Part shown: positions 1 through 64,000 of the stretch, one piece after another | How positions within the stretch are numbered: the stretch's first letter is position 1 | Layout of the letters: each line of letters starts with the position of its first letter | NCBI GenBank assembly: GCA_964387675.1 | Contig: CAYLWL010000001.1 | Location: forward strand, 1,099 to 65,098 | Direction: 5' to 3' | DNA length: 64,000 nucleotides | Source: an uncultured Candidatus Saccharibacteria bacterium | GTDB taxonomy: Bacteria; Patescibacteriota; Minisyncoccia; UBA6257; 2-01-FULL-56-20 | Translations under genes and position numbers: made by a program | Notes under the pieces: generated by a model | Seen by the model: the letters and a program-made list of their open reading frames with translations, nothing else | Database searches by the model: none | Told to the model about the DNA's origin: nothing

Positions 1-332
1 ACTTTCCCGGTCTTGATGTATTCATCGCGAAGTTTCGGTTCGACTTGGGTGAAAAACTTTCCGCAGAACGGACACTGATAATCGCCGTATTCGATGAACG
101 CGACCGGCGCCTTCGGGTCTCCCAAAATAACGTCGCGGGAAGATATGTCTGTCGCGGCGCTTGCTCCGACATTCGCCAGCTGATTTTTGAGGTTTCCGAC
201 CGCGGCCGGAGCTGAATTCTTGTTTCCGACAAGATAGACAATCGAGCCGGAAATCATAATCCCGGCAACAAGAATGCTTGCGGGCAAAAAATAGTCGCGT
301 CGCTGGCCGGATGCTTCTTTCATCTCTTCCAT
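1..332 (-). CDS. DsbA-like thioredoxin-fold protein, truncated by the window edge
   Basis: Minus-strand translation runs MEEMKEAS...FIEYGDYQCPFCGKFFTQVEPKLRDEYIKTGK. It has a CPFC redox motif and an N-terminal membrane anchor. The start codon is at 332. Confidence 0.6.
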   Translation of the reverse strand, partial: MEEMKEASGQRRDYFLPASILVAGIMISGSIVYLVGNKNSAPAAVGNLKNQLANVGASAATDISSRDVILGDPKAPVAFIEYGDYQCPFCGKFFTQVEPKLRDEYIKTGK

Positions 333-377
333 GTAAGTCAGTATATCAAAACGCTCGCGACGGTCAAGCGGCAAAAA

Positions 378-1028
378 TCATACATCCCGCAAGGCGCGGT
401 CGTTGGGAAACAGGTTTCCGGCAATCTTGAAAATTCCGTACGTAATGAACGGGGCCGCGAAAACGTCTATGGAATAGTGGGCGTGGGCCAAGAGCATTGT
501 CGCCGCGAAAAGAACGGTCGCGGCGCAGAAAAATCTTCGCCACAATTTTTCTTTCCAAAACAGCAGCATCATAAGAAAAGGGAAGCCGGTGTGGCCGGAA
601 AAAAAATAATTTCCCGGAAAAGTAAAAATACCCAAAAAGCCGCCGATGGTGCCGCCGGGATCGATCGAGGTATCGTTCGGATACACCCCGATATGGGTAA
701 GACTCATAAAGAAAGACCTGAAGATAATGAAGAGCGCGGACGCTTTCAGGCCGAAAAGCAAATACCGGGGACGAAGAACCATAAAAATGACGCAAAACGC
801 CCAAAAGAGAAACGCGACTGTCCCGATCATAAAATCCAAATTGACCACCGGCAGATTGTCCAAGAATATATCGCCGACGGAATTCGCGGAAAGGGCCTGT
901 TTTTCGGAATACTTGCCGACGCCGATCTGGATCACTAAGCTCAAAACGACAAGGAGGATGGCAAGGTAAAGCGAATGCTTGTGGCGCTCGGTCCAGAATC
1001 CTTTGTGTTCGGAAAATAAACTTCGCAT
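378..1028 (-). CDS. PAP2-family membrane phosphatase
   Basis: 216-aa multi-transmembrane protein. PAP2 motifs are present: RP, FSGHTG and AHAHYSIDV. Confidence 0.5.
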   Translation of the reverse strand: MRSLFSEHKGFWTERHKHSLYLAILLVVLSLVIQIGVGKYSEKQALSANSVGDIFLDNLPVVNLDFMIGTVAFLFWAFCVIFMVLRPRYLLFGLKASALFIIFRSFFMSLTHIGVYPNDTSIDPGGTIGGFLGIFTFPGNYFFSGHTGFPFLMMLLFWKEKLWRRFFCAATVLFAATMLLAHAHYSIDVFAAPFITYGIFKIAGNLFPNDRALRDV

Positions 1029-1076
1029 GTACGCTCATTATCTCACATCTCCCGCGGAAGTGATAGAATAAAGCAC

Positions 1077-1679
1077 ATGGCGACCTCAACCTTAGCGGCA
1101 GCGACACAGTGGGCGGTAAGCTACGGCTATCCGCTCATGTTTCTCGCGATGTTCGTCGAAGGACCCGCCGTTACCGCGATAGGAGCTTTCGCCGCCGCCT
1201 TAGGATACTTCGATATTCGGATTGTCTTCTTTCTATCCATTTTAGGAAGCTTGATTCCGGACGTGGCTTATTATGCGCTTGGTTTTTGGGGACGAAAAAA
1301 ATTAATAGATAAATACGGGCGCTATTTCGGCATCACCCCCGAACGCTCGGCCAAGGTTGAAAAACTCATAAACCAGAATGTCGGTAAAGCGCTCGCCTTC
1401 ATAAAACTCTTTCCGCTGATTGCCACGCCCGGCCTGATCATTGCCGGCGCAAGCCGCGTTGACCTTAAAAAATACGTTTGGTGGAGTTTGATTATCACCG
1501 TTCCGAGTTCCGGTTTCTTTCTCGTTCTCGGCTACTACTTCGGCGCGGCGTACGATAAGATCGTAAACTACCTTAACTACGGCGGCTATCTCGCGGCTCT
1601 GGCGCTCGTGATGTTCGTATTGATCTCCTATGTTTGGAAAAAGCTATCCGCGAAGTTCGCCGAAAAACTCGGCGAGTGA
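1077..1679 (+). CDS. DedA/VTT-family membrane protein
   Basis: 200-aa membrane protein with the DedA-like pattern (FVEGP...GY...LIPDVAYYALG...RVDLKKYVWWSLI). Confidence 0.6.
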   Translation: MATSTLAAATQWAVSYGYPLMFLAMFVEGPAVTAIGAFAAALGYFDIRIVFFLSILGSLIPDVAYYALGFWGRKKLIDKYGRYFGITPERSAKVEKLINQNVGKALAFIKLFPLIATPGLIIAGASRVDLKKYVWWSLIITVPSSGFFLVLGYYFGAAYDKIVNYLNYGGYLAALALVMFVLISYVWKKLSAKFAEKLGE

Positions 1680-1728
1680 TTCAGGTATCAAACGTTAGAT
1701 ACTGTGTATGTACTATGCGTTCATATTT

Positions 1729-1764
1729 CTTGACACTTGACGCCTGACGCCTGACACTTGACAC
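1729..1764. repeat. Tandem heptad repeat (CTTGACA/CCTGACG x5) ending about 10 nt before the GT4 start codon
   Basis: cttgacacttgacgcctgacgcctgacacttgacac read directly. A near-identical array lies upstream of the NYN gene at 32467-32510. Confidence 0.8.
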
Positions 1765-1773
1765 AAAACCAAC

Positions 1774-2967
1774 ATGCGCATAGCAATTTTTTCAGACGTG
1801 TTTTATCCGGAACTGTCCGGAGTGTCGGACTCCGTCGTCTCTCTTTCAAAAGAGCTCGCCAAACAAGGCCACTTTATAAACTTTTACGTTCCGAGATATT
1901 CTCCGGAGGACTACAAGAAAGTCGGTGTGCCGGAAAAAGAACCCGACTTCGGCCAGAATATAAAAATCGTCCGCTTTTCTTCCATCCACATAAGCGCCGG
2001 CACCGGACAAGGGCGCGGTGTGATACCTTCTTTTTGGAGATGGCGCGAGGTAAAAAAATTCCGGCCGGACGTGATACACGCACAGCTCTTCTTCGGCGTG
2101 GGGCTTGAAGCCCTCATCGCCTCGCGAAGGATCGGAGTTCCTCTCATCGGCACGAACCACACCGCCGTCAAAGAATTTCTCCGCTACTCGCCCGTGAGGT
2201 CGGAAAGAACGGATCGTTGGATCCTTCAATATGTAAACTGGTACTACGGCAAATGTGTTCTCACAACCGCGCCGTCACAATCGGTGATTGACGAAATGGA
2301 GCGATACGGATTCAAAGGAAAAAGCGCCGTGCTTTCAAATCCAATTGATACGAACGTTTTCCGCCCTGCCGGCAATAAAACGGCGCTCAAGAAAAAATAC
2401 GGCTTGTCCGATTTCTGCCTGATGTACGCCGGCAGATTAGCGCCGGAGAAAAACGTGGACGTAATAATAAAGGCCTTGGCGCTCGCAAAAAAATCTATTC
2501 CCGAAGCACAACTTGCGATCGCCGGCACCGGCACCGAAGAGCAAAACCTTAAACACCTTGCCGGTTCTCTGGGCGTAGAAAAGTCCATAAAGTTTTTGGG
2601 ATTTCTCGACCACGCAAAACTTGCCGAGGCCTACAACGCCTCGGAGGCATTCGTTATGATGAGCACATCGGAAACCCAGGGCCTCGTAATGATGCAGGCA
2701 ATGGCTTGTGGCATTCCGGTGATAGGAGCGCGAGCAAGAGCGCTCCCGGAGTATATCAATACAGAAAACGGGATTTTGGTGGAACCGGATGATCACAAAA
2801 CGCTCGCCGAGAAAATAGTTTTTCTTCTTACCAACGATAATGTAAGAAAAAAACTTGGCGCGGGAGCGCGGGAATCGGTTCAGAAGTTTTCAGCGCCGGC
2901 TGTCGCCAAAGAATGGGAGCAAATTTACGAAAGGGCGATTGCGGACTACAATAGAAGTAATCGCTAA
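1774..2967 (+). CDS. Glycosyltransferase family 4
   Basis: 397 aa. N-terminal MRIAIFSDVFYPELSGV, and a C-terminal GT4 core (E..G..MMQAMACGIPVIG). Confidence 0.75.
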   Translation: MRIAIFSDVFYPELSGVSDSVVSLSKELAKQGHFINFYVPRYSPEDYKKVGVPEKEPDFGQNIKIVRFSSIHISAGTGQGRGVIPSFWRWREVKKFRPDVIHAQLFFGVGLEALIASRRIGVPLIGTNHTAVKEFLRYSPVRSERTDRWILQYVNWYYGKCVLTTAPSQSVIDEMERYGFKGKSAVLSNPIDTNVFRPAGNKTALKKKYGLSDFCLMYAGRLAPEKNVDVIIKALALAKKSIPEAQLAIAGTGTEEQNLKHLAGSLGVEKSIKFLGFLDHAKLAEAYNASEAFVMMSTSETQGLVMMQAMACGIPVIGARARALPEYINTENGILVEPDDHKTLAEKIVFLLTNDNVRKKLGAGARESVQKFSAPAVAKEWEQIYERAIADYNRSNR

Positions 2968-3059
2968 TAACGCGAATAACACGGGGTAATAATGCGAATA
3001 CAACAGGAAATTAAATTCGCGTTATTAAAATAAAAATTAGCATTATTCGCGATTACTCC
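2968..3059. repeat. Intergenic repeat family L1, copy A, abutting the GT2 start codon
   Basis: About 90 bp with internal inverted repeats (taataacgcgaataa ... ttattcgcattatta). It is about 85% identical to the reverse complement of 63270-63372. It ends in cgcgattactccATG. Confidence 0.75.
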
Positions 3060-3956
3060 ATGAAACTAAGCTTCGTCATCCCCGCCTACAATGAGGAGCG
3101 CCATATTGGTCTGTGTCTTGATTCTATTTTTAAAGAACTGCGCGGCACCTCGTACGATGTGGAGGTTATTGTCGTCAACAACGCCTCGACGGATCGAACG
3201 CGCGAGATCGCGGCGCGGTACAAGGAAGCAAGAATCGTTGACGAACCTCGAAAGGGCCTCGTCTGGGCCCGCCGCGCGGGTTTTTTGGCTTCAACCGGTG
3301 ATTTGATTGCCAACATTGACGCCGACACGATACTGCCGTCCGGCTGGCTCAAGAAAGCATTTGACGAGTTCGGTGAAAACCAGAAGCTTATTGCCCTGAG
3401 CGGACCGTACATTCTTTACGATTTGCCGCCGACGATAAACTTTTTCGTGAAAACTTTTTTCTTCCCCATTTCTTTTTTGGGATATATGGTCAACCGATTC
3501 ATATTACGGGGCGGATCGATGGTGCTGGGAGGCAACTACGTCATAAGAAAATGGGCGCTTCAAAAAATAGGCGGTTACAACACCGAAATCGGATTCTACG
3601 GCGAGGACGCGGACATCTCCCGGCGCGCGGCCAAGCTGGGACCGGTGAAGTTCACGTATAAATTTCCGATCTACACCTCCGGCCGGCGCATCGCGAAAGA
3701 GGGCGCTTTTACCATGGGGGTGAGATACGGCGCGAACTATCTTTCCATGATGATTTTCCAAAGACCGAAGACCAAAACGTATGTAGACGTGAGGATTGAA
3801 AACGGCGGAGAGAAGCTAAAGTATGAACCGGAAAATAAATCGAAGGAATGGACGATTGCCTCGATTACGATTATTATTCTCTTTGCGATCATCGCGGGGC
3901 TGGGATTCGGAGCGTATCGGCTTGGCATCGTGATCGCGCGGCTCTTGTTCCTTTGA
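3060..3956 (+). CDS. Glycosyltransferase family 2
   Basis: N-terminus LSFVIPAYNEERHIGLCLDS...VIVVNNASTDRT, with a C-terminal transmembrane helix. Its stop overlaps the next start as TGATG. Confidence 0.7.
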   Translation: MKLSFVIPAYNEERHIGLCLDSIFKELRGTSYDVEVIVVNNASTDRTREIAARYKEARIVDEPRKGLVWARRAGFLASTGDLIANIDADTILPSGWLKKAFDEFGENQKLIALSGPYILYDLPPTINFFVKTFFFPISFLGYMVNRFILRGGSMVLGGNYVIRKWALQKIGGYNTEIGFYGEDADISRRAAKLGPVKFTYKFPIYTSGRRIAKEGAFTMGVRYGANYLSMMIFQRPKTKTYVDVRIENGGEKLKYEPENKSKEWTIASITIIILFAIIAGLGFGAYRLGIVIARLLFL

Positions 3957-5293
3957 TGAATATCTTCAATAAATCGAAAATATTGATGCTCATAGCGGGC
4001 GACGTGATCGCTCTCTACTGCAGTTTGTTTTTGGCGCTCTTTATACGATACGGCGGTGATTTTTACGGCCAATTCGCCGAAAATCATGTTACTCCGTTCA
4101 CGGTCGTCTTTCTTCTGTGGATCGCTATTTTCTATATTTCCGGGCTCTATGACCTCCGCCGCCTCCGCAACAACTTGGAATTCCTGAAAACGCTGTGGCT
4201 TGCCCTTGTGGTTAACGCGGTCTTTGCCGTCTTTTTCTTCTACCTCGTCCCCGCGTTCGGCATCACCCCGAAAACAAATCTTTTTATCTTTATGGCCATC
4301 TTCGCCCTCTTCGAAACGTACTGGCGCAGGTTTTTTAATCGCGCCGTTTCTTCCGGAGAGGCGCCCTACAAAGTGCTCGCGGTCGGCAACGGCGACACCG
4401 CCAGGGAAATCTACGAATTCGTGAAGCAAAACCCCCAGCTGGGATATAAGATCGAAGAAAGCGTCAAAGAAGACGCGGTAGAATCAAATCCCAAAAAAAT
4501 TTACGAACTGGCAATTTCCAAAAAAATAAATTTGATCATCATCCCGCGGCATCTGAAAAGCAACCCCTTCTTAATCCGCGAACTCTACGGCCTGCTGAAC
4601 AAGGGCGTGGAGATCAGAGATCTGCCGAACTTTTACGAACTCACCCTGCGGAAGGTGCCCCTCGCGGACCTCGAAGAAGCGTGGTTCCTTGAAAATCTCG
4701 TTGGCCAGCAACGATTCTACGACCAGCTGAAACGGGCCGCCGAACTCCTCTTCGCGCTCGTTCTCGGGATAATACTCTTGCCCATCGAACTCATCATCGC
4801 CGCAATCATCAAGATTGCTTCGCCGGGGCCGCTCGTATATAAACAGATACGGACCGGAAAAAACGGCAGAGCATTTATGCTCTACAAGTTCCGGACAATG
4901 AAAATTGACGCAGAGAAAAACGGCGCAGAGTGGGCAAGCGAGAAAGATTCACGAGCCACCGCTTTCGGAAAGATTCTCCGCCACACGCATCTTGACGAGC
5001 TCCCCCAGCTTATTAACATCATAAAAGGAGACCTTTCTTTCGTCGGGCCGAGGCCGGAAAGACCGGAATTCGTGGCGCCGCTCAAAGAGCGAATTCCTTA
5101 TTACGAAGTGCGCCTCCTCGTAAAACCTGGGGTAACCGGATGGGCCCAGATCAGTTACCGTTACGGCGCCTCCGTCGAGGACGCCTACGAGAAACTGCAA
5201 TACGACATCTACTACATAAAAAATCGCTCGGTTATTTTCGACCTCACCATCATCTTGAGAACAATAAAAACGTTATTTACAGCGCCGAAATGA
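3956..5293 (+). CDS. Polyprenyl-phosphate sugar phosphotransferase (WbaP/PglC-type bacterial sugar transferase)
   Basis: N-terminal transmembrane helices. C-terminal conserved block PLVYKQIRTGKNGRAFMLYKFRTM...LDELPQLINIIKGDLSFVGPRPERPEF. Confidence 0.75.
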   Translation: MNIFNKSKILMLIAGDVIALYCSLFLALFIRYGGDFYGQFAENHVTPFTVVFLLWIAIFYISGLYDLRRLRNNLEFLKTLWLALVVNAVFAVFFFYLVPAFGITPKTNLFIFMAIFALFETYWRRFFNRAVSSGEAPYKVLAVGNGDTAREIYEFVKQNPQLGYKIEESVKEDAVESNPKKIYELAISKKINLIIIPRHLKSNPFLIRELYGLLNKGVEIRDLPNFYELTLRKVPLADLEEAWFLENLVGQQRFYDQLKRAAELLFALVLGIILLPIELIIAAIIKIASPGPLVYKQIRTGKNGRAFMLYKFRTMKIDAEKNGAEWASEKDSRATAFGKILRHTHLDELPQLINIIKGDLSFVGPRPERPEFVAPLKERIPYYEVRLLVKPGVTGWAQISYRYGASVEDAYEKLQYDIYYIKNRSVIFDLTIILRTIKTLFTAPK

Positions 5294-6210
5294 AAATACT
5301 TATAACGGGCGGCGCCGGCTTCATTGCTTCACACGTTGCCGATGCCTATATAAAATCGGGACATAAGGTTGTCGTTGTGGACAATCTCTTAACCGGCTTC
5401 AGAAAAAATGTGAATCCAGGGGCGAAGTTTTATAAAGCCGATATTCAGAACCTCCGGGTGATGGAAAAAATATTCAAAAAGGAACGGCCGGAGGTCGTGA
5501 ACCATCACGCCGCGATAGCCGAAGTGGTAAAATCCCTCCGCAACCCGATCCCCACGATGGAGACGAACGTTATCGGAACCACAAATTTGCTTGTTGCTTT
5601 CGGAAAATACGCGCGCGGTAAAAAGAAAAGGTTTCTTTTTTCGTCTACCGGAGGGGCGATTTACGGCGAACCGAAAAAGATCCCGGCCGACGAAAACACC
5701 CCCGCCGTTCCCCTTTCTCCGTATGGCCTCTCAAAACTGCTCGGCGAGGAAATCATAAAGTTCTACGCCCGCCAGTACGGCTTCGAATATCTCATATTCA
5801 GGTATCCGAACGTCTACGGCCCGAGGCAAAATCCGAAAGGCGAAGCCGGAGTCATCGCCATTTTCGGCTGGCTGATGAAGAACGGGAAAAAGCCGACGAT
5901 TTTCGGCGACGGCACGAAAGCCCGCGATTATATGCACGTGGGAGACATCGTGCGGGGAAATGTGGCGGCTCTCCGCAGAGGCAAAAACGAAATCGTAAAT
6001 CTTGGCTGGGGCAAGAAAGTGACTGATCGGATGATTTTCGACGCGATTGCCAAAAATGTCGGCTTCGAGGGCGGTCCTCGCTATGCCCCCTACCGGAAAG
6101 GAGAAGTGTATCAAATCGCGATAGACGCAAGAAAGGCGAAAAGAATCCTCGGCTGGAAACCGAAAATCACATTTACGGAAGGAATCAAACGAACGGTCGC
6201 GTCGTTATAG
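5290..6210 (+). CDS. NAD-dependent sugar epimerase/dehydratase (GalE-like)
   Basis: MKILITGGAGFIASHVADAY Rossmann motif. SDR active-site Y..xK (SPYGLSK). ATGA overlap with the upstream gene. Confidence 0.7.
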   Translation: MKILITGGAGFIASHVADAYIKSGHKVVVVDNLLTGFRKNVNPGAKFYKADIQNLRVMEKIFKKERPEVVNHHAAIAEVVKSLRNPIPTMETNVIGTTNLLVAFGKYARGKKKRFLFSSTGGAIYGEPKKIPADENTPAVPLSPYGLSKLLGEEIIKFYARQYGFEYLIFRYPNVYGPRQNPKGEAGVIAIFGWLMKNGKKPTIFGDGTKARDYMHVGDIVRGNVAALRRGKNEIVNLGWGKKVTDRMIFDAIAKNVGFEGGPRYAPYRKGEVYQIAIDARKAKRILGWKPKITFTEGIKRTVASL

Positions 6211-6211
6211 A

Positions 6212-6712
6212 TTACTTTCTTTTTCTCGTCGGGCTGGTTCTCGCAGCCAACGTTTTATATTTGTTCAAGAGCCAAGAACTGGATTGCACCTTGCCGCCAT
6301 CGCCGACGTTGTACACCATTCCGATGCCAAGCTTTTTGCATACCGCCACCTCGGGAACCGGATCGCCGTCGGGTTTCCGGTCGCCTCCGTTCGCAAACAC
6401 ATCCGGTTTCAAAGTCCGGAGTTCTCTCACCACGCTCATATCGGACGGGTTCGGCCCGTGGCCGCTCACCACCACACGATCCACGCCAGCAAGCGATTCG
6501 ATCACTTCTTTGCGCTCTTCCTGGGGCATAAAAGCATATCCCTTTTTCTTCTTTAACCAGTTATCATTATTTAATATGACCACCAGCTCATTCCCCAGTT
6601 TCTTGGCTCTTTTAAACAGGCGCACATGACCGACGTGCACGGGATCGAACCCACCGCTCACGGCCACCACCAACCTTTTTCTTTTTGCCGCTTTTCTACG
6701 CCGAGCAATCAT
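6212..6712 (-). CDS. Cytidylyltransferase-like sugar-phosphate nucleotidyltransferase (RfaE/HldE domain II-like)
   Basis: 166 aa. VAVSGGFDPVHVGHVRLF carries an HxGH nucleotidyltransferase motif. Confidence 0.55.
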   Translation of the reverse strand: MIARRRKAAKRKRLVVAVSGGFDPVHVGHVRLFKRAKKLGNELVVILNNDNWLKKKKGYAFMPQEERKEVIESLAGVDRVVVSGHGPNPSDMSVVRELRTLKPDVFANGGDRKPDGDPVPEVAVCKKLGIGMVYNVGDGGKVQSSSWLLNKYKTLAARTSPTRKRK

Positions 6713-6730
6713 TAACTTAATATACTATCT

Positions 6731-8251
6731 ATGTGGAACAACGTCAAGAAGCTTCTGTTTAAAAATACGTCAACTCGCCAAACCGTCGCCAAAAACACTT
6801 TTTGGCTCGCAGTGTCGAACGTGGGCGGACGGCTTACGCGCGCGGTCATCATCATCTACTCGGCGCGGGTTCTGGGAGCCGCCGAGTGGGGAATTTTTTC
6901 GTACGCCGTATCCCTTGTTGGATTTGTCTCGGTTTTCACCGACATCGGTATCAGCCCAATCCTCGTGCGAGAAACCGCGAAGTCACGAGAAGATCCCGAG
7001 AGGCAAAGAAAGATACTTTCCACCTCCTTCTATCTCAAAGTGTTTCTCCTCGCCCTCGGTGTCCTGGCCGTCATATTTATTGCCCCGCGCTTTATGTCGC
7101 TCGAAAGCCCGAGCGTCAGCACAGTTCTTGTTTTCGTCACATTCATCCTCGCCTTCGACACTATGCGCGAGTTCGGCTTCTCGCTGATCCGAGCGCTCGA
7201 AAAAATGGAGTGGGAAGCGGGTCTCTACCTTCTCACGAACCTCGCCATTGTCGTGACAGGATTCGCGGCGCTCTACCTCTCGCGATCAGTCGTATCCTTC
7301 ACCTTCGCGTACGCCCTCGGAACCGGCATTGGTATGATGGCAACAATCTTCATCCTTTGGACCACTTTTCGAGAAAAGATACGCGGCCTCTTCTTCAGCT
7401 TTTCCAAAAAACTCATGTGGTACGTTCTGGAATCGGCGTGGCCATTCGCCATTTCGAGTTTCTTGGGTGTCTTGCTGATCAATACCGACATTTTGATCAT
7501 CGGCTGGCTCCGCTCCGCGGAAGACGTGGGTCTCTATTCCGCCGGCCAACGGGTGGTCCAGTTATTGTATTTACTTCCTTCAATAATTAATACGAGCTTG
7601 CTACCCACGTTCTCGCGCCTCGCAGGGAAGGACGACCAGAAGTTGCGCTCGACGCTCGAAGGGGTATTGGCATTTGTTTTTCTCATCGCCATCCCCCTCT
7701 CCCTTGGCGGACTGATCTTAGGAAAAGAAATAATCGGCTTTCTCTTTGGAGGGGGCTATGTGAAAGCGGCGCTTCCGTTCCAGGTACTCATGCTCACCAT
7801 GCTTATCGATTTCCCCACCGTGATACTCTCAAGCATGATCTTCGCGTACGACAAGCAAAAAAATCTGATGATCTACTCCGCGATCGGTGGAGTTTCTAAT
7901 GTTATATTCGATCTGCTCTTTATCCCTCGATTCGGCATCGCGGGATCAGCCATTGCCACGTTATCCGCCCAGTTTTTGGGCCAAATCTACCTGAGGCACA
8001 CCGCCAAGAAAGTTAATTACTTCGTGATAGCTCCTCATCTCAAAAAAATCTTCACGGCCGCGGCGGTCATGATGCTTCCTTTACTGCTTCTCAAACTAGC
8101 CGGAGCGCACGTGCTCCTTACGATTGTCGTTTCCGCCGCGGTCTACCTCGGAGTATTGCTTTTCCTCAAAGAACCCATAGTCCGAGAGGCAAAACTCATC
8201 CTACGAGCAGGCGCTTCAGCCGCGCCAGAGGAAAGTGTATCGCTTTCTTGA
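6731..8251 (+). CDS. Polysaccharide biosynthesis protein, Wzx-like flippase (MOP superfamily)
   Basis: 506 aa with about 12-14 predicted transmembrane helices. It sits inside the glycan locus. Confidence 0.6.
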   Translation: MWNNVKKLLFKNTSTRQTVAKNTFWLAVSNVGGRLTRAVIIIYSARVLGAAEWGIFSYAVSLVGFVSVFTDIGISPILVRETAKSREDPERQRKILSTSFYLKVFLLALGVLAVIFIAPRFMSLESPSVSTVLVFVTFILAFDTMREFGFSLIRALEKMEWEAGLYLLTNLAIVVTGFAALYLSRSVVSFTFAYALGTGIGMMATIFILWTTFREKIRGLFFSFSKKLMWYVLESAWPFAISSFLGVLLINTDILIIGWLRSAEDVGLYSAGQRVVQLLYLLPSIINTSLLPTFSRLAGKDDQKLRSTLEGVLAFVFLIAIPLSLGGLILGKEIIGFLFGGGYVKAALPFQVLMLTMLIDFPTVILSSMIFAYDKQKNLMIYSAIGGVSNVIFDLLFIPRFGIAGSAIATLSAQFLGQIYLRHTAKKVNYFVIAPHLKKIFTAAAVMMLPLLLLKLAGAHVLLTIVVSAAVYLGVLLFLKEPIVREAKLILRAGASAAPEESVSLS

Positions 8252-9023
8252 TCCACCCCGGCAAAAAAGCATAGCAGTATTGCAGTTCGTTCAACGCGAG
8301 AGCCGGAAGATAGTGCGGATAACTTTTCCTGTACCGTTTCATGACCACGAGCGACGCCTTCAGGTGCGGCTTGATTTTGGCAATCGACGTATTCACATTG
8401 CTCATTGTGTAGTAAGAAAAATACTCCGGGAAGTTATACAATTTTCCAACGAGTCCCATCTTGAGCCAAAAGTCCCGGTCGCCGGAATATCGCGTTGTTT
8501 CATCGTACCGGCCAACCTGTTCGCCAACCGCTCGCCGGAAAACGGTGGTGCTGTTCGCTATCGGATTCCCGAAGAGCATCCTCTCTCTTATTTCTTTGTC
8601 GGTTTCCGGCTTCAGGTAACGATACAATTCTTTTCCGGCCTCATTTACGACGACAACGCCGCCGCCGCAACCAACGTACTCTGGATTTTTTTCTAAAAAA
8701 TCTATCTGTCTTTTTAACTTGTCTTTGCCTATCCAAGCGTCGTCGTCGTCGATCATCGCCACATATTCGCCTTTCGCGACGTTCAGTCCTTTGTTATAGT
8801 TTTTGGAAATGCCGTCGTTTGTTTCGCTTCTCACATACACGATCCTCGGCTCTCTCTTTTGCCATTCACGCACCACGATCGGCGTCTCGTCGGTTGAGCC
8901 GTCGTCGGCAATAATAAGCTCCCAATCGCCGAAGCTCTGCATACGCACAGATTCGATCGCCGGGCCAAGTTTTTTGGCGCGGTTCCAGGTCGCCAGAAGA
9001 ATACTTACTTGAGGATTCGTCAT
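8196..9023 (-). CDS. Glycosyltransferase family 2
   Basis: VSILLATWNRAKKLGPAIESVRMQSF...LIIADDGSTDET...MIDDDD (DxD). Confidence 0.65.
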   Translation of the reverse strand: MTNPQVSILLATWNRAKKLGPAIESVRMQSFGDWELIIADDGSTDETPIVVREWQKREPRIVYVRSETNDGISKNYNKGLNVAKGEYVAMIDDDDAWIGKDKLKRQIDFLEKNPEYVGCGGGVVVVNEAGKELYRYLKPETDKEIRERMLFGNPIANSTTVFRRAVGEQVGRYDETTRYSGDRDFWLKMGLVGKLYNFPEYFSYYTMSNVNTSIAKIKPHLKASLVVMKRYRKSYPHYLPALALNELQYCYAFLPGWIKKAIHFPLARLKRLLVG

Positions 9024-9118
9024 CCACTCAAAATAACAGGAAAAAAATCATTTGACAATTCACCGATTATCCGCTACAATCTAGCCAGCTGAATTCACTA
9101 CAATACTGGAGAATTTCG

Positions 9119-9958
9119 ATGGCTGGACAAGTTTCTCGTCTACCTCGTGGAATTGCGACGCTCTGCGGAGGCACGCGAACAACGTTGAAGACGGATCGAC
9201 CATGGCAAGTTCCACTCGCATATCCGAATCGTGGAAAATGCGGGCTTTGCAACAAAGACGACGAAAGTAAGCACATTCCCGGTCCCGGCTGGAAATCGTT
9301 CCAAAATGCGTTCACGCCCTACCCATACCACCGCATCCTCGTCCCCGACACGTGTTGGGAAAATGAAAAACTGCGGTCGCTTGGAGGGGCGGATACTATA
9401 CGCACGGCTTTGGGCTACGCACTCGCCGAAGTGAAACGAACGCGGATCGAGCCATTCCCGATCTGGATTTTCACCCACGTTGGCTACGGCTCTGGGCAGA
9501 ACTTTCCGCATCATCACTGGCATATTCTCGAGCCGGCCACAGAACCGGAAAGTTTTTTGACGGCCGACGACTTTAATCAAATGGAAGCGACGACCATCAG
9601 CGAATCCGAACACTTTTCTGCAGCACTTTGGGGAATTAAAGCGGGACAAACGTTCATCGTCCCAAAGTACGACACAAGCAAGTCCATGGGAGCGTCTTCT
9701 CTCTTTGGCGACGCGGAACTGCTCCGCGAGCTCGCTGAAGAAATGGGCGCGATTGTCGATCTCTTCAACCAAAAGTTCAACAGCCCCGATTACTGCCTCC
9801 ATCTTGATCTCAGTCACGAGTACGATTGGTTTGCCGTATACACGCCGATTCTCAACAACTGGGGCGGAACGGAATTTATCGCTCCGTATCGCGGGACGCC
9901 GTACACACTCCCCTGGCCGCATAAGATAACTGCCGCGTATTTGCGCGGAGAACCGTAG
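9119..9958 (+). CDS. Hypothetical protein, possibly a HIT/GalT-like nucleotidyltransferase
   Basis: Contains CGLC and HHHWH (HxHxH-like) motifs. A hairpin plus T-run terminator follows at 9968-9997. The internal start is uncertain. Confidence 0.3.
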   Translation: MAGQVSRLPRGIATLCGGTRTTLKTDRPWQVPLAYPNRGKCGLCNKDDESKHIPGPGWKSFQNAFTPYPYHRILVPDTCWENEKLRSLGGADTIRTALGYALAEVKRTRIEPFPIWIFTHVGYGSGQNFPHHHWHILEPATEPESFLTADDFNQMEATTISESEHFSAALWGIKAGQTFIVPKYDTSKSMGASSLFGDAELLRELAEEMGAIVDLFNQKFNSPDYCLHLDLSHEYDWFAVYTPILNNWGGTEFIAPYRGTPYTLPWPHKITAAYLRGEP

Positions 9959-9967
9959 AAAATGATT

Positions 9968-9997
9968 GCCGCTTCCGAAACCGGAAGCGGTGTTTTT
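9968..9997 (+). terminator. Intrinsic terminator
   Basis: gccgcttccgaaaccggaagcggt followed by TTTTT. Confidence 0.6.
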
Positions 9998-10063
9998 ATT
10001 GGACAATTTTCATTTTCCGGGCTAAAATACAGCTAGTAATTCAGATACAAACAGGGGGCGGCT

Positions 10064-10813
10064 TTGCACAACATTCCACATTCGGAACTCATCGCCGTTT
10101 TAGGGAGAGGCATCGAGCTTGCGGGAAGCGGCGCATTCAGGAGATGGAGGCCGACGCGATACATAGAACGCTTCGATGAGAATAACTGGCATCCGGGAGT
10201 GCGAATCCTAGGGATAACGGCTGACAGCCCCGACGAAAAAGTTGTCGTTGGCGGCATGAATGCCAACACACTCGCCGCCGGAGAATTTGTTCGAAGATTG
10301 TGGCTTCACGGAAAAACCCCGAAGGTAGTGGCCTTTATCGGTGGCAGGCCCCAGTATCTTTCTGCCGAACCGGAAGATTTGACCGGAGCGAAAATCGCTG
10401 CGGAAGAATTTATACGGAGGTCGCGGAGATTCCACGTTTCAGCCGACATCGAAGTTCTTGCTTGTGGAGAGAAAAACAAGAATACCAAAGATGACCTTGT
10501 AACGGCTCTCGCTCTCGCGATGGAACGAGGGTTCAGAACCACAGCAATCATCACGGTTGCCGTGCACATTCCCCGCTCCGAAGAATTCATGAAAGTCATC
10601 CGAAGAGAAAGAGCCGAATTCAGAGGAATCGGCGTGAGGTTTCTCTCTTCGGAGCACATCCTCGTGGGGAGAGATCGTCGTTACCGAAACATTCTCGTCA
10701 GGGCCATACTTTCCCGCGCTTACGAACGCACTCGAATGCGAGAGGAGAAAGAAGTCCTGCTGATTCGCAAAAGATCGTACGTATCGCTCCAGGACCGACA
10801 ACGAAACCGATAG
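10064..10813 (+). CDS. Hypothetical protein (possibly a DUF218/YdcF-like fold)
   Basis: 249-aa ORF with good coding periodicity. It ends with a C-terminal Arg/Glu-rich tail. No firm motif was found. Confidence 0.3.
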   Translation: MHNIPHSELIAVLGRGIELAGSGAFRRWRPTRYIERFDENNWHPGVRILGITADSPDEKVVVGGMNANTLAAGEFVRRLWLHGKTPKVVAFIGGRPQYLSAEPEDLTGAKIAAEEFIRRSRRFHVSADIEVLACGEKNKNTKDDLVTALALAMERGFRTTAIITVAVHIPRSEEFMKVIRRERAEFRGIGVRFLSSEHILVGRDRRYRNILVRAILSRAYERTRMREEKEVLLIRKRSYVSLQDRQRNR

Positions 10814-10825
10814 TACAAGAACACG

Positions 10826-10850
10826 GCGGCCGCATCTCGTTGGATGCGGC
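10826..10850. terminator. Bidirectional hairpin terminator between convergent genes
   Basis: ggccgcatctcgttggatgcggcc followed by attttatt. Confidence 0.5.
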
Positions 10851-10854
10851 CATT

Positions 10855-11592
10855 TTATTCCCGCGGATTCTTGGAAACGTACTCTTCCACCTGTTTATAT
10901 CGCTCCATCGTCCCGATGTCTTTGAGATATTCCTTCGTTTCGTACCCGTAAAACTTTTCTCCTTTCGATAAAACATCCGGCAGAAGTTGGTGATCGATTT
11001 CGTAATACGCGTTCGCCGGAATGTAACCGAGTATCCGCTCGTTGAATATGAACGCGGCCGCGCGCATTGCTTTGTATCGCGAAGGCAAGGCGCTGTGGGG
11101 TTTGGGATGAATTTTGATAAACCGCACGTCGTCCGCCACCTCAACCAAATCGGAATCCTCCGGATGATCGGTGTCTCCCACGACCGTCATCCCGACGGCT
11201 CCCGGTCGCGAGTAAAAGGCGTCTCTCATCTTGCCGAGATCAACGCGGCTGAACACGTCTCCGTAGCACACAAAGAAATCCCCGCGGAGTTTCCCTTCGA
11301 AGTCTTTCACGCCGCCGGCGGTGCCCCGTATCGCGGGCTCCTCAAGACAGTAATCGATATGCACGCCCCACCGCGAACCATCCTCGAAGTAATTTCTCAC
11401 AACCTCCGGTAAATAGAAAAGATTGATAAAGAACTCCGAAACGCCGAATGACTTAAGACGCTCAATGTGCCACTCGAGGAGCGGCTTGCCGCCGATCGGC
11501 AACATCACCTTCGGGACGTCCTCGGTGAGCGGCAGGAGACGGGTTCCTAGACCGGCCGACAAAAGAACGGCTTGTGTAATTTTATTTTGCAT
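10855..11592 (-). CDS. Sugar-1-phosphate nucleotidyltransferase (HddC/RmlA-like)
   Basis: LLSAGLGTRLLPLTEDVPKVMLPIGGKPLLEW NTP-transferase signature. The ATG at 11592 is preferred over the GTG at 11619, because the heptad repeats lie between them. Confidence 0.65.
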   Translation of the reverse strand: MQNKITQAVLLSAGLGTRLLPLTEDVPKVMLPIGGKPLLEWHIERLKSFGVSEFFINLFYLPEVVRNYFEDGSRWGVHIDYCLEEPAIRGTAGGVKDFEGKLRGDFFVCYGDVFSRVDLGKMRDAFYSRPGAVGMTVVGDTDHPEDSDLVEVADDVRFIKIHPKPHSALPSRYKAMRAAAFIFNERILGYIPANAYYEIDHQLLPDVLSKGEKFYGYETKEYLKDIGTMERYKQVEEYVSKNPRE

Positions 11593-11640
11593 CGCGGATA
11601 ATCCCTTGTCACTTGTCACTTGTTGCTTGTCTCTACGAGA
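11593..11640. repeat. Tandem heptad repeat (ACAAGNN x4) directly upstream of the hddC-like start
   Basis: The minus strand reads acaagcaacaagtgacaagtgacaaggg, about 10 nt before the ATG. Confidence 0.7.
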
Positions 11641-12218
11641 TGATCGAAGTAATCCTTAAAGTACTTGGTCATCAGGTGAAAAATCGCCGTATGCGCCGCC
11701 TCCACCACTTCGTACTCGCCTTTTTCGGTGCTCACCAAAATCCTAATGTCGGCCAGCTCGTTCAGTTTGCCGCCGTCAAAACCCGACACGCCGATGACGG
11801 GGACCTTGCGGGCCTTGGCGAGCTCGACCGCCTTGATGATATTCGGCGAATTGCCGGAGCTTGAGATGGCAACGACGACGTCCGAATCCTGCAAATAATT
11901 TTGCAGTGGCCCGGCAAACACCATATCGTAGCCGACATCGTTCGCCCATGCGGTGAGTTCGGACTCGGTGGATGGCAAACGAATCGCCTGGAAACGGCGG
12001 CCAAGTTTGTCGAGGTGATGGCTAAAGACGGTTTTGTTGAAATCGCTCACCCAATGCGTCGCGATGGCAAGCGATCCGCCGTTGCCGAAAATGTATATTC
12101 TGCCGTCCCGCTCGTACGCCGCCTGGAAAACGTTGATGGCTTTTGCGATCTCTTCGGCAGGGAGGTTTTTGAGAGAGTCGATGACTTTGTCAGAAAAACT
12201 TTTGATGTAGCCTTCCAT
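11616..12218 (-). CDS. gmhA: Phosphoheptose isomerase (SIS domain)
   Basis: IYIFGNGGSLAIATHWVSDF...VVVAISSSGNSPNIIKAVELAKARKVPVIGVSGFDGG matches the typical GmhA sequence. Confidence 0.7.
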   Translation of the reverse strand: MEGYIKSFSDKVIDSLKNLPAEEIAKAINVFQAAYERDGRIYIFGNGGSLAIATHWVSDFNKTVFSHHLDKLGRRFQAIRLPSTESELTAWANDVGYDMVFAGPLQNYLQDSDVVVAISSSGNSPNIIKAVELAKARKVPVIGVSGFDGGKLNELADIRILVSTEKGEYEVVEAAHTAIFHLMTKYFKDYFDHLVETSNK

Positions 12219-12224
12219 GCTTGC

Positions 12225-13244
12225 TTACGCGAAGTTTGTTTGGTGGTCGGCGTTATACAGAACTTCGGCGCCGGATTGCACAAACTTGACCGGTATTTCC
12301 CGGAACTCCCGGAGATTGTTGTCTTTGGCAATTTTCGTGACGGCATCTCGCACCGCCGCTTTTTTATCCGGCGAAGCAAAGAACATCACGCAACCGCCGC
12401 CGCCGGCGCCCAGTACTTTTCCGCCCCAAGCACCGGCCGACATCCCGGCGTCATATAAGGTATCGATTGCGGAATTCGACATATTCGACGCCAACATTTT
12501 TTTTCTCGCCCACCCTTGATGGAGCATGCGCCCCAGCCCCTCAAACTCGCCGGCCGAAAGCTTTGCTTTGAACTCGGGCACCGAAGCGGCCATTTCTTTG
12601 AGCGTCTCGAATTTTTTGTCAATATTGCTCTTTTGCTCGGCAAGAACGCTTGAGGCGATCCTGGTAAGTCCCGTAAAGAAAAGTAAAATACGATCCTCGA
12701 GGCCAAGCCGCTTTTTATAATCAAGAAGCACCGGCTCAACGCCGACCGAATGGTCGGGGTTGAACTTGAAAACGTTAAAGCCGCCGAACGACGCGGCGTA
12801 TTGATCCTGCTTACCGATCGGCTCGCCCACTAAATCTATTTCCAGGCGGCTCGCCTGCTCGGCCGCTTCGGTTTTATCGATTTTTTTTCCGTTAAAAGCA
12901 TGGAGTCCCTTCACGAGAGCAACCGAGAAGCTGGAAGACGAACCAAGTCCGGTTTTCGCCGGAAGCGACGCGAACGAAGCAATCTCGATATTCTTGTTGA
13001 TGCCGAGGTCGGTGAGCGCCGCCCTGATGCGGGTGTGCTGAAGCTCGCTCGGGTGGCCGACGGTTTCCGAAACGGAATACCGCGCCGAAATTTTATCGAT
13101 GAGCGGGGTACGGTTAATAACCACGTACACAAACTTGTCGATGGCCGTCGAGATAACACTACCGGGGCTTTTCTTATAAAAATCCGGCAGGTCTGTCCCC
13201 CCGCCGACAAAGCTGATGCGTAATGGCGCGCGGACTACGATCAT
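12225..13244 (-). CDS. GHMP-family sugar kinase (HddA-like D-glycero-D-manno-heptose 7-phosphate kinase)
   Basis: MIVVRAPLRISFVGGGTDLPDFY at the N-terminus. GHMP ATP-binding loop PAKTGLGSSSSFSVAL. Confidence 0.65.
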   Translation of the reverse strand: MIVVRAPLRISFVGGGTDLPDFYKKSPGSVISTAIDKFVYVVINRTPLIDKISARYSVSETVGHPSELQHTRIRAALTDLGINKNIEIASFASLPAKTGLGSSSSFSVALVKGLHAFNGKKIDKTEAAEQASRLEIDLVGEPIGKQDQYAASFGGFNVFKFNPDHSVGVEPVLLDYKKRLGLEDRILLFFTGLTRIASSVLAEQKSNIDKKFETLKEMAASVPEFKAKLSAGEFEGLGRMLHQGWARKKMLASNMSNSAIDTLYDAGMSAGAWGGKVLGAGGGGCVMFFASPDKKAAVRDAVTKIAKDNNLREFREIPVKFVQSGAEVLYNADHQTNFA

Positions 13245-13373
13245 CCCTCACCTTTCGAGGATTGCGCGGCGGCAATCTCGTTGATTTAATTTCCACGACT
13301 TTTTATTGCGGAATATCATTGTTTTGTTGGAGGCCTCGCCCAGAAGACATTAATCCTCGATAAGGTGAGGGAT
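13245..13373. repeat. MITE-like repeat family L2, copy A, with 21-bp terminal inverted repeats, abutting the hddA-like start codon
   Basis: atccctcacctttcgaggatt ... aatcctcgataaggtgagggat. It is about 95% identical to 23051-23179 in inverted orientation. Confidence 0.8.
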
Positions 13374-13461
13374 CATAAGAAGACTATAGGGCAAACCCTG
13401 TGCTTAGTCAATAAAGTATAAGAGTTTAATTCGAATCGAAAAGAATTTATTTAAACCTCGG

Positions 13462-14403
13462 TCAGCCGAATAGTTTCTTTTTCAACTTATGCGTATTTCC
13501 GTGGCCAAGGAGTCCACGATATGAGGCGGAGGTTTCGTCAGACAGATTTTCACCCAATCGTCTGGCCATCCGCCGCCTTGTCGCGGCCCTCAAAGTCCGG
13601 TGATACGGAAAGTGAACCCAACCGAGGAAGTCGACGCCGGAGGCGAACGTTTTGATAGAAACTTTGTCAGGATGAAGTGATATGTGTAGCCGCGTCTCGA
13701 GAAAACCTGAAGTTTTCGGAATAATGCTTTCCAAGTATCGCTTATCCTCGTGTACAATCACAAAATCGTCGGCATAGCGAACGCAATGGCGAATCTTCAG
13801 CTTCCGCTTCAAGAACTGGTCGAACTCGTTCATGTAAATATTCACGAGGAGCTGGCTCGTGAGGTTGCCAAGCGGCAGGCCGACGCCCGGCTTGTCCTTT
13901 GTATGGAAGCTGTCAATGGTTTCGGCCAAGAGCCATAAAATATCGTTATCTTCGATGTACCGCTTCAAAATGTCTTTTAATGTTCCATGATCGATGCTCG
14001 CGAAAAATTTCCTGATGTCGCATTTAAGGATCCATGCCGTCCGCGCGTGATTGCGCGAGACGACCCTCGTATATTTCTTGAAACGATCCATCGCGCGGTA
14101 CGTGCCTTTGTCGTAGCGACAGGAATACGAATCGAAGATGAATTTCTTATCGAAATAGGGATACAAAATCCGGTAAATCGCGTGGTGCAGCAAGCGGTCG
14201 CGTACTTCGGCCTTGTGGATTTCACGCGGCTTCGGGTCGTTGATTTTGAATGGCCGGTACGGACCGTGCCGGTATGTTTTGTCCGATAATTCCCGGTGAA
14301 GCGCGAGGATATTGCCCGTAAGATTCAAAGAAAACAATGCAACATCTTTGCGTTTTCGCTTGCCGCGTAAAAATTCGCGCCACGCGGAAAGCAGATTTTC
14401 CAC
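13462..14403 (-). CDS. Diversity-generating retroelement (DGR) reverse transcriptase
   Basis: 313 aa. RT motifs 1-7, including YADDFVIV. Carries the DGR-specific motif GLPLGNLTSQLLVNIY where other RTs have QGxxxSP. The N-terminus LSAWREFLRGKRKRKDVALF is typical of Brt-like RTs. Confidence 0.85.
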   Translation of the reverse strand: MENLLSAWREFLRGKRKRKDVALFSLNLTGNILALHRELSDKTYRHGPYRPFKINDPKPREIHKAEVRDRLLHHAIYRILYPYFDKKFIFDSYSCRYDKGTYRAMDRFKKYTRVVSRNHARTAWILKCDIRKFFASIDHGTLKDILKRYIEDNDILWLLAETIDSFHTKDKPGVGLPLGNLTSQLLVNIYMNEFDQFLKRKLKIRHCVRYADDFVIVHEDKRYLESIIPKTSGFLETRLHISLHPDKVSIKTFASGVDFLGWVHFPYHRTLRAATRRRMARRLGENLSDETSASYRGLLGHGNTHKLKKKLFG

Positions 14404-14445
14404 GGAAATGATATCATGGAAATCATGACGCGGCCAGGCGATTCG

Positions 14446-14471
14446 TCTCTCTCTCTCTCTCTCTCTCTCTC
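14446..14471. repeat. (TC)13 dinucleotide microsatellite
   Basis: tctctctctctctctctctctctctc lies in the divergent intergenic region between the RT and the avd-like gene. Confidence 0.9.
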
Positions 14472-14510
14472 GATAAGGCCTCGATTCTCGCGAGAATCAA
14501 AGAGGGGTAT

Positions 14511-14834
14511 TTGTTTTGGATGAATCTTGTGCCGCATATTGCTAAGGGTACCCGATATACGCTCGGTGCGCGAATTGAAAATAAGTTTCTTGATCTTTTG
14601 GAACTGTCCTACGCCGCGTACTTCACGGAAAAAGAAAAGAAAGTGGAGAAAATTACGGAATGCGTCTTCATAACAGACATACTCAAGTTTTTGGTCTCCG
14701 TTGCGTGGGAAGGCGAGGTTATCTCCGACCACCAATGCGAAGGCATCGCGGTAAAACTGGAGGAGATCGGCAAAATGCTCGGCGGCTGGAAAAAGAGTTT
14801 GGGCAATCCCGAAAAGAAAAACCGCGCTCTCTGA
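14511..14834 (+). CDS. Avd-like four-helix-bundle accessory protein, on the opposite strand to the RT and target
   Basis: 107 aa, helical. The C-terminus LEEIGKMLGGWKKSL resembles the Avd C-terminus AEVGRILGSWIARV. It is adjacent to the TR. Confidence 0.5.
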   Translation: MFWMNLVPHIAKGTRYTLGARIENKFLDLLELSYAAYFTEKEKKVEKITECVFITDILKFLVSVAWEGEVISDHQCEGIAVKLEEIGKMLGGWKKSLGNPEKKNRAL

Positions 14835-14855
14835 ACGCGGAAAGAACGAACTTTC

Positions 14856-14982
14856 GGAGGCGGAAGACAAACTCATTGTCGGGATTCCACGTATTGCCCG
14901 GATTCGTCCAATTGTCGTTCAGCCACAGACCGTCTTCGTTTCGTTCCAAGTTGAAGACGTTCGGGTTGCCGTCACGATCGGT
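14856..14982 (-). repeat. DGR template repeat (TR)
   Basis: 127 bp that aligns with 15333-15459. About 18 mismatches, every one at a plus-strand T in TR, which is a sense-strand A. Encodes the Asn-rich sequence GLWLNDNWTNPGNTWNPDNEFVFRLRK. Confidence 0.85.
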
Positions 14983-15307
14983 TCTGTGCGCCGCGCCATC
15001 CGCGCCACTGCCCGTCTAAATAAAGAGACTGGGCTGTATTTTATATGGGAGCATGACTCCACCAGCGCAGCGCACCAAGTTGTTTCTTTTTTGTTGACAA
15101 CTATGCGAATCCTCTCCGTCAAGCCGTAACCGGACGGACTCTCAATATGCATATGCCGGAAGGGTCTCGAAAAACCGCCTGGCCCGAGCGAGGTCGAAGG
15201 CTAGCCGTCCGATATAACCCATCTGATTTAATAATAGCAAAAAATTACGGCGGGATACAAAAAGAATCAAAGGGTTAAAGCGCCAAAGTTTCAGAAACGC
15301 AAAGATT

Positions 15308-17212
15308 CTAAGTTTTCAAGTTTTTCAACTTGCGGAGGCGGAAGACAAACTCATCGTCGGGATCCCACGTATCGCCCGGACCCGTCCAAAGGCCGTACAG
15401 CCACAGACCGCCTCCGTACCGAGCCAAGTAGAAGACGTCCGGGTTGCCGTCACGATCGGCTATTTGTTTCATGCCAATGCGGAACCATTTATTTAGGGGT
15501 TGGTTTGCATATTTGAGCCGATAATGCGGTCCGGTTTCGGCTGGACAGAGTTCCAATCCCAATTCTTCGATGCGTTTGTAAACTTCGTCTGTTGTCGGGT
15601 ATTTGTCTTTGGGAAAACCGAGGTCGCCAACTTTGAGGCGGATGAGAATTTCTTCCTCTGATTTTTTGAGGACGGTGAAATCCTTGCTTTTCAACATATC
15701 CATCGCATAGTCCGAGATGTTGATCTTTTTCTCGCGCATTTCATTAATGAGCGTTTTGGCATCTTTACCGCCGATTTCCAGTTGTTCTTTGCGAATTCTG
15801 CCTTCGGGGAAGGAAGTGTAGACGTGTTCGATGCCATATCTCTGGACTTTGTCGAAGATGCCGGGGACGAGGGAGCCGACATAGGCCTTTGTGTCTTCTT
15901 TGATTTCGGATATGTCTCGTGCGATTTGATCTTTTTCGCACTCAAACACTACTGCCATGTCTTCTTCGGGATTTCTTTGAGAGCGGAGCTCCCTGACGCG
16001 GGGATCATTCGTTCCATAACCAAAGCTTTCTATGGGTGCGTTGATTTCGTAAAGAAAAATAAGGTCGTCTTTCGAGAGCGTTGCGCCTGTTCCTGTCTTT
16101 TTCTTGATCGCGGTTAATGTTTCCATATCGCTGGCCTTCTTTTCGTATTTCTGGCCGTCGGGATGAGCCGCAAGTTTTTCCTTGATTACGTTGTTGATAC
16201 GGGGATCGATGTGCTCGTCTTCGGCCACACCACGGACTTCGGAGATGATTCCACCTGCGCTTACGATCACCGCGCGCGGCACGGTTGGTTTGCCTTCTTT
16301 GTCAAGCGAGTAAAAAATTTCAAGATCGTTTCCTTGAAGATATCTTCGTGCCATAGACTCGCCTCGCAAGCACCAGCCAGTGCCATAAGGAGCGATCGAT
16401 TCTACAAGACGCATTGGGTCGGATCCTTGGGGATATGCTATCCACGTTCCCTCGGTAACCTTGAGTAGTTCTTCGGGTATGGGCTTGAACTCTTCGACGG
16501 CCAAGGCGTAGAGCTTGGCAAAGTTCTTTTGTTTGAGGAGTTGAAGAAAGCTTTGCTTGGTTGCTTCTTCTATGTCGTAGCCGAATTTGACGGGTTCGCC
16601 CCTCTCTTGCCGCTCAAACGATTCAAGCACGATGGCCAGGGCCTCGCGATTGAGGTCGGGAAAGGGAGCAATGGCCCCGCCGGTTCTCTCAGAAAAAGCT
16701 TTCTTTTTCTTGTCGTATCTACCCATACGCAAGATGCTGCGGAAAGCGAAGTATTTGAGATAGTCAGGATATTTGGCGTCATCTGACGCTAGATAATCGA
16801 CCCATTCGTCAAGAGAGTTCTTTTGGTCGGTAGTAATTGTTTCCGCGAGTTCTTTCCGTATATCGCCCGGTATTTCATCAAGGGGGCGGCCTTCTTCTTC
16901 GTGCCTCTTTTTTACGGATTCGAAGTAAGCTTCGGGAATGTCCTCTGGTTTGATGACGAACTGGTCATAGAGGGAGCGCTTCAGCGTCTCGAGATTTCTC
17001 TCTCCTCTTTCGAAACCTTCGTGACCCGCCAGTCGTGCTGGATGAATTACTGATTTTAGTCGGTCGAGATAATTTTGTATGCGGGCGTCTGCTCCTTCTA
17101 CTGTATCGAGCGTGAGCTTTTTCCCTGTCCGTTTTTCGGTACGCTTTGCAGCCCGTTCTACTTCGTGGCTTTTATGCAAGCCATATTTTTCTCTTAAGAA
17201 GCTCTTTTCCAT
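15308..17212 (-). CDS. DGR variable (target) protein with the VR at its C-terminus
   Basis: 634 aa. C-terminus ...RYGGGLWLYGLWTGPGDTWDPDDEFVFRLRKLKNLKT corresponds to the TR-encoded sequence. The N-terminal roughly 560 aa is uncharacterised. Confidence 0.8.
   Translation of the reverse strand: MEKSFLREKYGLHKSHEVERAAKRTEKRTGKKLTLDTVEGADARIQNYLDRLKSVIHPARLAGHEGFERGERNLETLKRSLYDQFVIKPEDIPEAYFESVKKRHEEEGRPLDEIPGDIRKELAETITTDQKNSLDEWVDYLASDDAKYPDYLKYFAFRSILRMGRYDKKKKAFSERTGGAIAPFPDLNREALAIVLESFERQERGEPVKFGYDIEEATKQSFLQLLKQKNFAKLYALAVEEFKPIPEELLKVTEGTWIAYPQGSDPMRLVESIAPYGTGWCLRGESMARRYLQGNDLEIFYSLDKEGKPTVPRAVIVSAGGIISEVRGVAEDEHIDPRINNVIKEKLAAHPDGQKYEKKASDMETLTAIKKKTGTGATLSKDDLIFLYEINAPIESFGYGTNDPRVRELRSQRNPEEDMAVVFECEKDQIARDISEIKEDTKAYVGSLVPGIFDKVQRYGIEHVYTSFPEGRIRKEQLEIGGKDAKTLINEMREKKINISDYAMDMLKSKDFTVLKKSEEEILIRLKVGDLGFPKDKYPTTDEVYKRIEELGLELCPAETGPHYRLKYANQPLNKWFRIGMKQIADRDGNPDVFYLARYGGGLWLYGLWTGPGDTWDPDDEFVFRLRKLKNLKT
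15333..15459 (-). repeat. DGR variable repeat (VR) with the IMH-like GC-rich 3' end
   Basis: It differs from the TR only where TR has A: TR Asn, Glu and Asp codons become Tyr, Leu, Gly, Asp and Ala. The shared 3' end GTCTTCCGCCTCC is identical to TR. Confidence 0.85.
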
Positions 17213-17255
17213 GAGAGTATTATGCCGCGGAAATTGATGGAAATCAATACAAGAA

Positions 17256-17849
17256 TCAAAACAGCGTCGCCATACTGCTTGCGAAACTTACCCTCATGAC
17301 TTCGCCGGTCATCTTGTTCGGAACCAAGAGCGACCTGTCTTTCTGGTAAAGATCATAGAGTTCTTTCGTTAGTTTCACGTCGTTCAAGCAATAGGATTTC
17401 AATTCTTCGATTTTTCCGTCCTTCCACAGACCGATCGCCTCCGAGCCGTGGCGATCTTTTTTCACGCCCAAGTTCGCCTCGGAAAGCTTGCTCAAGCTTA
17501 TCCTCTGCCCCACCATCCGCTCGATCTCTTCCGAAAGGTCCACGCGTTCTTTTCCCCAAATTCTTGGAGCGGAGGGTCCGAGTCGCTGAAAATGGAGGTT
17601 CAAAACCGGAACGTCGTAGCGGTTGATGCTGAATCCAACAATCCTGTCGCAACTATGAAAAATATCTGTCAGCTTTTCCAGTTCGTTTTCGGCAAAGCAG
17701 GAATATGTATCCTGCGCGTAGGAATAAACCCCGACAGCGGAAATTTTGAGCGCATCAAAATTATCCCAGCCGACATCAGGATCGGTAAAAAAGTTTTGCG
17801 TTTCGATGTCGAATACGAGGGTGTCCATTGTAGTAAATGCAAAGGTCAA
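17256..17849 (-). CDS. DEDDy-type 3'-5' exonuclease domain protein
   Basis: Exo I motif VFDIETQNF. Exo III motif YCLNDVKLTKELYD. Confidence 0.55.
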   Translation of the reverse strand: MTFAFTTMDTLVFDIETQNFFTDPDVGWDNFDALKISAVGVYSYAQDTYSCFAENELEKLTDIFHSCDRIVGFSINRYDVPVLNLHFQRLGPSAPRIWGKERVDLSEEIERMVGQRISLSKLSEANLGVKKDRHGSEAIGLWKDGKIEELKSYCLNDVKLTKELYDLYQKDRSLLVPNKMTGEVMRVSFASSMATLF

Positions 17850-17884
17850 ATATCAAAAATCAAAATGTAATTCAAAATGAAAAA

Positions 17885-18256
17885 TTACCTTTTGCCCTTA
17901 AGAGTTAGTACGCTGGATCCGATTATCTTGGAAATTTCTTCAGCTTCCCGGTAAAGGGGTGCTGCCGCAGAACCGATCTCCGGCTTACTTTCTTGCACGA
18001 CAGTCAACCAATACTTAGTTTCGTTTGCAGATTTCAGCGCTATCTCAAAAAATTTGATGTAATCTCTTCTTGAGCTTGAAGATTTAGCTTCGGTAACGTT
18101 CGCGCCGACAGAACTAGCACTCCTGATTAATTGGTCGCTAAGCGACCACAAACTTCTATGCACGCCCAACTTTTCGCAAAAAGATATAATATCTACCGAA
18201 AACCGAATTAATCTCTTAGTAAAATCCTCTTTAAATTTTGCTTTTTCATTTTGCAT
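17885..18256 (-). CDS. Four-helix-bundle protein (23S-rRNA-IVS / Avd family)
   Basis: SDQLIRSASSVGANVTEAKSSSSRRDYIKFFEIALKSANETKYWL matches the family consensus (SQ..R...SI..NIAEG ... F..iA.gS..E). Confidence 0.7.
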   Translation of the reverse strand: MQNEKAKFKEDFTKRLIRFSVDIISFCEKLGVHRSLWSLSDQLIRSASSVGANVTEAKSSSSRRDYIKFFEIALKSANETKYWLTVVQESKPEIGSAAAPLYREAEEISKIIGSSVLTLKGKR

Positions 18257-18281
18257 TTTGACTTTTGATTCTTGATCTTCT

Positions 18282-18761
18282 TCAAACGTGCCTGTCGGCC
18301 ACGTTCGACGCCGCGTAACTCTCCGGCTTCGTTTTCGGCTCGAAGTTATTTGCCCGAATGATGGAAACCACCTCCTGAATCATTTGCTTCGTCGGGCCGT
18401 TCTCGCCGATGTCGGCGTGAATTTCGAAAGAAAAAACCGGGAGGTCAAACTTTTTGAGTTCCGAAAGCACTTCTTTCGCGATATCGAGCGATACCAAAAC
18501 CTCGCGTATGATCCTGTCGCGGAGCGTGTGCATTTTGTCGAGTTCGAATCTTCGCCAAAAATACCTGCCGCCGTTCCCGATCCGGTGCACCACAACGGCC
18601 GTAACGAAATCGGCCCGGTTGCCGCTCAAAAGCTCCGAATCGGTGCCGATGGTCACTTTGTACTTTCTCAAGGGTTCCGTTCGCATGAACGCGATAACCT
18701 CGGCGACCACTTCGGGAACCGTGAGGCGCAATCCCAATGAACTGTGAAGAAATTCGGGCAT
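18282..18761 (-). CDS. DUF458/YkuK-like RNase H-fold protein
   Basis: MPEFLHSS...KVTIGTDSE...FVTAVVVH pattern. The first ATG of the ORF (18803) may not be the true start. Confidence 0.45.
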   Translation of the reverse strand: MPEFLHSSLGLRLTVPEVVAEVIAFMRTEPLRKYKVTIGTDSELLSGNRADFVTAVVVHRIGNGGRYFWRRFELDKMHTLRDRIIREVLVSLDIAKEVLSELKKFDLPVFSFEIHADIGENGPTKQMIQEVVSIIRANNFEPKTKPESYAASNVADRHV

Positions 18762-18863
18762 GAATATTGTGGTAATAGTATGTTTTGCTTGACAAAATGT
18801 CAAACTCCTCTTGCGTAAAAAAAGATTATCTGGTAGTATGCCATTAGCTTTTATGAACGGTCA

Positions 18864-19235
18864 ATGGAGGTCGGCATGCACTACAGAGATCAAACGCTCC
18901 CGACAGAAACAGAATCCCCGAATCCGAAAACAGAAACGAGAGTTGAGGAGGAAAAGATAAGGCGCGTTCTCACAGAGTGGTTGGAAAGGATGCTGCGCAA
19001 TTTCCGAACACTGCGCGGCTGTTCGACGGATGCTCATATCGATTGCCCGGGCTGCGCCAACCTAAGAGCGATCTCGTATCAACACGGCGGTTGGTCTTGT
19101 CTATACCGATGCGGCTTCGAATTCCCGAAGCACATAATGCCTCCGTCTCCGGAAGAACTGGAGCGCGAGTGGAAAAGAAGGCGAGAAGAGAGTAGGGTCA
19201 ATCAGCTTGAGCGTATCGCGGGAGTCAAGATCTAG
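18864..19235 (+). CDS. Hypothetical zinc-ribbon protein
   Basis: Four cysteines spaced as CPGC...C...C. 123 aa. Confidence 0.35.
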   Translation: MEVGMHYRDQTLPTETESPNPKTETRVEEEKIRRVLTEWLERMLRNFRTLRGCSTDAHIDCPGCANLRAISYQHGGWSCLYRCGFEFPKHIMPPSPEELEREWKRRREESRVNQLERIAGVKI

Positions 19236-19317
19236 CGCCGCGAAACTGTTCAACGCCCGGTCACCCGACTGGGCATCAATTTTTTTATTAAAATTGTTTC
19301 CGATTGAAATTAAAATC

Positions 19318-19360
19318 ATTTCCGTTATAACATAATATTATGTTATAACGGAAACGATTT
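19318..19360. terminator. Perfect 17-bp-arm palindrome between convergent genes (bidirectional terminator or operator)
   Basis: ttccgttataacataat|attatgttataacggaa. Confidence 0.55.
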
Positions 19361-19381
19361 TTCTTTTCTTTACTCCAATCC

Positions 19382-20833
19382 CTAATCCAACGAACTAAGA
19401 TTAACCGCCAACTCGTCTTTCCAAATCATTTCTGGGTAGCTCTCAAGGAGCGTTCTCGCGTATTTCTTCCGCTCGTCGTATGTTTTTTGGTCCCGCGCCT
19501 CAAACTTTACGGTGATATAGGGGCCGTTTTGCGAGTAACGAAAAATCATCATCCCGTCGTCAAAATCGGCGCGGGTTCCGTCGTCGTCCGGAATAACGGC
19601 GGCGTCCGTAATCTTCGCTTGTGGGAAGTCGTTTTTGAACTTAACGGAGAGATCTCGAATAACCTCGACCTTCTTTTCGTCAGGACAACCAATCTTAATC
19701 TCTGGAGAAGAAATATATTTAGGGAATCCCTCGTACAACTGGCTCAAGGATACGTTTTTATCCGAAAGATATTCGAGCACGCGCAATACCGCGTACGTTC
19801 CGTCATCATAGCCATAGGCATTGTCGGCGAAAAAGAAGTGCCCCGACAGCTCTCCTCCGAATACCGCATGCTCTTCGGCGATTTTCGCTTTAATGAAGGG
19901 GTAGCCCACGCGCCACATAATCGGCACTCCGCCATTTTCTTCAATCACTTTCGAGGTAAGTTGAGAGCAAAGCGTGTTGTGGATAATTTTCGATTTCGGG
20001 AAACGTTCAAGAATTTCTTTGGCAAAGATGGCAACAAGCACATCATTCCATAAAATATTGCCTTTTTCATCAACAATGCCAACACGGTCGCCGTCGCCGT
20101 CGAATGCGACACCGAAGTCGGCGCCTTCTTTGAGCACCTCGTCCCGGACGCGCTCCATCACAACAGTCGCGGTGGGGTCGGGCGTGCCGATCGGAAAATG
20201 CCCGTCGGGTTCAAGATTCTTGCCGATAACCTCGCAACCGGCCCGCTCAAAGATTTTTGGGTTGAATAATCCGGTTGTCCCCCTCCACGCGTCAACGACA
20301 ACCTTAAACTTTTTCTTGAGGCGCACGCGTTTCAACACGTCGCGGGCATAATCTTCGAGAAATTCTTCGCGCTTCGAACCCTCGAGTTTCGTGACCGCGC
20401 CTTGCTCTTCGGACTTAAAAAACGTTTCGTCCCCGGTGATCCTGCGTATTTCTTGAACGTCTTCTATTTCGGTATTGCGCGAGAATCCCGTTGCCAGCTT
20501 GAATCCGTTGTAGTTCCACGGGTTGTGGGAGGCGGTGATCATCACTCCTCCGTTCGTCTGGAACCGGTATTGCCCGAAATAAGACATCTGCGTCATAACC
20601 ATCCCCAGGTCGATAACATCTATTCCCATTGCCAGCATTCCTTTCGTGAAAGCCGAATTATATTCCTCGCTGCTCAAGCGACAATCGTGTCCAATAACGG
20701 CTTGTCTGATTTTTCTCCGGCGCAGGAACGTGCCATAGGCCTTTCCGATGGCCTCCACTTTCTCGCAGTCCAAATCCACGCCGGCGATCCCCCGTATGTC
20801 GTAATTTCTAAAAATGTATGGGTTTATTTTCAT
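19382..20833 (-). CDS. Phosphoglucomutase/phosphomannomutase (alpha-D-phosphohexomutase)
   Basis: Active-site loop TASHNPWNYNGFKL. Metal-binding loop DGDGDR. Confidence 0.8.
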   Translation of the reverse strand: MKINPYIFRNYDIRGIAGVDLDCEKVEAIGKAYGTFLRRRKIRQAVIGHDCRLSSEEYNSAFTKGMLAMGIDVIDLGMVMTQMSYFGQYRFQTNGGVMITASHNPWNYNGFKLATGFSRNTEIEDVQEIRRITGDETFFKSEEQGAVTKLEGSKREEFLEDYARDVLKRVRLKKKFKVVVDAWRGTTGLFNPKIFERAGCEVIGKNLEPDGHFPIGTPDPTATVVMERVRDEVLKEGADFGVAFDGDGDRVGIVDEKGNILWNDVLVAIFAKEILERFPKSKIIHNTLCSQLTSKVIEENGGVPIMWRVGYPFIKAKIAEEHAVFGGELSGHFFFADNAYGYDDGTYAVLRVLEYLSDKNVSLSQLYEGFPKYISSPEIKIGCPDEKKVEVIRDLSVKFKNDFPQAKITDAAVIPDDDGTRADFDDGMMIFRYSQNGPYITVKFEARDQKTYDERKKYARTLLESYPEMIWKDELAVNLSSLD

Positions 20834-20897
20834 ATCTGATCTTGTCTCTAAATAATACCATTTGAATCAATGCGTTTTTTGAGGTTAAATAGATGTA

Positions 20898-22994
20898 ATG
20901 GCGACCAAAGGAAAAAGTGGAGGTGACGAAAGATCGTCGAATCCAAAAATACAAAAAGAACATCGGCTCCACCCCGACGCCGAAAAAAGCATCTGGGCAA
21001 TCGCGCTTTTCGTTCTCGCCGTCATTCTCACGCTCGCTTTTTGGGGAAAAGCGGGACTGGTCGGAGCATACTCGTACGAACTGCTCTCCGCGCTTTTGGG
21101 GTGGGGATATTTGATCTTGCCGGCCGCGTTTTTGCTCACCTCCATCATATTCTTAACCTCCGAACGGCAGCATATCGTCGGCCTCACGCTCTCCGGCGCG
21201 GGACTTTTGATCGTATCCGTCTTGGGGCTTATAGAAATAACCTCTCCGGCGCACGGCGGCTGGCTGGGACTGGCGTTGGGATCGCTGCAATATCTCTTCG
21301 GACAAGCGGCTGCGGTCATCGTAAACGGGGGTCTCGTGGCGATATCCGTTATTGTCATTTTGAACGTTCCCTTGCGGATCACATGGCCTGAAAAAAATAA
21401 ACCATCCCGGCTCGAAGTATCCGTAGCGAAGGCCGCAACCTCCGAGCGCGAAGAAGAGGGCGAAGACGAAACAGGCGGCGACGAAGAGGAAAAACAATCC
21501 GAGGACGAACTAGAAATAAAAGAGGGCGCGTCGGCCATCCCGCCAAAAACGAAAAAATCAGCCGCAAAAACATTGCCCAATTATGTGGCGCCTCCGCTTG
21601 CGCTCCTCAAGTCCGCGAGCGATAAGCCGACGACCGGAGACCTTTTGGCGAATGCCAATATCATCAAACGAACGCTCGACAGCTTCGGCATACCCGTCGA
21701 AATGGGCGAGATCAACGTGGGGCCGGCCGTTACGAGGTACACTCTGAAGCCCGCCGAAGGGGTCAAACTTTCGAGAATCACGGCCTTGAATCAAGACCTG
21801 GCTTTGGCGCTTGCGGCGCATCCCATAAGAATCGAGGCGCCGATTCCCGGCAAGTCCCTCGTCGGCATCGAAGTTCCAAACAAAACGGCGGCCCTGGTGC
21901 GGCTCGGATCTCTGATGGGCTATCCTGAATTTCAAAAGTCCGGCCCCTTGGGCTTTGTGCTGGGGCGGGACGTTTCCGGCGAACCGGTTTTTGCCGACGT
22001 CGAAAAAATGCCGCACCTCCTCGTCGCCGGAGCAACGGGGAGCGGCAAGTCCATTTTGATACACTCGCTTATTATTTCTCTGCTCTATAAAAACTCGCCG
22101 GAGACGTTGAAGCTGATTCTCGTCGATCCGAAAAGAGTCGAACTCTCCCTATATGAAGGGCTCCCGCATCTCGTGAGCCCCGTCATCATCGAGAGCAAAA
22201 AGGCGGTTGGGGTTTTTCGGTGGGCGATCGCCGAGATGGAGCGAAGATATGACGTCTTGCTCCAAGCCGGCAGCCGCGACGTCAAAAGCTACAACGCGAG
22301 CGCCGGGAAAAACAATCCCCTGCCGTATCTTTTAATCGTTATCGACGAATTGGCCGATTTGATGACTTCCTATGGCCGGGAGGTGGAGGGATCGATTGTG
22401 CGGCTCGCGCAGATGGCGAGGGCAACCGGGCTCCACCTCGTGCTCTCCACTCAACGGCCGTCGGTCGAGGTGATCACCGGGCTCATCAAAGCGAATATCA
22501 CGAGCCGAGTCGCGCTTCAGGTCGCAAGCCAAATCGATTCGAGAACCATCATCGACACTTCGGGAGCCGAAAAGTTGCTCGGCCACGGCGACCTCTTGTA
22601 TATCGCATCCGATCTCTCGAAGCCGAAAAGAATCCAAAGCTCCTATCTCACCGAAGAAGAAATGAAGAAGGTCACCGAATTCATAAGAGACAACAACGGG
22701 ACTCCGGAAGAGTCGGAAGGGGTGAGTTTTGAAGAAACTCCGGGCGCTTCGCCGGTTAATTTCGACGAGTATCTGGAAGACGAAGAAGACGAGCTGTACG
22801 ACGAGGCCGTGCAAATCGTTTCTCAAGCGCAAAAAGCTTCGGCTTCGCTCTTGCAAAGGCGACTGAAGGTGGGGTATGCTCGAGCGGCGCGGCTCTTGGA
22901 CCTTATGGAGGCGAAAAATGTCATCGGTCCGGGAGACGGCGCGAAGCCGAGAGAAGTGTTTATGGACCGGATACCACCCGGGGATATGGTATAA
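20898..22994 (+). CDS. ftsK: DNA translocase FtsK/SpoIIIE
   Basis: N-terminal transmembrane helices. Walker A GATGSGKS. C-terminal gamma domain (LLQRRLKVGYARAARLLDLME). Confidence 0.85.
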   Translation: MATKGKSGGDERSSNPKIQKEHRLHPDAEKSIWAIALFVLAVILTLAFWGKAGLVGAYSYELLSALLGWGYLILPAAFLLTSIIFLTSERQHIVGLTLSGAGLLIVSVLGLIEITSPAHGGWLGLALGSLQYLFGQAAAVIVNGGLVAISVIVILNVPLRITWPEKNKPSRLEVSVAKAATSEREEEGEDETGGDEEEKQSEDELEIKEGASAIPPKTKKSAAKTLPNYVAPPLALLKSASDKPTTGDLLANANIIKRTLDSFGIPVEMGEINVGPAVTRYTLKPAEGVKLSRITALNQDLALALAAHPIRIEAPIPGKSLVGIEVPNKTAALVRLGSLMGYPEFQKSGPLGFVLGRDVSGEPVFADVEKMPHLLVAGATGSGKSILIHSLIISLLYKNSPETLKLILVDPKRVELSLYEGLPHLVSPVIIESKKAVGVFRWAIAEMERRYDVLLQAGSRDVKSYNASAGKNNPLPYLLIVIDELADLMTSYGREVEGSIVRLAQMARATGLHLVLSTQRPSVEVITGLIKANITSRVALQVASQIDSRTIIDTSGAEKLLGHGDLLYIASDLSKPKRIQSSYLTEEEMKKVTEFIRDNNGTPEESEGVSFEETPGASPVNFDEYLEDEEDELYDEAVQIVSQAQKASASLLQRRLKVGYARAARLLDLMEAKNVIGPGDGAKPREVFMDRIPPGDMV

Positions 22995-23050
22995 AATCCT
23001 AAGCACTCAATCCTAAACAAATTCCAAGATTGTGGCTTGTTTAGAATATG

Positions 23051-23179
23051 GATCCCTCACCTTTCGAGGATTAATATCTTCTGGGCGAGGCCTTCAACAA
23101 AACAATGATATTCCGCAATAAAAAGTCGTGGAAATTAGATCAACGAGGTTGCCGCCGCGCAATCCTCGAAAGGTGAGAG
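23051..23179. repeat. MITE-like repeat family L2, copy B, abutting the rodZ-like start codon
   Basis: Terminal inverted repeats gatccctcacctttcgaggatt ... aatcctcgaaaggtgagag, followed immediately by ATG 23180. Confidence 0.8.
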
Positions 23180-23830
23180 ATGGACGATCAAAACTTTTTT
23201 TCTTTTCTCAATGGTCGCATCAAGGATAAGGGGCTCAACCTCAAAAAGATTTCCGAGCTCTCGGGGATCTCTTTGAAACACCTGGAGGCACTCGGCCGAG
23301 AAGATTTTTCGGCGATGCCGCCGGCGCCGTATTTTCGGGGATATCTCATAAAACTCGGGGAAATATTGGATTTCGATCCCGATCCGTGGTGGTCAAAAAT
23401 AAAAAGCGCCGGCGCCGTGAGAAATTCGGGGGAGGAAGACGCTCCTCCCCGGAATCGGTTCATCAAGCCCCAGTTCCTGAAATTCATCTGGGCCGCGATC
23501 GTCGGGCTTGTTGTTTTGCTGTACATCTCGCTCCAATCTTCAAGAATCCTTGGCAAGCCAAACATTCAAGTGGTGTATCCCGAGACAAATCCGGCCGTTG
23601 CGGCGAGCAACACCATAACGCTCAAGGGGAGCGTTTCCAACTGGAACGAACTCACGCTGAACGGCGAGCCGATATCGGTTAGTCGCGACGGGGAGTGGGA
23701 AAAAATCGTGCTTCTGGAGCCGGGCCTCAACTCCCTCGAACTAAAAGCTAAAAAGTTCCTGGGGGGCGAGATCAAGGTGATAGAGCAGATCATATACCAA
23801 CCCACCAGTACTATTGGGGCTTCTTCATAA
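23180..23830 (+). CDS. RodZ-like helix-turn-helix membrane protein
   Basis: N-terminal HTH (LKKISELSGISLKHLEALGRED), a single transmembrane helix, and a C-terminal beta domain. Confidence 0.5.
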   Translation: MDDQNFFSFLNGRIKDKGLNLKKISELSGISLKHLEALGREDFSAMPPAPYFRGYLIKLGEILDFDPDPWWSKIKSAGAVRNSGEEDAPPRNRFIKPQFLKFIWAAIVGLVVLLYISLQSSRILGKPNIQVVYPETNPAVAASNTITLKGSVSNWNELTLNGEPISVSRDGEWEKIVLLEPGLNSLELKAKKFLGGEIKVIEQIIYQPTSTIGASS

Positions 23831-23842
23831 CCACTGTTTATG

Positions 23843-23998
23843 ATTGCGCCCCGCGCAGTCCTTTCGGAAACAGCCTCGATTTGCTCCAGCGGCAAATCGG
23901 ACTTCGCTCTCGGCGAAAAACCGAGCACATAACGCCTATGTGCTCGGACCAATCTTTTTCGCCTCCGAGATATTCCTCAAGAACAGCGCGAGGCTCAC
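23843..23998. repeat. Structured repeat R1, copy 1 (inverted relative to 29557-29712)
   Basis: Its reverse complement aligns with 29557-29712 (for example ctcggtttttcgccgagagcga.gcccgatttgccgctggagcaaatcgagg). It contains an 11-bp hairpin ccgagcacata-acgcc-tatgtgctcgg. Confidence 0.75.
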
Positions 23999-24051
23999 CC
24001 TACCATCACGACTCCCGGAGCATTGCCTTCATGTGCCGATAAATCACGTAC

Positions 24052-24198
24052 CATAAGTCCTTACGCGCGGCTCTTCGGCCGAGCTGGCAGGGTGCCGAGC
24101 ACATAATGCGTTATGTGCTCGGCGAGCGAGGACGAAGCGCCAGCGAGAAGTCGCGCTGGGACTTCGAGCGGTAGCGGAAGGGCTTGTGGTACGAGATC
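24052..24198. repeat. Structured repeat R2, copy 1, directly upstream of recA
   Basis: It aligns with 27953-28096 (gcgcggctcttcg...gccagcga.aa.tc.cgctggg.a.tt.gagcggtagc.gaagg.cttgt). Includes a 12-bp hairpin ccgagcacataa-tgcg-ttatgtgctcgg. Confidence 0.75.
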
Positions 24199-24236
24199 TC
24201 TTGACTCTCTTTCGGAATGTCATAAAATTAACTACA

Positions 24237-25262
24237 ATGACTCCGCAACCAAAAAAGCCCAGGGACGAAAACAGCAAAGAACTCGACAATCTTCTCTCTG
24301 CGCTTCAAGGAAAGTTCGGCGAGGGCGCGATCATGAAGCTCGGAGAAGCAAGAAAGGTTGACGTCGCCGTGGTTCCCACCGGTTCTTTCTCGCTCGATCT
24401 CGCGCTCGGCGTCGGCGGCCTGCCGCGCGGAAGAATCGTGGAAATTTTCGGCCCGGAAGGGAGCGGGAAGAGCACTCTCGCGCTGAACGTCGTGGCCCAG
24501 GCGCAGAAGCAGGGCGGCAAAGCCGCGTATATCGACGCCGAACACGCGATGGATCCCGAATACGCCGCGCGCCTCGGCGTGAATATCCACGAACTTTTGA
24601 TTTCCCAGCCGTCAAGCGGCGAGGAGGGTCTTAATATTTTGGACAGCTTGGTGCGTTCCGGCATGATCTCGGTTGTCGTCGTGGACTCCGTCGCGGCCTT
24701 AACTCCGCAAGCGGAGCTTGAAGGCGAAATGGGCGAACAGCACGTGGGGCGGCAGGCGCGGATGATGGGACAGGCCCTCCGCAAGCTCACCGCGATCGCC
24801 GCGAAAACGCAGACACTTATTATTTTCATAAACCAGATCAGAATGAAGATTGGCGTGATGTTCGGTTCACCCGAAACGACGCCGGGCGGCAGAGCGCTCC
24901 CGTTTGCGGCATCCGTCCGCATCGACGTGCGCCGCATCGCGCAAGTGAAGAAGGGCGAAGAAACCGTCGGCAGTCGGGTGAAGGCGAAAGTGGTGAAAAA
25001 CAAAGTCGCGCCGCCTTTCAGGCAGGCGGAGTTCGATATTATGTTCGGCCAAGGTATCTCGTATGAGGCGGACGTGCTGAACGCGGCGATCAATCGCGAT
25101 GTCGTAAAAAAATCCGGCGCGAGCTACAGTTTCGGCGGAGAAAAACTGGGGAGCGGCTTCGATAATGTCCGCGAAAAACTGAAGGGAGAGAAAAGGATTT
25201 TGAACGAGATCAAGAAAGCGGTCATTGCGGCTATCAAGGACGCGGAAACGAAGGACAAGTGA
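24237..25262 (+). CDS. recA: Recombinase RecA
   Basis: Walker [13 protein letters not shown], and loop motifs typical of RecA. Confidence 0.9.
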
Positions 25263-25451
25263 ATGCGGCGCGGACAAGAAGGCGGATTGTTGACAAATTT
25301 CCCAAAACAGAATAAGCTTATAAAGATATGAACGGCAAAAAACTTATCTCTCCGAAATATTATTTTTGGTTTATACTCAAACCTCTTTCAAGGAAGGGCT
25401 TTTTGCCGAGCGCGAACTAAGTAGCTACAGGAGGAAACTCCCATAAAGCAA

Positions 25452-25480
25452 AAACCTCTTCCCCGGAAGAGGTTTTTGCT
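25452..25480 (+). terminator. Intrinsic terminator after recA
   Basis: aaacctcttccccggaagaggttttt: a hairpin followed by a T-run. Confidence 0.6.
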
Positions 25481-25511
25481 TCTTCCGGGGCACCTTGAAA
25501 GGAGGTTGGCT

Positions 25512-26378
25512 ATGGGAAAGGACTATGACTTGCTTCTCTCGGACGACATCGCGTTAGACATTGTGGCAGAACGCAGGATTGCCGCAGAAGATGTCCAATG
25601 GAAGTTCTTGGCGAAAGCCGGAGTGGTAGGGGGAGGACTTACGAAACTCCTCCGGGAACTTGGCGCGATCGCGCCAGGAAAGTACGAACAAAAGACGATC
25701 GCTCGGCTTCTTGGGGCGGGCAAGAACATCTCGTTCCTCTCGGTCGTCTGTCCCGACTACGCGACGCGCGAAGAGAAAGGCACGATGCGCTACACGTTCG
25801 ATTCGCTCGGCGAGGGCGTCGGCGTCGTTGCCGGTCGGGCGCTTGAGGTGCACGCCCGCCTCGCGAAGTTTTTCGCGGAGCATGAGGCGTCGGCAAGGGT
25901 GAGTTTTACTCTCGCGATGGCAGATCAGGAAGCGAGCGAGGAAAACTGCGGACGGGTCGGCATTGATCGCGACGAATTCACGAGAAGACTGCGAAAAAGC
26001 CAGGAGGCGCTCGGTGATCAGGCCAAATCTCTCGGCGTCACCCTCGAAACTCCTCTCCTCTCCGAAATCGACCCTCCCCGCTGGGAAACAGCTCGACGCG
26101 AAGCGAAAGAAATGCTCGGGCGAGTGTCTCCCGGACTTCTCGAGTCCGCGCGGAGGGTCCGCCATCTTTTCTACGACCGATGGGCCGGACGGCGGCTTGA
26201 AAACAGTGAAGCGATGGCGATGCTCCTCACGCAAGTCGAAGAATACATTGCCGTCGGCAGGTACCTCGCCGAAGACGGACGGGTGATTCTGGGCCTGGAT
26301 GCGCCCGTTATGGCCCCCTTTGTGCGTCATGGTGCGAGCGGAACGCCGGTCATCTATTTCGAACGACCGGAGTACTAA
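25512..26378 (+). CDS. Hypothetical protein (higher-GC gene)
   Basis: Strong SD (aaggagg) 7 nt before ATG 25512. A 289-aa ORF with no recognised motif. Confidence 0.4.
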   Translation: MGKDYDLLLSDDIALDIVAERRIAAEDVQWKFLAKAGVVGGGLTKLLRELGAIAPGKYEQKTIARLLGAGKNISFLSVVCPDYATREEKGTMRYTFDSLGEGVGVVAGRALEVHARLAKFFAEHEASARVSFTLAMADQEASEENCGRVGIDRDEFTRRLRKSQEALGDQAKSLGVTLETPLLSEIDPPRWETARREAKEMLGRVSPGLLESARRVRHLFYDRWAGRRLENSEAMAMLLTQVEEYIAVGRYLAEDGRVILGLDAPVMAPFVRHGASGTPVIYFERPEY

Positions 26379-26383
26379 CTAAG

Positions 26384-26420
26384 CCGGTTCGCGTATGAAT
26401 TCATACGCGAACCGGCCCCA
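26384..26420. terminator. 15-bp-stem palindromic hairpin
   Basis: gccggttcgcgtatgaattcatacgcgaaccggc. Confidence 0.5.
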
Positions 26421-26432
26421 CAATTTCCAAAC

Positions 26433-26789
26433 ATGAAACAAAAATCAAAAAAGTTCGTTATTAATGGCGGCACGCGTGGCATCATATACCCCGATCACCC
26501 TCGCGGCGAACACACGATCGCAAAAATCATCATGAACGGAACATATCCGGTCGCGGGATATTCGATCAATCAAAAGTGCAGCGAAACGATACTGATGCTT
26601 TCCGGAATCTTTCGCGTCAGAACCAACAATACGATTCGCGAAATCAGACCGGGAGACATTCTCGTAATCCTGCCCAAAACAAAATATCGCGTTGAAGGCA
26701 GAGGCGAAGCGCTCGATATTATTACGCCCGCTTGGGACAAAAAACAAAACAATATCGTTCCCGACAAAAGCTTCACCATAAGGCCATGA
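26433..26789 (+). CDS. Cupin-domain protein
   Basis: 118 aa with a beta-rich cupin-like pattern. ATGA overlap with the downstream gene. Confidence 0.45.
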   Translation: MKQKSKKFVINGGTRGIIYPDHPRGEHTIAKIIMNGTYPVAGYSINQKCSETILMLSGIFRVRTNNTIREIRPGDILVILPKTKYRVEGRGEALDIITPAWDKKQNNIVPDKSFTIRP

Positions 26790-27907
26790 CCAAAACTCGA
26801 ATTATCTACGCCAACACAAAAAACTCCGATATGTTCTACGCCGTACGAACGACGATCCCGGACGCTTTTTTTCTTGTAGAACTCGGCGCGCGGAAAGTTA
26901 TATTTTTGGACAAGCGTGAAATCGGAATCTTCCAAGAACACGATACCGGTAAAAAGTTTGAAGTTATTCCCCTTGAACCGCTTGTCGAAAAAGCGCGGCA
27001 ACAAACAGGCGCAGAAGGCCTCGTCTGTCGCCTGGCTCTCGTCATCATCAACGAATTCGCGCCGAGGCGTGGCGAGGCCGAGGTGCCAGCATACTTTCCT
27101 CTCGACATGGCGGACTTTTTGCGTTCGCGGGGAATCTTCTTGAAAGTGGTACATCCGTTTTTTCCAGAAAGGGCTGTCAAGAACCACTTTGAGATACGCG
27201 CGATCGAAACATCTCTTAAAAAAACCGCGGCGGTATACCAGAGGATCGAAGAAATCCTCAAACGCTCCTCAATTGCGGGCGATCGCATTGTCTTCGAACA
27301 AGAAGCGCTCACGAGCGAGTTTTTGAAACAAGAAGTCGATCGTGTTCTGCTCGCGCAGAATATGCTGAACACCGAAGGCATCATTATCGCCTCCGGAAAA
27401 CAGGCCGCTCTGCCGCACCACCAGGGCTCGGGGCCGCTTCTGCCCAATGAACCGATTATCTGTGACATATTCCCCAAAGATACGTTGAGCGGCTACTTCG
27501 CCGACATGACGAGAACATACGTGAAAGGCGTTGCCTCCCCCGAAATGAGAAAAATCTACCGAGCGGTGCTCCGAGCGCAAGAGGCCGGAATCACCTCGGT
27601 GAAACCGGGAGTAGCGTGCGGCGATGTTCATAAAGCGTGCTGCGACTCGTTTCTCAAAAACGGCTACGATGTCGGAGAAAGGGGCTTCGTGCACAATACA
27701 GGCCACGGCCTGGGATTGGATATCCACGAGCCGCCGTATCTCTCCGGCGCAAGCGACGACATACTGAAACCCGGCAACATCATCACCGTGGAACCCGGCC
27801 TGTATTACGAAGAACGCGGCTCCGCAAGAATCGAGGATGTGCTCTTGGTCACCGAAACCGGGTCGCGCAATCTCACGGATTACCCAAGGACTCTAGAAAT
27901 TCCATAA
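26786..27907 (+). CDS. M24-family Xaa-Pro aminopeptidase
   Basis: Creatinase-like N-terminal domain plus M24 metal ligands (HNTGHGLGLDIHEPP, E..E). Confidence 0.8.
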   Translation: MTKTRIIYANTKNSDMFYAVRTTIPDAFFLVELGARKVIFLDKREIGIFQEHDTGKKFEVIPLEPLVEKARQQTGAEGLVCRLALVIINEFAPRRGEAEVPAYFPLDMADFLRSRGIFLKVVHPFFPERAVKNHFEIRAIETSLKKTAAVYQRIEEILKRSSIAGDRIVFEQEALTSEFLKQEVDRVLLAQNMLNTEGIIIASGKQAALPHHQGSGPLLPNEPIICDIFPKDTLSGYFADMTRTYVKGVASPEMRKIYRAVLRAQEAGITSVKPGVACGDVHKACCDSFLKNGYDVGERGFVHNTGHGLGLDIHEPPYLSGASDDILKPGNIITVEPGLYYEERGSARIEDVLLVTETGSRNLTDYPRTLEIP

Positions 27908-27952
27908 AAAAGAACGCCGGGGTTTTCCTTGGCGTTAAAAGTTCCCGATCAT

Positions 27953-28096
27953 GGCAGACACAAGCCCTTCGGCGCGGCTCTTCGACTGAGCGGGCATGGT
28001 TCCTGAGCCGCGTCGAAGGAGAGCGAAGGAGAAGTGCCAGCGAAAATCCTCGCTGGGGATTTGAGCGGTAGCCGAAGGACTTGTATCTGTCATCTC
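27953..28096. repeat. Structured repeat R2, copy 2
   Basis: See 24052-24198. The hairpin ccagcga-aaatcc-tcgctgg covaries with ccagcg-agaagtcg-cgctgg in copy 1. Confidence 0.7.
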
Positions 28097-28103
28097 CCGA
28101 TTC

Positions 28104-29045
28104 TCACAGCCGCGCCGCCGCCTCTTTGAGTCCCTCTTCCGACGTACTCAAAATCAGATACCCGCGGAACCATCCGTATACAAACGAAGCTCCGGAACTG
28201 AATTTCAAAACTCTCGCCGGTTGGCCGTTCACAACCGTATCTTTAAATCCACCGATTACGGAGCCGGGCGAACTCACAAAAAAGCTCTCCATCTTTTGCG
28301 GTTTTTCGAGTTGGGCCGAAACCTCATCGCGGAGGAACAGCCAATTCTCGCTCGGCTTTAGTGCCAAAACATATCCCGGCCAAAGCCCGTTTCTGTCTCG
28401 ATACACGAAAACCGTGAGATCCGAGTTGAAGCGCCGAAGGGCGAACGAGGGATCGAGCGGCGCCGCTCCGGCGGCGGAAAAAGTTTCGTTCATGGTGAGA
28501 TCGTGTCCGTCTGCGCCTTGTATGCCGACTTCGTAAAAAGCCGGTGTTTGGATTCCGTAGCCGAGATCCCTGATCTGCTGGGTGTATGTTTGGGGACTAA
28601 TCCCGCCCTGCGTATTTTTGCCGATCATAAGCGCCAAAACTTCGTCCGGAGGACTTTTGAAAGACGAATGGTGAGTAAAGCCGGCTGGCTGAACCGGCGC
28701 CTGCGGCCCGGCGGCGACGGGCGAAGGAGAAACGTTTTCCGTGGTCGTTGACGACGATTTGAGGAGTATCTGATACGAGAAGTAGACAATGCCAAGGGTC
28801 AAGAGAATCGCGAGAACGGCGACGACTATCGTCTTGGTTTTGTTGGCCGGCTTCTCTGTCGCGTCAGCTACTTGTTTCTCAAAATCGGCAAGCGACGGCC
28901 CCTTGACCGTCTGAAACTGCGGAACGGCGCCGCCGCTTTTCGCCATCGATTCGAGATCCGAGCGCAATGTTCTCACTTTCACCTCGAGCGGCGGCGGCGG
29001 AACGTTGGGTAAGGATTGATTTGGATTTTGCTCCGAATCGCTCAT
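28104..29045 (-). CDS. Hypothetical membrane-anchored secreted protein
   Basis: 313 aa. Pro-rich N-terminus, a single transmembrane helix (IVVAVLAILLTLGIVYF), and a long extracellular domain. Confidence 0.4.
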   Translation of the reverse strand: MSDSEQNPNQSLPNVPPPPLEVKVRTLRSDLESMAKSGGAVPQFQTVKGPSLADFEKQVADATEKPANKTKTIVVAVLAILLTLGIVYFSYQILLKSSSTTTENVSPSPVAAGPQAPVQPAGFTHHSSFKSPPDEVLALMIGKNTQGGISPQTYTQQIRDLGYGIQTPAFYEVGIQGADGHDLTMNETFSAAGAAPLDPSFALRRFNSDLTVFVYRDRNGLWPGYVLALKPSENWLFLRDEVSAQLEKPQKMESFFVSSPGSVIGGFKDTVVNGQPARVLKFSSGASFVYGWFRGYLILSTSEEGLKEAAARL

Positions 29046-29131
29046 GTTGTTCTTATTCTAACAATAAATTGACAAAAGTAATAAGTGGAAATAGAATATG
29101 GGCAGTATTCGGAGATGCGAGGAGGTTGAAA

Positions 29132-29302
29132 ATGCGCAGATTCCCTGTGATTCCCGTGTTGGGTGGTATTACCGGCTTTGTCATGGGGGCACTAGGATAC
29201 TCACTGTTAGTAACGATGTTTACTATATCGGGGGCCCTTTTGATTTACATCGTAATAAGCGCGGCGCTCAATGCGGCGCGGACAAGCAAGGGGAATGTTT
29301 GA
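29132..29302 (+). CDS. Small hydrophobic membrane peptide (56 aa)
   Basis: SD gaggagg precedes the ATG. MRRFPVIPVLGGITGFVMGALGYSLLV... Confidence 0.35.
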   Translation: MRRFPVIPVLGGITGFVMGALGYSLLVTMFTISGALLIYIVISAALNAARTSKGNV

Positions 29303-29430
29303 TGAAACCAACTTCTTTCCGTATTCGCTTGGCGGCCGTTGCGTTTTTCCTGGTCACGACACCGTGGTTTGCCGCTCTCTGTGGGTTTACGGCTGTCATC
29401 ATTTTTTTCCTTTCGCGCTTTTACAGGTAA
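29302..29430 (+). CDS. Small hydrophobic membrane peptide (42 aa)
   Basis: TGATG overlap with the previous peptide. MKPTSFRIRLAAVAFFLVTTPWFAALCGF... Confidence 0.3.
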   Translation: MKPTSFRIRLAAVAFFLVTTPWFAALCGFTAVIIFFLSRFYR

Positions 29431-29461
29431 ACCGCATCCCCTTCTTCGTAGAGCATAATAG

Positions 29462-29482
29462 GCCACACCTTTCGGTGTGGCT
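29462..29482 (+). terminator. Hairpin terminator
   Basis: ggccacacctttcggtgtggc followed by taaaaag. Confidence 0.4.
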
Positions 29483-29556
29483 AAAAAGTTTCCCCCACCC
29501 TCACCTATGAGGGCTTTCGATTTTAAGCAGACCCAAAAAGAAAAGTGCAACGTGAA

Positions 29557-29712
29557 GCTCCGCCGCAGTGTTCTTGAGGAACATCTCGGAGGCGAAAAAG
29601 ATCGGTCCGAGCATCGAATGCGTTCGATCTCGGTTTTTCGCCGAGAGCGAGGCCCGATTTGCCGCTGGAGCAAATCGAGGCCGTTTCCGAAAGAATACTG
29701 CGGCGGAGCGAA
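29557..29712. repeat. Structured repeat R1, copy 2
   Basis: A 13-bp closing stem gctccgccgcagt/actgcggcggagc encloses about 125 nt. An internal hairpin ccgagcatcgaa-tgcg-ttcgatctcgg covaries with copy 1. Confidence 0.75.
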
Positions 29713-29723
29713 ACCGGCGCAGT

Positions 29724-31877
29724 CTACTGCAGCTGTTTGATTGAAAGCCCGATCCTGCCTTCTTCAACGCGGACGATCTTCGCCCGCACATGATCGCCCA
29801 TTTTCAAAACTTCGTCGACGGTCTTCACGTAGCCGTTTTTCAGTTCGGAGATGTGCACCATGCCGTCCCATCCTCCGCCAAGATCAACGATCGCTCCGAA
29901 ATCCATAATCTTTATCACGTTCCCTTCGACGATCTCGCCGACTTTGAACTCTTTAGTGATTGCCGTCGCTTCGGCAACCGCCGCTTCGACGGAATCCACA
30001 TCCGTCCCGGAAATAAACACGCTTCCGTCGTCATCGATATCTATCGCGCTCAAGCCGTACTTCTTCACCAGGCCGTTGATGATTTTCCCGCCCGGACCGA
30101 TCAAGGCGCCTATCTTTTCGGTGCTGATCTTGATGATCTTGATCGCAGGAACGTATTTCGAAAGCTTTGGCTTCGGTTCCGCGATAACGGATTTGATGAA
30201 CTGCAATATCTCGAGGCGCGCTTTCTTCGCCTGCCTGAAAGCATCTTCGAGCATCTCGATACTCAAGCCGTCAACTTTAACATCCATTTGCAGGGCATTG
30301 ATCCCGTCTTCGGTGCCGGCCACCTTCAGGTCCATATCTCCGTGGTGATCTTCCGGCCCCTGGATGTCGGTGAGAACTTTGTAGTTTGGCTCTTTGCCCT
30401 TAGCTCTCTGCTCTTTGCCATCAACCATAAGTCCCATCGCGATCCCCGCGGCGGGTTTTTTGATCGGCACACCGGCGTCCATAAGAGACATGACCGTTGC
30501 GCATACCGTCGCCATCGAAGAAGAACCGTTTGAAGAAAGTATTTCTGAAACCACCCTGATCGTATACGGAAACTGTTCTTTGTCGGGAATCAAAGGCACA
30601 ATCGCTTTCCTTGCCAAGTTGCCGTGGCCGATGTCGCGCCGGCCAGGCCCCCGAAACGATCCGACTTCTCCCACCGAGTACGGCGGGAAGTTGTAGTGCA
30701 GGAGAAAACGTCTTTTTTCGGTTCTCTCCATTGTTTCTATGAGTTGTTCCGCGCCGGGAGCGTCAAGCGTCGTTATCCCTAAGGCCTGGGTGTTACCGCG
30801 GATGAACACGGCCGAGCCGTGGGTTCTCGGGAACAAGCCGATTTCTCCGTTCAGCGCGCGAAGCTGGTCCAGCTTCCTCCCGTCCGGACGCTTTTCCTTT
30901 TCCAAAACGTTTTTATGAACCAAGGTATTGATCTGCTCTTCAAACAGGGCGTCGACGGCTTTGAGATTCGGTTCCTGAAAGTGTTCCGTGATGTAGGCCA
31001 AGAGCGAATCTTTCAAGGCCCCAAGCTTCCCAAGATACTCAACTTTGTTCGGCTGGTAAATCGCTTCTTCGAGCCGGTTCTCCAAAAACTTTTCTATCGC
31101 CGCCTTGAGCGCCGGGTCGAATTCAAAAAGAGCGATTTCTGTTTTTGGTTTTCCTATTTCCCGTATGATCTTGTTCTGGAAATCGATCAGAGCGTTTATT
31201 TCTTTTTGGGCAACGCGGAAACCGGAAACGACTTCTTGCTCCGGAGCGTCATCTCCCCCCAGTTCGATCATGTTGATCGTGTCTTTCGAGCCGGCGACGA
31301 ACGCGTCGAAGACCGCCTTTGATGCCGCGACCTCCGAATTCGACGGGTTGATTTTAAGCTCATTGCCGATCTTCGCGAGGCGCACTCCGGCCACCGGCCC
31401 GCCCCACGGAACGTTCGAAATGCCCAAAGCCGTGGACGCGCCGAGAAGGCCCAAAAACTCCGGGTCGTTTTCTCCGTCAATTTCCAAGACCGTAACCACG
31501 ACTTGAATCTCCCGGCGGATTCGATTGTCGAAAAGCGGCCGGATCGCGCGATCCACCAGCCGGCCGGCAAGAACCGCCTCTTCGGACGCCCTGCCCTCTC
31601 TTCTCACAAAACGGCTGCCAAGAATCTTTCCGGCGGCGTAAAACTTCTCTTCGTAATCGACTTTCAGGGGCAAATAATCCGTGTCCGCGTCTTTGTGGGA
31701 CATAACAACCGTCGCCAACACAATGGTTTCTCCGTATTTCACGATAACCGCGGCATTGGCCTGATCCGCCAGAGACGAATGCTCTACGGTGAGTGTTTTT
31801 CCGGCAACCTCCGTGGTGAATGTTTTTCTTTGAATCGGCATGGCCCTAAGAATAGCAATGTAAGATGCAAAAATCAA
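29724..31877 (-). CDS. pnp: Polyribonucleotide nucleotidyltransferase (PNPase)
   Basis: 717 aa with two RNase PH domains, KH and S1 domains (GDHVRAKIVRVEEGRIGLSIKQ). Confidence 0.9.
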   Translation of the reverse strand: MIFASYIAILRAMPIQRKTFTTEVAGKTLTVEHSSLADQANAAVIVKYGETIVLATVVMSHKDADTDYLPLKVDYEEKFYAAGKILGSRFVRREGRASEEAVLAGRLVDRAIRPLFDNRIRREIQVVVTVLEIDGENDPEFLGLLGASTALGISNVPWGGPVAGVRLAKIGNELKINPSNSEVAASKAVFDAFVAGSKDTINMIELGGDDAPEQEVVSGFRVAQKEINALIDFQNKIIREIGKPKTEIALFEFDPALKAAIEKFLENRLEEAIYQPNKVEYLGKLGALKDSLLAYITEHFQEPNLKAVDALFEEQINTLVHKNVLEKEKRPDGRKLDQLRALNGEIGLFPRTHGSAVFIRGNTQALGITTLDAPGAEQLIETMERTEKRRFLLHYNFPPYSVGEVGSFRGPGRRDIGHGNLARKAIVPLIPDKEQFPYTIRVVSEILSSNGSSSMATVCATVMSLMDAGVPIKKPAAGIAMGLMVDGKEQRAKGKEPNYKVLTDIQGPEDHHGDMDLKVAGTEDGINALQMDVKVDGLSIEMLEDAFRQAKKARLEILQFIKSVIAEPKPKLSKYVPAIKIIKISTEKIGALIGPGGKIINGLVKKYGLSAIDIDDDGSVFISGTDVDSVEAAVAEATAITKEFKVGEIVEGNVIKIMDFGAIVDLGGGWDGMVHISELKNGYVKTVDEVLKMGDHVRAKIVRVEEGRIGLSIKQLQ

Positions 31878-31893
31878 ATCGCATTTTCACTTC

Positions 31894-32466
31894 CTATCTT
31901 TTTATGATAATCCTCGGTATTTCTTCTATGTTGATAAATCTATCGGCGACTTCTTGTACTTTGAGGGAAGCGCTCCTCTTGAACGCCGCGACTTCCACGA
32001 ACCTTCCGACTCCCCATTTGAGGTAGTCGATCAGGGGAATAAAATCACCGTCGCCGGTGACAAGAATCACGACGTCGAGAAACGACGCCATCCTGATGGC
32101 GTCAACCGCCATACCGACGTCCCAATCCGCTTTTTTCATTCCGCCGGCGAAAACCTGCAAGTCCTTCACGCGGAGTTCCAAACCGGCCTTCTCCAGCGCC
32201 TCGAAAAAAGACGCCTCCGACGAAAGCGGCACCGGTCTGCCGCCGCGGCCGCTCCGGACGCTCGGTTCTCGGTGCGCCACCTCTACGATTCCTTCGCTCT
32301 TTACGACATACGCCATGGCGCGGATGAGCTGCCTCCCGCCAACGAGATATTTGATGAGCTCGCCATAATTCACCCGCCCGCCGTACAGATTCTTCGCCGA
32401 GTGATACAAATTCTGAACATCGACGAAAATGCCGACGCGCTGATTAGGATTGGTTGCTTGCTTCAT
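31894..32466 (-). CDS. NYN/LabA-like domain protein
   Basis: VGIFVDVQNLYHSA...VILVTGDGDFIPL matches the NYN nuclease fold signature. Confidence 0.65.
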   Translation of the reverse strand: MKQATNPNQRVGIFVDVQNLYHSAKNLYGGRVNYGELIKYLVGGRQLIRAMAYVVKSEGIVEVAHREPSVRSGRGGRPVPLSSEASFFEALEKAGLELRVKDLQVFAGGMKKADWDVGMAVDAIRMASFLDVVILVTGDGDFIPLIDYLKWGVGRFVEVAAFKRSASLKVQEVADRFINIEEIPRIIIKR

Positions 32467-32510
32467 TTTCGTGTCAAGTGTCAGGTGTCAGGCATCAAGA
32501 TCGTTTCTAC
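32467..32510. repeat. Tandem heptad repeat (CTGACAC x4) directly upstream of the NYN start codon
   Basis: The minus strand reads cttgatgcctgacacctgacacttgacacgaaaATG. Confidence 0.75.
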
Positions 32511-32534
32511 CCCGCGACACACGATACGTGATAC

Positions 32535-32801
32535 TTATTTTTTTAGTTCCAGTTTTCTAATGGTTTTCTCGTACATCTTGACGTCGTTCTTTTTCAAGTA
32601 CGCCAAAAACCGCCTGCGTTTTCCGACAAGCTTTAAAAGACCTCGCCGCGAGTGGTGGTCTTTCGGGTTCTTTTTCAGATGCTCGGCAAGTTCGTTCACT
32701 CTCCTTGTGATAACCGCGATCTGAACCTGCGCCGAACCCGTGTCTTTTTCGTGGGTTTGATGCTCTTTGATGATTTTGGATTTTACGCGCTTGGTCAGCA
32801 T
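32535..32801 (-). CDS. rpsO: 30S ribosomal protein S15
   Basis: 88 aa. ...[29 protein letters not shown]. Confidence 0.9.
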
Positions 32802-32880
32802 GGAGTAATCGCGAACCTGCCTACCGGCTGGCAGGTAACGCTAATTAATTCTAGGTAATAATGCGAATCTACCCTTGTTG
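32802..32880. repeat. Partial, divergent copy of the L1 repeat upstream of rpsO
   Basis: It shares ggtaataatgcgaat, and also cgcgattactccATG placed against the rpsO start. Confidence 0.5.
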
Positions 32881-32960
32881 CTTTCGTGAATTAATAGTAA
32901 TGGGTTTTCGCGGAAAATGCAAACTTTGTCGACCCGCGCCTTCTGTCGTAAAATGTATAT

Positions 32961-33881
32961 ATGGCAGAAGTCGACAAACTCCTCCACGATTACCTCAACT
33001 ATCTCGAAATAGAGAGAAACCGTTCGCCGAAGACGCGCGAAAACTACGAGCGCTATCTCAAGGAATTTTTGAAGTTCTCCGGGGCTAAATCCCCCAACGA
33101 TATTACCGAGGACGCCGTCCGGGAATTCCGCCTAGCCATGGCTAGGCCTAAGTTCCATGGAAAAAACCTCAAAAAAATAACCCAGAGCTATTATGTCATC
33201 GCCCTGCGGAACTTTTTGAAGTATCTCGCGAGGCGCGACATAAAAACGCTCGCCCCCGAAAAAATAGAACTTCCCAAAATCCCCGATCGGCAGATAGAAA
33301 TTCTGGACTACAAAGATTTAGAACGATTGATGCAATCCCCCAGAGGGAATAGCTTGAGAGATCTTCGCGACAAGGCGATTCTCGAACTGTTCTTCTCGAC
33401 GGGGCTCCGGCTCTCCGAACTCTGCTCGCTCGAGAGATACCTGGATCTCGCCCGCGGCGAAGTGAGTGTCCGCGGCAAAGGAGAAAAGTTGCGGGTGGTG
33501 TTTCTCTCCGACGGCGCGAAAAGGGCAATCAAAAATTATCTCGACAAAAGGACGGACGCGGAAGAGTCGCTTTTCGTGAGTTTGGCGAAAGGGTCAAGGG
33601 TCAAGGGTCAAGGGTCAAGGGTTATCGGCCCGATCACGCCGCGGGCGGTGCAACGAGTGGTGGAACGCCGCGCGCGCGAAGCCGGCATTGCGAAAAAAAT
33701 CCACGCGCACCAACTAAGGCATAGCTTCGCGACAGACCTTTTGATAAACGGCGCGGATATCCGCTCCGTGCAAGAACTGCTCGGCCACTCGAACATATCA
33801 ACGACGCAAGTATACACCCACCTCACCAACAAAGAATTGCGCGAGGTGCACAAGGCGTTTCACGCGAGACGAAGAAAATAG
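32961..33881 (+). CDS. Tyrosine recombinase XerC/XerD-like
   Basis: Catalytic residues R...HxxR...Y (HQLRHSFATDLL...GHSNISTTQVYTH). Confidence 0.8.
   Translation: MAEVDKLLHDYLNYLEIERNRSPKTRENYERYLKEFLKFSGAKSPNDITEDAVREFRLAMARPKFHGKNLKKITQSYYVIALRNFLKYLARRDIKTLAPEKIELPKIPDRQIEILDYKDLERLMQSPRGNSLRDLRDKAILELFFSTGLRLSELCSLERYLDLARGEVSVRGKGEKLRVVFLSDGAKRAIKNYLDKRTDAEESLFVSLAKGSRVKGQGSRVIGPITPRAVQRVVERRAREAGIAKKIHAHQLRHSFATDLLINGADIRSVQELLGHSNISTTQVYTHLTNKELREVHKAFHARRRK
33592..33623 (+). repeat. GGGTCAAG x4 tandem octamer inside the xerC/D-like CDS
   Basis: Read directly. It encodes KGSRVKGQGSRV. The unit length is not a multiple of 3. Confidence 0.9.
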
Positions 33882-33886
33882 GTCCC

Positions 33887-34432
33887 CTATTTTTTTCTTT
33901 GATTCTTTTTAGCTCTAGAAAATTTTATTGGCAAATAAGCCGATACGTCGCTTTGTGAATAGCCACGTTCTCTAAAGAAATCAATCACTTTTATGACCGT
34001 GGCCTTACTCGCTTGATCGGGATCCCTCAACGATAAAACTTCGTCGGCAATATCTTCGGCGAAGTTATCGTACAGTTCTTGCGCCAAACTCTCGTCTAAT
34101 TCTTCTCCCTCTTCCATAACGTCAATGGCGCTGAAGAGGTCGGCAAAGGTGGCGTCTTTTGATATTGCTACTTTTAGGTCCCACTCTCCGCTTTCCTTTT
34201 TCTCTTCTTTTTCTCTTTCTTTTTGTTCCCGTTTTTGTGTCACAGCTTCATTTTCACCGCTGGCACGCCTCCACTCATCGCTGTCTCTCCCGTAAACATC
34301 TTCGGCCATAGCCATTGCCGAATCAAAACATCCGTGATCGAATAAGAAACGGTACGCTTCCTCGCCGGCGGCTCTTATTTCTTCCTCACTGCCTATCTTC
34401 ATATTTCTTCTCAAGTAATAAAGGGGGGGCAT
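33887..34432 (-). CDS. Hypothetical acidic protein
   Basis: 181-aa ORF, Glu/Asp-rich. Confidence 0.3.
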   Translation of the reverse strand: MPPLYYLRRNMKIGSEEEIRAAGEEAYRFLFDHGCFDSAMAMAEDVYGRDSDEWRRASGENEAVTQKREQKEREKEEKKESGEWDLKVAISKDATFADLFSAIDVMEEGEELDESLAQELYDNFAEDIADEVLSLRDPDQASKATVIKVIDFFRERGYSQSDVSAYLPIKFSRAKKNQRKK

Positions 34433-34634
34433 AATTTCCCTCTACCTTCTCGCGAGCAGCATAGTCTTGAAAAAAAGTGTCCAGCTCTTCCTGCGGCACG
34501 CCCATCTCTTTCCCTCGTTTCAGGATGGCGGCGCCAGCCCGGCCTTGTTTTAATTTTCCCCACTCGGCTTTATTGTACTTCTCAACCGGTTCTGGTTTTT
34601 CTTTTGATGATGGTCCTTTTAGCGGTTGTTCCAT
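34386..34634 (-). CDS. Hypothetical small protein
   Basis: 82-aa ORF that overlaps the neighbouring gene. Confidence 0.2.
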   Translation of the reverse strand: MEQPLKGPSSKEKPEPVEKYNKAEWGKLKQGRAGAAILKRGKEMGVPQEELDTFFQDYAAREKVEGNYAPPLLLEKKYEDRQ

Positions 34635-34651
34635 GGTTTTATCTTAACATC

Positions 34652-36481
34652 TTAAACCGACATTGGCTTCAGTTTGAACGGCGCGAGTACCCTGTTGAAT
34701 TCTTCCTGCTCCAACGTTTCTTTTTCGATTAAGGTTTCCGCAAGCTTCTTCAAAACTTTTTTGCGCTGGGTGAGGATATTTTTCGCGGTTTCGTACGCGT
34801 GATTGATAAAGTTCCGCACCTCGCCGTCTATCTTCGCCGCCACCTCCTCCGAATAATTCCGTTCGGTCGAAATCTCGCGGCCCAAAAACACCATCTCTTC
34901 GGTGTTTCCGAATGTCTGCGGCCCGAGTTCGCTCATGCCGTATTTCGTCACAAGCTTTCTCGCAAGGTCGGTCGCCACCTTCAGGTCGTTCGAGGCGCCC
35001 GTCGAAACATCGCCGAACGTCAGCTGTTCCGAAGCATATCCGCCCATCATCATCGCGAGATCCGCCATAAATTGTTTCTTGCTTCTTAAATGCTGGTCTT
35101 CTATGGGAAGCTTCATAGTGTACCCTCCGGCAAGGCCGCGGCTCACGATGGAAACCTTGTGGACCGGGTCGGCGTCTTTCAAGGAGGCGGCAACGAGCGC
35201 GTGGCCCCCTTCGTGATAGGCCGTAATCTCTTTTTCTTTTTTGGAAATGACGCGGCTTTTGCGCTCCGGCCCAAGCATCACTTTTTCAACGGCCTCAAAA
35301 AATTCGCTCTGGCCGATTGATTTTTTGCCCCGGCGAGCGGCCAAAATCGCTCCCTCGTTCATCAGATTCGCTAAGTCAGCTCCCGAAAATCCCGGCGTGC
35401 GAACCGCCACTTTTCTCAAGTCGACATTTTTATCAATGACTTTCTCTTGGGCGTGGATTTTGAGAATCTCCTCTCGGTCGTTCAGATCGGGCAGGTCCAA
35501 AATGACCCGCCGGTCGAATCGGCCGGGGCGCAGAAGCGCCGGATCCAAAACATCTGGTCTGTTTGTTGCCGCGAGGACTATTACGCGGGTGTCGCGGTCA
35601 AAGCCGTCGAGTTCAACGAGGATTTGATTGAGCGTTTGCTCGCGTTCGTCGTTGCCGCCACCCAAGCCCGCTCCACGCTGGCGGCCCACGGCGTCTATCT
35701 CGTCTATAAAAAGAATCGCGGGGGCGGCGCGCTTTGCCGTCATAAACGCATCGCGGGTGCGGCTCGCGCCAACGCCTACAAACATTTCCACGAATTCAGA
35801 CGCAGAAATGTAAAAGAATGGCACGTTGCTCTCTCCCGCAACGGCCCGGGCGATTAAGGTTTTCCCCGTTCCCGGCGGACCCATCAGTAAAATTCCCCGC
35901 GGAATACGCGCGCCGAGATCCAAAAACTTTTTCGGATTCTTCAAAAAGTCAATTACCTCCACCAACTCTTCTTTGGCTTCCTTGAGCCCCGCGACATCCT
36001 TGAAGAGCACTTTGTCTTTAAACGTCGAGAGCCGCAAATTCGAACGACCGAAGCTGAATGCCTGGTTCACTCCGGTCTTCGCCTGCCGGAACATAAGCCA
36101 AAAGATAAACCCGATAATAATCAACGGGAGAAGCGTCGGGATCAAAATGCCCGCCCAGAATTGCCAGCCCGATTGGCTTTGAATGGAAAATTCCACCTTC
36201 GAGAGCTCGGCGGGCGAGACATTCAGATTTTTCAGGGTCTCGCTGAAGCCCGCTTCCGCTTCTTTCTTGGCAATGCCGCTTGAGCCGTCCTTCAGTTTGA
36301 TCTCGAGGTCTTCGCCGTTCACTTTGATCTGAGCAACGGCGCCTTCGTTTATTTTCTGCACCAGCTGATTGAGACTCAAATTCTGCGGGGGCTTTTTCGG
36401 CTCAAGAAACAGCGAAAAGACAAGCGATATCACGAGAAGCGTGAGGATTGCCCACGCGATGTTTTTAAACAGGTTGCTCAT
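34652..36481 (-). CDS. ftsH: ATP-dependent zinc metalloprotease FtsH
   Basis: Walker A GPPGTGKT. Second region of homology. Zinc-binding motif HEGGHA. Confidence 0.9.
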
Positions 36482-36559
36482 ATTTTCAACAATAACTATA
36501 ACAGAGATTTGAAAAAGCAAAAAACGCCGCAGTATCTACCACCTACTACCTACCACTCA

Positions 36560-36883
36560 CTACTTACCCGTCATATTCTTCGCCGCCTTGATCAGTTGGA
36601 ATTCGTTTTCCACCGCCTCTTCTATTTTTTCGGCAAGTCCCGGCACGCCGGCGCACAGCGACGCGATTTCATCTTCCGCGTGCCGGCCCCGGAGCGCCGC
36701 CTTGAACTTTTTTACGCCTTCGTCGTCCAGATTCAGAATGGCGGTTTCGATGATCACTTTATTAAAGTGATCGAAGAGCGCGTCCAGGACTTCTTTTTTG
36801 TCTTTGTCGGGAAGATCTCCGATACCAAGCTCTTTGAGCAAAAACTCTGTGTCGCGAGAAAAAATGAGGTTTGTTTTGGTCAT
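36560..36883 (-). CDS. Hypothetical protein
   Basis: 107-aa ORF, acidic and helical. Confidence 0.3.
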   Translation of the reverse strand: MTKTNLIFSRDTEFLLKELGIGDLPDKDKKEVLDALFDHFNKVIIETAILNLDDEGVKKFKAALRGRHAEDEIASLCAGVPGLAEKIEEAVENEFQLIKAAKNMTGK

Positions 36884-36894
36884 GATGTGGTGGG

Positions 36895-39800
36895 TTATTT
36901 GCCGAGGTTGTCTTCGATAAACCTTTTCATACTCTCTGGAGAAGCGTCAACGGTAATGTTGAAAACGCGCACGAATTTTTCCATCCGTCTTCCGTTCTCT
37001 CGGACCTCTTTTTTTCTCGTGCCAACAGACATTCTTGCCGACTCGCCGTACGCGGGTTGAAAGAAGTTGATGGCTGTGCCGTTCAATTTTTCCGGCCCGA
37101 TTTCCTCTATCACTTTTGATATTTGAGGAAATCGATTTATCACGGCGGCCCTCTCCGAATCGCGGGCAGTAGATAGTATGATTCCCTTTTTCCGATAGGG
37201 ATCGACGAGCTTATTGAATATCTGCTCGGCGCTCTTCGGCTTTTCCGGCGCCGCCGTCGCGGCTTCCGCGGGCCGAGCAACATCGACGTGGACTTCACCC
37301 GCAACCGAAGACGGAGGGGCCTCGGCTCCGGAAACCGGAACACTTTGAGCGGAAACGCCCAAACTCTCCTCTATAAACTTCTTAATTTCTACTTCCGATT
37401 GATTGATATTTATATAAAGCACCTTTTGCGCGGCGTCGTAGTCCATCCGACTGTCATCTAGATATAAATGAATTCCGCTGAATGCCGCGGCTCCGATGCC
37501 GTCAATTGCTCTTTTGATTTTATCGGCCTCCCGAAGCACCGAGCCGCACGTGGGAAACATGGTTTTGCTAATCTGTATACCCCTTGCTCTGTATTCGGCA
37601 AACAAGCGGCTGAGTTCTTTGGAGGCCTCCTCTTCGGCGTTCGCCAAAAGTAGAGCCGACTCCGCGTTGGCTCTAAGAAAAGCAATCATATCCTCCGCCG
37701 AGTCGGTGTGCCTTAAGTATATCCTCCCCCCTCTTTCCGATACCCACGATGGGTTTTCGAGATCCAACGTTATGCTCAACGGGTACCGAAGCTTCTCCGC
37801 TCCAACCGACTTCACAACTTTGTGGAGTTTTTCAACCAATAATTTCTTCTCTTGCGCCGGCATTTCATCGAACTTCAAAAAAAGCGATGATGTTATGTCC
37901 ACTCCATACATCCTTCTAAGATCTCCAAAATCCGCCGGAACTTTGCCTGCTTCTATTGCTTCTATTACTACTTTCTCTCCCCCTGGCGCTCGAGGAGTTT
38001 CCCACGGAACAGTAACCGCGGCTTCGGGAGTTGCTGGTGCTTCTTTTCCGCCACCTTTACTGCGTCTAAGAGCTTTGAGGATAGAAGATTCTCTTTTTTC
38101 GCCGCGCTCGGCTTCTTTTAGCCCCGCCGCAGGAACAGGCCCCGCTTCTTCTGCTTCTTCTGCGACCCTCCCTTTACGTATTTTATAAATCCTCCTTGCA
38201 ATCAGCGCTCCCGCAGCGGCGATACTTGCCGCAAGAATCGCTTTCAAAATCCTGTCTCCATGACGGGCCGCTTTTTCTGCGGCTTCCCTCCGCGTTTCTT
38301 CCGCAACTTGAGCTTGCGCCTCCGCGGCGAGCGCCGCGTTCACTCGCGACACGGCTTCTGCCGCCGCTTCCTTTGCTTCGTGAATGGCGTTGTCGGAAAA
38401 ATTGTTGTCCGCGTTCAAGACCTGATCGAAATGAGTAATTCTTTCAACCGTTTCCGAAGAAAGTTGGTGGCCCGGCTCTTTGATGAGTTCTCCGAGGTGG
38501 CTTATTTTTTCCGGAGTCAGATTCAGGGCCTTGCCAACTGCTTTTGAGACATCTTCTCCGGACAGCTCAAAATGGTCTCCTGCGTGGAAGCCCTTCGCGG
38601 CCGCCTTCGCCACTGTTTTCTGCAGTGTATCCTCAACATAGACCATCTGCTCGGGCGAAAACTCCCCAAAAGCAGACGGGTTGAGTTGGCGCTCGTTCAC
38701 CAAATAATCGTGCGCGATCTTCCGCGCCACGTGCGTCGCGCCCTCTCCTTTTTCCACCACGGCGCCGAATTTCTGCTCCAGGATTTCCGCTTGCGCTTTC
38801 GCGAGAACCCTTTTAGTCGCCGCTCCCGCCGTTTCTGTTTTTCTCGCTAAAACTTCCTGATTCGCGGCGGCTCGCGCCGCGGCGGCCGCTTGCGAAGCTG
38901 CTTGGGTTTTGGCCGCGGCAACTTGCTCGGCGCCGTGGTGGAAGTATGTTGAAAAGTAATCCGCCAAGGCGCCGCCAATCGCGCCACCGACGGCGCCGAC
39001 GGCCGCGCCCCGCAAAATCGCTTTCGCGACTTTCGCTCGGTCAACTTTTTTGTATTCAAAATTTACTTCTTTCAGCGTCTCTCTCGTAAACTCGGGCGGC
39101 ACAAGAGAAATTCCCGCGCGGGCCTTGTCGGACGACTCGAGTATCGCAAGAACTTGATCTCGAGAACCAACCATGCCAATTTCGCCCACCTCCTGCGCCT
39201 CTGCCTCAACCAAGACCCTCATAGCCCGCAATTCTTCTCCAAGAATTTTTATATCTTCCTCTTTGCCGGCAATCCTGGCATCTTTATAGGCCGCTTCCGC
39301 TTTGGCGAGAATCGCCGCTCGCCTTCTAAGCTGATAAGTGTCCGCTTGATGAGGCACCTCTCGAAGTTTCTCGAGAACATTCTCCACGGCAAACTTTCTG
39401 CGGATGCCGCCGCGCTCTTTTATGAGTTCGCGCACGCCGCCCGCGAGCGCGCCGCCGACGGCACCGGCCATGGAGCCCACCACCGCGCCTGCCGCGATGC
39501 CGGCTCCGAAAGTGCCGCCGAAACCCGCTACAATCGCGGCCTTCACCCCCGTTCTCGCGGCCCCGCCGACTCCGCCAACTCCAAGGCCAACCCAAAACTC
39601 GCGGCTTTTCAGGTAATCAGAAATTTTGCCGGCCAAGTTCCGCCTTCCGCTCTCGCTCTGAATTTCCTGAACGATTTCTTCCCGTTCTCGAAGCGGCATA
39701 TCCGTCGGCGCGGCGCCTTCAACAACCGCCCGGGCATCCTCGGGCCTACCAACGAGAGTATCAGCCGCTTCCCTGGCGATTCTTTCTCTTTCCGCCGCCT

Positions 39801-40434
39801 GCTCCACCTCAACCGCTCGCCTCGAAAGGCCAATGAGCTCGGGGTCATCAGATGCTCCGGGCGATCCCGTTGGTCTGTCTTCTCCGGTGGGTTTTCGCGC
39901 TTCCTCGCTTGTAACTCGCGGCGCGACTGGCTCGGCCGTATTTCCAGGCACGCCCTCTTCGAGTCGATCACTTAATTTTCTCATCAAAATAAGCGGGTCT
40001 CCCGTCTCGATTTCTGTTTTGCTAAACCCGTACGCGCTTAACACTCCTTCCATTTCCGATGGAGTAAGGTCTGGGACACCCCCCTTACTCACGGCGGCCA
40101 CCATATCCTCTGCCATCTTTCTCGTCGCAGGAGGAACTTCTTTCCCGGGACTCGGTCTTGCCTCGTCTGCCGTCTTCAATCTATCGTTGATCTCTTCGTC
40201 AATAAGACCTTCCGCGAATATAAGCTCCCGGCGACGAGTTCTTTCCTCCGGTGGCGCGTCAAACATCCATTTGATCCGATCCCAGTCTTCTTCGTCTATT
40301 TCACCTTTCGCCCATAATTTCTGCAGCTGCTTTTTGATATCTTCGCTTGTTTCTCGAGGCCTTATTTCGTTTTCGGGGCCAGCTCCTTCGTGACGAAGGC
40401 CTTTATTTTCTCTGATCATTCCTTTGTCTCCCAT
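36895..40434 (-). CDS. Giant low-complexity protein (Ala/Glu/Arg-rich, with Gly-zipper-like membrane segments)
   Basis: 1179-aa ORF. Contains GFGGTFGAGIAAGAVVGSMAGAVGGALAGG and GAAVGAVGGAIGGALADYF segments. Confidence 0.45.
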   Translation of the reverse strand: MGDKGMIRENKGLRHEGAGPENEIRPRETSEDIKKQLQKLWAKGEIDEEDWDRIKWMFDAPPEERTRRRELIFAEGLIDEEINDRLKTADEARPSPGKEVPPATRKMAEDMVAAVSKGGVPDLTPSEMEGVLSAYGFSKTEIETGDPLILMRKLSDRLEEGVPGNTAEPVAPRVTSEEARKPTGEDRPTGSPGASDDPELIGLSRRAVEVEQAAERERIAREAADTLVGRPEDARAVVEGAAPTDMPLREREEIVQEIQSESGRRNLAGKISDYLKSREFWVGLGVGGVGGAARTGVKAAIVAGFGGTFGAGIAAGAVVGSMAGAVGGALAGGVRELIKERGGIRRKFAVENVLEKLREVPHQADTYQLRRRAAILAKAEAAYKDARIAGKEEDIKILGEELRAMRVLVEAEAQEVGEIGMVGSRDQVLAILESSDKARAGISLVPPEFTRETLKEVNFEYKKVDRAKVAKAILRGAAVGAVGGAIGGALADYFSTYFHHGAEQVAAAKTQAASQAAAAARAAANQEVLARKTETAGAATKRVLAKAQAEILEQKFGAVVEKGEGATHVARKIAHDYLVNERQLNPSAFGEFSPEQMVYVEDTLQKTVAKAAAKGFHAGDHFELSGEDVSKAVGKALNLTPEKISHLGELIKEPGHQLSSETVERITHFDQVLNADNNFSDNAIHEAKEAAAEAVSRVNAALAAEAQAQVAEETRREAAEKAARHGDRILKAILAASIAAAGALIARRIYKIRKGRVAEEAEEAGPVPAAGLKEAERGEKRESSILKALRRSKGGGKEAPATPEAAVTVPWETPRAPGGEKVVIEAIEAGKVPADFGDLRRMYGVDITSSLFLKFDEMPAQEKKLLVEKLHKVVKSVGAEKLRYPLSITLDLENPSWVSERGGRIYLRHTDSAEDMIAFLRANAESALLLANAEEEASKELSRLFAEYRARGIQISKTMFPTCGSVLREADKIKRAIDGIGAAAFSGIHLYLDDSRMDYDAAQKVLYININQSEVEIKKFIEESLGVSAQSVPVSGAEAPPSSVAGEVHVDVARPAEAATAAPEKPKSAEQIFNKLVDPYRKKGIILSTARDSERAAVINRFPQISKVIEEIGPEKLNGTAINFFQPAYGESARMSVGTRKKEVRENGRRMEKFVRVFNITVDASPESMKRFIEDNLGK

Positions 40435-40443
40435 TTCTTTAAT

Positions 40444-42132
40444 TTATGCTCCTTTCGATCTCTTGATATAACGCAACATCCGATCCTTCTCTTCTCCGGA
40501 GATCCTTTTGAGTACGCAGGCCCTCTCCGCTTCTCCGGCTGGATTTGTGTTCGCGAACACGCTTTCTGCAACGGACTTCAGCCGATCCCAATCTTCTCCA
40601 TTTTCTATTTCTCCAGAGGCGTAGCGCAGATCAATATCGTTCATATAACCATTGAGGTCGGGCGCAACTTCTTCTCTTTCTTTCAATCCTGCGACAATTT
40701 CGTCGTAATCAGCCGGACTCAATAAATTTCTGTCTCTGGCATTCTCGAGGGCAAGATCGACGTCTTCCGCGCGCGATATTCTCAAAAGAAGTTCGAGGAT
40801 TTTGCCGTATTCTCTGCTTGTTTCGTATCTCCTCTCTTTTTTTGGTCCGCCGATTTCTCTCCTTAACGAATCGGCGAGGTTTCCAACGTTCCTTAAAAGT
40901 TTTGACGCCCTTTCTCTTTCGGCTTTATTGGTCTGTACTTTTCCGCCGCTCACGATTTCCTCGGTCGTCAAAGTAGGCGGCTCCAGCTGCTTGAGGTACT
41001 CCAAATAATCCCTGTAATGATCTCTCTCTGCGTCTCCTCTCGAAGCAGTTCTTTCCTGTCTCCGAGAATCCTCGATAAACTCGCGCCTCTCTTTCATCTC
41101 TACGACTTTTGCTTCGCGTTCCAAATAGTTAGCAAGGGCATCTTTGCGCGCAACTACTTGCAAGGAAGGAATAAGGCCTACGTCAAATTCTCGGTCTCTT
41201 ATTTTTTCCCAAAGCGATTCTGCTTCTGCCCGAATCTCAACAACCTCCAGCTGTTTTTGCGCAAGTTCCGAAGATGGAACAAAGTCATCTTCTAAGAAGC
41301 GGTCTTCGTCGGCAAATTCTCCCCGCGCTTCTTCTATTGACGTCGTTAACTTTCCCCCGAGACGGCCTTTCGTTGATTTCGTTTGTTTTCCCCTCTCTTC
41401 GATTCTTCCCGACGCGGTCTTTCCTTGCGCTCTTCTCTCGCTCCTGGCCTTCTCTCTTTTTTCTCTTTCGATAGCCCGAACACGACTTAAGCTTGCCTTA
41501 ACGCGCGAGAGAAAGGTGCTTGGCGGTTTGGCCTGAGATTCCGCTACTCTCGTTTCTTCTTGTGCCTCTTGTGTCTCCGCGGTTTCGGTTGTTCCCGGCA
41601 TCGCCGTCTCAACTTCCTCTGGGGGCTGAACCTCGCCGAGTCCTTCGGTTTCTTTTTTTTCAACTTCCACGGGTTCCGCAAGCGGCTCCGCCTCGATTCC
41701 TCCTTCAACTCCCGCCTCGGTTACTTCATTTACTGCCTGCTCTTCTTTTTTCATAACTTCTTCTATTGGGGCAACAGTCGGACCGGCAACCGCCGCTTCG
41801 CGTTCTTTTTGCCACTCCCTCATAATTTCGTGGAAGCGTTCTTCTGTTACCAACCTCTCATCCCTGAACAAGTCGAATACTTCTTTGGCTTCTTTTCGCG
41901 TTTGCGCCTCACGTATCATATTTTCCAAAGATCTTCGATTCTGTTCGGCGGCCTCACGCCTTTGTTCCGTGGTTATTTCTGTTGGTGAAATATTTTTCGC
42001 GCCGCCCGGCTGCTTTTTTTTCGCGGCATCTTTCGCCGCTCTTTTCAACTCACGTTGCCGCTCTTTACTTGGCGATCCGGCCTGATCCCTAGGTTGCTCT
42101 ATACTTTTGTTGTTCTCTGGTGATTTGCTCAT
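40444..42132 (-). CDS. Large charged hypothetical protein (Glu/Arg/Lys-rich)
   Basis: 562-aa ORF with a coiled-coil-like composition. Confidence 0.4.
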   Translation of the reverse strand: MSKSPENNKSIEQPRDQAGSPSKERQRELKRAAKDAAKKKQPGGAKNISPTEITTEQRREAAEQNRRSLENMIREAQTRKEAKEVFDLFRDERLVTEERFHEIMREWQKEREAAVAGPTVAPIEEVMKKEEQAVNEVTEAGVEGGIEAEPLAEPVEVEKKETEGLGEVQPPEEVETAMPGTTETAETQEAQEETRVAESQAKPPSTFLSRVKASLSRVRAIEREKREKARSERRAQGKTASGRIEERGKQTKSTKGRLGGKLTTSIEEARGEFADEDRFLEDDFVPSSELAQKQLEVVEIRAEAESLWEKIRDREFDVGLIPSLQVVARKDALANYLEREAKVVEMKERREFIEDSRRQERTASRGDAERDHYRDYLEYLKQLEPPTLTTEEIVSGGKVQTNKAERERASKLLRNVGNLADSLRREIGGPKKERRYETSREYGKILELLLRISRAEDVDLALENARDRNLLSPADYDEIVAGLKEREEVAPDLNGYMNDIDLRYASGEIENGEDWDRLKSVAESVFANTNPAGEAERACVLKRISGEEKDRMLRYIKRSKGA

Positions 42133-42139
42133 GTTTTTA

Positions 42140-43261
42140 TTAGCCCAGTAGTATGCGCGCTATTTTTTCGAGCCGTTGCGCTTTCCGTATAAGCTTGCCG
42201 TGATCTCTATCGTCGCGAGGAATGTCTGAAGCATTCTCTCGGTAAACCCTGGCGTCTCTCATGGCAACCCGGCCCATCACCATGGCTTCTTCTCTGTCCA
42301 TTTCTCTCGCAACCCGCGTAATCCTTTCTTCGAAGGCCGATTCGTCAAGCTCGCCGGCGTCGTATTCTCTTCCAAGTTCTTCGAGCCGAAGTTCCGGAGC
42401 TTGCTGTCGCGCTTCCTGCTCGGCTTTTACCTCTAATTGTCTGGAGTGCAAACTTAATATTTTTCTAATTGATGGTATTGCCGCAGGAAGTTCCGCGCCG
42501 CTCCTTTCACCGGGCACGCCGCGAACACCCTCCCAAAGACCTTCTATCTCGCCTTGCGTCTCCCGCGATTCTCTTTCGGCTTCCTCGGGCGTCGCGGGAC
42601 GGACTCCGCCCAGCACAGACATTTCTTCTTCAAAAGCTCTTTCTTTCTTTGCTTCCGGTTTCAGGTAATCTCTTCTGAATTCCGCGAAGAGCGCGTTCCA
42701 CACGGCTTCATTCCGCGTACTCCACAAGTCCTCCATTATTTCTCCGTCCGCTTTTTCCGCCGCTGCCACGCGCGCAATTTCCTCCGGCGTTTTCGCTCTT
42801 CCTTTGAGAGAAGCGAGTTTTTGTTTCAATGCTTTGTGAACTTCAAATAAAAGGTTGGCGAGGCCAGTCCTTTTGTGGCTTGCGGTTTGGAAATCCGTAA
42901 GCGCTATGATGTCTCTTGCGCCGCGAGCAGTATCAAGAGAATGCTTGCCGAACAAAGCCCACAGAAGCGTCCAATCTGCCTCGTCCAAGTCCTCCCCGAT
43001 GATTGCGTCTTTCAGCATTTGGCTGCGCGTGATCCAAAAATCTCTATCCGGAAGCAAGCGATGAACCTTATCTCTTATTTCACCGGCTTCCGCTCTCGAG
43101 ATCGTCTTACCTCCATCCCGAAGAGCGAGTATTTGAGTGCTCACCGTATCCAAAAAACCAAGCCAGCGCTCTTGGCGCAACTCCCTTTGCCGAAAGTCAA
43201 CTTGCGCTTGACCCTCTTCGCCGCCTGCTTGTTGGATTTTTCCTTCGTTTCTATTAGTCAT
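42140..43261 (-). CDS. Hypothetical charged protein
   Basis: 373-aa ORF, Glu/Arg-rich. Confidence 0.4.
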   Translation of the reverse strand: MTNRNEGKIQQAGGEEGQAQVDFRQRELRQERWLGFLDTVSTQILALRDGGKTISRAEAGEIRDKVHRLLPDRDFWITRSQMLKDAIIGEDLDEADWTLLWALFGKHSLDTARGARDIIALTDFQTASHKRTGLANLLFEVHKALKQKLASLKGRAKTPEEIARVAAAEKADGEIMEDLWSTRNEAVWNALFAEFRRDYLKPEAKKERAFEEEMSVLGGVRPATPEEAERESRETQGEIEGLWEGVRGVPGERSGAELPAAIPSIRKILSLHSRQLEVKAEQEARQQAPELRLEELGREYDAGELDESAFEERITRVAREMDREEAMVMGRVAMRDARVYRENASDIPRDDRDHGKLIRKAQRLEKIARILLG

Positions 43262-43476
43262 TGTTGTATATTATATTCTTTAATTTTAGCATAATACCAG
43301 TAAGAAGTCAAGTCCTCGATTTGTGCCTCTTAGGCCTAAATATAGATATAAAGTAACATAAAAAATACTAAATTAAAAGAAGTGCCCGGGCTGGGAGTCG
43401 AGTTGGACCGTGAAGTCCTTCTCTGTCCCAGCGCCGGGCTGGTTGCTCCGCGTTGCGCGGAGCGCTGACTGGAGGA

Positions 43477-44841
43477 TCAGCTCAGGCTGACGAGCCCGAG
43501 CTCGACGGCGCGGGCGACCGCCTTCGGCCGGTCGTACCGCTTCGCCACTTCGTGGGCGGAGACGATCGACTTGGCCATCTCCTGGCCACCGTCGGCCAGG
43601 TTCCTGATTTCCGCGTACATCGCGGCGAGGCGCTCGTCGGTGAGCCCCTCGATGAAGGTCAGGATCTCCATCGACTTCGTCCGACCGTTGCCGGCCACCG
43701 CGGGCTTCGTGGCGGGCGCCACGGTCTTCGTCGTGGGTGCCGCAACCGGCGTGGCCGCCGTCTTGACCTTCGGAGTGATGGACTTGACCTCAACGGCGGG
43801 AGCCGCCGGGGTCAGCTTCGCGAGCTCGGTCTCGAGCTGGGAGATCTCAGCCTTGGACGCCTTGAGCGCGTCGCCATCCTCGGCTTCCAACGCCTTGGCC
43901 TTGCGGGCCTTGGCCTCGGTGAGCCGGATATTGAGCGCCACGCGCGGGTCGGGCCTGCTGGCCTCCGCGAGCTTCGCGAGCTCGGCCTCGATCTGGGAGA
44001 TCTCGGCCTTGGACGCCTTGAGCGCGTCGCCATCCTCGGCTTCCAACGCCTTGGCCTTGCGGGCCTTGGCCTCGGTGAGCCGAGAGTTGAGCGTCGCCTT
44101 CTGGTCGGCGGGCTTGGCGGGCGCCTTGCCCTGCTGGCTCTTCGGCGCGGCCGTCGCCTCGAACTCCTTGCGGAGCTCGGCGCCGACCGTTACGTTCTTC
44201 CTTTCGAACCAGCCGAGGAGCTTCTCGAAGCTCTGCCTGTCCCACGTCCTCGTCTTCGAGGCTTTCGCCTTCGAATCCGAGTCCGCGAGCCGCTGCTTCA
44301 AGCGCGCCAAGAACCCCGTCGCCGCCTCGCCGCTGGCCTGCTCTTTCGGTTCCGTCGCGCCGACCGGCTTGCGGAACTTTTTGAGCCCCGCACGCAGGAG
44401 CGCCTCGACGCTCTCCTGGTTGAACCGATCGATCGGATGGCCCGACGTCCTGCCGAGCTTCTTCGCCGCCCGGAGAAGCTCCAGGCGACCCTTGCCCGAC
44501 AGGTAGAGAATAACGTAGTTGCCCACGTTCTTCTCCTCGTCACCGACCATGTCGATGAAGGAGTCTGTCAGGTACAACATGTCGAGCTCCCCCTGAAGGG
44601 GACCCCTGTCCTCCTCCGGGATGGCCGCCATGCTCTTGCTGAGCGCGTCGACTGCGCCCCACATGGCCTTCTCTCTCGCCGAGAGCTCCTCCGATTGAGG
44701 AACTCCTTCCGGTCCGCGCGCGGCCCTGATCGCCAAAAGCTCGACAGCGATTCTGCCTGCCTCCGCCACGATGTCTCCGTGCTTCTCCACCATCGCCTGA
44801 TGCTCGTTCGCCATGACTGTCCTCCAAATGCCCCACGCCAT
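43477..44841 (-). CDS. Coiled-coil protein with an internal 40-aa tandem duplication, inside the high-GC island
   Basis: LNSRLTEAKARKAKALEAEDGDALKASKAEISQIEAELAKL occurs twice. The nucleotide repeat is at about 43830-43910 and 43950-44030. The plus-strand overlapping ORF is an R/G/L-rich artefact. Confidence 0.45.
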   Translation of the reverse strand: MAWGIWRTVMANEHQAMVEKHGDIVAEAGRIAVELLAIRAARGPEGVPQSEELSAREKAMWGAVDALSKSMAAIPEEDRGPLQGELDMLYLTDSFIDMVGDEEKNVGNYVILYLSGKGRLELLRAAKKLGRTSGHPIDRFNQESVEALLRAGLKKFRKPVGATEPKEQASGEAATGFLARLKQRLADSDSKAKASKTRTWDRQSFEKLLGWFERKNVTVGAELRKEFEATAAPKSQQGKAPAKPADQKATLNSRLTEAKARKAKALEAEDGDALKASKAEISQIEAELAKLAEASRPDPRVALNIRLTEAKARKAKALEAEDGDALKASKAEISQLETELAKLTPAAPAVEVKSITPKVKTAATPVAAPTTKTVAPATKPAVAGNGRTKSMEILTFIEGLTDERLAAMYAEIRNLADGGQEMAKSIVSAHEVAKRYDRPKAVARAVELGLVSLS

Positions 44842-44942
44842 GCGCGGAGCTTTTCACGTGTTTTCGATTCGGGGCCTTACCCCGACACAGGCGGCCCCGA
44901 AGGAGTCACCTGATTATTGCTGACTCAATACTAGCAAACTAT

Positions 44943-44971
44943 TTGACTTTTGTCAAGGGGGGGTATATAAT
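44943..44971 (+). promoter_or_regulatory. Sigma70-like promoter (TTGACT-17-TATAAT)
   Basis: ttgacttttgtcaagggggggtatataat read directly. Confidence 0.55.
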
Positions 44972-44999
44972 TGAGCTAGTTTATTAAAAACCCGTTTCG

Positions 45000-45089
45000 G
45001 GACCAAGAATCTGCGGCGCACATTTTACAATTAGCCGAGAACCTATCTGGGTTCTCTGTGTCGCGGATTCTTGGTCCTGAAGAAGGAGG
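45000..45089 (+). promoter_or_regulatory. Structured 5' leader of the MBL-fold gene
   Basis: A 12-bp stem ggaccaagaatc/gattcttggtcc encloses the hairpin gagaacctatctgggttctc. The SD aggagg lies 4 nt before the GTG. Confidence 0.5.
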
Positions 45090-45093
45090 AAAA

Positions 45094-46689
45094 GTGACCA
45101 ACGAACCGTTCCTTGTTGAAGAGTTGCTGATTGTGCTCGGAGGCAGCGCCGATCCCGAAAGGTTCGGGTCTGCGTTTTATCTCTACCGAAGAATTTATAG
45201 TGACGGCAGTTCAAAGAATGTTGTCTTTGACTGTGGCGCCGAGCTTTACGATGACGTCGAGAATGACGCAACCGGCAAAGAAGTCAAAGTGAAAAGAGTC
45301 CGTGGCGGCAATTTTGACTACCTCAAAGAAAACAATATCACTGTTCACGCGGTGGTCATCAGCCACGGGCATCTCGACCACGTCGGCATGGTGGCGAAAC
45401 TCAAGCGCTACCTCGCGCCAGGCGCATTGATCTGGGCGTCGCCGCAAACGCATGACATCTTTCACGACCTCTGCTGGGAAACGCTGAAGTTCAGCCCCGG
45501 CACGTTCACGTATTTTGAGGTCCTTGACGTCACAAGCAAGAGACGGCGCGCGATCCTTGTGCCGGGTGAAAACGAAATTCTCCCGGGGCTCATAATCTTT
45601 GCCGGCCCGAACGGACACGTTCCCGGTTCGGCATTCTTTATTGTGGGCAACGCGCTCCTTTTGAACGATTTCTGCATTCACGACCAGCCGGTTGTGACCG
45701 GCGCCCGACCTTTCTCGCAATGCGTGCCGGAAGAGTGGCGGCGAAAAGTGAAGAAGGTGCCTGTCACCGACCTCACTTATGGCAACGCTTCCCGGAAAAA
45801 CTGGGTGGAACAGCTTATCCTCTTTGAAGCGTGGATTGACGGAATTCACGCCCGTGGAGGCAAAGCGATCGTCCCGGCTTTCCGCTTCGGCCGCGAACAG
45901 AACTTGGCTCTTGAGCTTGCCCGTGACGGATTCGAGGTCGTCGTAGACGGCGGCGGCCGCAGCACGTTCTTGAGCTTCCTTCGACATCGCTGGTCTCCGA
46001 ACGATCAAAACGACTTCTCGTTTAAGAACATCAGCTTTGTCTACAGCAAGCGCGTGATGCACGAACTTGAGGATGAAGCTGCCGCGGCCGAGGCCTGCGG
46101 GAAGATCGGCCTTGCCGGAGAATTGCGGCAGTTGTCTCTACGCTTGATTACACGCGACGAACTCGCGTCATCAACCAGACCTGTTGTTATTTTGACGACA
46201 GCAGGTATGGGCGATGGGGGTCCGTTCGGCTACTACGCACAGCGTTCTCTTGGTAACCCTAAAGATGGAATTGCCCGCGTGGGTTTCTGCTCGCCCGGCA
46301 CAACCATGGACAGAATCATCAAGGCCAAGAAAAGCGGTGAGCGAGTCATAATCCCGGTGGATGACGAGATTGATGACTTGGGAAATGCCGTCAACTTCGC
46401 CGAGTTTAGCGTGGAGTGTGATGTGGGAGAATTCAGCTTCTCCGCTCACGGCGACCTCGAGGACTCGGCGGCATATCTCGCCGACCTCGTTGCGGCGAAC
46501 GGCATGAAGTTTGAACTCATCGGTCTCGCGCACGGCTCCCGGGAGAGCAAAGAAAATGGGCGCAGACGCTTCGCGGACCTGGTTGAGAGTAAAACGGGTC
46601 TCGTGGACTGCGAACCCAATACGGTTATCCGCTTGTATTGTTTGCAAAAAAACGAGGCGTCCTCCCGGGGACGCCATTTTTATTTTTAA
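45094..46689 (+). CDS. Metallo-beta-lactamase-fold hydrolase (beta-CASP/RNase J-like)
   Basis: The MBL motif HxHxDH appears as VISHGHLDHVG. Likely start is the GTG at 45094, which follows a perfect SD. Confidence 0.55.
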   Translation: MTNEPFLVEELLIVLGGSADPERFGSAFYLYRRIYSDGSSKNVVFDCGAELYDDVENDATGKEVKVKRVRGGNFDYLKENNITVHAVVISHGHLDHVGMVAKLKRYLAPGALIWASPQTHDIFHDLCWETLKFSPGTFTYFEVLDVTSKRRRAILVPGENEILPGLIIFAGPNGHVPGSAFFIVGNALLLNDFCIHDQPVVTGARPFSQCVPEEWRRKVKKVPVTDLTYGNASRKNWVEQLILFEAWIDGIHARGGKAIVPAFRFGREQNLALELARDGFEVVVDGGGRSTFLSFLRHRWSPNDQNDFSFKNISFVYSKRVMHELEDEAAAAEACGKIGLAGELRQLSLRLITRDELASSTRPVVILTTAGMGDGGPFGYYAQRSLGNPKDGIARVGFCSPGTTMDRIIKAKKSGERVIIPVDDEIDDLGNAVNFAEFSVECDVGEFSFSAHGDLEDSAAYLADLVAANGMKFELIGLAHGSRESKENGRRRFADLVESKTGLVDCEPNTVIRLYCLQKNEASSRGRHFYF

Positions 46690-46853
46690 GAGCCTATCTG
46701 GAAACCCTCTTTCGTCGCAACATGCCGAGATTTTCGAGCGAAAGGCGCGAAGCCCGACGAAGGCGTAGCCATAGCTACGTCGAGGAGGAATGAGCGGCTT
46801 GCAGCCGAAAAGATCGGCGTGCTTGCAGAATACGGGGTTTCCAGATAGGCTCT
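46689..46853. repeat. Structured element R3: a 19-bp perfect long-range stem enclosing about 125 nt
   Basis: agagcctatctggaaaccc ... gggtttccagataggctct. The interior resembles R2 (gagcgaaagg..cgaagc...gagcgg...ccgaaaag). Confidence 0.6.
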
Positions 46854-46861
46854 AAATGTTT

Positions 46862-46884
46862 ATGCCGGCGCTTTGCGCCGGCAT
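46862..46884. terminator. GC-rich hairpin between convergent genes
   Basis: atgccggcgc ttt gcgccggcat. Confidence 0.45.
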
Positions 46885-46887
46885 TGA

Positions 46888-47520
46888 TCACAGATTCTTG
46901 TAGGACTTGAAGAGAGCCCAGGCGGTCGCCTGGCCCTTAAAGAACTCTCCGCGGCGCGCGAGATCGTCAATCTGCGCCGCGGTCATCTTATGCGCCTCGA
47001 ATTGCTCTTTGCCCGGGCGGATCTCGGTGTCCGCGGGCAACTCGATCGTAAAGACGCAAAAGTGCAGAGGCCGGATGCCGCGATCGTTCTTGATGACGAA
47101 CTCGCCGACGAAATCATCTTCAGTGACTTCCGCGTCCGCCGGCACCCACCGCCTCATCTCTTCCAACCTAAGCTCCAGGGTGTCGATCTCTCCCCGAATC
47201 TCGTCGGCAGAGCGGGCCGTCGTGGCGTACTTTTCGGCATCGCCGAGCTCCTCCCGGAGATCCTTCAGCTTCTCTTCGGTCTCCAGTATCGGAGCGTCGA
47301 AGAGCTCCTCGAGGAGTTCGCGCGTGGCCGTCTGCCACGTCGTCTCATCGGTTGGATCAGTGACCCCGAACGGAAAGCTGTACTTCACGCTAGGTTTCCC
47401 GTCCTCCGACTTATCTTCATAAAGAACGCTGTAGGTCGTCTTGCGCTCCGGCGCGACGAACTGGACGATCGTGCAGGAACCAACGATCTGCTCCTGACGA
47501 AGTCGGATTTTCAAAGGCAT
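46888..47520 (-). CDS. Hypothetical protein
   Basis: 210-aa ORF with no recognised motif. Confidence 0.35.
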   Translation of the reverse strand: MPLKIRLRQEQIVGSCTIVQFVAPERKTTYSVLYEDKSEDGKPSVKYSFPFGVTDPTDETTWQTATRELLEELFDAPILETEEKLKDLREELGDAEKYATTARSADEIRGEIDTLELRLEEMRRWVPADAEVTEDDFVGEFVIKNDRGIRPLHFCVFTIELPADTEIRPGKEQFEAHKMTAAQIDDLARRGEFFKGQATAWALFKSYKNL

Positions 47521-47558
47521 TGCGCCTCCTTTCTGCCTAGAAATCTACCATATAAAAT

Positions 47559-47984
47559 CTATTTCGTCAAGTCCTCCAGAATCTTCTCGAACACCCTCCG
47601 GTGGTTCGGGAAAAAGTCGTGCAGGGCAAGGATTTCTTTTGGCGAAAACACTTTTATCTCTTCCCCTTCGTCGCCTTGATGCTTGAGGCGTGGAAGCGAT
47701 TCCAATCGCGCGACAAAAAGGGCAAGAATATGCGACCCCTTGTCTTCTTCGTAGACGAGCGAGAGGTCTTTTTCATGCAAACGTATCCCGATTTCTTCTT
47801 TTGCCTCCCGAAGAACGGCAGCCTCCGCGCCTTCTCCCGGATTGCTCCGGCCGCCCGGCGCTTTCCAAAACACCGGCGGCGGTTTTTTGGGGTCGCGGAT
47901 CAAGGGAATCCCTTGCGACGTGATTATGAAAACGGCAACGGCGTAGCTCTGGTTCAAAGGCGCGCCCTTCTCACTGCTTGGCAT
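47559..47984 (-). CDS. NUDIX hydrolase
   Basis: Nudix box GGRSNPGEGAEAAVLREAKEEIGI. Confidence 0.6.
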   Translation of the reverse strand: MPSSEKGAPLNQSYAVAVFIITSQGIPLIRDPKKPPPVFWKAPGGRSNPGEGAEAAVLREAKEEIGIRLHEKDLSLVYEEDKGSHILALFVARLESLPRLKHQGDEGEEIKVFSPKEILALHDFFPNHRRVFEKILEDLTK

Positions 47985-48246
47985 GAAGTTGTATCGCAAG
48001 AAACAATTCAGCAACCGCCACATCCGCTTCGTCGTACTCGGCCGATTCGTAGTAGGGTATTTGGCTCTCTTTCGCGGCAAGGCGACCTGTCGCGATCCAC
48101 TTACCGTCGGGGGTGCGGCGCAAGCTCCAAAAATTCTTGTCGCACGCCGCGAGGAGTTCGGAAAGCGTCGGGGAATAAGGGTTGCCCGATTTGGCGCCCT
48201 GCGGAAACCCGGCGTCTTTTAATTTTCGCGCGAGTTCGACGGTCAT
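47971..48246 (-). CDS. Hypothetical small protein
   Basis: 91-aa ORF. Confidence 0.25.
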   Translation of the reverse strand: MTVELARKLKDAGFPQGAKSGNPYSPTLSELLAACDKNFWSLRRTPDGKWIATGRLAAKESQIPYYESAEYDEADVAVAELFLAIQLHAKQ

Positions 48247-48884
48247 TCTTCTTCCATAGTATCACGCGGAGACGCGCCGAGCAAGGAAAAGATGTATTTC
48301 ACGAGTTTCGTGGCAAGATAACTCAAAATCAAAAACGACACGATCCCGACCAAAAATGCTATTTCGAACTCCCTGAAGACGGCGACGCTCTGAAGCGGAG
48401 TGAGCCCCAGCGTGAGACCGTACGCAATGCCCGTGAGAATAGGGACCCAAATGCAGTTCGAGATGAAAGACATTTTGAAGAACTTTTGGAGCCCCATGCC
48501 GAACCAGCCGATCGAAAAAATAATCGGGAGCGCCGAGCCGTACACGAACCGCGCCATGAAAATCAGATTCGTGCCGTTTTTCTTCAAACTCTCTTCCAGT
48601 TCCGCATATTTGGGCAGGCGATTTTTTACGAAATTGCCGAATCGGGTTTCTTTGAGCGCGCCGCCGAAAGAATACCACAAGAGATCGCCGCTCGCGCTCG
48701 AAAGAATGACGACGGCGGGAAAAACGAGCAGGCCCCACGGGCCGAAAAATCCCTTGAACACCAGCCAGAAGCCGGTAAACTCGGCGATCGTCCCCAAAAA
48801 CATAACGGCGATGTAAAAGATAAAATAGGCCAAAAAGTAATTTTGGCTTGCCAAAAGTCCGAGGTCGTTGATGAAATCAGGCAC
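48243..48884 (-). CDS. DedA/VTT-family membrane protein
   Basis: 213-aa multi-transmembrane protein with a DedA-like pattern. Confidence 0.5.
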   Translation of the reverse strand: MPDFINDLGLLASQNYFLAYFIFYIAVMFLGTIAEFTGFWLVFKGFFGPWGLLVFPAVVILSSASGDLLWYSFGGALKETRFGNFVKNRLPKYAELEESLKKNGTNLIFMARFVYGSALPIIFSIGWFGMGLQKFFKMSFISNCIWVPILTGIAYGLTLGLTPLQSVAVFREFEIAFLVGIVSFLILSYLATKLVKYIFSLLGASPRDTMEEE

Positions 48885-48944
48885 AGAGTTTATTATAGCA
48901 TTTGAAAAAGTCGGTAAGACCAGGTAAGTTGGAAGTATTAGTAT

Positions 48945-49016
48945 GGTGCCTATGGTGTAATGGCAGCACTAGAATCTGTGGCATTCTCGGAACGGGTTCG
49001 AATCCCGTTAGGCACC
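48945..49016 (+). tRNA. tRNA-His (anticodon GTG) with genome-encoded G-1
   Basis: Acceptor stem GTGCCTA/TAGGCAC. G-1 (48945) pairs with C73. Anticodon loop CTGTGGC. T-arm ACGGGTTCGAATCCCGT. Confidence 0.8.
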
Positions 49017-49093
49017 CAAAAAACCCGGCTTCTCTTTTCGCTTCGGTTGGGTTATAAACAAATCAGTATCTAACACAATTACGGAGGTGGCCG

Positions 49094-49642
49094 TTGGTCG
49101 ACTTTTTACTAGACATCTTAATCAAGGCGCTTTTCGGCCCGTGGTTCTTTGCCATCATGAGCGTAGAGAAAGTCAGGGGTTATTTGGGAGATGGCTACTC
49201 ATTTGCGGGGTCGTTTACGCTTTTCCTTTTCGTTTTTGTTATTGTCATTGCGCTCGCAACGGGGAGAGGAAGGTGGCGCTCCGTGGGTAAATCGCCGAAG
49301 TTCTCAAGATTTGTCATAAACAGCCTGCTCGTGAGCGCTGTTACTGGTACGCTTGGCGCGTTTTCAAACTTCCTGGCGATCGCCTTCAACAACTTTGAAA
49401 TGCCGATTACCGTGTCGGGAGGCCGAAACAGTTCCGTGCGTCTCATATGGTTAACCGACTGGATTGACGTCAATAGGTGGTCCCTGGCTCGATTCTTCTG
49501 GAGATACACATGGCAGGATGTCAGCCCGGGAGATTTAATGCTCATGATCTCTTACCTCTTTTTATGGTGGTTGATACTGATCGTCTTCTGCTACGCTGGA
49601 TTTCGCGGAGTCCGCCACTTTGCGAAATCCCTCCCATACTAA
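49094..49642 (+). CDS. Hypothetical membrane protein
   Basis: 182 aa with several transmembrane helices. Confidence 0.35.
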   Translation: MVDFLLDILIKALFGPWFFAIMSVEKVRGYLGDGYSFAGSFTLFLFVFVIVIALATGRGRWRSVGKSPKFSRFVINSLLVSAVTGTLGAFSNFLAIAFNNFEMPITVSGGRNSSVRLIWLTDWIDVNRWSLARFFWRYTWQDVSPGDLMLMISYLFLWWLILIVFCYAGFRGVRHFAKSLPY

Positions 49643-49710
49643 AATACCCTTCCATGTCTGCGGGAAGGGTATTACATTTTTCGGCTGGCCGTATATTATT
49701 AAGAATAGAC

Positions 49711-50592
49711 ATGAGAGCGCCAGAATTTCCGCAAAATTTAAGATGGTTAAATTCGAAGCCGTTAGTGATGAAAGGGTTGAAGGGTAGCGTCGTGCTCATC
49801 GATTTTTGGACATACTCTTGCGTGAACTGCATCCGCGCACTCCCCCATCTCCGGGAATGGAACAAAAAGTATTCTGAAAAGGGCCTCGTGATTATCGGCG
49901 TTCACACTCCGGAATTCGAGTTCGAGAAAAACTTGGAGAACGTTTCGCGCGCCGTAAAGAACTTTGGGATAGAATACCCCGTGGTGATGGACAACGATTA
50001 CCAAATATGGAGTTTATACTCCAATCAGTTCTGGCCGAGAAAATTCCTCATCAACAAAGACGGCCAGATCGTTTACGATCACGCCGGCGAGGGTAACTAT
50101 AAAGAAACGGAGAGACAAATTCAAAAAGCGCTTCTTGAGATCGATCCCGAACTGAAACTGCCTCCACCGAGCGACGAAGAGGGATCGGACGGTATCTGCT
50201 ATCCCGTCACTCCTGAAACTTATCTTGGCGCCATGCGCGGCAGAACCGGAAAAACCTGGAGCTTCAAGGGTTTGTGGAAGGTATACCCTGAATTTATCGA
50301 GCACGGAGAGAGAAAAAATAATTTTGAGGATTACCTCGAGCTCAACTTCGAAGGAACCGAGGTGAATCTGGTGATGGAGTCGCTCGCCGACCAGCCGGTG
50401 AAAATTCGACTCGAACTTGACGGCAAGTTTCTCAGAGAAGTCGGTGTTCACGAAGCCAAGATGTATAACCTTGTTCTGCCCGCCGATATGATCCCCGCCG
50501 CCACGGCCCGGGGCGGGCGTGGTCAATTAAAAATCTTTTCCAAAGACCAGGGACTCCGGGCGTACGCTTTCACGTTTGGCGGCTGCGCGTAG
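49711..50592 (+). CDS. Thioredoxin-fold thiol-disulfide oxidoreductase (TlpA/redoxin-like) with a C-terminal domain
   Basis: VVLIDFWTYSCVNCIRALPHL carries a CxxC motif. Start chosen at ATG 49711. Confidence 0.55.
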   Translation: MRAPEFPQNLRWLNSKPLVMKGLKGSVVLIDFWTYSCVNCIRALPHLREWNKKYSEKGLVIIGVHTPEFEFEKNLENVSRAVKNFGIEYPVVMDNDYQIWSLYSNQFWPRKFLINKDGQIVYDHAGEGNYKETERQIQKALLEIDPELKLPPPSDEEGSDGICYPVTPETYLGAMRGRTGKTWSFKGLWKVYPEFIEHGERKNNFEDYLELNFEGTEVNLVMESLADQPVKIRLELDGKFLREVGVHEAKMYNLVLPADMIPAATARGGRGQLKIFSKDQGLRAYAFTFGGCA

Positions 50593-50652
50593 CAACTCAA
50601 GCTTCTCGCGATGGATTTGCAAAAATGGCGTTTATAAAATAATCTGAAATCC

Positions 50653-51336
50653 ATGCTCCTCTCTCGCGATCAAATTCTCAAACACATGGATCGGGGAACG
50701 ATTATTATCTCCCCGTTTGACGACCGCAATCTCAAAACCACGAGCTATGACGTTACGCTCGGAAGTTGGTATTGGCGAGAAAAAAATCCCGCGAATCCCA
50801 AAAGCATCCACAACCCCTATGACAGAAAGTCCACCGAGAATGTTTGGTGCGGGCCGCAGGAAGCGAAAACGGCAAAGGCGTTAAGAGAAGAGTCGGGTAT
50901 GGATCTCGAAAACGTTCCCGACGAATCCGAAGTTATTCTCCTCGAACCGGGAGAAACCATCCTTGCTCATACGAGGGAATTCATCGGCGGGCGGGATATT
51001 TGCGTTGCCAAGATGTACGCGCGCTCATCTTTGGGAAGAAACTTCATCGAGGTCTGCAAGGACGCCGGATGGGGAGATGTGGGATACTTCAATCGCTGGA
51101 CGATGGAGGTCACCAACAACTCCCGATACTTTTCGATTCCTCTTGTCGTCGGCAGACGCATCGGGCAGATGGTTTTCTACGAGGTCGCGCCCTTGGCAGC
51201 CGCGAAAATCGATTACGTTGGCGAAGGGGGGAAATATCAATCGTCGCAGGACGTAGAAGAGGTAAAAAAATCCTGGCGGCCGGAGATGATGCTCCCGAAA
51301 ATGCATATGGATTGGGAAATAAGATATAGTAATTAG
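50653..51336 (+). CDS. dcd: dCTP deaminase family protein
   Basis: IIISPFDDRNLKTTSYDVTLG...LEPGETILAHTREFIG shows the dCTP deaminase/dUTPase fold signature. Confidence 0.65.
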   Translation: MLLSRDQILKHMDRGTIIISPFDDRNLKTTSYDVTLGSWYWREKNPANPKSIHNPYDRKSTENVWCGPQEAKTAKALREESGMDLENVPDESEVILLEPGETILAHTREFIGGRDICVAKMYARSSLGRNFIEVCKDAGWGDVGYFNRWTMEVTNNSRYFSIPLVVGRRIGQMVFYEVAPLAAAKIDYVGEGGKYQSSQDVEEVKKSWRPEMMLPKMHMDWEIRYSN

Positions 51337-51382
51337 TAACTAGACATTAGTAATTAGGGGCTTTCGACTCATGCCCTTTGTC

Positions 51383-51411
51383 CTAATGTCTAATGTCTGG
51401 TAACTAATGTC
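51383..51411. repeat. Tandem heptad repeat (CTAATGT x3-4) ending 5 nt before the glyA ATG
   Basis: ctaatgtctaatgtctggtaactaatgtc. It is part of an imperfect inverted repeat with 51343-51363. Confidence 0.75.
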
Positions 51412-51416
51412 TTTTT

Positions 51417-52655
51417 ATGCGCGACAAAGTATTAGAAAGCTTAATCAAAAAGGAAATCGGGCGTCAGAAGGAAACGCTCGACTTGATTCCGTCGGAAAAC
51501 ATCGCCTCGCCCGCTGTTTTGCGCGCGCTCGGCTCGCCGCTCGCCAATAAATATTCCGAAGGGTATCCGAAGAAAAGATACTATGCGGGTAATTCCGTTA
51601 TTGACGAGATTGAATTGCTGGCGCAAGAGCGGGCCCGAAAAGTTTTCCGGCTTGGTAAAAACTGGCACGTGAACGTCCAGCCATATTCCGGCTCTCCGGC
51701 GAATATGGCTGTCTATTTCGCGCTTCTGAAACCGGGTGACAAGATTATGGGAATGAGTTTGCCGTTTGGGGGGCACCTCACGCATGGATGGCGAGCCAAT
51801 TTTTCGGGGCAGCTCTATGCGTCGATACAATACAAGCTCAAGCAGGATGGTTTTCTGGACTACAAAGAAATCTACCGCATGGCCAAGAAAGAGAAACCAA
51901 AAATCATCGTCGCCGGCGCGACTGCGTATCCAAGAATCTTCGACTTCAAAAAACTCGGCGGCATCGCAAGGAATGTCGGCGCGTACTTTCTTGCGGATAT
52001 TTCGCATATCGCGGGACTCGTCGCCGCGGGCGCGCATCCATCGCCATTCCCCTACGCCGACGTGGTGACCACAACAACCCACAAAACTCTCCGCGGGCCG
52101 AGAGGGGCGATTATATTTAGCAAAGAGCAAAGAGCAAAGAGCAAAGAGCAAGTGGTAACGATTGCGGAGGCGATAGATAAAGCTGTTTTTCCCGGACTCC
52201 AGGGCGGGCCGCACGATAATCAGACTGCGGCAATCGCCACGGCGCTTTTCGAAGCGAACACAACACAATTCAAAAAGTACGGACGCCAAACCGTGAAAAA
52301 CGCCAAAGTGCTCGCTCGCGAACTCACGCGGCTCGGATTCAACCTCGTAAGCGGCGGCACGGACAATCACTTGATACTTATCGACCTGACAAATTTGGGC
52401 ATCTCCGGCCGGGAGGCGCAAGATCGCCTTGAGGCGAGCGGAATAATAACAAACAGGAATGCCGTGCCCTACGACACGCGCTCGCCGTTCGATCCATCGG
52501 GAATCCGCATCGGCACGCCGGCCCTCACCACGCGCGGGATGAAGGAGAGAGAAATGAGAGAAGTCGCGGAGTTGATTTCTGACATACTCATACGGCGCAA
52601 AGTAACGAGCGTCGCAGTGCGGCAGCTTTGCAGACAATTCCCGCTTCCGTATTAA
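51417..52655 (+). CDS. glyA: Serine hydroxymethyltransferase
   Basis: PLP-lysine region TTTHKTLRGPRG, and SHMT N-terminal motifs. Confidence 0.9.
   Translation: MRDKVLESLIKKEIGRQKETLDLIPSENIASPAVLRALGSPLANKYSEGYPKKRYYAGNSVIDEIELLAQERARKVFRLGKNWHVNVQPYSGSPANMAVYFALLKPGDKIMGMSLPFGGHLTHGWRANFSGQLYASIQYKLKQDGFLDYKEIYRMAKKEKPKIIVAGATAYPRIFDFKKLGGIARNVGAYFLADISHIAGLVAAGAHPSPFPYADVVTTTTHKTLRGPRGAIIFSKEQRAKSKEQVVTIAEAIDKAVFPGLQGGPHDNQTAAIATALFEANTTQFKKYGRQTVKNAKVLARELTRLGFNLVSGGTDNHLILIDLTNLGISGREAQDRLEASGIITNRNAVPYDTRSPFDPSGIRIGTPALTTRGMKEREMREVAELISDILIRRKVTSVAVRQLCRQFPLPY
52120..52147 (+). repeat. GCAAAGA x4 tandem heptad inside glyA
   Basis: Read directly. It encodes the KEQRAKSKEQ insert. The unit length is not a multiple of 3. 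Confidence 0.9.
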
Positions 52656-52731
52656 GTTTGTGTTTGTTGCTTTTTTAGCAACAATAAGAAATAATACTGG
52701 TGCGGGTTTTACGTTGGTTGTAAGTTTTTAC

Positions 52732-53028
52732 ATGCCCATCAATTTTCGCTCAAAACTGCATCAGGCGCTCCTCGAACATTACTTTTTGAATCCTCGCGCG
52801 GAGTATTACGTGCGCGACCTATCAAGGATTCTTTCGTTCGACGTCGCCTTCCTCTCTCGCGAGCTCAACGCGCTCACCCGCGCCGGCATCTTTGTTTCTT
52901 CTATGCGCAACCGTCAAAAATACTTTCGCTTAAACCACGACCATCCTCTCTACAACGAAATTAAAAACATCACCGCGCACGTTGTTGCTAAAAAAGCAAC
53001 AAAGAGGGGTGATGCTTTCACCGTTTAG
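52732..53028 (+). CDS. Hypothetical protein (possibly a winged-helix regulator)
   Basis: 98-aa ORF with a helix-rich central region. Confidence 0.25.
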   Translation: MPINFRSKLHQALLEHYFLNPRAEYYVRDLSRILSFDVAFLSRELNALTRAGIFVSSMRNRQKYFRLNHDHPLYNEIKNITAHVVAKKATKRGDAFTV

Positions 53029-53051
53029 CGGCCAGTGGCATTAGATTATTA

Positions 53052-53897
53052 TTGTGCATGATCATCGACGGCAGAAAAATAGCGGGTGAGATTTTGGACA
53101 ATCTCAAAAAACTGCCGGTGCCAAGAAAGTTTTTGGGCGCGGTTTTGGTTGGCGATGATCCCGCCTCGCTCAACTTTCTCAAACAAAAAGAGAAAGCGGC
53201 TGAAGAGTTGGGAATTTCCTTTCGACTCTACAAGCTGCCGCTCGATATAAAAACTGACGAATTGCGGCAAGAAATCGGGCGCCTCTCCTCGCCAAGACCG
53301 TGCGGCGGATTCATCGTCCAACTCCCCCTGCCCGATCAAATAAACAAACACTACGCCCTCAACGCCATTCCCAAAGAAAAAGATGTTGATCTGTTGGGCG
53401 AAGCGGCGCTTGGAGCATTTTACAGCGGCAGGCACAACATTGTGCCACCGTCGGTCGGCGCCGTAGAAGAAATCCTCAAACGTAGCAACCTTAATCTTCG
53501 GCAGTCGAAAATCGTTTTGATCGGCGCGGGGTTCTTAATAGGAAAGCCCGTTGGTTTCTGGCTGCAAAACAAAGTGGCGGAACTTACTGTTTTTGATTCC
53601 AGCGCGCAGGAATTAAGAGCTAAACTGAAAGATGCGGACGTGGTTGTAAGCGGCGTGGGACAAGCCAACCTCTTCGGCGCGGAAGACCTGAAGACCGGCG
53701 CTCTCGTCATCGACTTCGGCTACAATGTAGAAGAAATGAGAAATGAGAAAGGAGAAATTAGGAAAAAAGTAGTCGGTGATTTCGATCCGGCCGGCACCGA
53801 GGAGAAAAATATTTCCTACACCAGGACCCCCGGCGGCACGGGGCCGATTCTTGTGGCAAAGCTGTTTGAGAATTTTTATGAACTCAACCGGGGATGA
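53052..53897 (+). CDS. folD: Bifunctional methylenetetrahydrofolate dehydrogenase/cyclohydrolase
   Basis: MIIDGRKIAGEIL...AVLVGDDPAS...GAGFLIGKPV. Confidence 0.85.
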   Translation: MCMIIDGRKIAGEILDNLKKLPVPRKFLGAVLVGDDPASLNFLKQKEKAAEELGISFRLYKLPLDIKTDELRQEIGRLSSPRPCGGFIVQLPLPDQINKHYALNAIPKEKDVDLLGEAALGAFYSGRHNIVPPSVGAVEEILKRSNLNLRQSKIVLIGAGFLIGKPVGFWLQNKVAELTVFDSSAQELRAKLKDADVVVSGVGQANLFGAEDLKTGALVIDFGYNVEEMRNEKGEIRKKVVGDFDPAGTEEKNISYTRTPGGTGPILVAKLFENFYELNRG

Positions 53898-53905
53898 TTT
53901 TTAGC

Positions 53906-53980
53906 GGTGGGCGCTGAGGGATTTGAACCCCCGACTTCTTCCGTGTAAAGGAAGCACTCTGACCACTGAGTTAAGCGCCC
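53906..53980 (-). tRNA. tRNA-Val (anticodon TAC)
   Basis: The reverse complement reads GGGCGCTTAACTCAGTGGTCAGAGTGCTTCCTTTACACGGAAG...GGGGGTTCAAATCCCTCAGCGCCCACC. Confidence 0.8.
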
Positions 53981-54016
53981 CGTCTTCTCCTATACTGCCA
54001 CGCACGTAAAGTAATT

Positions 54017-54790
54017 TCAATCGAATTCCAAGATCATCGGCAGGTGATCGGAAACTTCAAGATCGGGAACTTGAAAACTTTTTATTTTAATGTCGGGCGA
54101 CGCGAACGTATAGTCCGCGAACGGCTGAAAATCCTCCTTGCCGTAGAATGGCGAGAGCCGGCTCCTTGTCCTTTCGATATTAAAAATGGAAATAAGATTT
54201 TTCATTTTCGCGTCAATCATTTTAATACTCTCCGTATCCGGCATTAAATTGAAGTCGCCGCAAAGGATTTTCTGGCCGTCCATTCCGTCCAAAAATTCCT
54301 GTATTTTCTCCGATTGTCGCAGCCGCTCCGGCGTATCAAGTTTATCCCCGGGGAAAGCAAGCCCGTGGAAGTTGCAAATGGTAGGTTTTTTATTTCTGTC
54401 TTCGATCTGAACATAATTGATCGCCGCCGGAATGGTTTGGATATTTTCCGCCCCGTTACGATCCCTGTAGACGAAAATTTCTCCCGCGCCGCCTACGTTC
54501 AATGATTTCTTCGCGAATATCGCCTGGCCGGTCTCGATCTCAAAGTCAACGAAATTCTCCAAATCAACGCCCTTCTGCACGGGACAAAAATAACATTGAA
54601 AGCCCTCGAGCGCGAAAACCAGGTCGGCGAGGATGTTTGTCCGCGTGCCATGGCTTTCGACTGGTCCCCCAGAAGACCGAAACACTTCCTGAAAACAAAA
54701 AATGTCCGTGTCCGGAGCCACACTTTTTACAAACGCCATAAGCGGCTCAAAGATCTTCCCGCCCAAGATGTTTAGGGAAATTAGCTTCAT
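54017..54790 (-). CDS. Endonuclease/exonuclease/phosphatase-family nuclease (Exo III-like)
   Basis: MKLISLNILGG...FCFQE...GDFN...SDHLP. Confidence 0.6.
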   Translation of the reverse strand: MKLISLNILGGKIFEPLMAFVKSVAPDTDIFCFQEVFRSSGGPVESHGTRTNILADLVFALEGFQCYFCPVQKGVDLENFVDFEIETGQAIFAKKSLNVGGAGEIFVYRDRNGAENIQTIPAAINYVQIEDRNKKPTICNFHGLAFPGDKLDTPERLRQSEKIQEFLDGMDGQKILCGDFNLMPDTESIKMIDAKMKNLISIFNIERTRSRLSPFYGKEDFQPFADYTFASPDIKIKSFQVPDLEVSDHLPMILEFD

Positions 54791-54826
54791 TGGTTTTTGC
54801 CAAGGTCATTTTTCGGAAGCTACGAC

Positions 54827-54980
54827 GTATATCTTTTTGGAGCCGCGGTTCGTCCCGCTCCAGCGGCGGTACGCCCGCTACTTCCCTGCCTGCCGGCAGG
54901 CAGGTCGGTGGTTCGACTCCGACCGCGGTCGGAGACCAAGCTCGAATCATCTCCGAAAGCTTCCAAAAAGATATACGTCG
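54827..54980. repeat. Element of about 150 bp flanked by 24-bp inverted repeats, with a tRNA-like T-arm remnant
   Basis: gctacgacgtatatctttttggag ... ctccaaaaagatatacgtcgtagc. The interior contains GGTTCGACTCC, but no valid cloverleaf can be folded. Confidence 0.5.
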
Positions 54981-54987
54981 TAGCTCG

Positions 54988-55058
54988 TCGGAGCGCCGGG
55001 AATCGAACCCGAACCTCGTGCTCCCAAAGCACGTATACTACCACTATACTACGCTCCG
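54988..55058 (-). tRNA. tRNA-Pro (anticodon TGG)
   Basis: The reverse complement reads CGGAGCGTAGTATAGTGGTAGTATACGTGCTTTGGGAGCACGAGGTTCGGGTTCGATTCCCGGCGCTCCGA. Confidence 0.8.
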
Positions 55059-55125
55059 GTAGTTACACTTCAAATTATCTCATTTTTGTTTTAGAATCAA
55101 TTCGAAATAAAGCAATCGCCAAATT

Positions 55126-55197
55126 GCCCTCGTAGTTCAATGGATAGAACTCTGGACTTCTAAGCCAGATATGGGGGTTCGATTCCTCCCGAGGGCG
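55126..55197 (+). tRNA. tRNA-Arg (anticodon TCT)
   Basis: GCCCTCGTAGTTCAATGGATAGAACTCTGGACTTCTAAGCCAG...GGGGTTCGATTCCTCCCGAGGGCG. There is an A31-G39 mismatch in the anticodon stem. Confidence 0.6.
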
Positions 55198-55271
55198 CAA
55201 ACGCGAAATAGACCGTTTGACTTCCCTCTTGGGCGGCGTTTTAATATAACTAGAAGTTTGAACGAGCGGAG

Positions 55272-56273
55272 GTGGCAGAAATGCGGAATCCTCGAATTGC
55301 GTGCGTCTTCGCTCCCGGCTTTAAGCGCGGCGCGATGGCAGTTGGTGCGTCTCGTTGCCTTTTTGAAAATGACATTCGACCCGGAATCATCGCGGGTTGT
55401 TCAGCCGGAGCCCTGGCCGCAGGGAGTGTTGCCGCATGGGACGAAGAAGAAATCGAAAGGGCGCAGAAAATCTGGTCCGCGCTCAGCCCCGGGAAAATCT
55501 CTCGACCGAGATGGGCCGACGACCTCTTTCTCGGCTCGCTCGTGGCCGGCTCCCTCTTGCACGTGATCCCGCCCCTCGCGAAGGGCGAGAAATCGAGAAA
55601 AGCGGAACGAGTCGTCCGCGCGCTCCTTTCTCTTGGAATGCATGCCGCTTCCATTATGGCTTTCTTGAGACAATCGTCGATCTTCTCGAACGACCCGCTC
55701 TATAAACTGCTTACCGCGCTTGACGCGGAAAAAATCTTCGCTTCAAAAACGAAAATGATTGCCACGGCGGCGAAGTACGGAAGCGGAGAACGATCGATAT
55801 ACACCAACTTTCTCCAAAGAGATCGGAGCGGGGAACGATTACTGAAGGGGCTTATGGCTTCTTCGACTATCGTCCCGACTTTTCCTCCGATTGAGATCGA
55901 CGGGGAATACGAATTTGACGGCGTATTCGCGAAGCAGGACTTTTTGGCGTTCGACTTGGTCGAGAAATACTGCGCGTGCGATTATATCCTCTTCTTCGTG
56001 TTTTACTGGCTGCCCAGGGCGGAAGAAGTGGGCGGATTCCTTTCGGTTTCCGACCACGCGCACGAACTGATGGTCGAATACAGAATGCGGAGTATCCTGG
56101 AGCGGCTGCCCCAAGCAACAAAAGACAAGCTGATCATTGTTGAGCTTAGTGAGCCGCCCGAGAAAGCGGATCTCCGGAGGTTTTCGAAATACGACGTTCA
56201 GGATTGGATCTCCGAAGGGCATAGAACCACCGAGAGAATGCTCGTTGAAAGAGGATGGGCAAAAGAGAGGTGA
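55272..56273 (+). CDS. Patatin-like phospholipase
   Basis: GxSxG serine motif in GCSAGALAAG, and a Gly-rich oxyanion region. Confidence 0.6.
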   Translation: MAEMRNPRIACVFAPGFKRGAMAVGASRCLFENDIRPGIIAGCSAGALAAGSVAAWDEEEIERAQKIWSALSPGKISRPRWADDLFLGSLVAGSLLHVIPPLAKGEKSRKAERVVRALLSLGMHAASIMAFLRQSSIFSNDPLYKLLTALDAEKIFASKTKMIATAAKYGSGERSIYTNFLQRDRSGERLLKGLMASSTIVPTFPPIEIDGEYEFDGVFAKQDFLAFDLVEKYCACDYILFFVFYWLPRAEEVGGFLSVSDHAHELMVEYRMRSILERLPQATKDKLIIVELSEPPEKADLRRFSKYDVQDWISEGHRTTERMLVERGWAKER

Positions 56274-56403
56274 TGTCGTGGATATTCCTCGCGCAGCGCG
56301 CGAGGAATAATGTTACGCCGTTCCGTCTTGCGCAAGGCAACGTGCCAAGCGAAAAGACGGAAGGGCCTCTTTTTTTTGATTTTGTTTTAGTAACGGCATT
56401 TTG

Positions 56404-56487
56404 TGGGCGAGGTGGGATTTGAACCCACACTTCCTTTCGGAAACACGGTTCTAAGCCGTGCGCCTATACCAGTTCGGCTACTCGCCC
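56404..56487 (-). tRNA. tRNA-Leu (anticodon TAG) with a long variable arm
   Basis: The reverse complement reads GGGCGAGTAGCCGAACTGGTATAGGCGCACGGCTTAGAACCGTG...GTGGGTTCAAATCCCACCTCGCCCA. Confidence 0.8.
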
Positions 56488-57114
56488 GTAAAATCTTTGC
56501 GTCACCGCGAACTTTCGGGATAGCTTACAAACTGATTGATTATAGTACATAAACGAAAATAATTTTAGAGAGTCGGCTTTCGCGTAAACCAGTACGCCGA
56601 TGCCGTCTTTTTTCGATTCGATCCAACCTCCTTCTATTTTCGTGATATTCTGAATTTCCGACTTAACCCACTCTAAAAACCTTGGACTGGCGGAGCACAA
56701 TCTAATTCTTAGCTGCGGATATTTACTTTCGGGATGAGAAAAAAATCCGATGCTCCCATCTCCGTCAATACAACCACGGAAAAAATCAGCGAAGTATTCT
56801 TTCGGAATTTTTAACTCCGTAAGTGTCTTGGATTTTGCCGGTTTCAGACCTATGGTGGCCAGAAAATCGTAAAAATCCCTATCGCCAAATTGCACAACAA
56901 AATATTTCTTTTCCTTTGACCCACCCCTACTCTTGCGACCTATTCTGTTTGACAATCCCAGGCATAGCTTAAAAATGAGAACCAGTTCCTCGTCTTTGCT
57001 TGTAAAGTTAATATGTCTTCCGTCTATGGACAAATTCCCGTCGGTGGTTATTAGTCCTATGGCATAAGCGAATCTCGAACTCCACACAATTTTTACCTTT
57101 CTCATCCTGTGCAC
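56464..57114 (-). CDS. LAGLIDADG homing endonuclease (two-motif, single-chain)
   Basis: AYAIGLITTDGNLSIDG and FFRGCIDGDGSIG motifs. The 3' end of the ORF overlaps the 5' 24 nt of tRNA-Leu. Confidence 0.7.
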   Translation of the reverse strand: MHRMRKVKIVWSSRFAYAIGLITTDGNLSIDGRHINFTSKDEELVLIFKLCLGLSNRIGRKSRGGSKEKKYFVVQFGDRDFYDFLATIGLKPAKSKTLTELKIPKEYFADFFRGCIDGDGSIGFFSHPESKYPQLRIRLCSASPRFLEWVKSEIQNITKIEGGWIESKKDGIGVLVYAKADSLKLFSFMYYNQSVCKLSRKFAVTQRFYGRVAELV

Positions 57115-57221
57115 AGGTTTATTATACTAAACCACATAGCGTCTGCCAATGTTTTTGACAAACGGATTTCCGCGTGGTAATATGTTGGCAGCTCAACGTT
57201 GACAAGAAGGTGGAGGAAACA

Positions 57222-58325
57222 ATGTCTGCGAGATCCAGGCTTCTGTTTGTAATTGCCGTTCTTGCAACCGTCGTTGCTTTGAGATACGCCTACAACAGTT
57301 CCGCGATTACAGGGGCTATCTTTGGAGTTTTGAATCTCGCCTTTGTCGCTTTCGTCGTTCTTCTCGGCTTCGCTTCGTTTTGGCCAATCCCCGCAATCTG
57401 CTATGGAGAACGAAGATTTTGGGGTTGGAGAGATTCGCGCCTAGTGAGCGGTTGGACGTTCTGGATTCCCGAGAAACTCGGAGGAAGAATAGCAACTTTA
57501 TCGACCACGCCGCAGGAAGCAACGGGGAGTGTGGCTTTCACGACGAACGACACAATCTTCGAGAGCAGCAGGGCGAAGCCGCAAGTTATATGCGACTATT
57601 ACCTGAAATACAAAGCGGATCCGAACGTCAGAGATAGTGCCAAACGCAATGCCTTTCTCGGCACAACGCCAGCCGCCATCGAAAGAGAAATCAACGCGAC
57701 TCTGAAGGGGAAGCTTGGAAACCTCGGCGGAGTCATTGGAAGCAATGACTTTCTCGTGAACCGGAGCGCGATCGAGGACTTCATCCGCTGTACGCTCCAA
57801 ATGGAAGTACCGCCGCATAAACGCCACAATGGCTGCCGAGTTCCCGGTTGCAACTATGTGGGAACAAGAGAAATCCCGAGCGGAAAAATTCTGGATTTCT
57901 ACAACACCCACCGCGAGGCCATCGGCGAAGAAATCCGCACGGAAAAAAGTAGAGCCACAGACATGTCTGGAATCGAGAGAAGCAACGGCATAGACGTCGA
58001 ACTCTTCAAACTCGAGAAGGTCGACTTCTCCGAGGAAACCAAAAAGGCGCTCAACGAAGAAGAGGTTCAAAGAGCGCGCGCTCGAGGACTTGAGATTCAG
58101 CGCCTTGAAGCAAAGAAATTGATGGACACCCTTGTCGGGCTTTCACCGGAAGAAGCCCTAACGGGCACTCAAGCGGCCTTGCTCGGAACACCGCTCAAGG
58201 ACATCAGAGTAAGAGGCGGTGGTCAAGCGGTCATTATTGAGGGCGGCATCCCCGGCCTCGGCGGAGCAAGCGGAAAGGCAGATAAAGGCGGCTCGGGCGG
58301 TGGAGGCAGAGGAGGTCGGCGATGA
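57222..58325 (+). CDS. Hypothetical membrane protein with a C-terminal coiled-coil and a Gly-rich tail (possibly SPFH-like)
   Basis: SD aaggtggagg before ATG 57222. N-terminal transmembrane helices, then GGGQAVIIEGGIPGLGGASGKADKGGSGGGGRGGRR. Confidence 0.3.
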   Translation: MSARSRLLFVIAVLATVVALRYAYNSSAITGAIFGVLNLAFVAFVVLLGFASFWPIPAICYGERRFWGWRDSRLVSGWTFWIPEKLGGRIATLSTTPQEATGSVAFTTNDTIFESSRAKPQVICDYYLKYKADPNVRDSAKRNAFLGTTPAAIEREINATLKGKLGNLGGVIGSNDFLVNRSAIEDFIRCTLQMEVPPHKRHNGCRVPGCNYVGTREIPSGKILDFYNTHREAIGEEIRTEKSRATDMSGIERSNGIDVELFKLEKVDFSEETKKALNEEEVQRARARGLEIQRLEAKKLMDTLVGLSPEEALTGTQAALLGTPLKDIRVRGGGQAVIIEGGIPGLGGASGKADKGGSGGGGRGGRR

Positions 58326-58819
58326 CACCGACCCCTACCTCTCCGCAAGCGACACCGATTGTCTCAAGTCAGCGATTCGGAAAGATTTTCAAGCTGATTG
58401 TGGTCGCGGCTCTTGTGGCGATCTTCGGCAACTGGGCGGCGAAGAAAGCACAACAAGAAATGATCCGAGGAGAAGCAAACCGGACAACCGCGGCGCTCGT
58501 GCCGGAAATCACGCTCTCGTGCGGAGGCGAGAAGGAATACCCGCGGCTCCCATCCGTGCGGTCAATCGTGCTGATTCTCAACCAGACCGGCGCGCAATGT
58601 TCGACGGCTTGGCTGCGGCGGCCAAAGAACGCGACGAACCTGAACTCCGACCCGGAGGGTGATGTCAAAATGCAAATGGCTGTTGGCGAAGGGAAAACCA
58701 CGCCCTGGCTCGACGACAGTCCGCTCATTCACCGCTTCGAGGGCCGATCCCTCAATGCCGTGAGATATCAAAACCTCGGCGAGGAGCCGGTGAAGATTCT
58801 CCTCACCATCTACTACTAA
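58322..58819 (+). CDS. Hypothetical protein
   Basis: 165-aa ORF. The N-terminus has a transmembrane helix and cysteine pairs. Confidence 0.3.
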   Translation: MTPTPTSPQATPIVSSQRFGKIFKLIVVAALVAIFGNWAAKKAQQEMIRGEANRTTAALVPEITLSCGGEKEYPRLPSVRSIVLILNQTGAQCSTAWLRRPKNATNLNSDPEGDVKMQMAVGEGKTTPWLDDSPLIHRFEGRSLNAVRYQNLGEEPVKILLTIYY

Positions 58820-58825
58820 ACCAAA

Positions 58826-58850
58826 CCGCGCACATAGATATGTGCGCGGT
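58826..58850. terminator. Hairpin terminator between convergent genes
   Basis: ccgcgcacatagatatgtgcgcgg followed by a T-rich tract. Confidence 0.5.
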
Positions 58851-58879
58851 AAAACTTTCTTTTTTTAACGTAATCGGGC

Positions 58880-59239
58880 TTAGCAGCCCCCTACGGTCGT
58901 GCTGAATAAGCTACTCACGATGAGCGGCACGCCTCGCGCGAACAGCGCGACGACGATGGCTACCGCGGCGTAAATCAGTTGATGGCTCGCGCCCTTTACT
59001 TTCTCCGGATCGCCGGCCGCGGTCAAATACTTGAAAGCGGCAATCAAAACGAAGACAACCGCGGCGATAACAAGAAACGTGAAGAGCCAGCCAACGATGA
59101 CATTACAAACAAACGACTGAAGACCGCTCACGCTCGTGATCGGCGGCGGCGGCGCGGACTGCGCTCCCACGATAAGGGGCGACAGATACGAGACGGCGCT
59201 CGCGAATGGCGCGGTCAGCTTTTTAAAACTCTTAAACAT
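58880..59239 (-). CDS. VirB2/TrbC-like pilin-type small membrane protein (paralog 1)
   Basis: Signal/transmembrane segment, then KYLTAAGDPEKVKGASHQLIYAAVAIVVAL, then a second transmembrane segment. Confidence 0.5.
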   Translation of the reverse strand: MFKSFKKLTAPFASAVSYLSPLIVGAQSAPPPPITSVSGLQSFVCNVIVGWLFTFLVIAAVVFVLIAAFKYLTAAGDPEKVKGASHQLIYAAVAIVVALFARGVPLIVSSLFSTTVGGC

Positions 59240-59293
59240 AATGATAATCTGTGGTTTTCGACCTTTCAGAAAGTTTCTACTCAAAAAGTTGGG

Positions 59294-59713
59294 TTAACCG
59301 ATGATCGCGTCGCTGCCACCGCCCCCTCCGCCGCCGCAGTTAAATCCGGGAATAGTGCCTCCGGGGAATATGCTGGAGATTAATACCGGAAAGCCCTTGG
59401 CGATTAAAGCGACAACCACTGCCACGGCCGCGTAGGTTATGGTTTTGTGCGCCTTCGAAACTTTTTCGGAGTCGTCGCCTGCCCGAAGATAAATATACGC
59501 CGCCCATATAACCATAATGGCGGCGAGAGCTATCAAAATGGTGAACATCGTGTCAAAAACGGGGCAAAGAACTTTGCTCACAACATCCTGGGCTCCCCTT
59601 AACTCTATGGCGGCATAGGCGGAGGGAAAAAGCGCGAACTGGACAACGGCGAAAATAGCTCCCCGACCAACCCATTGATTCCTTGCGATAAAACCTAAAA
59701 TCCTGTTTCTCAT
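59294..59713 (-). CDS. VirB2/TrbC-like pilin-type small membrane protein (paralog 2)
   Basis: IYLRAGDDSEKVSKAHKTITYAAVAVVVAL, with a Gly-rich C-terminus. Confidence 0.45.
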   Translation of the reverse strand: MRNRILGFIARNQWVGRGAIFAVVQFALFPSAYAAIELRGAQDVVSKVLCPVFDTMFTILIALAAIMVIWAAYIYLRAGDDSEKVSKAHKTITYAAVAVVVALIAKGFPVLISSIFPGGTIPGFNCGGGGGGGSDAIIG

Positions 59714-59736
59714 TGCTTTTTAGTATAACACATTCG

Positions 59737-60069
59737 CTATTGAACTCCAAATATGCCGAAAATCAGGCCTTGCACGCTCTTTGCAAGGAGTATGACCACA
59801 AGCCCGATTGCCGCATAGAGTATGGTTTGTCTGCCTTTCGTGAACTTCTCCGGATCGCCGGCCGCGGTCATGATCTGGAAGCCGCCCCAGAGCACCATAA
59901 TGGCGGCAATCGGCCCGCCGATCACGAAGAGAAAATCGGTAATCTTGTCGGTGATGCAGGAAAGGTCGCATCCACTCAATGGATTTAAAAGTCCGCCCCC
60001 CACGTGCGTATCGGCGTAGGCCTTGTTGAATAGTCCCGAAAAATATAAACCTGTTTTCGCGAGCCACAT
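59737..60069 (-). CDS. VirB2/TrbC-like pilin-type small membrane protein (paralog 3)
   Basis: FQIMTAAGDPEKFTKGRQTILYAAIGLVVIL. Confidence 0.5.
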   Translation of the reverse strand: MWLAKTGLYFSGLFNKAYADTHVGGGLLNPLSGCDLSCITDKITDFLFVIGGPIAAIMVLWGGFQIMTAAGDPEKFTKGRQTILYAAIGLVVILLAKSVQGLIFGIFGVQ

Positions 60070-60080
60070 AGGTAACCTTA

Positions 60081-60596
60081 TTATAGCGCTCCGCCGCAAA
60101 AGCTCAAACCCCGCGAATCCTCGCCACGGGGCAAGCCATAGCCGGACAAATCCTCGGGCGACGCGCCAACCCAAACCTTGAGCTTGCAGGCGTCGGCTTC
60201 GTTTATTCCCAAAATTTCAAGAAAATCTTTTTCCGCCAAATGTCTGTTTGTGTCAAAGGGCGCGGCAGAAATGTAAACAGAGAAACCGCTTGTGTACGTG
60301 TCGTAATTAATCCCGAAGCCGTCTGTTGATGTTATAACAACAAATTGCTCTCTCGCCCCGACCGCGGTCTTGTAAAAGTTCTTCACCTCAACCGCGCCCC
60401 TTGGAGTTCCTATGGACAGCATATCCCCTTCGGGAATGCTGGCCAATCGAGAAACGACGGAGCTGATTTCTCCGGCGACGCCGCCAGACGATCCGCCGGT
60501 CGAATCGGATCCTCCAAACAAGATCTTCGAAATAAAAAATCCTGCGGCTGTTACAAAAACGATTGCTGTTGCGACGAAGATTGTTTTCTTGCTCAT
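60081..60596 (-). CDS. Hypothetical secreted or membrane-anchored protein
   Basis: N-terminal transmembrane/signal segment, followed by a Gly/Ser-rich linker. Confidence 0.35.
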   Translation of the reverse strand: MSKKTIFVATAIVFVTAAGFFISKILFGGSDSTGGSSGGVAGEISSVVSRLASIPEGDMLSIGTPRGAVEVKNFYKTAVGAREQFVVITSTDGFGINYDTYTSGFSVYISAAPFDTNRHLAEKDFLEILGINEADACKLKVWVGASPEDLSGYGLPRGEDSRGLSFCGGAL

Positions 60597-60606
60597 GTCC
60601 TTATGT

Positions 60607-61407
60607 TTATCGAGGCGGCACCACCACGTCCCAGTGGTTGCTCTCGAGCGCGTAAATCGCCCCGCTCGGAGCCCGGTACATCTTCGCTCCGTCGCTTCTG
60701 TCGGGAAGCTGTTGGTAGTTGTTTCGAATATAGTTTGTTAACGCCGAACCCCCGTCCCGACTGCGCAAATCTACTTTATAACCGTTCGCGTGACTCACGG
60801 CACCCGACTCGTGTTCGCCGCCCGTCGCCGAAGTAACCGTAACTTCGCAAGAAGCGTTTGCGGCTTTGCAGGCATTCGTAAGGCGGATAACTTCGTCCAC
60901 GGTGCCTTGTTTGAGGCCCGCCAATCTGATCGGGCCGTTCACGGCAACACCCGCGTTGCGGAACTGGTCGTAGGATTGTTGCTGACTCAACCCAAGTCCG
61001 GCGGGGCTGCCGCCGCCAGCATCTCCACTCGATCCGCCGCCCGCCGGAATCGGCGAAAGCGCGGGCAGGGAAAGCTTGGTGAGATCGGGATTAATGATGT
61101 TCAAAATGAAGTACGCTCCGAAAAGCAGAAGTAATCCCGAGATCGCGCCCTGGATCCATTCTTTCCCTTCGGTCTGTCCGGAGGGATTGCCAGCGGCGGT
61201 CATATATTTCACTCCCCCGAAGATAATCGCGCCCAGCGCCAGTACGCCGGAGATCATCAGGGCAAAGTTGTAAAGCTGCGCTATAAATTCATTGGGTTGC
61301 GGAGCCGCCGAAAGGCCCGGGAGGCCAATGTTGATATGAACCTGCGCGAAAGCGGAGTATAGCGGCGCTGAAAATAAAACAATGGCCAGGGCAAGGCGCC
61401 TTTTCAT
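60607..61407 (-). CDS. Pilin-like N-terminal domain fused to a C-terminal extracellular domain (paralog 4)
   Basis: Signal peptide MKRRLALAIVLFSAPLYSAFA, then VKYMTAAGNPSGQTEGKEWIQGAISGLLLL, then about 150 aa more. ATGA overlap with the upstream gene. Confidence 0.45.
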   Translation of the reverse strand: MKRRLALAIVLFSAPLYSAFAQVHINIGLPGLSAAPQPNEFIAQLYNFALMISGVLALGAIIFGGVKYMTAAGNPSGQTEGKEWIQGAISGLLLLFGAYFILNIINPDLTKLSLPALSPIPAGGGSSGDAGGGSPAGLGLSQQQSYDQFRNAGVAVNGPIRLAGLKQGTVDEVIRLTNACKAANASCEVTVTSATGGEHESGAVSHANGYKVDLRSRDGGSALTNYIRNNYQQLPDRSDGAKMYRAPSGAIYALESNHWDVVVPPR

Positions 61408-61871
61408 TGGGAACTTTGGGGCACTTGGCAATTCAACGCCGAGGTGATCCCTGGCAGATCGACCCCCAAGAACGTGACGATTGATTTGATCACCACAAAC
61501 GCCAGCAAGACGATCACCATCCCGATGAGCGTCCCCCGTAAAATCTTTTTGCCGGTTTCGATGTTCCCCGGATTCGCGCCGGCCGTCAAAATCAGAATGC
61601 CGCCCCACGCGAACAAAATCGGCGTCAGGGCGAAAAGCGCGATCGTCATAACAAAGTAGATGATATTGACTCCCGTGTCGATGAAATCGCAGAAACTTTT
61701 GCAGGCGTTCGGATTCGTAGCCGGGTCGCCGTGGCAAGAGAGAAGTCCGCTATCGGGAAAACCCCAAAAACCCAAAGGGAAGATGCTCTGCGCGCGATGC
61801 GCGGTATCGGCGAAAACCAGATACGGCGCGGCCACCAAAAGCAGTAAGATTGAGAATATGACTTTTCTCAT
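61404..61871 (-). CDS. VirB2/TrbC-like pilin-type small membrane protein (paralog 5)
   Basis: Signal peptide, then LILTAGANPGNIETGKKILRGTLIGMVIVLL. Confidence 0.45.
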   Translation of the reverse strand: MRKVIFSILLLLVAAPYLVFADTAHRAQSIFPLGFWGFPDSGLLSCHGDPATNPNACKSFCDFIDTGVNIIYFVMTIALFALTPILFAWGGILILTAGANPGNIETGKKILRGTLIGMVIVLLAFVVIKSIVTFLGVDLPGITSALNCQVPQSSQ

Positions 61872-61940
61872 GAAAATGTGATACTAATCATACGAATTAG
61901 TATTACTTGTATCATTGGTATGCATTTGCATATTGGTATC

Positions 61941-63269
61941 TCATTTACTCGTCATCAACTGGCTCGCTTGGTCTTGCGCCTGCCGTAACGCGTGTTCCGA
62001 ATCCGCTTTTCCGCTTAACACCCTCGTTATCGCGTCATTTATTATTCTATCAATAATCTCGTCGTCCGCCTCGTGCCACGACTGGGCGGTAAGCGCCTGC
62101 CTCACGAAAACTCCCATATCCGGATCGTCCAGTTTTTGGGCGATGAGAGATCGGAGGGCGGGCGGGTGGCCGGTTGCGTCAAGATATAATTTCGAAGCGT
62201 CGGGGTTTGTCGTCGCGAAAAGCGCGAAATCCCATGCCCAACCGATGGATTTGCTCTGTTTTGAAACCGCGAGGCCCCAGTAACGAGGGTAGTTCACGCC
62301 GGTCTCCGACCCCGTGGGTTGGAGCATCGGAGCAACCGCGACATTCAGGAATGGGCTCTTGCCCCCGATCTTGTCAATCGCCGATTTGTAATTGAACACA
62401 ATAGCCGTCTTGCCGTTCGCGAAACTGTCGATCGAATTCTGTTGGGCATCATTCCAGGTGTACCGGGGCGAACCGGCATTCGCAAATTGAAGATAAAAGT
62501 TGAAAGCGGCCAGTCCCGGATTTTTGTTGTCGTCCCGCGCCGAAGCAAAAGTGGCCGACGAAAAGTTGTTGGTTGTCATCTGCGTGCCGTTTTGAAGCAT
62601 CAAGAGAACCAGAAGATCGACTCCCGCATCAACGCTTTGCTCGGAGCCGCCGATCGCCGCGGCCGCTCTCACGATTTGCCCGCTCTCATTCAACGTCTTG
62701 AGCCGCGGCACGATAGAGAGAAATTCATCCCATGTTTTCGGCGGAAAAACGATCGCGGCTTGGTTGAAGAGGTCTTTATTGTAGATCGTCGCCATCGTGT
62801 CCACGTACAGCGGGAGAGCGAAAATCTGCTTTGCCTCGCCTGTGGCGGGGCTCCCGGAAGCCGACACGAAGTCCTGTTCCGCAACCGCGGGGAAAAAATT
62901 TCTGAATCCCGCAAGCCCCAACTGCGCCGGCAAAATCGGGTACAATTTATTCATGTGCTTCGGCAGGGCCCTATTTCTGACATAGAGCACGTCTGGTCCG
63001 GCGCCTTCGGCCAATGCGTCAACCAGAACGCCATCGTACTTCGCGGGATCAATCTCTTTATAGGTTACTTGAACGTTTGGTCTGAACGCCTTGTAGCTCT
63101 GAATAACTTTTTCTATGGCCGCGGAGCTCTCGGTGCCCCAAAAATTCAAAGACACCTGCTCCCTAACCCCGCTGTCGCGGCGAACGTTAAGGCCAACAAC
63201 AACGAAGATAAGGATGAAGACAACGGCGATGCCCGCGAGTATGAAGATTTGTTTCTGGGAAAGTTTCAT
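61941..63269 (-). CDS. ABC transporter substrate-binding protein (sugar-type, SBP family 1)
   Basis: N-terminal transmembrane/signal anchor. 442 aa with an extracellular solute-binding pattern. Confidence 0.6.
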   Translation of the reverse strand: MKLSQKQIFILAGIAVVFILIFVVVGLNVRRDSGVREQVSLNFWGTESSAAIEKVIQSYKAFRPNVQVTYKEIDPAKYDGVLVDALAEGAGPDVLYVRNRALPKHMNKLYPILPAQLGLAGFRNFFPAVAEQDFVSASGSPATGEAKQIFALPLYVDTMATIYNKDLFNQAAIVFPPKTWDEFLSIVPRLKTLNESGQIVRAAAAIGGSEQSVDAGVDLLVLLMLQNGTQMTTNNFSSATFASARDDNKNPGLAAFNFYLQFANAGSPRYTWNDAQQNSIDSFANGKTAIVFNYKSAIDKIGGKSPFLNVAVAPMLQPTGSETGVNYPRYWGLAVSKQSKSIGWAWDFALFATTNPDASKLYLDATGHPPALRSLIAQKLDDPDMGVFVRQALTAQSWHEADDEIIDRIINDAITRVLSGKADSEHALRQAQDQASQLMTSK

Positions 63270-63372
63270 GGAGTATTCGCGAATAACGCTAATTTTTATT
63301 TAATAATGCGAATTTGGTTTCCGGTTCCATTCGCGTTATTACCCGGTATTATTCGCGTTATTAGCGATTACT
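63270..63372. repeat. Intergenic repeat family L1, copy B (inverted relative to copy A), abutting the SBP start codon
   Basis: ggagtattcgcgaataacgctaatttttatttaataatgcgaat...attcgcgttattagcgattactc is about 85% identical to the reverse complement of 2968-3059. Confidence 0.75.
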
Positions 63373-64000
63373 CTAGATAATAACGGTTCCCGCGAGCCGA
63401 TCTCCCGCCTTGAGGTTCATAATTTTGACGCCTTGGGCGGAGCGGCCCGTCGCGCGAACGGACTCGATGCTCGTCCTGATCATCTGGCCCTTTTGAGAGA
63501 GGGCGAATATTTCTTTTTCATCGCCGACAATATGAGCTGAAACCAGGGGGCCTGTCTTGGGAGTAATGTTCGCTGTTCGTATGCCGGATCCGCCGCGACT
63601 CTGCACTTTGTATTCCTTGAGCGCGGTCTGTTTGGCAAAACCGTTCGACATTACGACAAGCAAGCGCGAAGAGCCGGTGGCAATCTCTTTGCCCCCCGCT
63701 CCCTGCTCTTTGCTCTTTATTATATCAAAGCCCGCCACCTCGTCGTCTTTTTTGAGGCGCACGGCCCGCACGCCGGCGGCCGTCCGGCCCATCGCGCGGA
63801 TTTGCGCCTCCTTGAATCTGATCGACTGGCCAAGCTTGGTGGTAAGCATCACTTGATCGTTGCCGCTCGACAGCTTCACCCAGCGGAGCGCGTCTCCTTT
63901 TTTAAGGGAGATGGCGATGATTCCGGTGCGCCTGATATTTTCAAAATCCTCAAGCGACGTCTTCTTGATAAGGCCTTTTTTCGTGACCATAACTAAGTAA
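63373..64000 (-). CDS. gyrA: DNA gyrase subunit A, C-terminal beta-pinwheel domain (the gene continues beyond the window)
   Basis: Repeated blade motifs (...GRTAAGVRAVRL..., ...GRSAQGVKIMNL...). There is no in-frame stop upstream of 63990 before the window edge. Confidence 0.7.
   Translation of the reverse strand, partial: YLVMVTKKGLIKKTSLEDFENIRRTGIIAISLKKGDALRWVKLSSGNDQVMLTTKLGQSIRFKEAQIRAMGRTAAGVRAVRLKKDDEVAGFDIIKSKEQGAGGKEIATGSSRLLVVMSNGFAKQTALKEYKVQSRGGSGIRTANITPKTGPLVSAHIVGDEKEIFALSQKGQMIRTSIESVRATGRSAQGVKIMNLKAGDRLAGTVII

Follow-up and report, generated by a model that had tools for sequence, protein, structure and literature searches.

The palindromic repeat that precedes the GT2 gene near one end of the 64-kb window (the whole stretch of DNA analysed here) is genuine and belongs to a widespread family. 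What defines the family is a clade-specific, orientation-specific cassette of ~50 bp found in Paceibacteria-type CPR bacteria, and sequence evidence suggests that this cassette is probably the promoter of the gene it precedes. We use “unit” for the cassette, “full element” for a unit together with an inverted, systematically altered copy of itself, and “half” for a unit that lacks this inverted left arm. The unit always reads toward its gene and stands before highly expressed housekeeping genes.

A literature search (motif strings and descriptions of CPR promoters and repeats) returned nothing relevant, and Rfam searches of the whole window at the gathering threshold and of the copies at E<=10 returned only tRNAs and noise, so the cassette is undescribed as far as these libraries show. 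We classify it as a new variant of promoter cassette or of Correia-like intergenic palindrome. To our knowledge, almost nothing is known experimentally about how transcription and translation start in CPR/Patescibacteria. Conservation of ~50 bp, near base for base, beside the start codons of ribosomal-protein genes gives a testable handle on initiation in CPR, and the element is of above-average interest for CPR biology. The unit is also a candidate strong promoter for the genetic tools emerging in CPR/Patescibacteria and a marker that helps to place start codons correctly in the annotation of thousands of MAGs, and the stop-to-start palindrome hints at a way for streamlined genomes to combine termination and initiation signals in a single element.

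Structure of the copies in the window

The window contains two full palindromic copies of ~102 nt each, at 2956-3059 (+) and 63270-63372 (-), and a half copy before rpsO at 32802-32868 (-). It lies on contig JACQKV010000018.1 of GCA_016204365.1, a CPR MAG from groundwater. The preliminary description had reported all three, and its claim that copies 1 and 2 are mutually inverted is borne out by a complementarity of 86% over 80 nt and 95% over 40 nt, with a global identity of 88.8%. Its span for copy 1, 2968-3059, has the right end, but the copy starts at 2956, where the left arm AGTAATCGCTAATAACGCGAAT runs over the end of the upstream GT4 gene, including its final codons and TAA stop. The truncated relative before rpsO is a real half element, recovered by a profile HMM of the unit at E=5.5e-9. 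This HMM, built from 99 units and run on the window, recovers exactly five arms, all at the three known loci, and no further copies. The 13-mer core ATTCGCGTTATTA occurs eight times in the window at <=2 mismatches, against 1.99 occurrences expected, and none of 100 shuffles reaches eight.

The genes downstream of the copies had been named correctly: Pfam identifies GT2 and S15, and the third is an SBP_bac_1 solute-binding protein. Before the GT2 gene and rpsO the terminal CGCGATTACTCCATG has no mismatch, and before the solute-binding-protein gene it has one (GAATAC). An earlier statement that all copies end in cgcgattactcc is therefore accurate for two of them and needs correcting for the other, which reads cgcgaAtactccATG, one base off.

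A full copy consists of one 13-mer box arranged as two nested inverted repeats, plus an outer extension. Its outer half runs AGTAATCGC-TAATAACGCGAAT, about 9 nt, TAATAAYGCGAAT and about 15 nt, and its gene-facing half runs ATTCGCRTTATTA, 7-8 nt, ATTAGCRTTATTCGCGAWTACT, CC and the ATG. Copy 1 lies on the + strand throughout. Its left, non-gene-facing proximal arm (2956..2977) contains the GT4 TAA stop (2965-2967) and on its own strand reads ATTCGCGTTATTAGCGATTACT, with the C4, G7, A13 and T18 that make up the “non-facing” signature. The left distal 13-mer box TAATAATGCGAAT follows at 2987..2999, and the right distal box, which is the ATTCGCGTTATTA core itself with a -35-like TTCGCG, at 3015..3027. 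The gene-facing proximal 22-mer ATTAGCATTATTCGCGATTACT (3036..3057; nhmmer E=3.6e-13) contains a -10-like CATTAT at 3041-3046 and a GC-rich TCGCGA at 3047-3052, and is followed by CC and then by the ATG of the GT2 gene (3060).

Copy 2 has the same parts on the - strand. Its gene-facing proximal 22-mer ATTAGCGTTATTCGCGAATACT (63272..63293; nhmmer E=1.7e-14) is separated by CC from the ATG (63267-63269) of the ABC solute-binding protein gene. The right distal box ATTCGCATTATTA is at 63301..63313, the left distal box, read on the - strand as TAATAACGCGAAT, at 63329..63341, and the left non-facing arm, again AGTAATCGCTAATAACGCGAAT on the - strand, at 63351..63372, beginning directly after the gyrA TAG stop (63373-63375).

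Copy 3, before rpsO and also on the - strand, has no left arm, and its upstream neighbour xerC is divergent. The start-proximal block TTCGCGATTACTCC (32802..32815) adjoins the ATG (32799-32801). A 20-nt GC-rich hairpin CCTGCCAGCCGGTAGGCAGG (32816..32835) is inserted within the proximal block, between ATTAGCGTTA (32836..32845) and TTCGCGATTACTCC, and destroys the CRTTAT hexamer. The distal box ATTCGCATTATTA is at 32856..32868, and the spacer between it and ATTAGCGTTA, cctagaatta, contains TAGAAT.

Distribution of the unit and the genes it precedes

The module was found in >170 stretches, drawn from at least 20 CPR genomes and from many metagenomes. An exact-pattern scan of genomes, with one genome per species, found 51 stretches, 46 of them in CPR MAGs labelled Lipton-, Wolfe-, Colwell- or Harrisonbacteria, Paceibacterota or generic Patescibacteria; one Wolfebacteria MAG had up to 11 matches. 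Nearly every genome match runs on into TTCGCGAWTACTC and an ATG. Scanning metagenome contigs with the 22-mer gave at least 120 stretches, among them an 893-kb contig (Ga0208375_1000002) with at least seven copies, five of which are inside the S10-spc ribosomal-protein cluster. The 22-mer had no match in the viral contigs of IMG/VR, and we therefore see no phage link. The preliminary description had proposed a wider search and named a lack of further copies and of conservation as the outcome that would count against it; because the family is very widespread, that outcome did not occur.

Pooling both scans gave 99 unique gene-facing units, each facing an ORF of >=50 codons and each with a downstream ATG by construction of the search. 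Read toward the gene, the unit is ATTCGCRTTATTA, 5-12 nt, ATTMGCRTTATTMGCGAWTACT, C, 1-3 nt and ATG. The ATG begins 2-4 nt after the ACT in 85% of the 99 units (a gap of 3 nt in 42, 2 nt in 30 and 4 nt in 12), which puts T19 at -7/-6. In genes without a unit at these loci, the final T of TANNNT is most frequent in this slot. Full elements account for 64 of the 99, halves for 34 and a proximal-only unit for one. Elements are 62-127 nt long, with 22-nt arms that form terminal inverted repeats.

The downstream genes mainly encode ribosomal proteins, RRF, NusA, Obg, GroES, aminoacyl-tRNA synthetases and pilus components. Pfam confirmed L11, L24, L6, S9, L10, S18, L22, L13 and L33 among the ribosomal proteins and RRF, NusA, Obg, PheT, GroES, Hsp20, RecR, PilC and pilin among the others; by sequence, L2, L3, L14, L18, Ndk and others can be added. 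Some genes have the unit in more than one genome: rplK and rplM three times each, and rplN, rplV, rplC, rplJ, rpsR and nusA twice each. The unit is also kept before orthologous solute-binding-protein genes of only 36-45% identity, and the gyrA-SBP synteny of the window is conserved in one further locus (L061).

Two of the retrieved loci contain features of separate interest. In L036 (5008-6337), rplK, which has a unit upstream, is followed not by rplA (L1) but by a 203-aa unrelated ORF and gatB, consistent with a uL1-lacking Parcubacteria group. In L022 (~3727-3756), a CIRCE-like inverted repeat of the HrcA operator type, TTGGCACTC-N9-GAGTGCTAA with TTCGCGATTACATTAT before it, directly adjoins the left arm of an element upstream of groES.

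The two arms are not equivalent

Full elements are fitted to the space between genes. The stop codon of a co-directional ORF lies within -5..+16 nt of the outer arm in 38/64 full elements, compared with 4/35 for the half and proximal-only units (Fisher p=2e-6). The full element therefore fills the whole stop-to-start gap.

The arms of a full element also differ in a consistent direction. Where only one arm of a full element faces a gene (52 elements), the facing/non-facing combination was A18/T18 in 34 and the reverse in 5, A7/G7 in 21 and the reverse in 5, and A4/C4 in 28 and the reverse in 11. In the metagenome set, which is free of ascertainment bias, both A7 (OR 4.2, p=0.002) and A18 (OR 3.2, p=0.006) mark gene-facing arms, with A7 present in 88% of gene-facing arms and 65% of non-facing arms.

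This polarity shapes the palindrome. In the outer stem, 50-54 of the 64 full elements have mismatches at positions 4, 13 and 18, making three fixed mismatches, and the base at position 7 of one arm is independent of that in the other (two C-G pairs against 3.1 expected); both follow from the arms not being equivalent. The stem-loop that had been predicted from internal inverted repeats is sound thermodynamically, with fold energies of -30.4 and -32.4 kcal/mol (z = -5.7 and -5.2), but not as a conserved RNA structure: the hairpin exists only because both arms are the same motif, inverted. The proposed covariation analysis came out negative, as the variable positions of the arms do not covary in the 64 full elements. 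The left arm is missing from a third of the units, and Rfam covariance models gave a best E of 0.6 against the copies, with all scores far under gathering. A structured-RNA reading of the element, and with it the suggestion of a conserved leader or regulatory RNA, is not supported. An intrinsic terminator scan found none in the element, whose stems are AU-rich and whose 3' flank is CCAUGAAA; the hairpin has no U-tract downstream and is therefore not a classical terminator.

A probable promoter abutting the start codon

In genes of the same loci without a unit, the last T of TANNNT peaks at -7, with 67 cases over a background of ~22, and TANAAT reaches 34 against ~4. This peak is the signature of ATG-abutting promoters and leaderless mRNAs. 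In one ribosomal-protein cluster, several neighbouring genes, all lacking a Shine-Dalgarno sequence, have a promoter-like -10 beside the start codon.

The unit fills the same space as these ATG-abutting promoters and alternates with canonical TTGACA-17-TAnnnT-6-ATG promoters at orthologous genes. For example, rpsO has the unit in the window, but in loci L143, L159 and L026 it is preceded by TTGACA-17-GATACT-6-ATG, TTGATT..TAGAAT-6-ATG or TAGAAT-8-ATG. The reverse is seen for xerC, which has the unit in L026 and TTGTCG-17-TAAAAT-6-ATG in the window. Full elements that touch the upstream stop codon also leave no room for any other promoter.

The unit has promoter-like parts of its own. Its distal box supplies TTNGCA (TTCGCA in 59/97 units) and its proximal block CRTTAT, and the spacer from TTCGCA to CATTAT is 17-19 nt in 86/97 gene-facing units. 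Gene-facing arms are enriched for A7, which is the A of CATTAT, and for A18, a purine 7 nt downstream that adjoins the invariant A17. Between CATTAT and A17/A18 lies the GC-rich TCGCGA, which resembles a discriminator. A GC-rich discriminator is typical of growth-rate-controlled or stringently controlled promoters of translation genes in E. coli.

We propose that the distal box would act as the -35-like element (TTCGCA) and the proximal block as the -10-like element (CATTAT, 17-19 bp downstream), with TCGCGA as the discriminator and transcription starting at the invariant A17 or at A18. Such a start would give a 7-10-nt leader, A(A/U)UACUC..AUG; a leader of this length with no Shine-Dalgarno sequence is an unusual class. 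Alternatively, transcription could start at the ATG itself, because GCGAWT sits exactly in the -12..-7 slot (T19 at -7/-6). The conservation of ~45 contiguous positions goes far beyond the need of two hexamers and points to an additional sequence-specific factor (a sigma factor, activator or repressor) that would read the 13-mer boxes. The inverted arm carries systematic “disarming” substitutions (A7 to G, A18 to T and A4 to C) and may block antisense firing. In read-through RNA, it could pair with the unit as a hairpin of -30 kcal/mol ending 2-3 nt before the AUG and so insulate or terminate the upstream transcript; the inverted arm would thereby give polarity or insulation. Copies within a genome are homogenised by duplication or gene conversion.

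Several observations limit how closely the unit can be likened to a sigma-70 promoter. The window copies are a poor fit to sigma-70, with TTCGCG in copy 1, CGTTAT (no -11 A) in copy 2 and a split hexamer in copy 3. Within copy 1, a consensus promoter scan found no promoter. The GCGAWT of the -10 slot is not TANNNT and has no essential -11 A, so only the T at -7/-6 coincides, and the spacing of the hexamers is equally constrained in non-facing arms. Separately, a regular-expression search for a sigma-70 region-2 motif found none in all loci retrieved.

Other polymerase systems were considered and set aside. A sigma-54 (-24/-12) alignment, made by eye, failed on the GG/GC register. CGAATA resembles the -10 of FliA-type (TAAA-N15-GCCGATAA) or ComX/SigH-type (TACGAATA / GAAT) promoters in A18 arms only and with no conserved upstream partner, which makes it a lead only. 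AATACT was rejected as a -10 because the start would fall inside the ORF, and no evidence supported the likeness of the contiguous 22-mer to the promoter of a T7-like single-subunit polymerase.

Upstream regions of tRNA genes gave no information on GCGAAT, with a single exception: in L019 (1944-1970), a divergent tRNA-Arg has the distal box, read on the other strand (TAATAACGCGAAT), 14 nt upstream of it, the only case met of a box placed like a tRNA -10.

A more ambitious form of the promoter reading is possible, and we offer it tentatively. The cassette may belong to a dedicated, clade-specific system of transcription initiation in which an alternative sigma factor or activator would recognise both the 13-mer boxes and the 22-mer and drive (near-)leaderless expression of the translation apparatus in CPR bacteria without an anti-Shine-Dalgarno sequence. 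The palindrome would then be terminator or insulator and promoter in one, punctuating former operons such as S10-spc into single-gene units.

Alternative explanations

The unit might instead be transcribed as a 5' leader, either as a signal for Shine-Dalgarno-independent translation initiation or ribosome loading, or as a sequence-specific processing site that yields (near-)leaderless mRNAs from polycistronic transcripts. We consider this unlikely. The tight distance of 2-4 nt to the AUG does resemble the constraint on a ribosome-binding site, and GCGATTACTCC remains beside the ATG despite upstream insertions of 20-33 nt (rpsO and L051). Units also punctuate the S10-spc cluster, whose internal cistrons need an initiation signal. 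However, the unit has no self-structure and the palindrome no covariation, orthologues use ATG-abutting promoters with no leader at all, and the arms differ from each other at positions of promoter type, namely the A of CATTAT and the purine at the predicted start.

The location of other promoters bears on the same question from both sides. Several half units have canonical -10-like hexamers further upstream (e.g., TTGCAT-17-TACTAT at 32894-32922 before rpsO), which could place the unit within a 5' UTR there. For full elements that abut the upstream stop codon, though, there is no room for a separate promoter. Given the retention of GCGATTACTCC and these upstream hexamers, the start-proximal block may have an RNA-level role.

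Loss of the anti-Shine-Dalgarno sequence would favour such a role, and at least some members of the clade have lost it: the tail of the Liptonbacteria 16S rRNA in L015, GGAUCAAUUAAUCU, has no CCUCC, in agreement with the loss reported in a Parcubacteria subgroup (PMC9297842). The window organism, on the other hand, keeps an enrichment of GGAG at -7..-9. Among k-mers enriched near starts, which might reveal an alternative ribosome-binding site, we found -10-like words (TATA and TACT), with GGAG in the window only. The unit itself contains no GGAGG. Against the L015 tail, which comes from another clade member, it offers only the five AU-rich pairs of GAUUA:UAAUC, and these are lost in A18 arms; a novel pairing of the Shine-Dalgarno/anti-Shine-Dalgarno kind with this tail was rejected as too weak. 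The 16S rRNA gene of L015 (1-3430) is itself split by large insertions, and its 3' end reads GGATCAATTAATCTAG, with the CCTCC anti-Shine-Dalgarno absent.

The preliminary description had also suggested a promoter-carrying mobile element. The promoter part of that suggestion comes much closer to our own reading, while the mobile part is only partly supported. Taken in full, it would make the family a MITE or a “mobile promoter” of Correia/ERIC type that spread selfishly and whose promoter activity is incidental, which we judge distinctly improbable. The 22-nt terminal inverted repeats, the length of 62-127 nt and the many copies per genome are what such an element would have, and there is published precedent for promoters reused as repeats (PMC3575422). 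Within a genome, copies are 83% identical, non-conserved spacers included, against 69% between genomes, and arms are tandemly multiplied at some loci (L035, L040, L060 and L020). From this likeness and the tandem arms, we conclude that duplication or gene conversion operates.

Transposition, however, should leave other traces. We looked for target-site duplications in 87 full elements (k=2-6, nine boundary offsets), and at no boundary or length tested did the counts exceed those of shuffled-flank controls. Both ends of the element lie within a few nt of stop and start codons, the arms differ systematically and are polarised toward the gene, and half units are common (34/99) and functional-looking. 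The motif hardly varies across many candidate phyla or between orthologous genes, and we saw no transposase-bearing parent and no copies in viral contigs. A classical MITE is therefore unlikely, given the lack of target-site duplication, the precise stop-to-start placement, the polarised arms and the clade-deep conservation.

Least probable is that the 13-mer boxes are operators of a clade-specific global regulator or nucleoid protein over a translation-apparatus regulon, i.e., a repressor or activator array and not a core promoter: two to seven 13-mers per locus, direct and inverted, with start-to-start spacing of about 19-21 bp, a perfect 12-bp palindrome (TATTCGCGAATA) in A18 arms, a coherent regulon of downstream genes and related ATTCGTA direct repeats upstream of other ribosomal-protein genes with an extended -10 would suit it, but no other promoter separates the boxes from the ATG in unit genes, the boxes carry the sole -35/-10-like hexamers at the right spacing, and the operator array overlaps the promoter cassette without excluding it.

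Relation to known systems

E. coli promoters of the rrnB P1 type are stringently controlled promoters of rRNA and ribosomal-protein genes with a GC-rich discriminator. The unit resembles them in its GC-rich TCGCGA between the -10-like hexamer and the predicted start, and in serving ribosomal-protein and translation-factor genes. It differs in having weaker hexamers and far more conserved flanks.

In the -10-adjacent leaderless promoters of Deinococcus-Thermus (PMC12340547) and Actinobacteria (PMC3898074), the promoter also abuts the ORF, and the CPR loci studied here show both TANNNT at -7 and the swapping of the unit with such promoters. Unlike them, the unit has GCGAWT in the slot and ~45 contiguous conserved positions instead of a single hexamer. 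Reused or “mobile” promoters (PMC3575422) are comparable in that closely similar upstream sequence stands before unrelated genes, both within and between genomes. The CPR unit, in contrast, is clade-deep, keeps a fixed distance to the start codon and has an inverted partner arm.

Correia repeat-enclosed elements (CREE) of Neisseria (PMC2649163) are likewise intergenic palindromes, of ~100-150 bp, whose inverted ends can supply an outward promoter; as in the CPR family, there is a long RNA hairpin and there are many copies per genome. CREE are mobile, duplicate a TA target, are confined to one genus and lie at variable distances from genes (PMC2649163), whereas the CPR element has no target-site duplication, fits exactly from stop to start, has polarised arms and extends across many candidate phyla.

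Other repeats in the window

Besides the palindromic family, the window contains a 119-nt inverted repeat (13242-13360 and 23064-23182; 96%) upstream of two unrelated genes, at 12225-13244 (-) and 23180-23830 (+). It is presumably the first repeat family of the preliminary description. Both regions contain ..cctcgaaaggtgagRG-ATG, whose GGTGAG is Shine-Dalgarno-like, unlike the start-abutting cassette.

Short tandem repeats lie directly upstream of start codons at 1736-1768, 30389-30418, 32467-32499, 51385-51416, 52110-52150 and 63685-63736. For example, CTTGACGCCTGACGCCTGACACTTGACAC precedes the GT4 ATG and an inverted copy of it precedes the gene at 31894-32466 (-), AATGTCT is repeated three times upstream of the start at 51417, and runs of CAAAGAG are also present. 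Repeats of GTCATAA, ATTCGTA and TTCATAA stand likewise before ribosomal-protein genes in other CPR loci. These start-proximal tandem repeats may be a second, related class of upstream signal.

A further group of repeats falls between 23861 and 29693, with ~130-nt inverted repeats (92-95%) 5.6 kb apart and direct repeats (about 80%) 3.9 kb apart (23861-23990 and 29564-29693; 24052-24187 and 27959-28084). They suggest paralogous gene starts or a rearranged segment. Finally, precomputed Pfam annotation places a reverse-transcriptase domain (RVT_1) in the gene at ~13462-14403 (-).

Follow-up and report, generated by a model that had tools for sequence, protein, structure and literature searches.

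The 64-kb stretch of DNA analysed here (the window) carries two copies of what we consider, with a probability of roughly 0.7, a non-autonomous, MITE-like transposable element from CPR/Patescibacteria that belongs to an undescribed family, is associated with start codons and has a putative role as a structured leader. The two copies are non-coding, about 127 bp long and 95% identical, and are found at 13245-13371 (minus strand, copy 1) and 23053-23179 (plus strand, copy 2). They are inserted at the start codons of an hddA-like gene and a rodZ-like gene, respectively, with a target duplication of 4-5 bp; thus, one ATGNN stays in the old position and the other, beyond the element, heads an intact gene. 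Elements of this kind are ordinary; the distinctive feature here is the insertion at a start codon, with the ATG regenerated beside a Shine-Dalgarno (SD)-like terminus. In our literature search, no paper on MITEs in CPR/Patescibacteria was found.

An earlier note on this DNA had described two near-identical copies with 21-bp terminal inverted repeats, each ending directly against the ATG of one of the two genes. Our analysis confirmed the places of both copies to within 2 nt, with the cores refined to 13245-13371 and 23054-23179, as well as the repeats and the abutment on both start codons. A repeat search returned the arms 13242-13360 and 23064-23182, with 96% identity over 119 nt; over the whole element, of about 130 nt, the copies differ by five substitutions and one indel. 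The 21-mer AATCCTCGAAAGGTGAGGGAT was located at 13243-13263 (minus), 23052-23072 (minus) and, with one mismatch, 23161-23181 (plus), where 0.01 chance matches are expected, while the remaining arm, the distal one of copy 1 (13352-13373), is one base longer than the others (CCTTATCGAGG). In both copies, the gene-proximal arm, ...AAAGGTGAG(G/A)G, runs straight into the ATG, and the copies have identical orientations relative to their own genes. No long ORF is present in the element, whether in the long form, with a core of 126-136 bp, or in a short form of 62 bp found elsewhere (see below), and its translated open frame had no match in a database of 5.8 billion proteins.

Fuzzy repeat matching and an inverted-repeat scan found no third member of the family in the 64-kb window. 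Just two near-identical copies, 9.7 kb apart, could have arisen by segmental duplication or by gene conversion that copied the upstream region of one gene in front of another, an alternative that the earlier note had tied to extended homology of the flanks. However, a MAFFT alignment with 45-nt flanks showed that the similarity is confined to the element, its two limits lying no more than 1-2 nt from the inverted repeats, and that the flanks are unrelated. Moreover, each copy has its own flanking direct repeat, and the same ends enclose different interiors at four loci of other genomes. We consider this alternative refuted.

The insertions become apparent when the window is compared with element-free sites of its relatives. 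For the hddA-like gene, we used a Logan contig designated L001, which comes from the same sample series, encodes an identical HddA and is 99.96% identical at the DNA level over 11 kb downstream, and a related genome with the same synteny and proteins about 69% identical (L027). Both sites are empty: L001 reads TTGACT-17-TATAGT-cctacc-ATGATCGTAG and L027 reads TTGACG-17-TATAGT-N9-ATGATCGTAGTCC, whereas the window reads TTGACT-17-TATAGT-cttctt-ATGAT, followed by the element and then by ATGATCGTAGTCC. The rodZ-like site is empty in L027 (ftsK-TGA-ccataaat-ATGACG) and in a further relative, L030 (TAA-caagtaat-ATGGGA), whereas in the window it reads ...tagaat-ATGGA-T(element)-ATGGACGAT. Once the element and one copy of the repeat are subtracted, the left and right flanks of the window correspond to the empty sites of the relatives. 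The short-read contigs that contain hddA, the rodZ-like gene and ftsK break off within the element; the first copy-specific SNP follows 30 nt later, and such a break is the expected behaviour of a k=31 assembler at a repeat. The coordinates of all features are compiled in Table 1.

Table 1. Positions in the window of the two element copies, their terminal inverted repeats (TIRs), the direct repeats and the adjoining genes.
Feature	Position	Strand	Basis
Copy 1 of the element in the direction of the hddA-like gene; 127-nt core CCCTCACC...GGTGAGGG	13245..13371	-	Alignment; absent in L001 and L027
Copy 1 gene-proximal TIR AATCCTCGAAAGGTGAGGGAT, with SD-like AGGTGA 3 nt before the ATG	13243..13263	-	Exact 21-mer; paired to the distal arm in the MFE fold
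Copy 1 gene-distal TIR ATCCCTCACCTTATCGAGGATT, 22 nt, one extra A	13352..13373	-	Sequence and alignment
ATGAT direct repeat, right copy; holds the working hddA-like start codon (13242-13244)	13240..13244	-	Matches the empty site TATAGT-N6/9-ATGATCGTAG (L001, L027)
ATGAT direct repeat, left copy; carries the old start codon, which the promoter-like -10 box precedes by 6 nt	13372..13376	-	
Copy 1 mini-ORF from the old ATG, ATG ATC CCT CAC CTT ATC GAG GAT TAA (MIPHLIED, then stop), spanning the distal arm	13350..13376	-	Sequence
Promoter-like TTGACT-17-TATAGT, 6 nt upstream of the old ATG, outside the element; native hddA promoter	13383..13411	-	10/12 match; same layout in L001 and L027
hddA-like GHMP kinase gene, next to copy 1	12225..13244	-	PF00288, PF08544
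Element copy 2, T plus core CCCTCACC...GGTGAGAG, 127 nt (core 23054-23179)	23053..23179	+	Absent between ftsK and the rodZ-like gene in L027 and L030
Copy 2 gene-distal TIR ATCCCTCACCTTTCGAGGATT	23052..23072	+	21-mer match
Copy 2 gene-proximal TIR AATCCTCGAAAGGTGAGAGAT, one mismatch, carrying SD-like AGGTGA	23161..23181	+	21-mer match; fold
ATGGA direct repeat, left copy; old rodZ-like start codon	23048..23052	+	TAGAAT before the ATG resembles ATAAAT / AGTAAT before the ATG in element-free relatives
ATGGA direct repeat, right copy; working rodZ-like start codon	23180..23184	+	
Copy 2 mini-ORF, ATG GAT CCC TCA CCT TTC GAG GAT TAA (MDPSPFED, then stop), spanning the distal arm	23048..23074	+	Sequence
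rodZ-like HTH_25 gene, next to copy 2	23180..23830	+	HTH_25 domain; homologues

Additional members of the family were sought in scans of 185,579 species genomes and of the JGI metagenomes with an exact 18-mer from the arm. These scans returned about the chance number of single matches and three two-armed members, designated L014, L015 and L025, in which a second, inverted arm lies 20-94 nt from the first. L015 is located between gmd and fcl, with the direct repeat ATGGA and a TACAAT sequence 9 nt before the old ATG; L025 occupies exactly the space from the rpsU stop codon to the yqeY ATG; and L014, from a Ca. Yanofskybacteria genome, is the 62-nt short form, placed in frame within ruvA and flanked by GTCAA. 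A relaxed search added a diverged member in L027, at the hddA/gmhA junction: hddA-TAA-ac-ATGAA-T(CCCCGCACC...GGTGGGGG)-ATGAAAGATTAC, the last segment being the gmhA start. Three of the four members outside the window therefore adjoin start codons, the fourth being the short form inside ruvA. These loci also have empty counterparts, since the gmhA site filled in L027 is empty in the window (TAA-gcaagc-ATGGAAGGC) and the ruvA site filled in L014 is empty in L031.

Target-site duplications, for which the earlier note had suggested looking, were identified at both window copies (ATGAT at copy 1 and ATGGA at copy 2). Overall, direct repeats flank five of the six copies, the others being ATGAA in L027, ATGGA in L015 and GTCAA in L014; L025 has no clear duplication, with only AT common to both sides. 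The length of the duplication is ambiguous, as judged from these sequences: it could be 5 bp, or 2 bp with AT termini that match the target by chance. Across the six members, 96.7% of the cells in the arms are paired, and three pairs have changed on both sides, that is, they co-vary. The interiors are unrelated among members, except that the L027 member resembles the window copies weakly and in the same orientation (z of 3.9-4.7). Taken together, the empty sites, the direct repeats and the dispersed members offer good support, at the sequence level, for a discrete, mobile, MITE-like insertion, as the earlier note had suspected.

The machinery that could mobilise the element was searched for in several ways. 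No transposase domain was detected by Pfam in the approximately 35 ORFs of the window. No autonomous partner, with two arms kilobases apart, was found with exact 17-18-mers in the genome, metagenome and viral scans; the scan of viral contigs with a 17-mer gave no match at all. Blastn against plasmids and phages (E <= 10) returned only chance-level matches of 19-36 nt, none of them at IS ends. The Pfam analysis of the window ORFs also recorded a XerC/D-like recombinase, a LAGLIDADG protein and the reverse transcriptase (RT) of a diversity-generating retroelement (DGR). Copy 1 lies 90 nt after the RT gene; a link to the adjacent DGR was rejected, given that no DGR lies near copy 2 or the other members.

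Two further explanations would place the function of the sequence elsewhere than in transposition. One is a conserved cis-regulatory RNA leader, riboswitch-like or acting as a protein-bound translational operator, that has been inherited vertically; a shared cis-regulatory leader was one of the two readings offered in the earlier note. A stable hairpin that sequesters the SD and AUG, the like orientation of both copies relative to their genes and the co-variation of the arms are all in agreement with it. Nevertheless, the orthologous hddA and rodZ-like genes of the near-identical strain and of the relatives lack the element, the other members precede unrelated genes or sit within ruvA, the interiors are unrelated, and direct repeats flank the insertions. 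In addition, Rfam identified only five tRNAs in the window at gathering thresholds, and had no match on 13150-13500 even at E <= 1. The empty sites largely refute a vertically inherited leader, and we consider it very unlikely.

The other explanation is a site of DNA transactions, i.e., an integron attC-like site, a paired operator for a DNA-binding protein or a mobile promoter cassette. Palindromic ends around a variable interior, with little variation in length (126-136 bp), do recall attC, the window has a XerC/D-like recombinase gene, and a weak promoter-like match exists inside the element. However, the attC core RYYYAAC/GTTRRRY is absent, the ends reading ATCCCTCACC ... GGTGAGGGAT; the neighbours are syntenic core genes and not cassettes; no integron integrase accompanies the XerC/D-like protein, which is the sole recombinase; and the target duplications indicate transposition. 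As for a promoter, the scan inside the element gave a single match (9/12), which is at threshold and directed away from the gene, and for this reason we rejected the promoter-cassette reading. Thus, from the mobile promoter/RBS cassette put forward in the earlier note, the mobility and the SD-like end were retained, whereas the promoter was not, the strong promoter-like site of copy 1 being located just outside the element. Altogether, a DNA-transaction site appears highly improbable. An intrinsic terminator was also considered and rejected: the stem is followed by the ATG and coding sequence and not by a U-tract, and a scan found no gene-directed terminator at the end of the element.

Returning to the transposable element, its choice of insertion site looks non-random on the statistics of six insertions. 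All five insertions outside coding sequence abut a start codon, and in four of these five the duplicated target begins with that ATG; the sixth is the short form in ruvA. The search that found three of the five took no account of gene position; the two in the window prompted the study. As a generous null, we assumed that the element uses only ATGRA/ATGAT words and that only insertions outside coding sequence survive. Such words are found 11 times at ORF starts and 44 times in spacers of the window, which results in p = 0.20 per event; under this null, P(>=4/5) = 0.007 and P(5/5) = 3e-4 (n=6 insertions in all). The genes at the start-codon insertions (hddA, gmhA, fcl, yqeY and the rodZ-like gene) look intact and conserved, and the N-termini of the HddA-like and RodZ-like proteins align with their homologues from residue 1.

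We take the host to be a Candidatus Liptonbacteria MAG: the RodZ-like protein is 100% identical to one listed under that name by NCBI, and the window shows 100% identity to contig JACQKV010000018.1 of GCA_016204365.1 across the 11.7 kb compared. The gene starts of the window place the start-codon association in a particular context. SD-like motifs are rare before them, and in a crude set of 55 ORFs, -10-like hexamers are found 4-10 nt before the start in 23 cases versus 5.8 expected, with peaks at 6 and 9 nt; examples are TAGAAT-7-ATG, TTGACG-17-TATATT-6-ATG and TAAAAT-6-ATG. From this arrangement, we infer a host genome that is largely leaderless or near-leaderless. Our literature search found no published statement on leaderless initiation in CPR. 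Before the old ATG of copy 2, no clear promoter was seen. If the host is largely leaderless, insertion of the element would give a formerly leaderless start a structured leader that includes an SD-like AGGTGA.

The association with start codons would reflect either a target preference, e.g., for the transcription-start or open-complex region of leaderless genes, or survivorship. With regard to the former, the ATG of a leaderless gene is also its transcription start, so that the open complex is conceivable as a targeting cue. With regard to the latter, the gene would be stranded by an element landing between the -10 box and the ATG, whereas after insertion at ATGNN it would have an SD-like sequence in place. 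The start codon may be among the few sites in a 90%-coding, leaderless genome where expression of the gene survives such an insertion.

The canonical 16S tail GAUCACCUCCUUA contains UCACCU, to which AGGUGA is perfectly complementary, and it is on this generally conserved anti-SD that the putative SD function is based. Given that the ends are inverted repeats, each of them presents ...AAAGGTGAGGG outward, and AGGTGA is placed 3 nt before the ATG whatever the orientation of the insertion. This was the distance from the regenerated ATG in all five non-coding insertions, with a spacing of about 6 nt from the GGAGG register. The earlier note had held that the element supplies an SD-like sequence and that its two ends could pair and occlude it, and both points agree with our results, the second in the predicted RNA fold. 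Each copy is predicted to fold as a long hairpin closed by a 21-bp terminal stem (-51.6 and -49.6 kcal/mol, z of about -4.1). In this predicted fold, the probability that the SD/AUG is unpaired is 0.08-0.18 in the full leader and 0.28-0.52 with the first 33 nt held open. On these models, the stem would strongly occlude the SD, and the insertion may be merely tolerated or mildly harmful.

At the opposite end of the element, the old start codon opens a short reading frame. The encoded peptides are MIPHLIED in copy 1, MDPSPFED in copy 2, MNPRTFRG in L027 and MDPSPFEDL in L015 (8, 8, 8 and 9 codons), with each stop codon just past the left arm; in L025, the foot of the stem on the 5′ side is occupied by the rpsU stop codon. 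In copy 1, a base is missing at the junction (ATGAT instead of ATGNAT) and an additional one is present in the arm (CCTTATCGAGG), and these paired -1/+1 indels keep the TAA of the mini-ORF in frame at the cost of a bulge, a faint hint from the sequence that the mini-ORF matters. The duplicated start codon on the far side, the 8-codon mini-ORF and the leaderless genome context were all absent from the earlier note.

Based on these features, we propose a hypothetical translational relay. The old hddA ATG, 6 nt past the -10 box, is where a leaderless mRNA would begin, and the element would be co-transcribed as a new 5′ leader, in which the two arms would form the 21-bp stem that buries the SD and AUG. 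In the route that we favour, a ribosome loading on the old AUG, or terminating there, would open the stem. A ribosome positioned on the old ATG would cover about 15 nt downstream, which are the bases that pair with the SD/AUG, and translation of the 8-codon mini-ORF would cover exactly the arm complementary to them. Alternatively or additionally, the SD/AUG could be unmasked by RNase III cleavage of the 21-bp stem, as with Correia elements. In the MS2 coat/replicase and rpmI-rplT systems, the downstream SD/AUG is hidden by a long-range stem, which a translating upstream ribosome melts. Those cases of translational coupling are evolved features of operons, whereas here, by analogy, the arrangement would arise by one insertion. 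In its strongest form, the proposal would be of MITEs dedicated to the first codon of leaderless genes. They would integrate at the transcription-start/ATG position, regenerate the ATG by way of the target duplication and present an outward SD at both ends, and so function in either orientation; translation of the mini-ORF, or an upstream ribosome terminating there, would open the stem and pass ribosomes on to the real start. We regard specialisation to this degree as rather unlikely.

The element could, on the other hand, be mobile and functionally inert, its SD-like end and mini-ORF being accidents of a purine-rich palindrome, with insertions elsewhere purged and the adjoining genes expressed despite the hairpin. 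This possibility, which we take seriously while thinking it the less probable outcome, is consistent with the rarity of SD-like motifs before the window genes, with a predicted fold that buries the SD, with the short member inside ruvA, which indicates that insertion is not confined to starts, and with a P value that, at 0.007 under a generous null, is not astronomically small. It is less easily reconciled with the constant 3-nt distance of AGGTGA from the regenerated ATG in five of five non-coding insertions, with the 4:1 excess of neutral intergenic ATGRA words over start-codon words in the window, with the preserved stop frame of the copy 1 mini-ORF, and with the intact, conserved appearance of the five genes.

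In their behaviour, the closest known relatives of the element are the Correia elements (CREE) of Neisseria, which are non-coding, about 100-155 bp long and bounded by 26-bp terminal inverted repeats (PMC10969869, PMC2649163). They are mostly located immediately upstream of genes and co-transcribed with them; RNase III cleaves the repeat stem, and the expression of the adjacent gene is altered (PMC10969869, PMC2649163). Both families share long terminal repeats just upstream of genes, co-transcription and RNase III cleavage being documented for Correia. The target duplication of Correia elements is TA, and they act chiefly via outward promoters and an IHF site (PMC10969869), whereas the duplication described here spans 4-5 bp, with the start codon among them, the outward feature is SD-like and the search for an outward promoter in the element found none. 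No sequence similarity to the Correia elements is apparent, the arms here reading ATCCCTCACCTTTCGAGGATT.

Rickettsia palindromic elements (RPE) are mobile palindromes of a reduced genome that can insert in frame into protein genes and be translated (PMC10969869, PMC2649163). The in-frame ruvA copy of Yanofskybacteria is the member closest to them; however, there is no sequence similarity, the host phylum is another one, and five of the six copies are at gene starts and not inside genes. ERIC elements duplicate TA and influence mRNA decay through RNase E, and to our knowledge they are known neither on start codons nor as SD donors. The ERIC/IRU elements of Enterobacteria and Yersinia are imperfect palindromes of about 127 bp within mRNAs, and the fate of the transcript varies with their orientation and position (PMC10969869). 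The CPR element resembles ERIC, although neither its sequence nor its target duplication matches Correia, RPE or ERIC. More generally, known contributions of MITEs include promoters, IHF sites, RNase sites and in-frame peptide segments. A 2024 review of the functions of prokaryotic MITEs lists promoters, IHF sites, RNase cleavage, gene inactivation, sRNAs and possible terminators or riboswitches, and the terms 'start codon', 'Shine-Dalgarno' and 'ribosome binding' do not occur in it (PMC10969869).

Should the association with start codons fail, the element would simply be another MITE family, in a phylum for which none had been described before. If it holds genome-wide, it would show how mobile DNA persists in ultra-compact, largely leaderless genomes, by sparing the gene and supplying an initiation signal, and leaderless and SD-led initiation would be interconvertible in a single event. 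The annotation of MAGs would also be affected, through broken assemblies, spurious small ORFs and shifted predicted starts. Finally, if the specialisation for the first codon were true, a leaderless gene would become SD-led and structure-gated through a single transposon insertion, which would amount to a mobile rewiring of translation initiation in CPR.

A second MITE-like repeat of ~102 nt is present in two copies in the window, which are 86-95% alike and carry inverted ends of 22 nt (AGTAATCGCTAATAACGCGAAT / ATTAGCATTATTCGCGATTACT). Both copies are followed by one and the same sequence, CCATGAAACT, with which two unrelated genes begin, one for a GT2 glycosyltransferase and one for a solute-binding protein; a further repeat family of this genome is therefore also positioned on start codons. 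Neither copy showed a flanking duplication.

We also observed a third repeat, an inverted pair of ~130 nt with copies that are 92-95% alike and with inverted ends of its own of 25 nt. The rodZ-like gene is closely followed at its 3′ side by one copy, while PNPase and a small ORF flank the other. Between the two copies lie ~4.4 kb of genes, located after recA, which are absent from L027, a related genome with the same synteny, and the same region includes two pairs of short direct repeats.

A complete diversity-generating retroelement (DGR) adjoins copy 1 of the start-codon element, and 19 of its 21 TR/VR mismatches coincide with adenines in the TR. In L001, a 99.96%-identical strain contig, both the entire DGR cassette and copy 1 are missing.

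Features of the window and their coordinates
Feature	Position	Strand	Remark
Second repeat, one copy	2956-3067	+	
GT2 glycosyltransferase gene	3060-3956		
Second repeat, other copy	63262-63372	-	
Solute-binding protein gene	61941-63269		
Third repeat, copies	23861-23990, 29564-29693		
Third repeat, inverted ends	29557-29581 / 29685-29709		
Short direct repeats	24052-24096/27959-28003, 25262-25291/29270-29299		
DGR	13462-17212		
DGR RT	13462-14403	-	
DGR bAvd-like gene	14511-14834	+	
DGR TR	14849-14988		
DGR VR	15327-15466		3′ end of target gene
DGR target gene	15308-17212	-	
Tandem repeat	43814-44108		inside ORF 43453-44913
tRNA-Pro-adjoining segment	54818-54985		
LAGLIDADG_3 ORF	56464-57114	-	
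tRNA-Leu gene	56403-56487		
Example starts with -10-like hexamer, no SD	1077, 6712, 17212, 20898, 32961, 57114		

The independent Logan contigs built from short reads of this population (L002-L005, L038 and L039) all terminate within the start-codon element, 30 nt ahead of the first SNP that separates copies 1 and 2. In practice, the element is one cause of breaks in the assembly of these MAGs.

Many Parcubacteria RuvA proteins, with lengths of 192 to 239 aa, have a hypervariable in-frame insert after the GKV motif (alignment A2). In the RuvA of L014, a Ca. Yanofskybacteria genome (5389-6054), this insert holds the short form of the start-codon element. The RuvA of L032 (1765-2436) has a different perfect palindrome, CCCCGTTAGAGGT...ACCTCTAACGGGG, at the same site. 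Palindromic elements may thus insert preferentially at the post-GKV position, making it a hotspot in an RPE-like manner.

Two features lie at tRNA genes. Perfect inverted repeats of 24 nt (AGCTACGACGTATATCTTTTTGGA) bound a 168-nt segment that directly adjoins tRNA-Pro and has an interior resembling a tRNA fragment. The other is an ORF that contains a LAGLIDADG_3 domain and ends inside or overlapping the tRNA-Leu gene; it may be a homing-endonuclease remnant. Elsewhere, two 139-nt tandem copies (91% alike, spacing of 156 nt) constitute an internal protein repeat in an ORF for which no Pfam match was found.

A -10-like hexamer located 6 or 9 nt 5′ of the start codon, without an SD, recurs at many genes throughout the window (23 such hexamers observed, 5.8 expected), which suggests, as judged from the sequence, that leaderless mRNAs would be the norm in this Liptonbacteria genome.

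Follow-up and report, generated by a model that had tools for sequence, protein, structure and literature searches.

To our knowledge, the type found in Bordetella phage BPP-1 is the only diversity-generating retroelement (DGR) to have been studied mechanistically. In BPP-1 (mtd-avd-TR-brt) all genes lie on one strand, the target is a phage tail fibre whose variable repeat (VR) forms the C-terminal end of a ligand-binding-type domain, and an essential non-coding RNA (Sp, comprising primer A56, the cPRT stop, the thumb ring and a bRT-binding stem-loop) lies 3' of the template repeat (TR). The stem-loop immediately 3' of the TR in this phage is the Avd-binding element Sp 3-33 (10.1101/2023.10.23.563531). 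According to Wu et al. 2018 (PMC5758913), 90% of the DGRs of CPR bacteria have architecture B3, TR-(avd)-RT, with targets that lack a transmembrane segment or recognisable domain, and one listed category of CPR targets carries a PcfJ-like motif that precedes the VR. DGR clade 2 of Roux et al. 2021 (PMC8144416) is restricted to CPR and agrees with the present element in host and in its domain-less target, a comparison made by description only.

The locus described here was found in a window of 64 kb (the whole stretch of DNA that was analysed) and is, with high confidence, a complete, chromosomally encoded DGR of a Candidatus Liptonbacteria MAG (CPR/Patescibacteria), with the order usual in CPR, in which the target with its VR is followed by TR, avd (on the opposite strand) and RT (Table 1). 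Since TR-(avd)-RT is the published B3 layout typical of CPR DGRs, the element belongs to a kind already known from CPR bacteria and is a further example of architecture B3, with the same gene order and strands, the same host phylum group and no essential difference. All protein parts are intact, and avd is inverted between TR and RT both here and in 85 related cassettes, ~85 being the number of related cassettes with the same parts. It shares with BPP-1 an RT of the same clade, Avd, adenine-specific transfer from TR to VR, an IMH-like end rich in GC and a VR that lies C-terminally in the target; it differs in that its genes occupy both strands and its target is a cellular, apparently cytoplasmic protein.

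Table 1. Features of the locus, with positions counted from the first letter of the window.
Feature	Position	Strand	Remarks
DGR reverse transcriptase (RT)	13462..14403	-	313 aa from GTG; GNLTSQ and YADD motifs; PF00078 1.4e-19
Extended -10 promoter-like motif TGATATCAT	14409..14417	+	In avd direction; overlaps RT codons D-I-I
Simple sequence repeat, (TC)13 on plus strand, (GA)13 in RT sense	14446..14471	.	In divergent avd-RT spacer
avd 5' leader: palindrome GATTCTCGCGAGAATC, then Shine-Dalgarno-like AAGAGGGG	14483..14507	+	Read from sequence
avd (accessory variability determinant)	14511..14834	+	Antisense to TR and RT; PF22296 bAvd 2.2e-14
Hairpin CCGCGTTCAGAGAGCGCGG, then UUUUUCUUUU	14812..14840	-	Directly 3' of TR; terminator-like match
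Template repeat (TR)	14855..14981	-	127 nt, 33 adenines, 10 AAY codons
Structured non-coding 5' leader of TR RNA	14982..15225	-	~245 nt, 8 helices
Extended -10 promoter-like motif TGCTATTAT, preceded by T-run	15232..15240	-	Presumed TR RNA promoter
AT-rich inverted repeat CAAGTT-GAAA-AACTTG	15317..15332	-	Directly 3' of VR homology
Variable repeat (VR)	15333..15459	-	IMH-like invariant 3' segment 15333-15354; 17/17 core mismatches at TR-A
Target gene	15308..17212	-	634 aa; N-terminal ~570 residues conserved, C-terminal ~45-residue tip variable

The RT matched phrog_1423 at 1.9e-107, and its best PDB match was 8ub7_A at E 5.9e-44, group II and retron-type RTs reaching 3e-19 and 4e-19, respectively; 8ub7_A was taken as Bordetella bRT because its residue numbering agrees with the bRT residues given in 10.1101/2023.10.23.563531. 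Motif GNLTSQLLVNIY is located at residue 179 and YADD at residue 210, and the SQ in motif 4, together with the closer kinship to bRT than to RTs of group II introns or retrons, places the protein in the DGR clade. A sequence-only reading of the locus had recognised the RT by the same two motifs and had named a group II or retron affinity, and a degraded active site coupled with an absence of read-level VR diversity, as outcomes that would count against it; neither was seen, bRT being favoured by 25 orders of magnitude in the PDB search and YADD being intact. A group II intron or retron RT lying beside a chance duplication would agree with the best NCBIfam match, which was the model for group II intron RT/maturase proteins (141 bits, where the cut-off is 300). 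This explanation, to which we assign almost no probability, is refuted by the PDB result, by the 313-aa length of the RT with no maturase or endonuclease extension, by searches of Rfam that returned no group II intron or retron RNA family, and by the distribution of TR/VR mismatches, all 17 of 17 on adenine with a probability of 2e-12. Exact-protein look-ups of the RT and of the 104-aa form of Avd gave no match.

The two repeats were recovered by a repeat search as 14849-14988 against 15327-15466 (85% identity), and were brought into register at an offset of 478, so that 14855-14981 pairs with 15333-15459. Read on the minus (coding) strand, 17 of the 127 core positions are mismatched and every one falls on a TR adenine (hypergeometric P 2.2e-12 for 33 A in the 127-nt TR), and none of the 94 non-A positions is mismatched in the window, which argues against long inactivity. 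In relatives, 1090 of 1204 TR-VR mismatches likewise lie at TR-A. The adenine-only pattern proposed earlier, at about 18 positions, was thus borne out by pairwise tabulation, as were the changes of AAC/AAT codons to Tyr, Leu, Gly and Asp in the VR and the identity of the IMH-like 3' end, GTCTTCCGCCTCC, in both repeats. Its pairing of 14856-14982 with 15333-15459 identified a real repeat with coordinates one base off. The VR lies within the ORF 15308-17212 and had been taken as the final 127 bp of the target; it is near the 3' end, but the ORF continues beyond it for 25 nt to its stop at 15308. Two more adenine mismatches flank the core. The pair 14982/15460 is at the 5' edge of homology, while at 14854/15332 the TR has A and the VR has C, and TR ...CCGAAAG versus VR ...CCGCAAG is kept in nearly all relatives; because of this conservation the latter difference looks like a discriminator between IMH and IMH* rather than a product of mutagenesis. 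The IMH is distinct from IMH* in the sequence, with 22 identical nt followed by C in the VR and A in the TR. A scan of the 64-kb window with an A-tolerant TR found no further VR copy. Downstream of the IMH the inverted repeat is AT-rich and only 6 bp long, unlike the GC-rich cruciform of BPP-1, with a weaker AAGTT...AACTT in many relatives; a GC-rich inverted repeat at this place is missing from most DGRs (PMC5758913).

Avd is 107 aa long from a TTG start, or 104 aa in the NCBI call from the ATG at 14520, and matched NF033474 at 1.1e-15, which is under the curated NCBI cut-off, and phrog_3206 ('Avd protein of DGR') at 1.6e-17. The gene is divergent from the RT at 85 of 102 RT loci, nearly all others being at contig ends. 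The earlier proposal of several Avd-like genes holds for this one, which is on the opposite strand between TR and RT; the second, a four-helix-bundle gene at 17885-18256 (TIGR02436/PF05635), had tblastn matches at 0 of 160 related loci and is not part of the DGR. The exonuclease gene at 17256-17849, matched at only 1 of 160 related loci, and a PF04308 gene, missing from all 160, were also rejected as parts. Since the four-helix-bundle and exonuclease genes are essentially missing from the 160 related loci, the DGR extends over ~13462-17212 and not to 18256, where the sequence-only reading had placed its end. Within these limits the same reading was right to call the element complete, each testable sequence-level hallmark having been found (a DGR-type RT, Avd, adenine-only TR/VR differences, a VR in an intact ORF and a shared GC-rich 3' segment). 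On the avd side, the extended -10 motif at 14409..14417 is a putative avd promoter; TGATAT(T/C)AT occupies the equivalent position in 69 of 85 cassettes, and the Ile codon of the D-I-I overlap is always ATC and so provides the G of the TG element. The avd leader is probably functional, judged by its sequence; in relatives a GAT...ATC pairing and the motif CCCTCTTTGA are conserved.

The TR appears to form an RNA gene of its own, composed of an extended -10 box, a leader of ~245 nt and a 3' hairpin with a U-tract. The leader upstream of the TR is conserved in both cassette orientations, and RNAalifold predicted 80 pairs in it, 51 of them with compensatory changes; pairing was 93.7%, and covariation was 0.63 against 0.29 in shuffles (0 of 500 reaching 0.63) and 0.12-0.17 in slid controls. 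No Rfam family matched the leader at E <= 10. The motif at 15232..15240 is the presumed promoter of the TR RNA, TTTTTGnTATAnT being found at the equivalent position in most cassettes, ~7 nt ahead of the conserved leader start CAGATTGGTT. A hairpin 3' of the TR was present in all 82 cassettes examined although stem sequences differ, and all 4 of the 4 counted stem pairs showed compensatory changes; the stop codon of the antisense avd falls in the loop. This hairpin may act as a terminator, as a stem-loop bound by Avd, or in both roles. Pairing of the TR 3' end (CCGAAAG) with CUUUUCGG past the hairpin was set aside, as it appeared in single-sequence folds only and both strands are coding there. 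BPP-1 and the present element both have a stem-loop immediately 3' of the TR, whereas what follows in BPP-1 is the essential Sp RNA and here it is the antisense avd, the large conserved structured RNA being on the 5' side. No description of a structured leader 5' of the TR, or of the hairpin with its U-tract, was found in the DGR literature searched, which did not include Paul et al. 2017 (PMC5436926). For the commonest CPR DGR type, the template RNA would be defined by its promoter, by eight covarying helices on the 5' side of the TR and by the hairpin at the 3' end, features that are the information needed for reconstitution of CPR elements and whose polarity is opposite to that of the mechanistically studied DGR.

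The simple repeat between avd and RT has 13 perfect copies by TRF, is the sole long dinucleotide repeat in the 64-kb window and lies in a spacer of 107 nt. A simple sequence repeat, whether (GA)n, poly-G, (GT)n or (CT)n, is present at the equivalent site in 80 of 85 related cassettes with tract lengths of 8-42 nt, and in sister populations with identical flanks alleles of (GA)10, 11 and 13 and of G10 and G11 were seen; for the window strain, 3 of 3 Logan contigs end in or at the (GA)13 tract. Simple-repeat contingency loci, known from phase variation and exemplified by promoter and 5'-UTR repeats of Haemophilus and Neisseria (PMC12721329, PMC3639595), likewise have a hypermutable mono- or dinucleotide tract at a fixed site at gene 5' ends with length polymorphism within a population, but here the tracts span 8-42 nt with no preferred reading-frame phase, and switching is only a proposal. 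Several ways in which the repeat could act were rejected: a plain -35/-10 spacer does not fit tracts of 8-42 nt, and no sigma-70-like promoter was found in the avd-RT spacer; a role as the Shine-Dalgarno sequence of the RT is at odds with the (GT)n and (CT)n members and with members of longer spacing, although in some poly-G and (GA)n members the tract is 3-13 nt from an ATG and compatible with such a role. In the literature search, again without Paul et al. 2017, no paper was found that links such simple repeats to DGRs or describes one in the avd-RT spacer.

Tentatively, the DGR of this large CPR clade may be a hypermutator that can be switched and whose template RNA is rearranged; the repeat would toggle or tune expression of RT and/or Avd and the template would be a free-standing small RNA with its scaffold 5' of the TR. 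A competing explanation, which we also regard as doubtful, is that the DGR has a complete sequence yet is silent in the population that was sequenced, its VR being a frozen product of past activity. With (GA)13, a ribosome-binding site followed by an in-frame start is lacking for the RT, and cDNA synthesis would have to await slippage of the repeat. Upstream of the repeat, canonical and near-cognate starts are all out of frame, and no canonical in-frame start codon lies upstream of the RT GTG, the only in-frame start being this GTG at V-ENLL, which lacks an evident Shine-Dalgarno sequence; at 13 units neither the SD-proximal ATC nor the upstream ATG is in frame with the RT, and (GA)12 would bring the ATC after GAGG into frame. 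Silence would also agree with the repeat length polymorphism within sister populations and with the window strain itself, of which three independent assemblies from different samples have an identical VR and an identical target protein. For this element no diversification was seen, which, like the GTG-only start of the RT, also weighs against the main explanation of a complete and working DGR. Against it, frames relative to upstream starts are nearly uniform (13:12:11 and roughly 15:18:11 in two counts, with no favoured phase) and SD and start codon stand just ahead of the repeat in only 36 of 81 cassettes, so that a translational frame model, which takes the antisense-avd ATG, or else an SD-proximal ATC, ATT or TTG, as the start, was unsupported as a general rule. 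Many poly-G members, moreover, have an ATG downstream of the repeat. A sister element (avd 76% identical) has at least 6 VR variants over 10 contigs, across samples, that differ almost only at TR-A positions, evidence of natural activity among elements of this clade; in this sister population the VR diversifies though only 10-, 11- and 13-unit alleles were seen. Decay of the whole element, with the repeat pair as a relic and RT and Avd non-functional, is improbable. Many relatives of the target have no RT or avd within 6 kb, only fragments of RT or avd are left at six loci (L011, L021, L039, L042, L064 and L075), and the whole 4-kb module is missing from a co-occurring strain, but in the window all ORFs are full length (by comparison with 23 aligned RTs), the catalytic YADD, leader helices and promoter motifs are intact, and non-A TR/VR mismatches are absent.

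In the main explanation, that of a complete DGR, the TR would have an extended -10 promoter of its own and be transcribed from it into a separate ~410-nt RNA consisting of the ~245-nt structured 5' leader, the 127-nt TR and the 3' hairpin with U-tract. The RT-Avd complex would bind this RNA, reverse-transcribe the TR and misincorporate opposite adenines, and the cDNA would replace the VR, guided by the GC-rich 3' segment common to TR and VR, with C in the VR and A in the TR beside this segment preventing the TR from acting as recipient. The ten AAY codons alone could yield over 10^11 variants of the protein. avd and RT would be expressed divergently from the 107-nt spacer carrying the hypermutable (GA)13 tract. 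The promoter, terminator and RNA-protein contacts of this scheme are those that we infer from sequence motifs. If the switch part of the tentative hypermutator reading is true, hypermutable repeats of differing units have been recruited to one fixed site (the avd 5'-UTR and RT 5' end), and the target would be diversified by only a subpopulation at any time; if its template part is true, the large scaffold for protein binding and priming is on the 5' side of the TR, as against 3' in BPP-1. A repeat in the avd-RT spacer that is hypervariable within populations would be the first hint of stochastic on/off control over targeted hypermutation.

The target is apparently a cytoplasmic-looking protein with the VR coding its C-terminal tip, having no signal peptide or transmembrane segment (maximum KD hydropathy 1.12), and its variability is confined to TR-A codons. 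Its AF2 model (pLDDT 89.8) suggests a fold akin to that of PcfJ-like proteins, ending in a variable tip of lectin-like character: in BFVD the best fold matches were phage PcfJ-like proteins (E 3e-3 to 7e-2, with low TM-scores), and weak C-type lectin/FGE-like matches were obtained. The likeness to PcfJ-like proteins is one of weak fold only, a match to the sequence model being missing, as a Pfam search of 32 family members gave no family at E <= 1, including PcfJ-like PF14284. More than 1,500 homologues occur across CPR, roughly half of them adjoining a DGR cassette and the rest not. Such a very widespread and apparently intracellular protein would be a good entry point to what CPR cells must recognise so variably. 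The 90% identity cluster of the target contains a single member.

Loci related to the window element were collected as 80 genome loci (by target family) and 80 metagenome loci (by RT family), 160 in all. The reading of the region as a diversity-generating retroelement (DGR) was upheld in observation and interpretation, save for small coordinate errors and a second "Avd-like" gene. The repeat search gave a single long direct repeat here (14849-14988 vs 15327-15466, 85% identity), the clean core of which comprises the template repeat (TR) and variable repeat (VR). The sequence-only reading had this pair with its VR one base out of register, and had counted about 18 differences, all at adenines; tabulation by TR base gave 17 mismatches in the 127-nt core, 17/17 at A and none at non-A positions. 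With 33 A in the TR core, P = 2.2e-12 for 17 random positions all landing on A. In the target frame, AAC and AAT (Asn) codons become Tyr, Asp, Leu and Gly in the VR, in agreement with the earlier codon comparison, and GAA, GAC and CGA codons are likewise altered. The core 3' end, GAGTTTGTCTTCCGCCTCCG (22 nt), is the same in both repeats, as had been reported, and is followed by A in the TR and by C in the VR. The VR had been described as the final 127 bp of the target gene; the ORF in fact extends 25 nt past it to a stop at 15308. No further VR copy came up in an A-tolerant scan over all 64 kb of the window. Over 55 TR/VR pairs of related loci, 1090/1204 mismatches were at TR adenines.

Features of the element and its neighbours (window positions)
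Feature	Position	Strand	Remarks
RT, 313 aa	13462-14403	minus	PF00078 match
avd promoter-like extended -10 motif	14409-14417	plus	TGATATCAT; within RT N-terminal codons
(TC)13	14446-14471		in 107-nt avd-RT spacer; only long dinucleotide repeat in window
avd, 107 aa	14511-14834	plus	bAvd PF22296, NF033474, PHROG "Avd protein of DGR"
Hairpin, 8 bp, GC-rich, then TTTTTCTTTT	14840-14822, T-run to ~14812	minus	directly 3' of TR
TR clean core	14855-14981	minus	pairs with VR 15333-15459, offset 478
TR leader, ~245 nt	14982-15240, including extended -10 box	minus	5' of TR; 8 helices supported by covariation
Extended -10 motif	15240-15232	minus	TTTTTGnTATAnT, window form TGCTATTAT; start of conserved upstream element
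Exonuclease-like gene	17256-17849		RNase H-fold, 3'-5'
Four-helix-bundle ORF, 123 aa	17885-18256		generic four-helix-bundle / 23S rRNA-IVS family (TIGR02436, PF05635)
PF04308 gene	18282-18803

The RT carries the DGR motif GNLTSQLLVNIY and a YADD box, as first described, and was compared with group II intron and retron RTs. Its best solved-structure match was 8ub7_A (5.9e-44), with group II intron and retron-type RTs at only ~3e-19. The aligned 8ub7_A residues I181, G182, Q187, D138, D215 and D216 are numbered as the bRT residues in the cryo-EM preprint (10.1101/2023.10.23.563531), which identifies 8ub7_A as the Bordetella phage DGR RT. The match to the NCBIfam group II model was below cut-off, and no intron or retron RNA was matched in the RNA family search.

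Of the Avd-like genes proposed earlier, one is a true avd, encoded antisense to RT, TR and target. The other, the four-helix-bundle ORF, was found at 0/160 related loci, as was the PF04308 gene, and the exonuclease gene neighboured the element at 1/160; all three were discarded as DGR parts. The four-helix-bundle gene is free-standing, with a 16-nt inverted repeat around it (17869-17884 / 18242-18257) and short heptamer tandem repeats on either side (region 17846-18267).

A divergent avd lies immediately upstream of the RT for 85/102 RTs, almost all others being at contig ends. TR(+) avd(-) RT(+) is a fixed unit in related loci; in the 48 loci with a target homologue as well as an RT, it was on the target strand in 37 and inverted in 11. 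The window layout is architecture B3, TR-(avd)-RT, which makes up 90% of Candidate Phyla Radiation (CPR) DGRs and hardly occurs outside the CPR (Wu et al. 2018, PMC5758913). A CPR-restricted DGR clade, having targets without recognisable domains, was described by Roux et al. (2021, PMC8144416). By itself the window element is an ordinary CPR DGR of a known kind; the points worth follow-up, common to the whole clade, are the hypervariable repeat and the structured TR leader.

The target has >1,500 homologues, ~620 aa long, spread over many CPR phyla. Conservation is high across the N-terminal ~570 residues, and the last ~45 read GMKQIxDRxGxPxVFxLxRxxDGLWLxxxWAxPxxxWxPxxxFVFRLRK, in which x positions are TR-A codons. 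No family match was found in Pfam, NCBIfam, PADLOC or PHROG. The AlphaFold model was confident (pLDDT 89.8, pTM 0.74) and resembled C-type lectin domains weakly in Foldseek against PDB (E about 1) and phage "PcfJ-like" proteins weakly in BFVD (E 3e-3 to 7e-2); among the CPR target categories of Wu et al. (PMC5758913) is one having a PcfJ-like motif. Neither signal peptide nor hydrophobic segment was detected (maximum KD 1.12), and the target is presumably cytoplasmic.

A hairpin and T-run follow the TR in 82/82 cassettes examined (cassette: TR, avd and RT), with differing stem sequences; the loop holds the antisense avd stop codon. Upstream of the TR, ~270 nt are conserved even where the cassette is inverted with respect to the target; this stretch is therefore a cassette component rather than part of the target 3' UTR. 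It opens with the extended -10 motif, ~7 nt ahead of a conserved CAGATTGGTT. Leader structure was derived from a 23-sequence alignment, in which RNAalifold predicted 80 pairs, 51 with compensatory changes. In a test of 66 pairs from 9 helices, pairing held in 93.7% of cells vs 77% in shuffles, and 50 of the 66 show double changes. Covariation was 0.63 vs 0.29 in shuffles (0/500 reach 0.63), and fell to 0.12-0.17 in a control with partners slid 1-3 columns. No Rfam match was obtained for the leader region, even at E <= 10. The TR is probably made as a separate RNA of ~410 nt, consisting of leader, TR, and hairpin with U-tract, and the leader looks like the scaffold of the DGR template RNA. [quoted passage not shown] The hairpin may be the counterpart of the Avd-binding stem-loop; with its U-tract it could serve as terminator, Avd-binding stem-loop, or both. 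One related locus (L017, 6001-11453) has a tandem duplication of target gene and TR RNA gene, with two identical VRs and a truncated avd between the copies.

In 80/85 cassettes a simple repeat begins 36-57 nt from the avd start: (GA)4-21 in ~47, poly-G of 7-12 in ~30, and, more rarely, (GT)8-17 (three) or (CT)16 (one). Simple repeats are 56-fold denser in the spacer (9.0 per kb) than in the rest of these loci (0.16 per kb), where only 4 in 571 kb are other than poly-A/poly-T. Tract length differs among contigs of different samples with identical Avd and flanks, being (GA)10, 11 or 13 in one sister population (avd P0231, L177-L186) and G10 or G11 in another (avd P0190, L169-L175); for the window strain, 3/3 Logan contigs end in or at the repeat. 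On the avd strand, TGATAT(T/C)AT lies at a fixed position over RT codons (N/D)-I-I in 69/85 cassettes, the Ile codon beneath it always being ATC. From the position of this extended -10 motif, the repeat falls inside the presumed avd 5'-UTR. A role as -35/-10 spacer was dismissed, as tract lengths do not fit. As to the RT frame, the only in-frame start of the window RT is the GTG at V-ENLL, and 12 repeat units would bring an SD-proximal ATC in frame with it; across cassettes, the RT frame relative to upstream starts is about uniform, and an SD and start codon directly precede the tract in only 36/81. No paper linking simple repeats with DGRs was found.

The window matched GCA_016204365.1 contig JACQKV010000018.1 with no mismatch, and a hypothetical protein from a Candidatus Liptonbacteria MAG shares 100% identity with the target. 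For the window element, one and the same target protein is encoded in three assemblies from separate samples, with no diversification seen. The lack of any non-A TR/VR mismatch argues, from sequence, against long decay. In the sister population with avd P0231 (76% identical), 10 contigs (ENA assemblies) hold at least 6 VR versions differing almost only at TR-A positions, from which elements of this clade are active in nature. A contig of a co-occurring strain in sample SRR12113420 (L165) lacks 13245-17250, joining the exonuclease gene (87% identical) directly to the GHMP-kinase gene (99.9% identical); the same sample also gives a DGR-bearing contig, so that target and DGR form an accessory module of 4 kb. 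Neither RT nor avd lies within 6 kb of roughly half of the target homologues from genomes (L001, L002, L005-L008, L010 and others), and several loci retain RT or avd fragments only (L011, L021, L039, L042, L064, L075), which points to frequent loss of cassettes with the target gene kept.

Elsewhere in the window, a 60-nt palindrome (19307-19366; two 30-nt arms, 90% complementary, no spacer) lies in an intergenic gap upstream of a phosphomannomutase-like gene, and perfect heptamer tandem repeats occur at 33589-33622 (AAGGGTC x4.9) and 52119-52151 (AGCAAAG x4.7).
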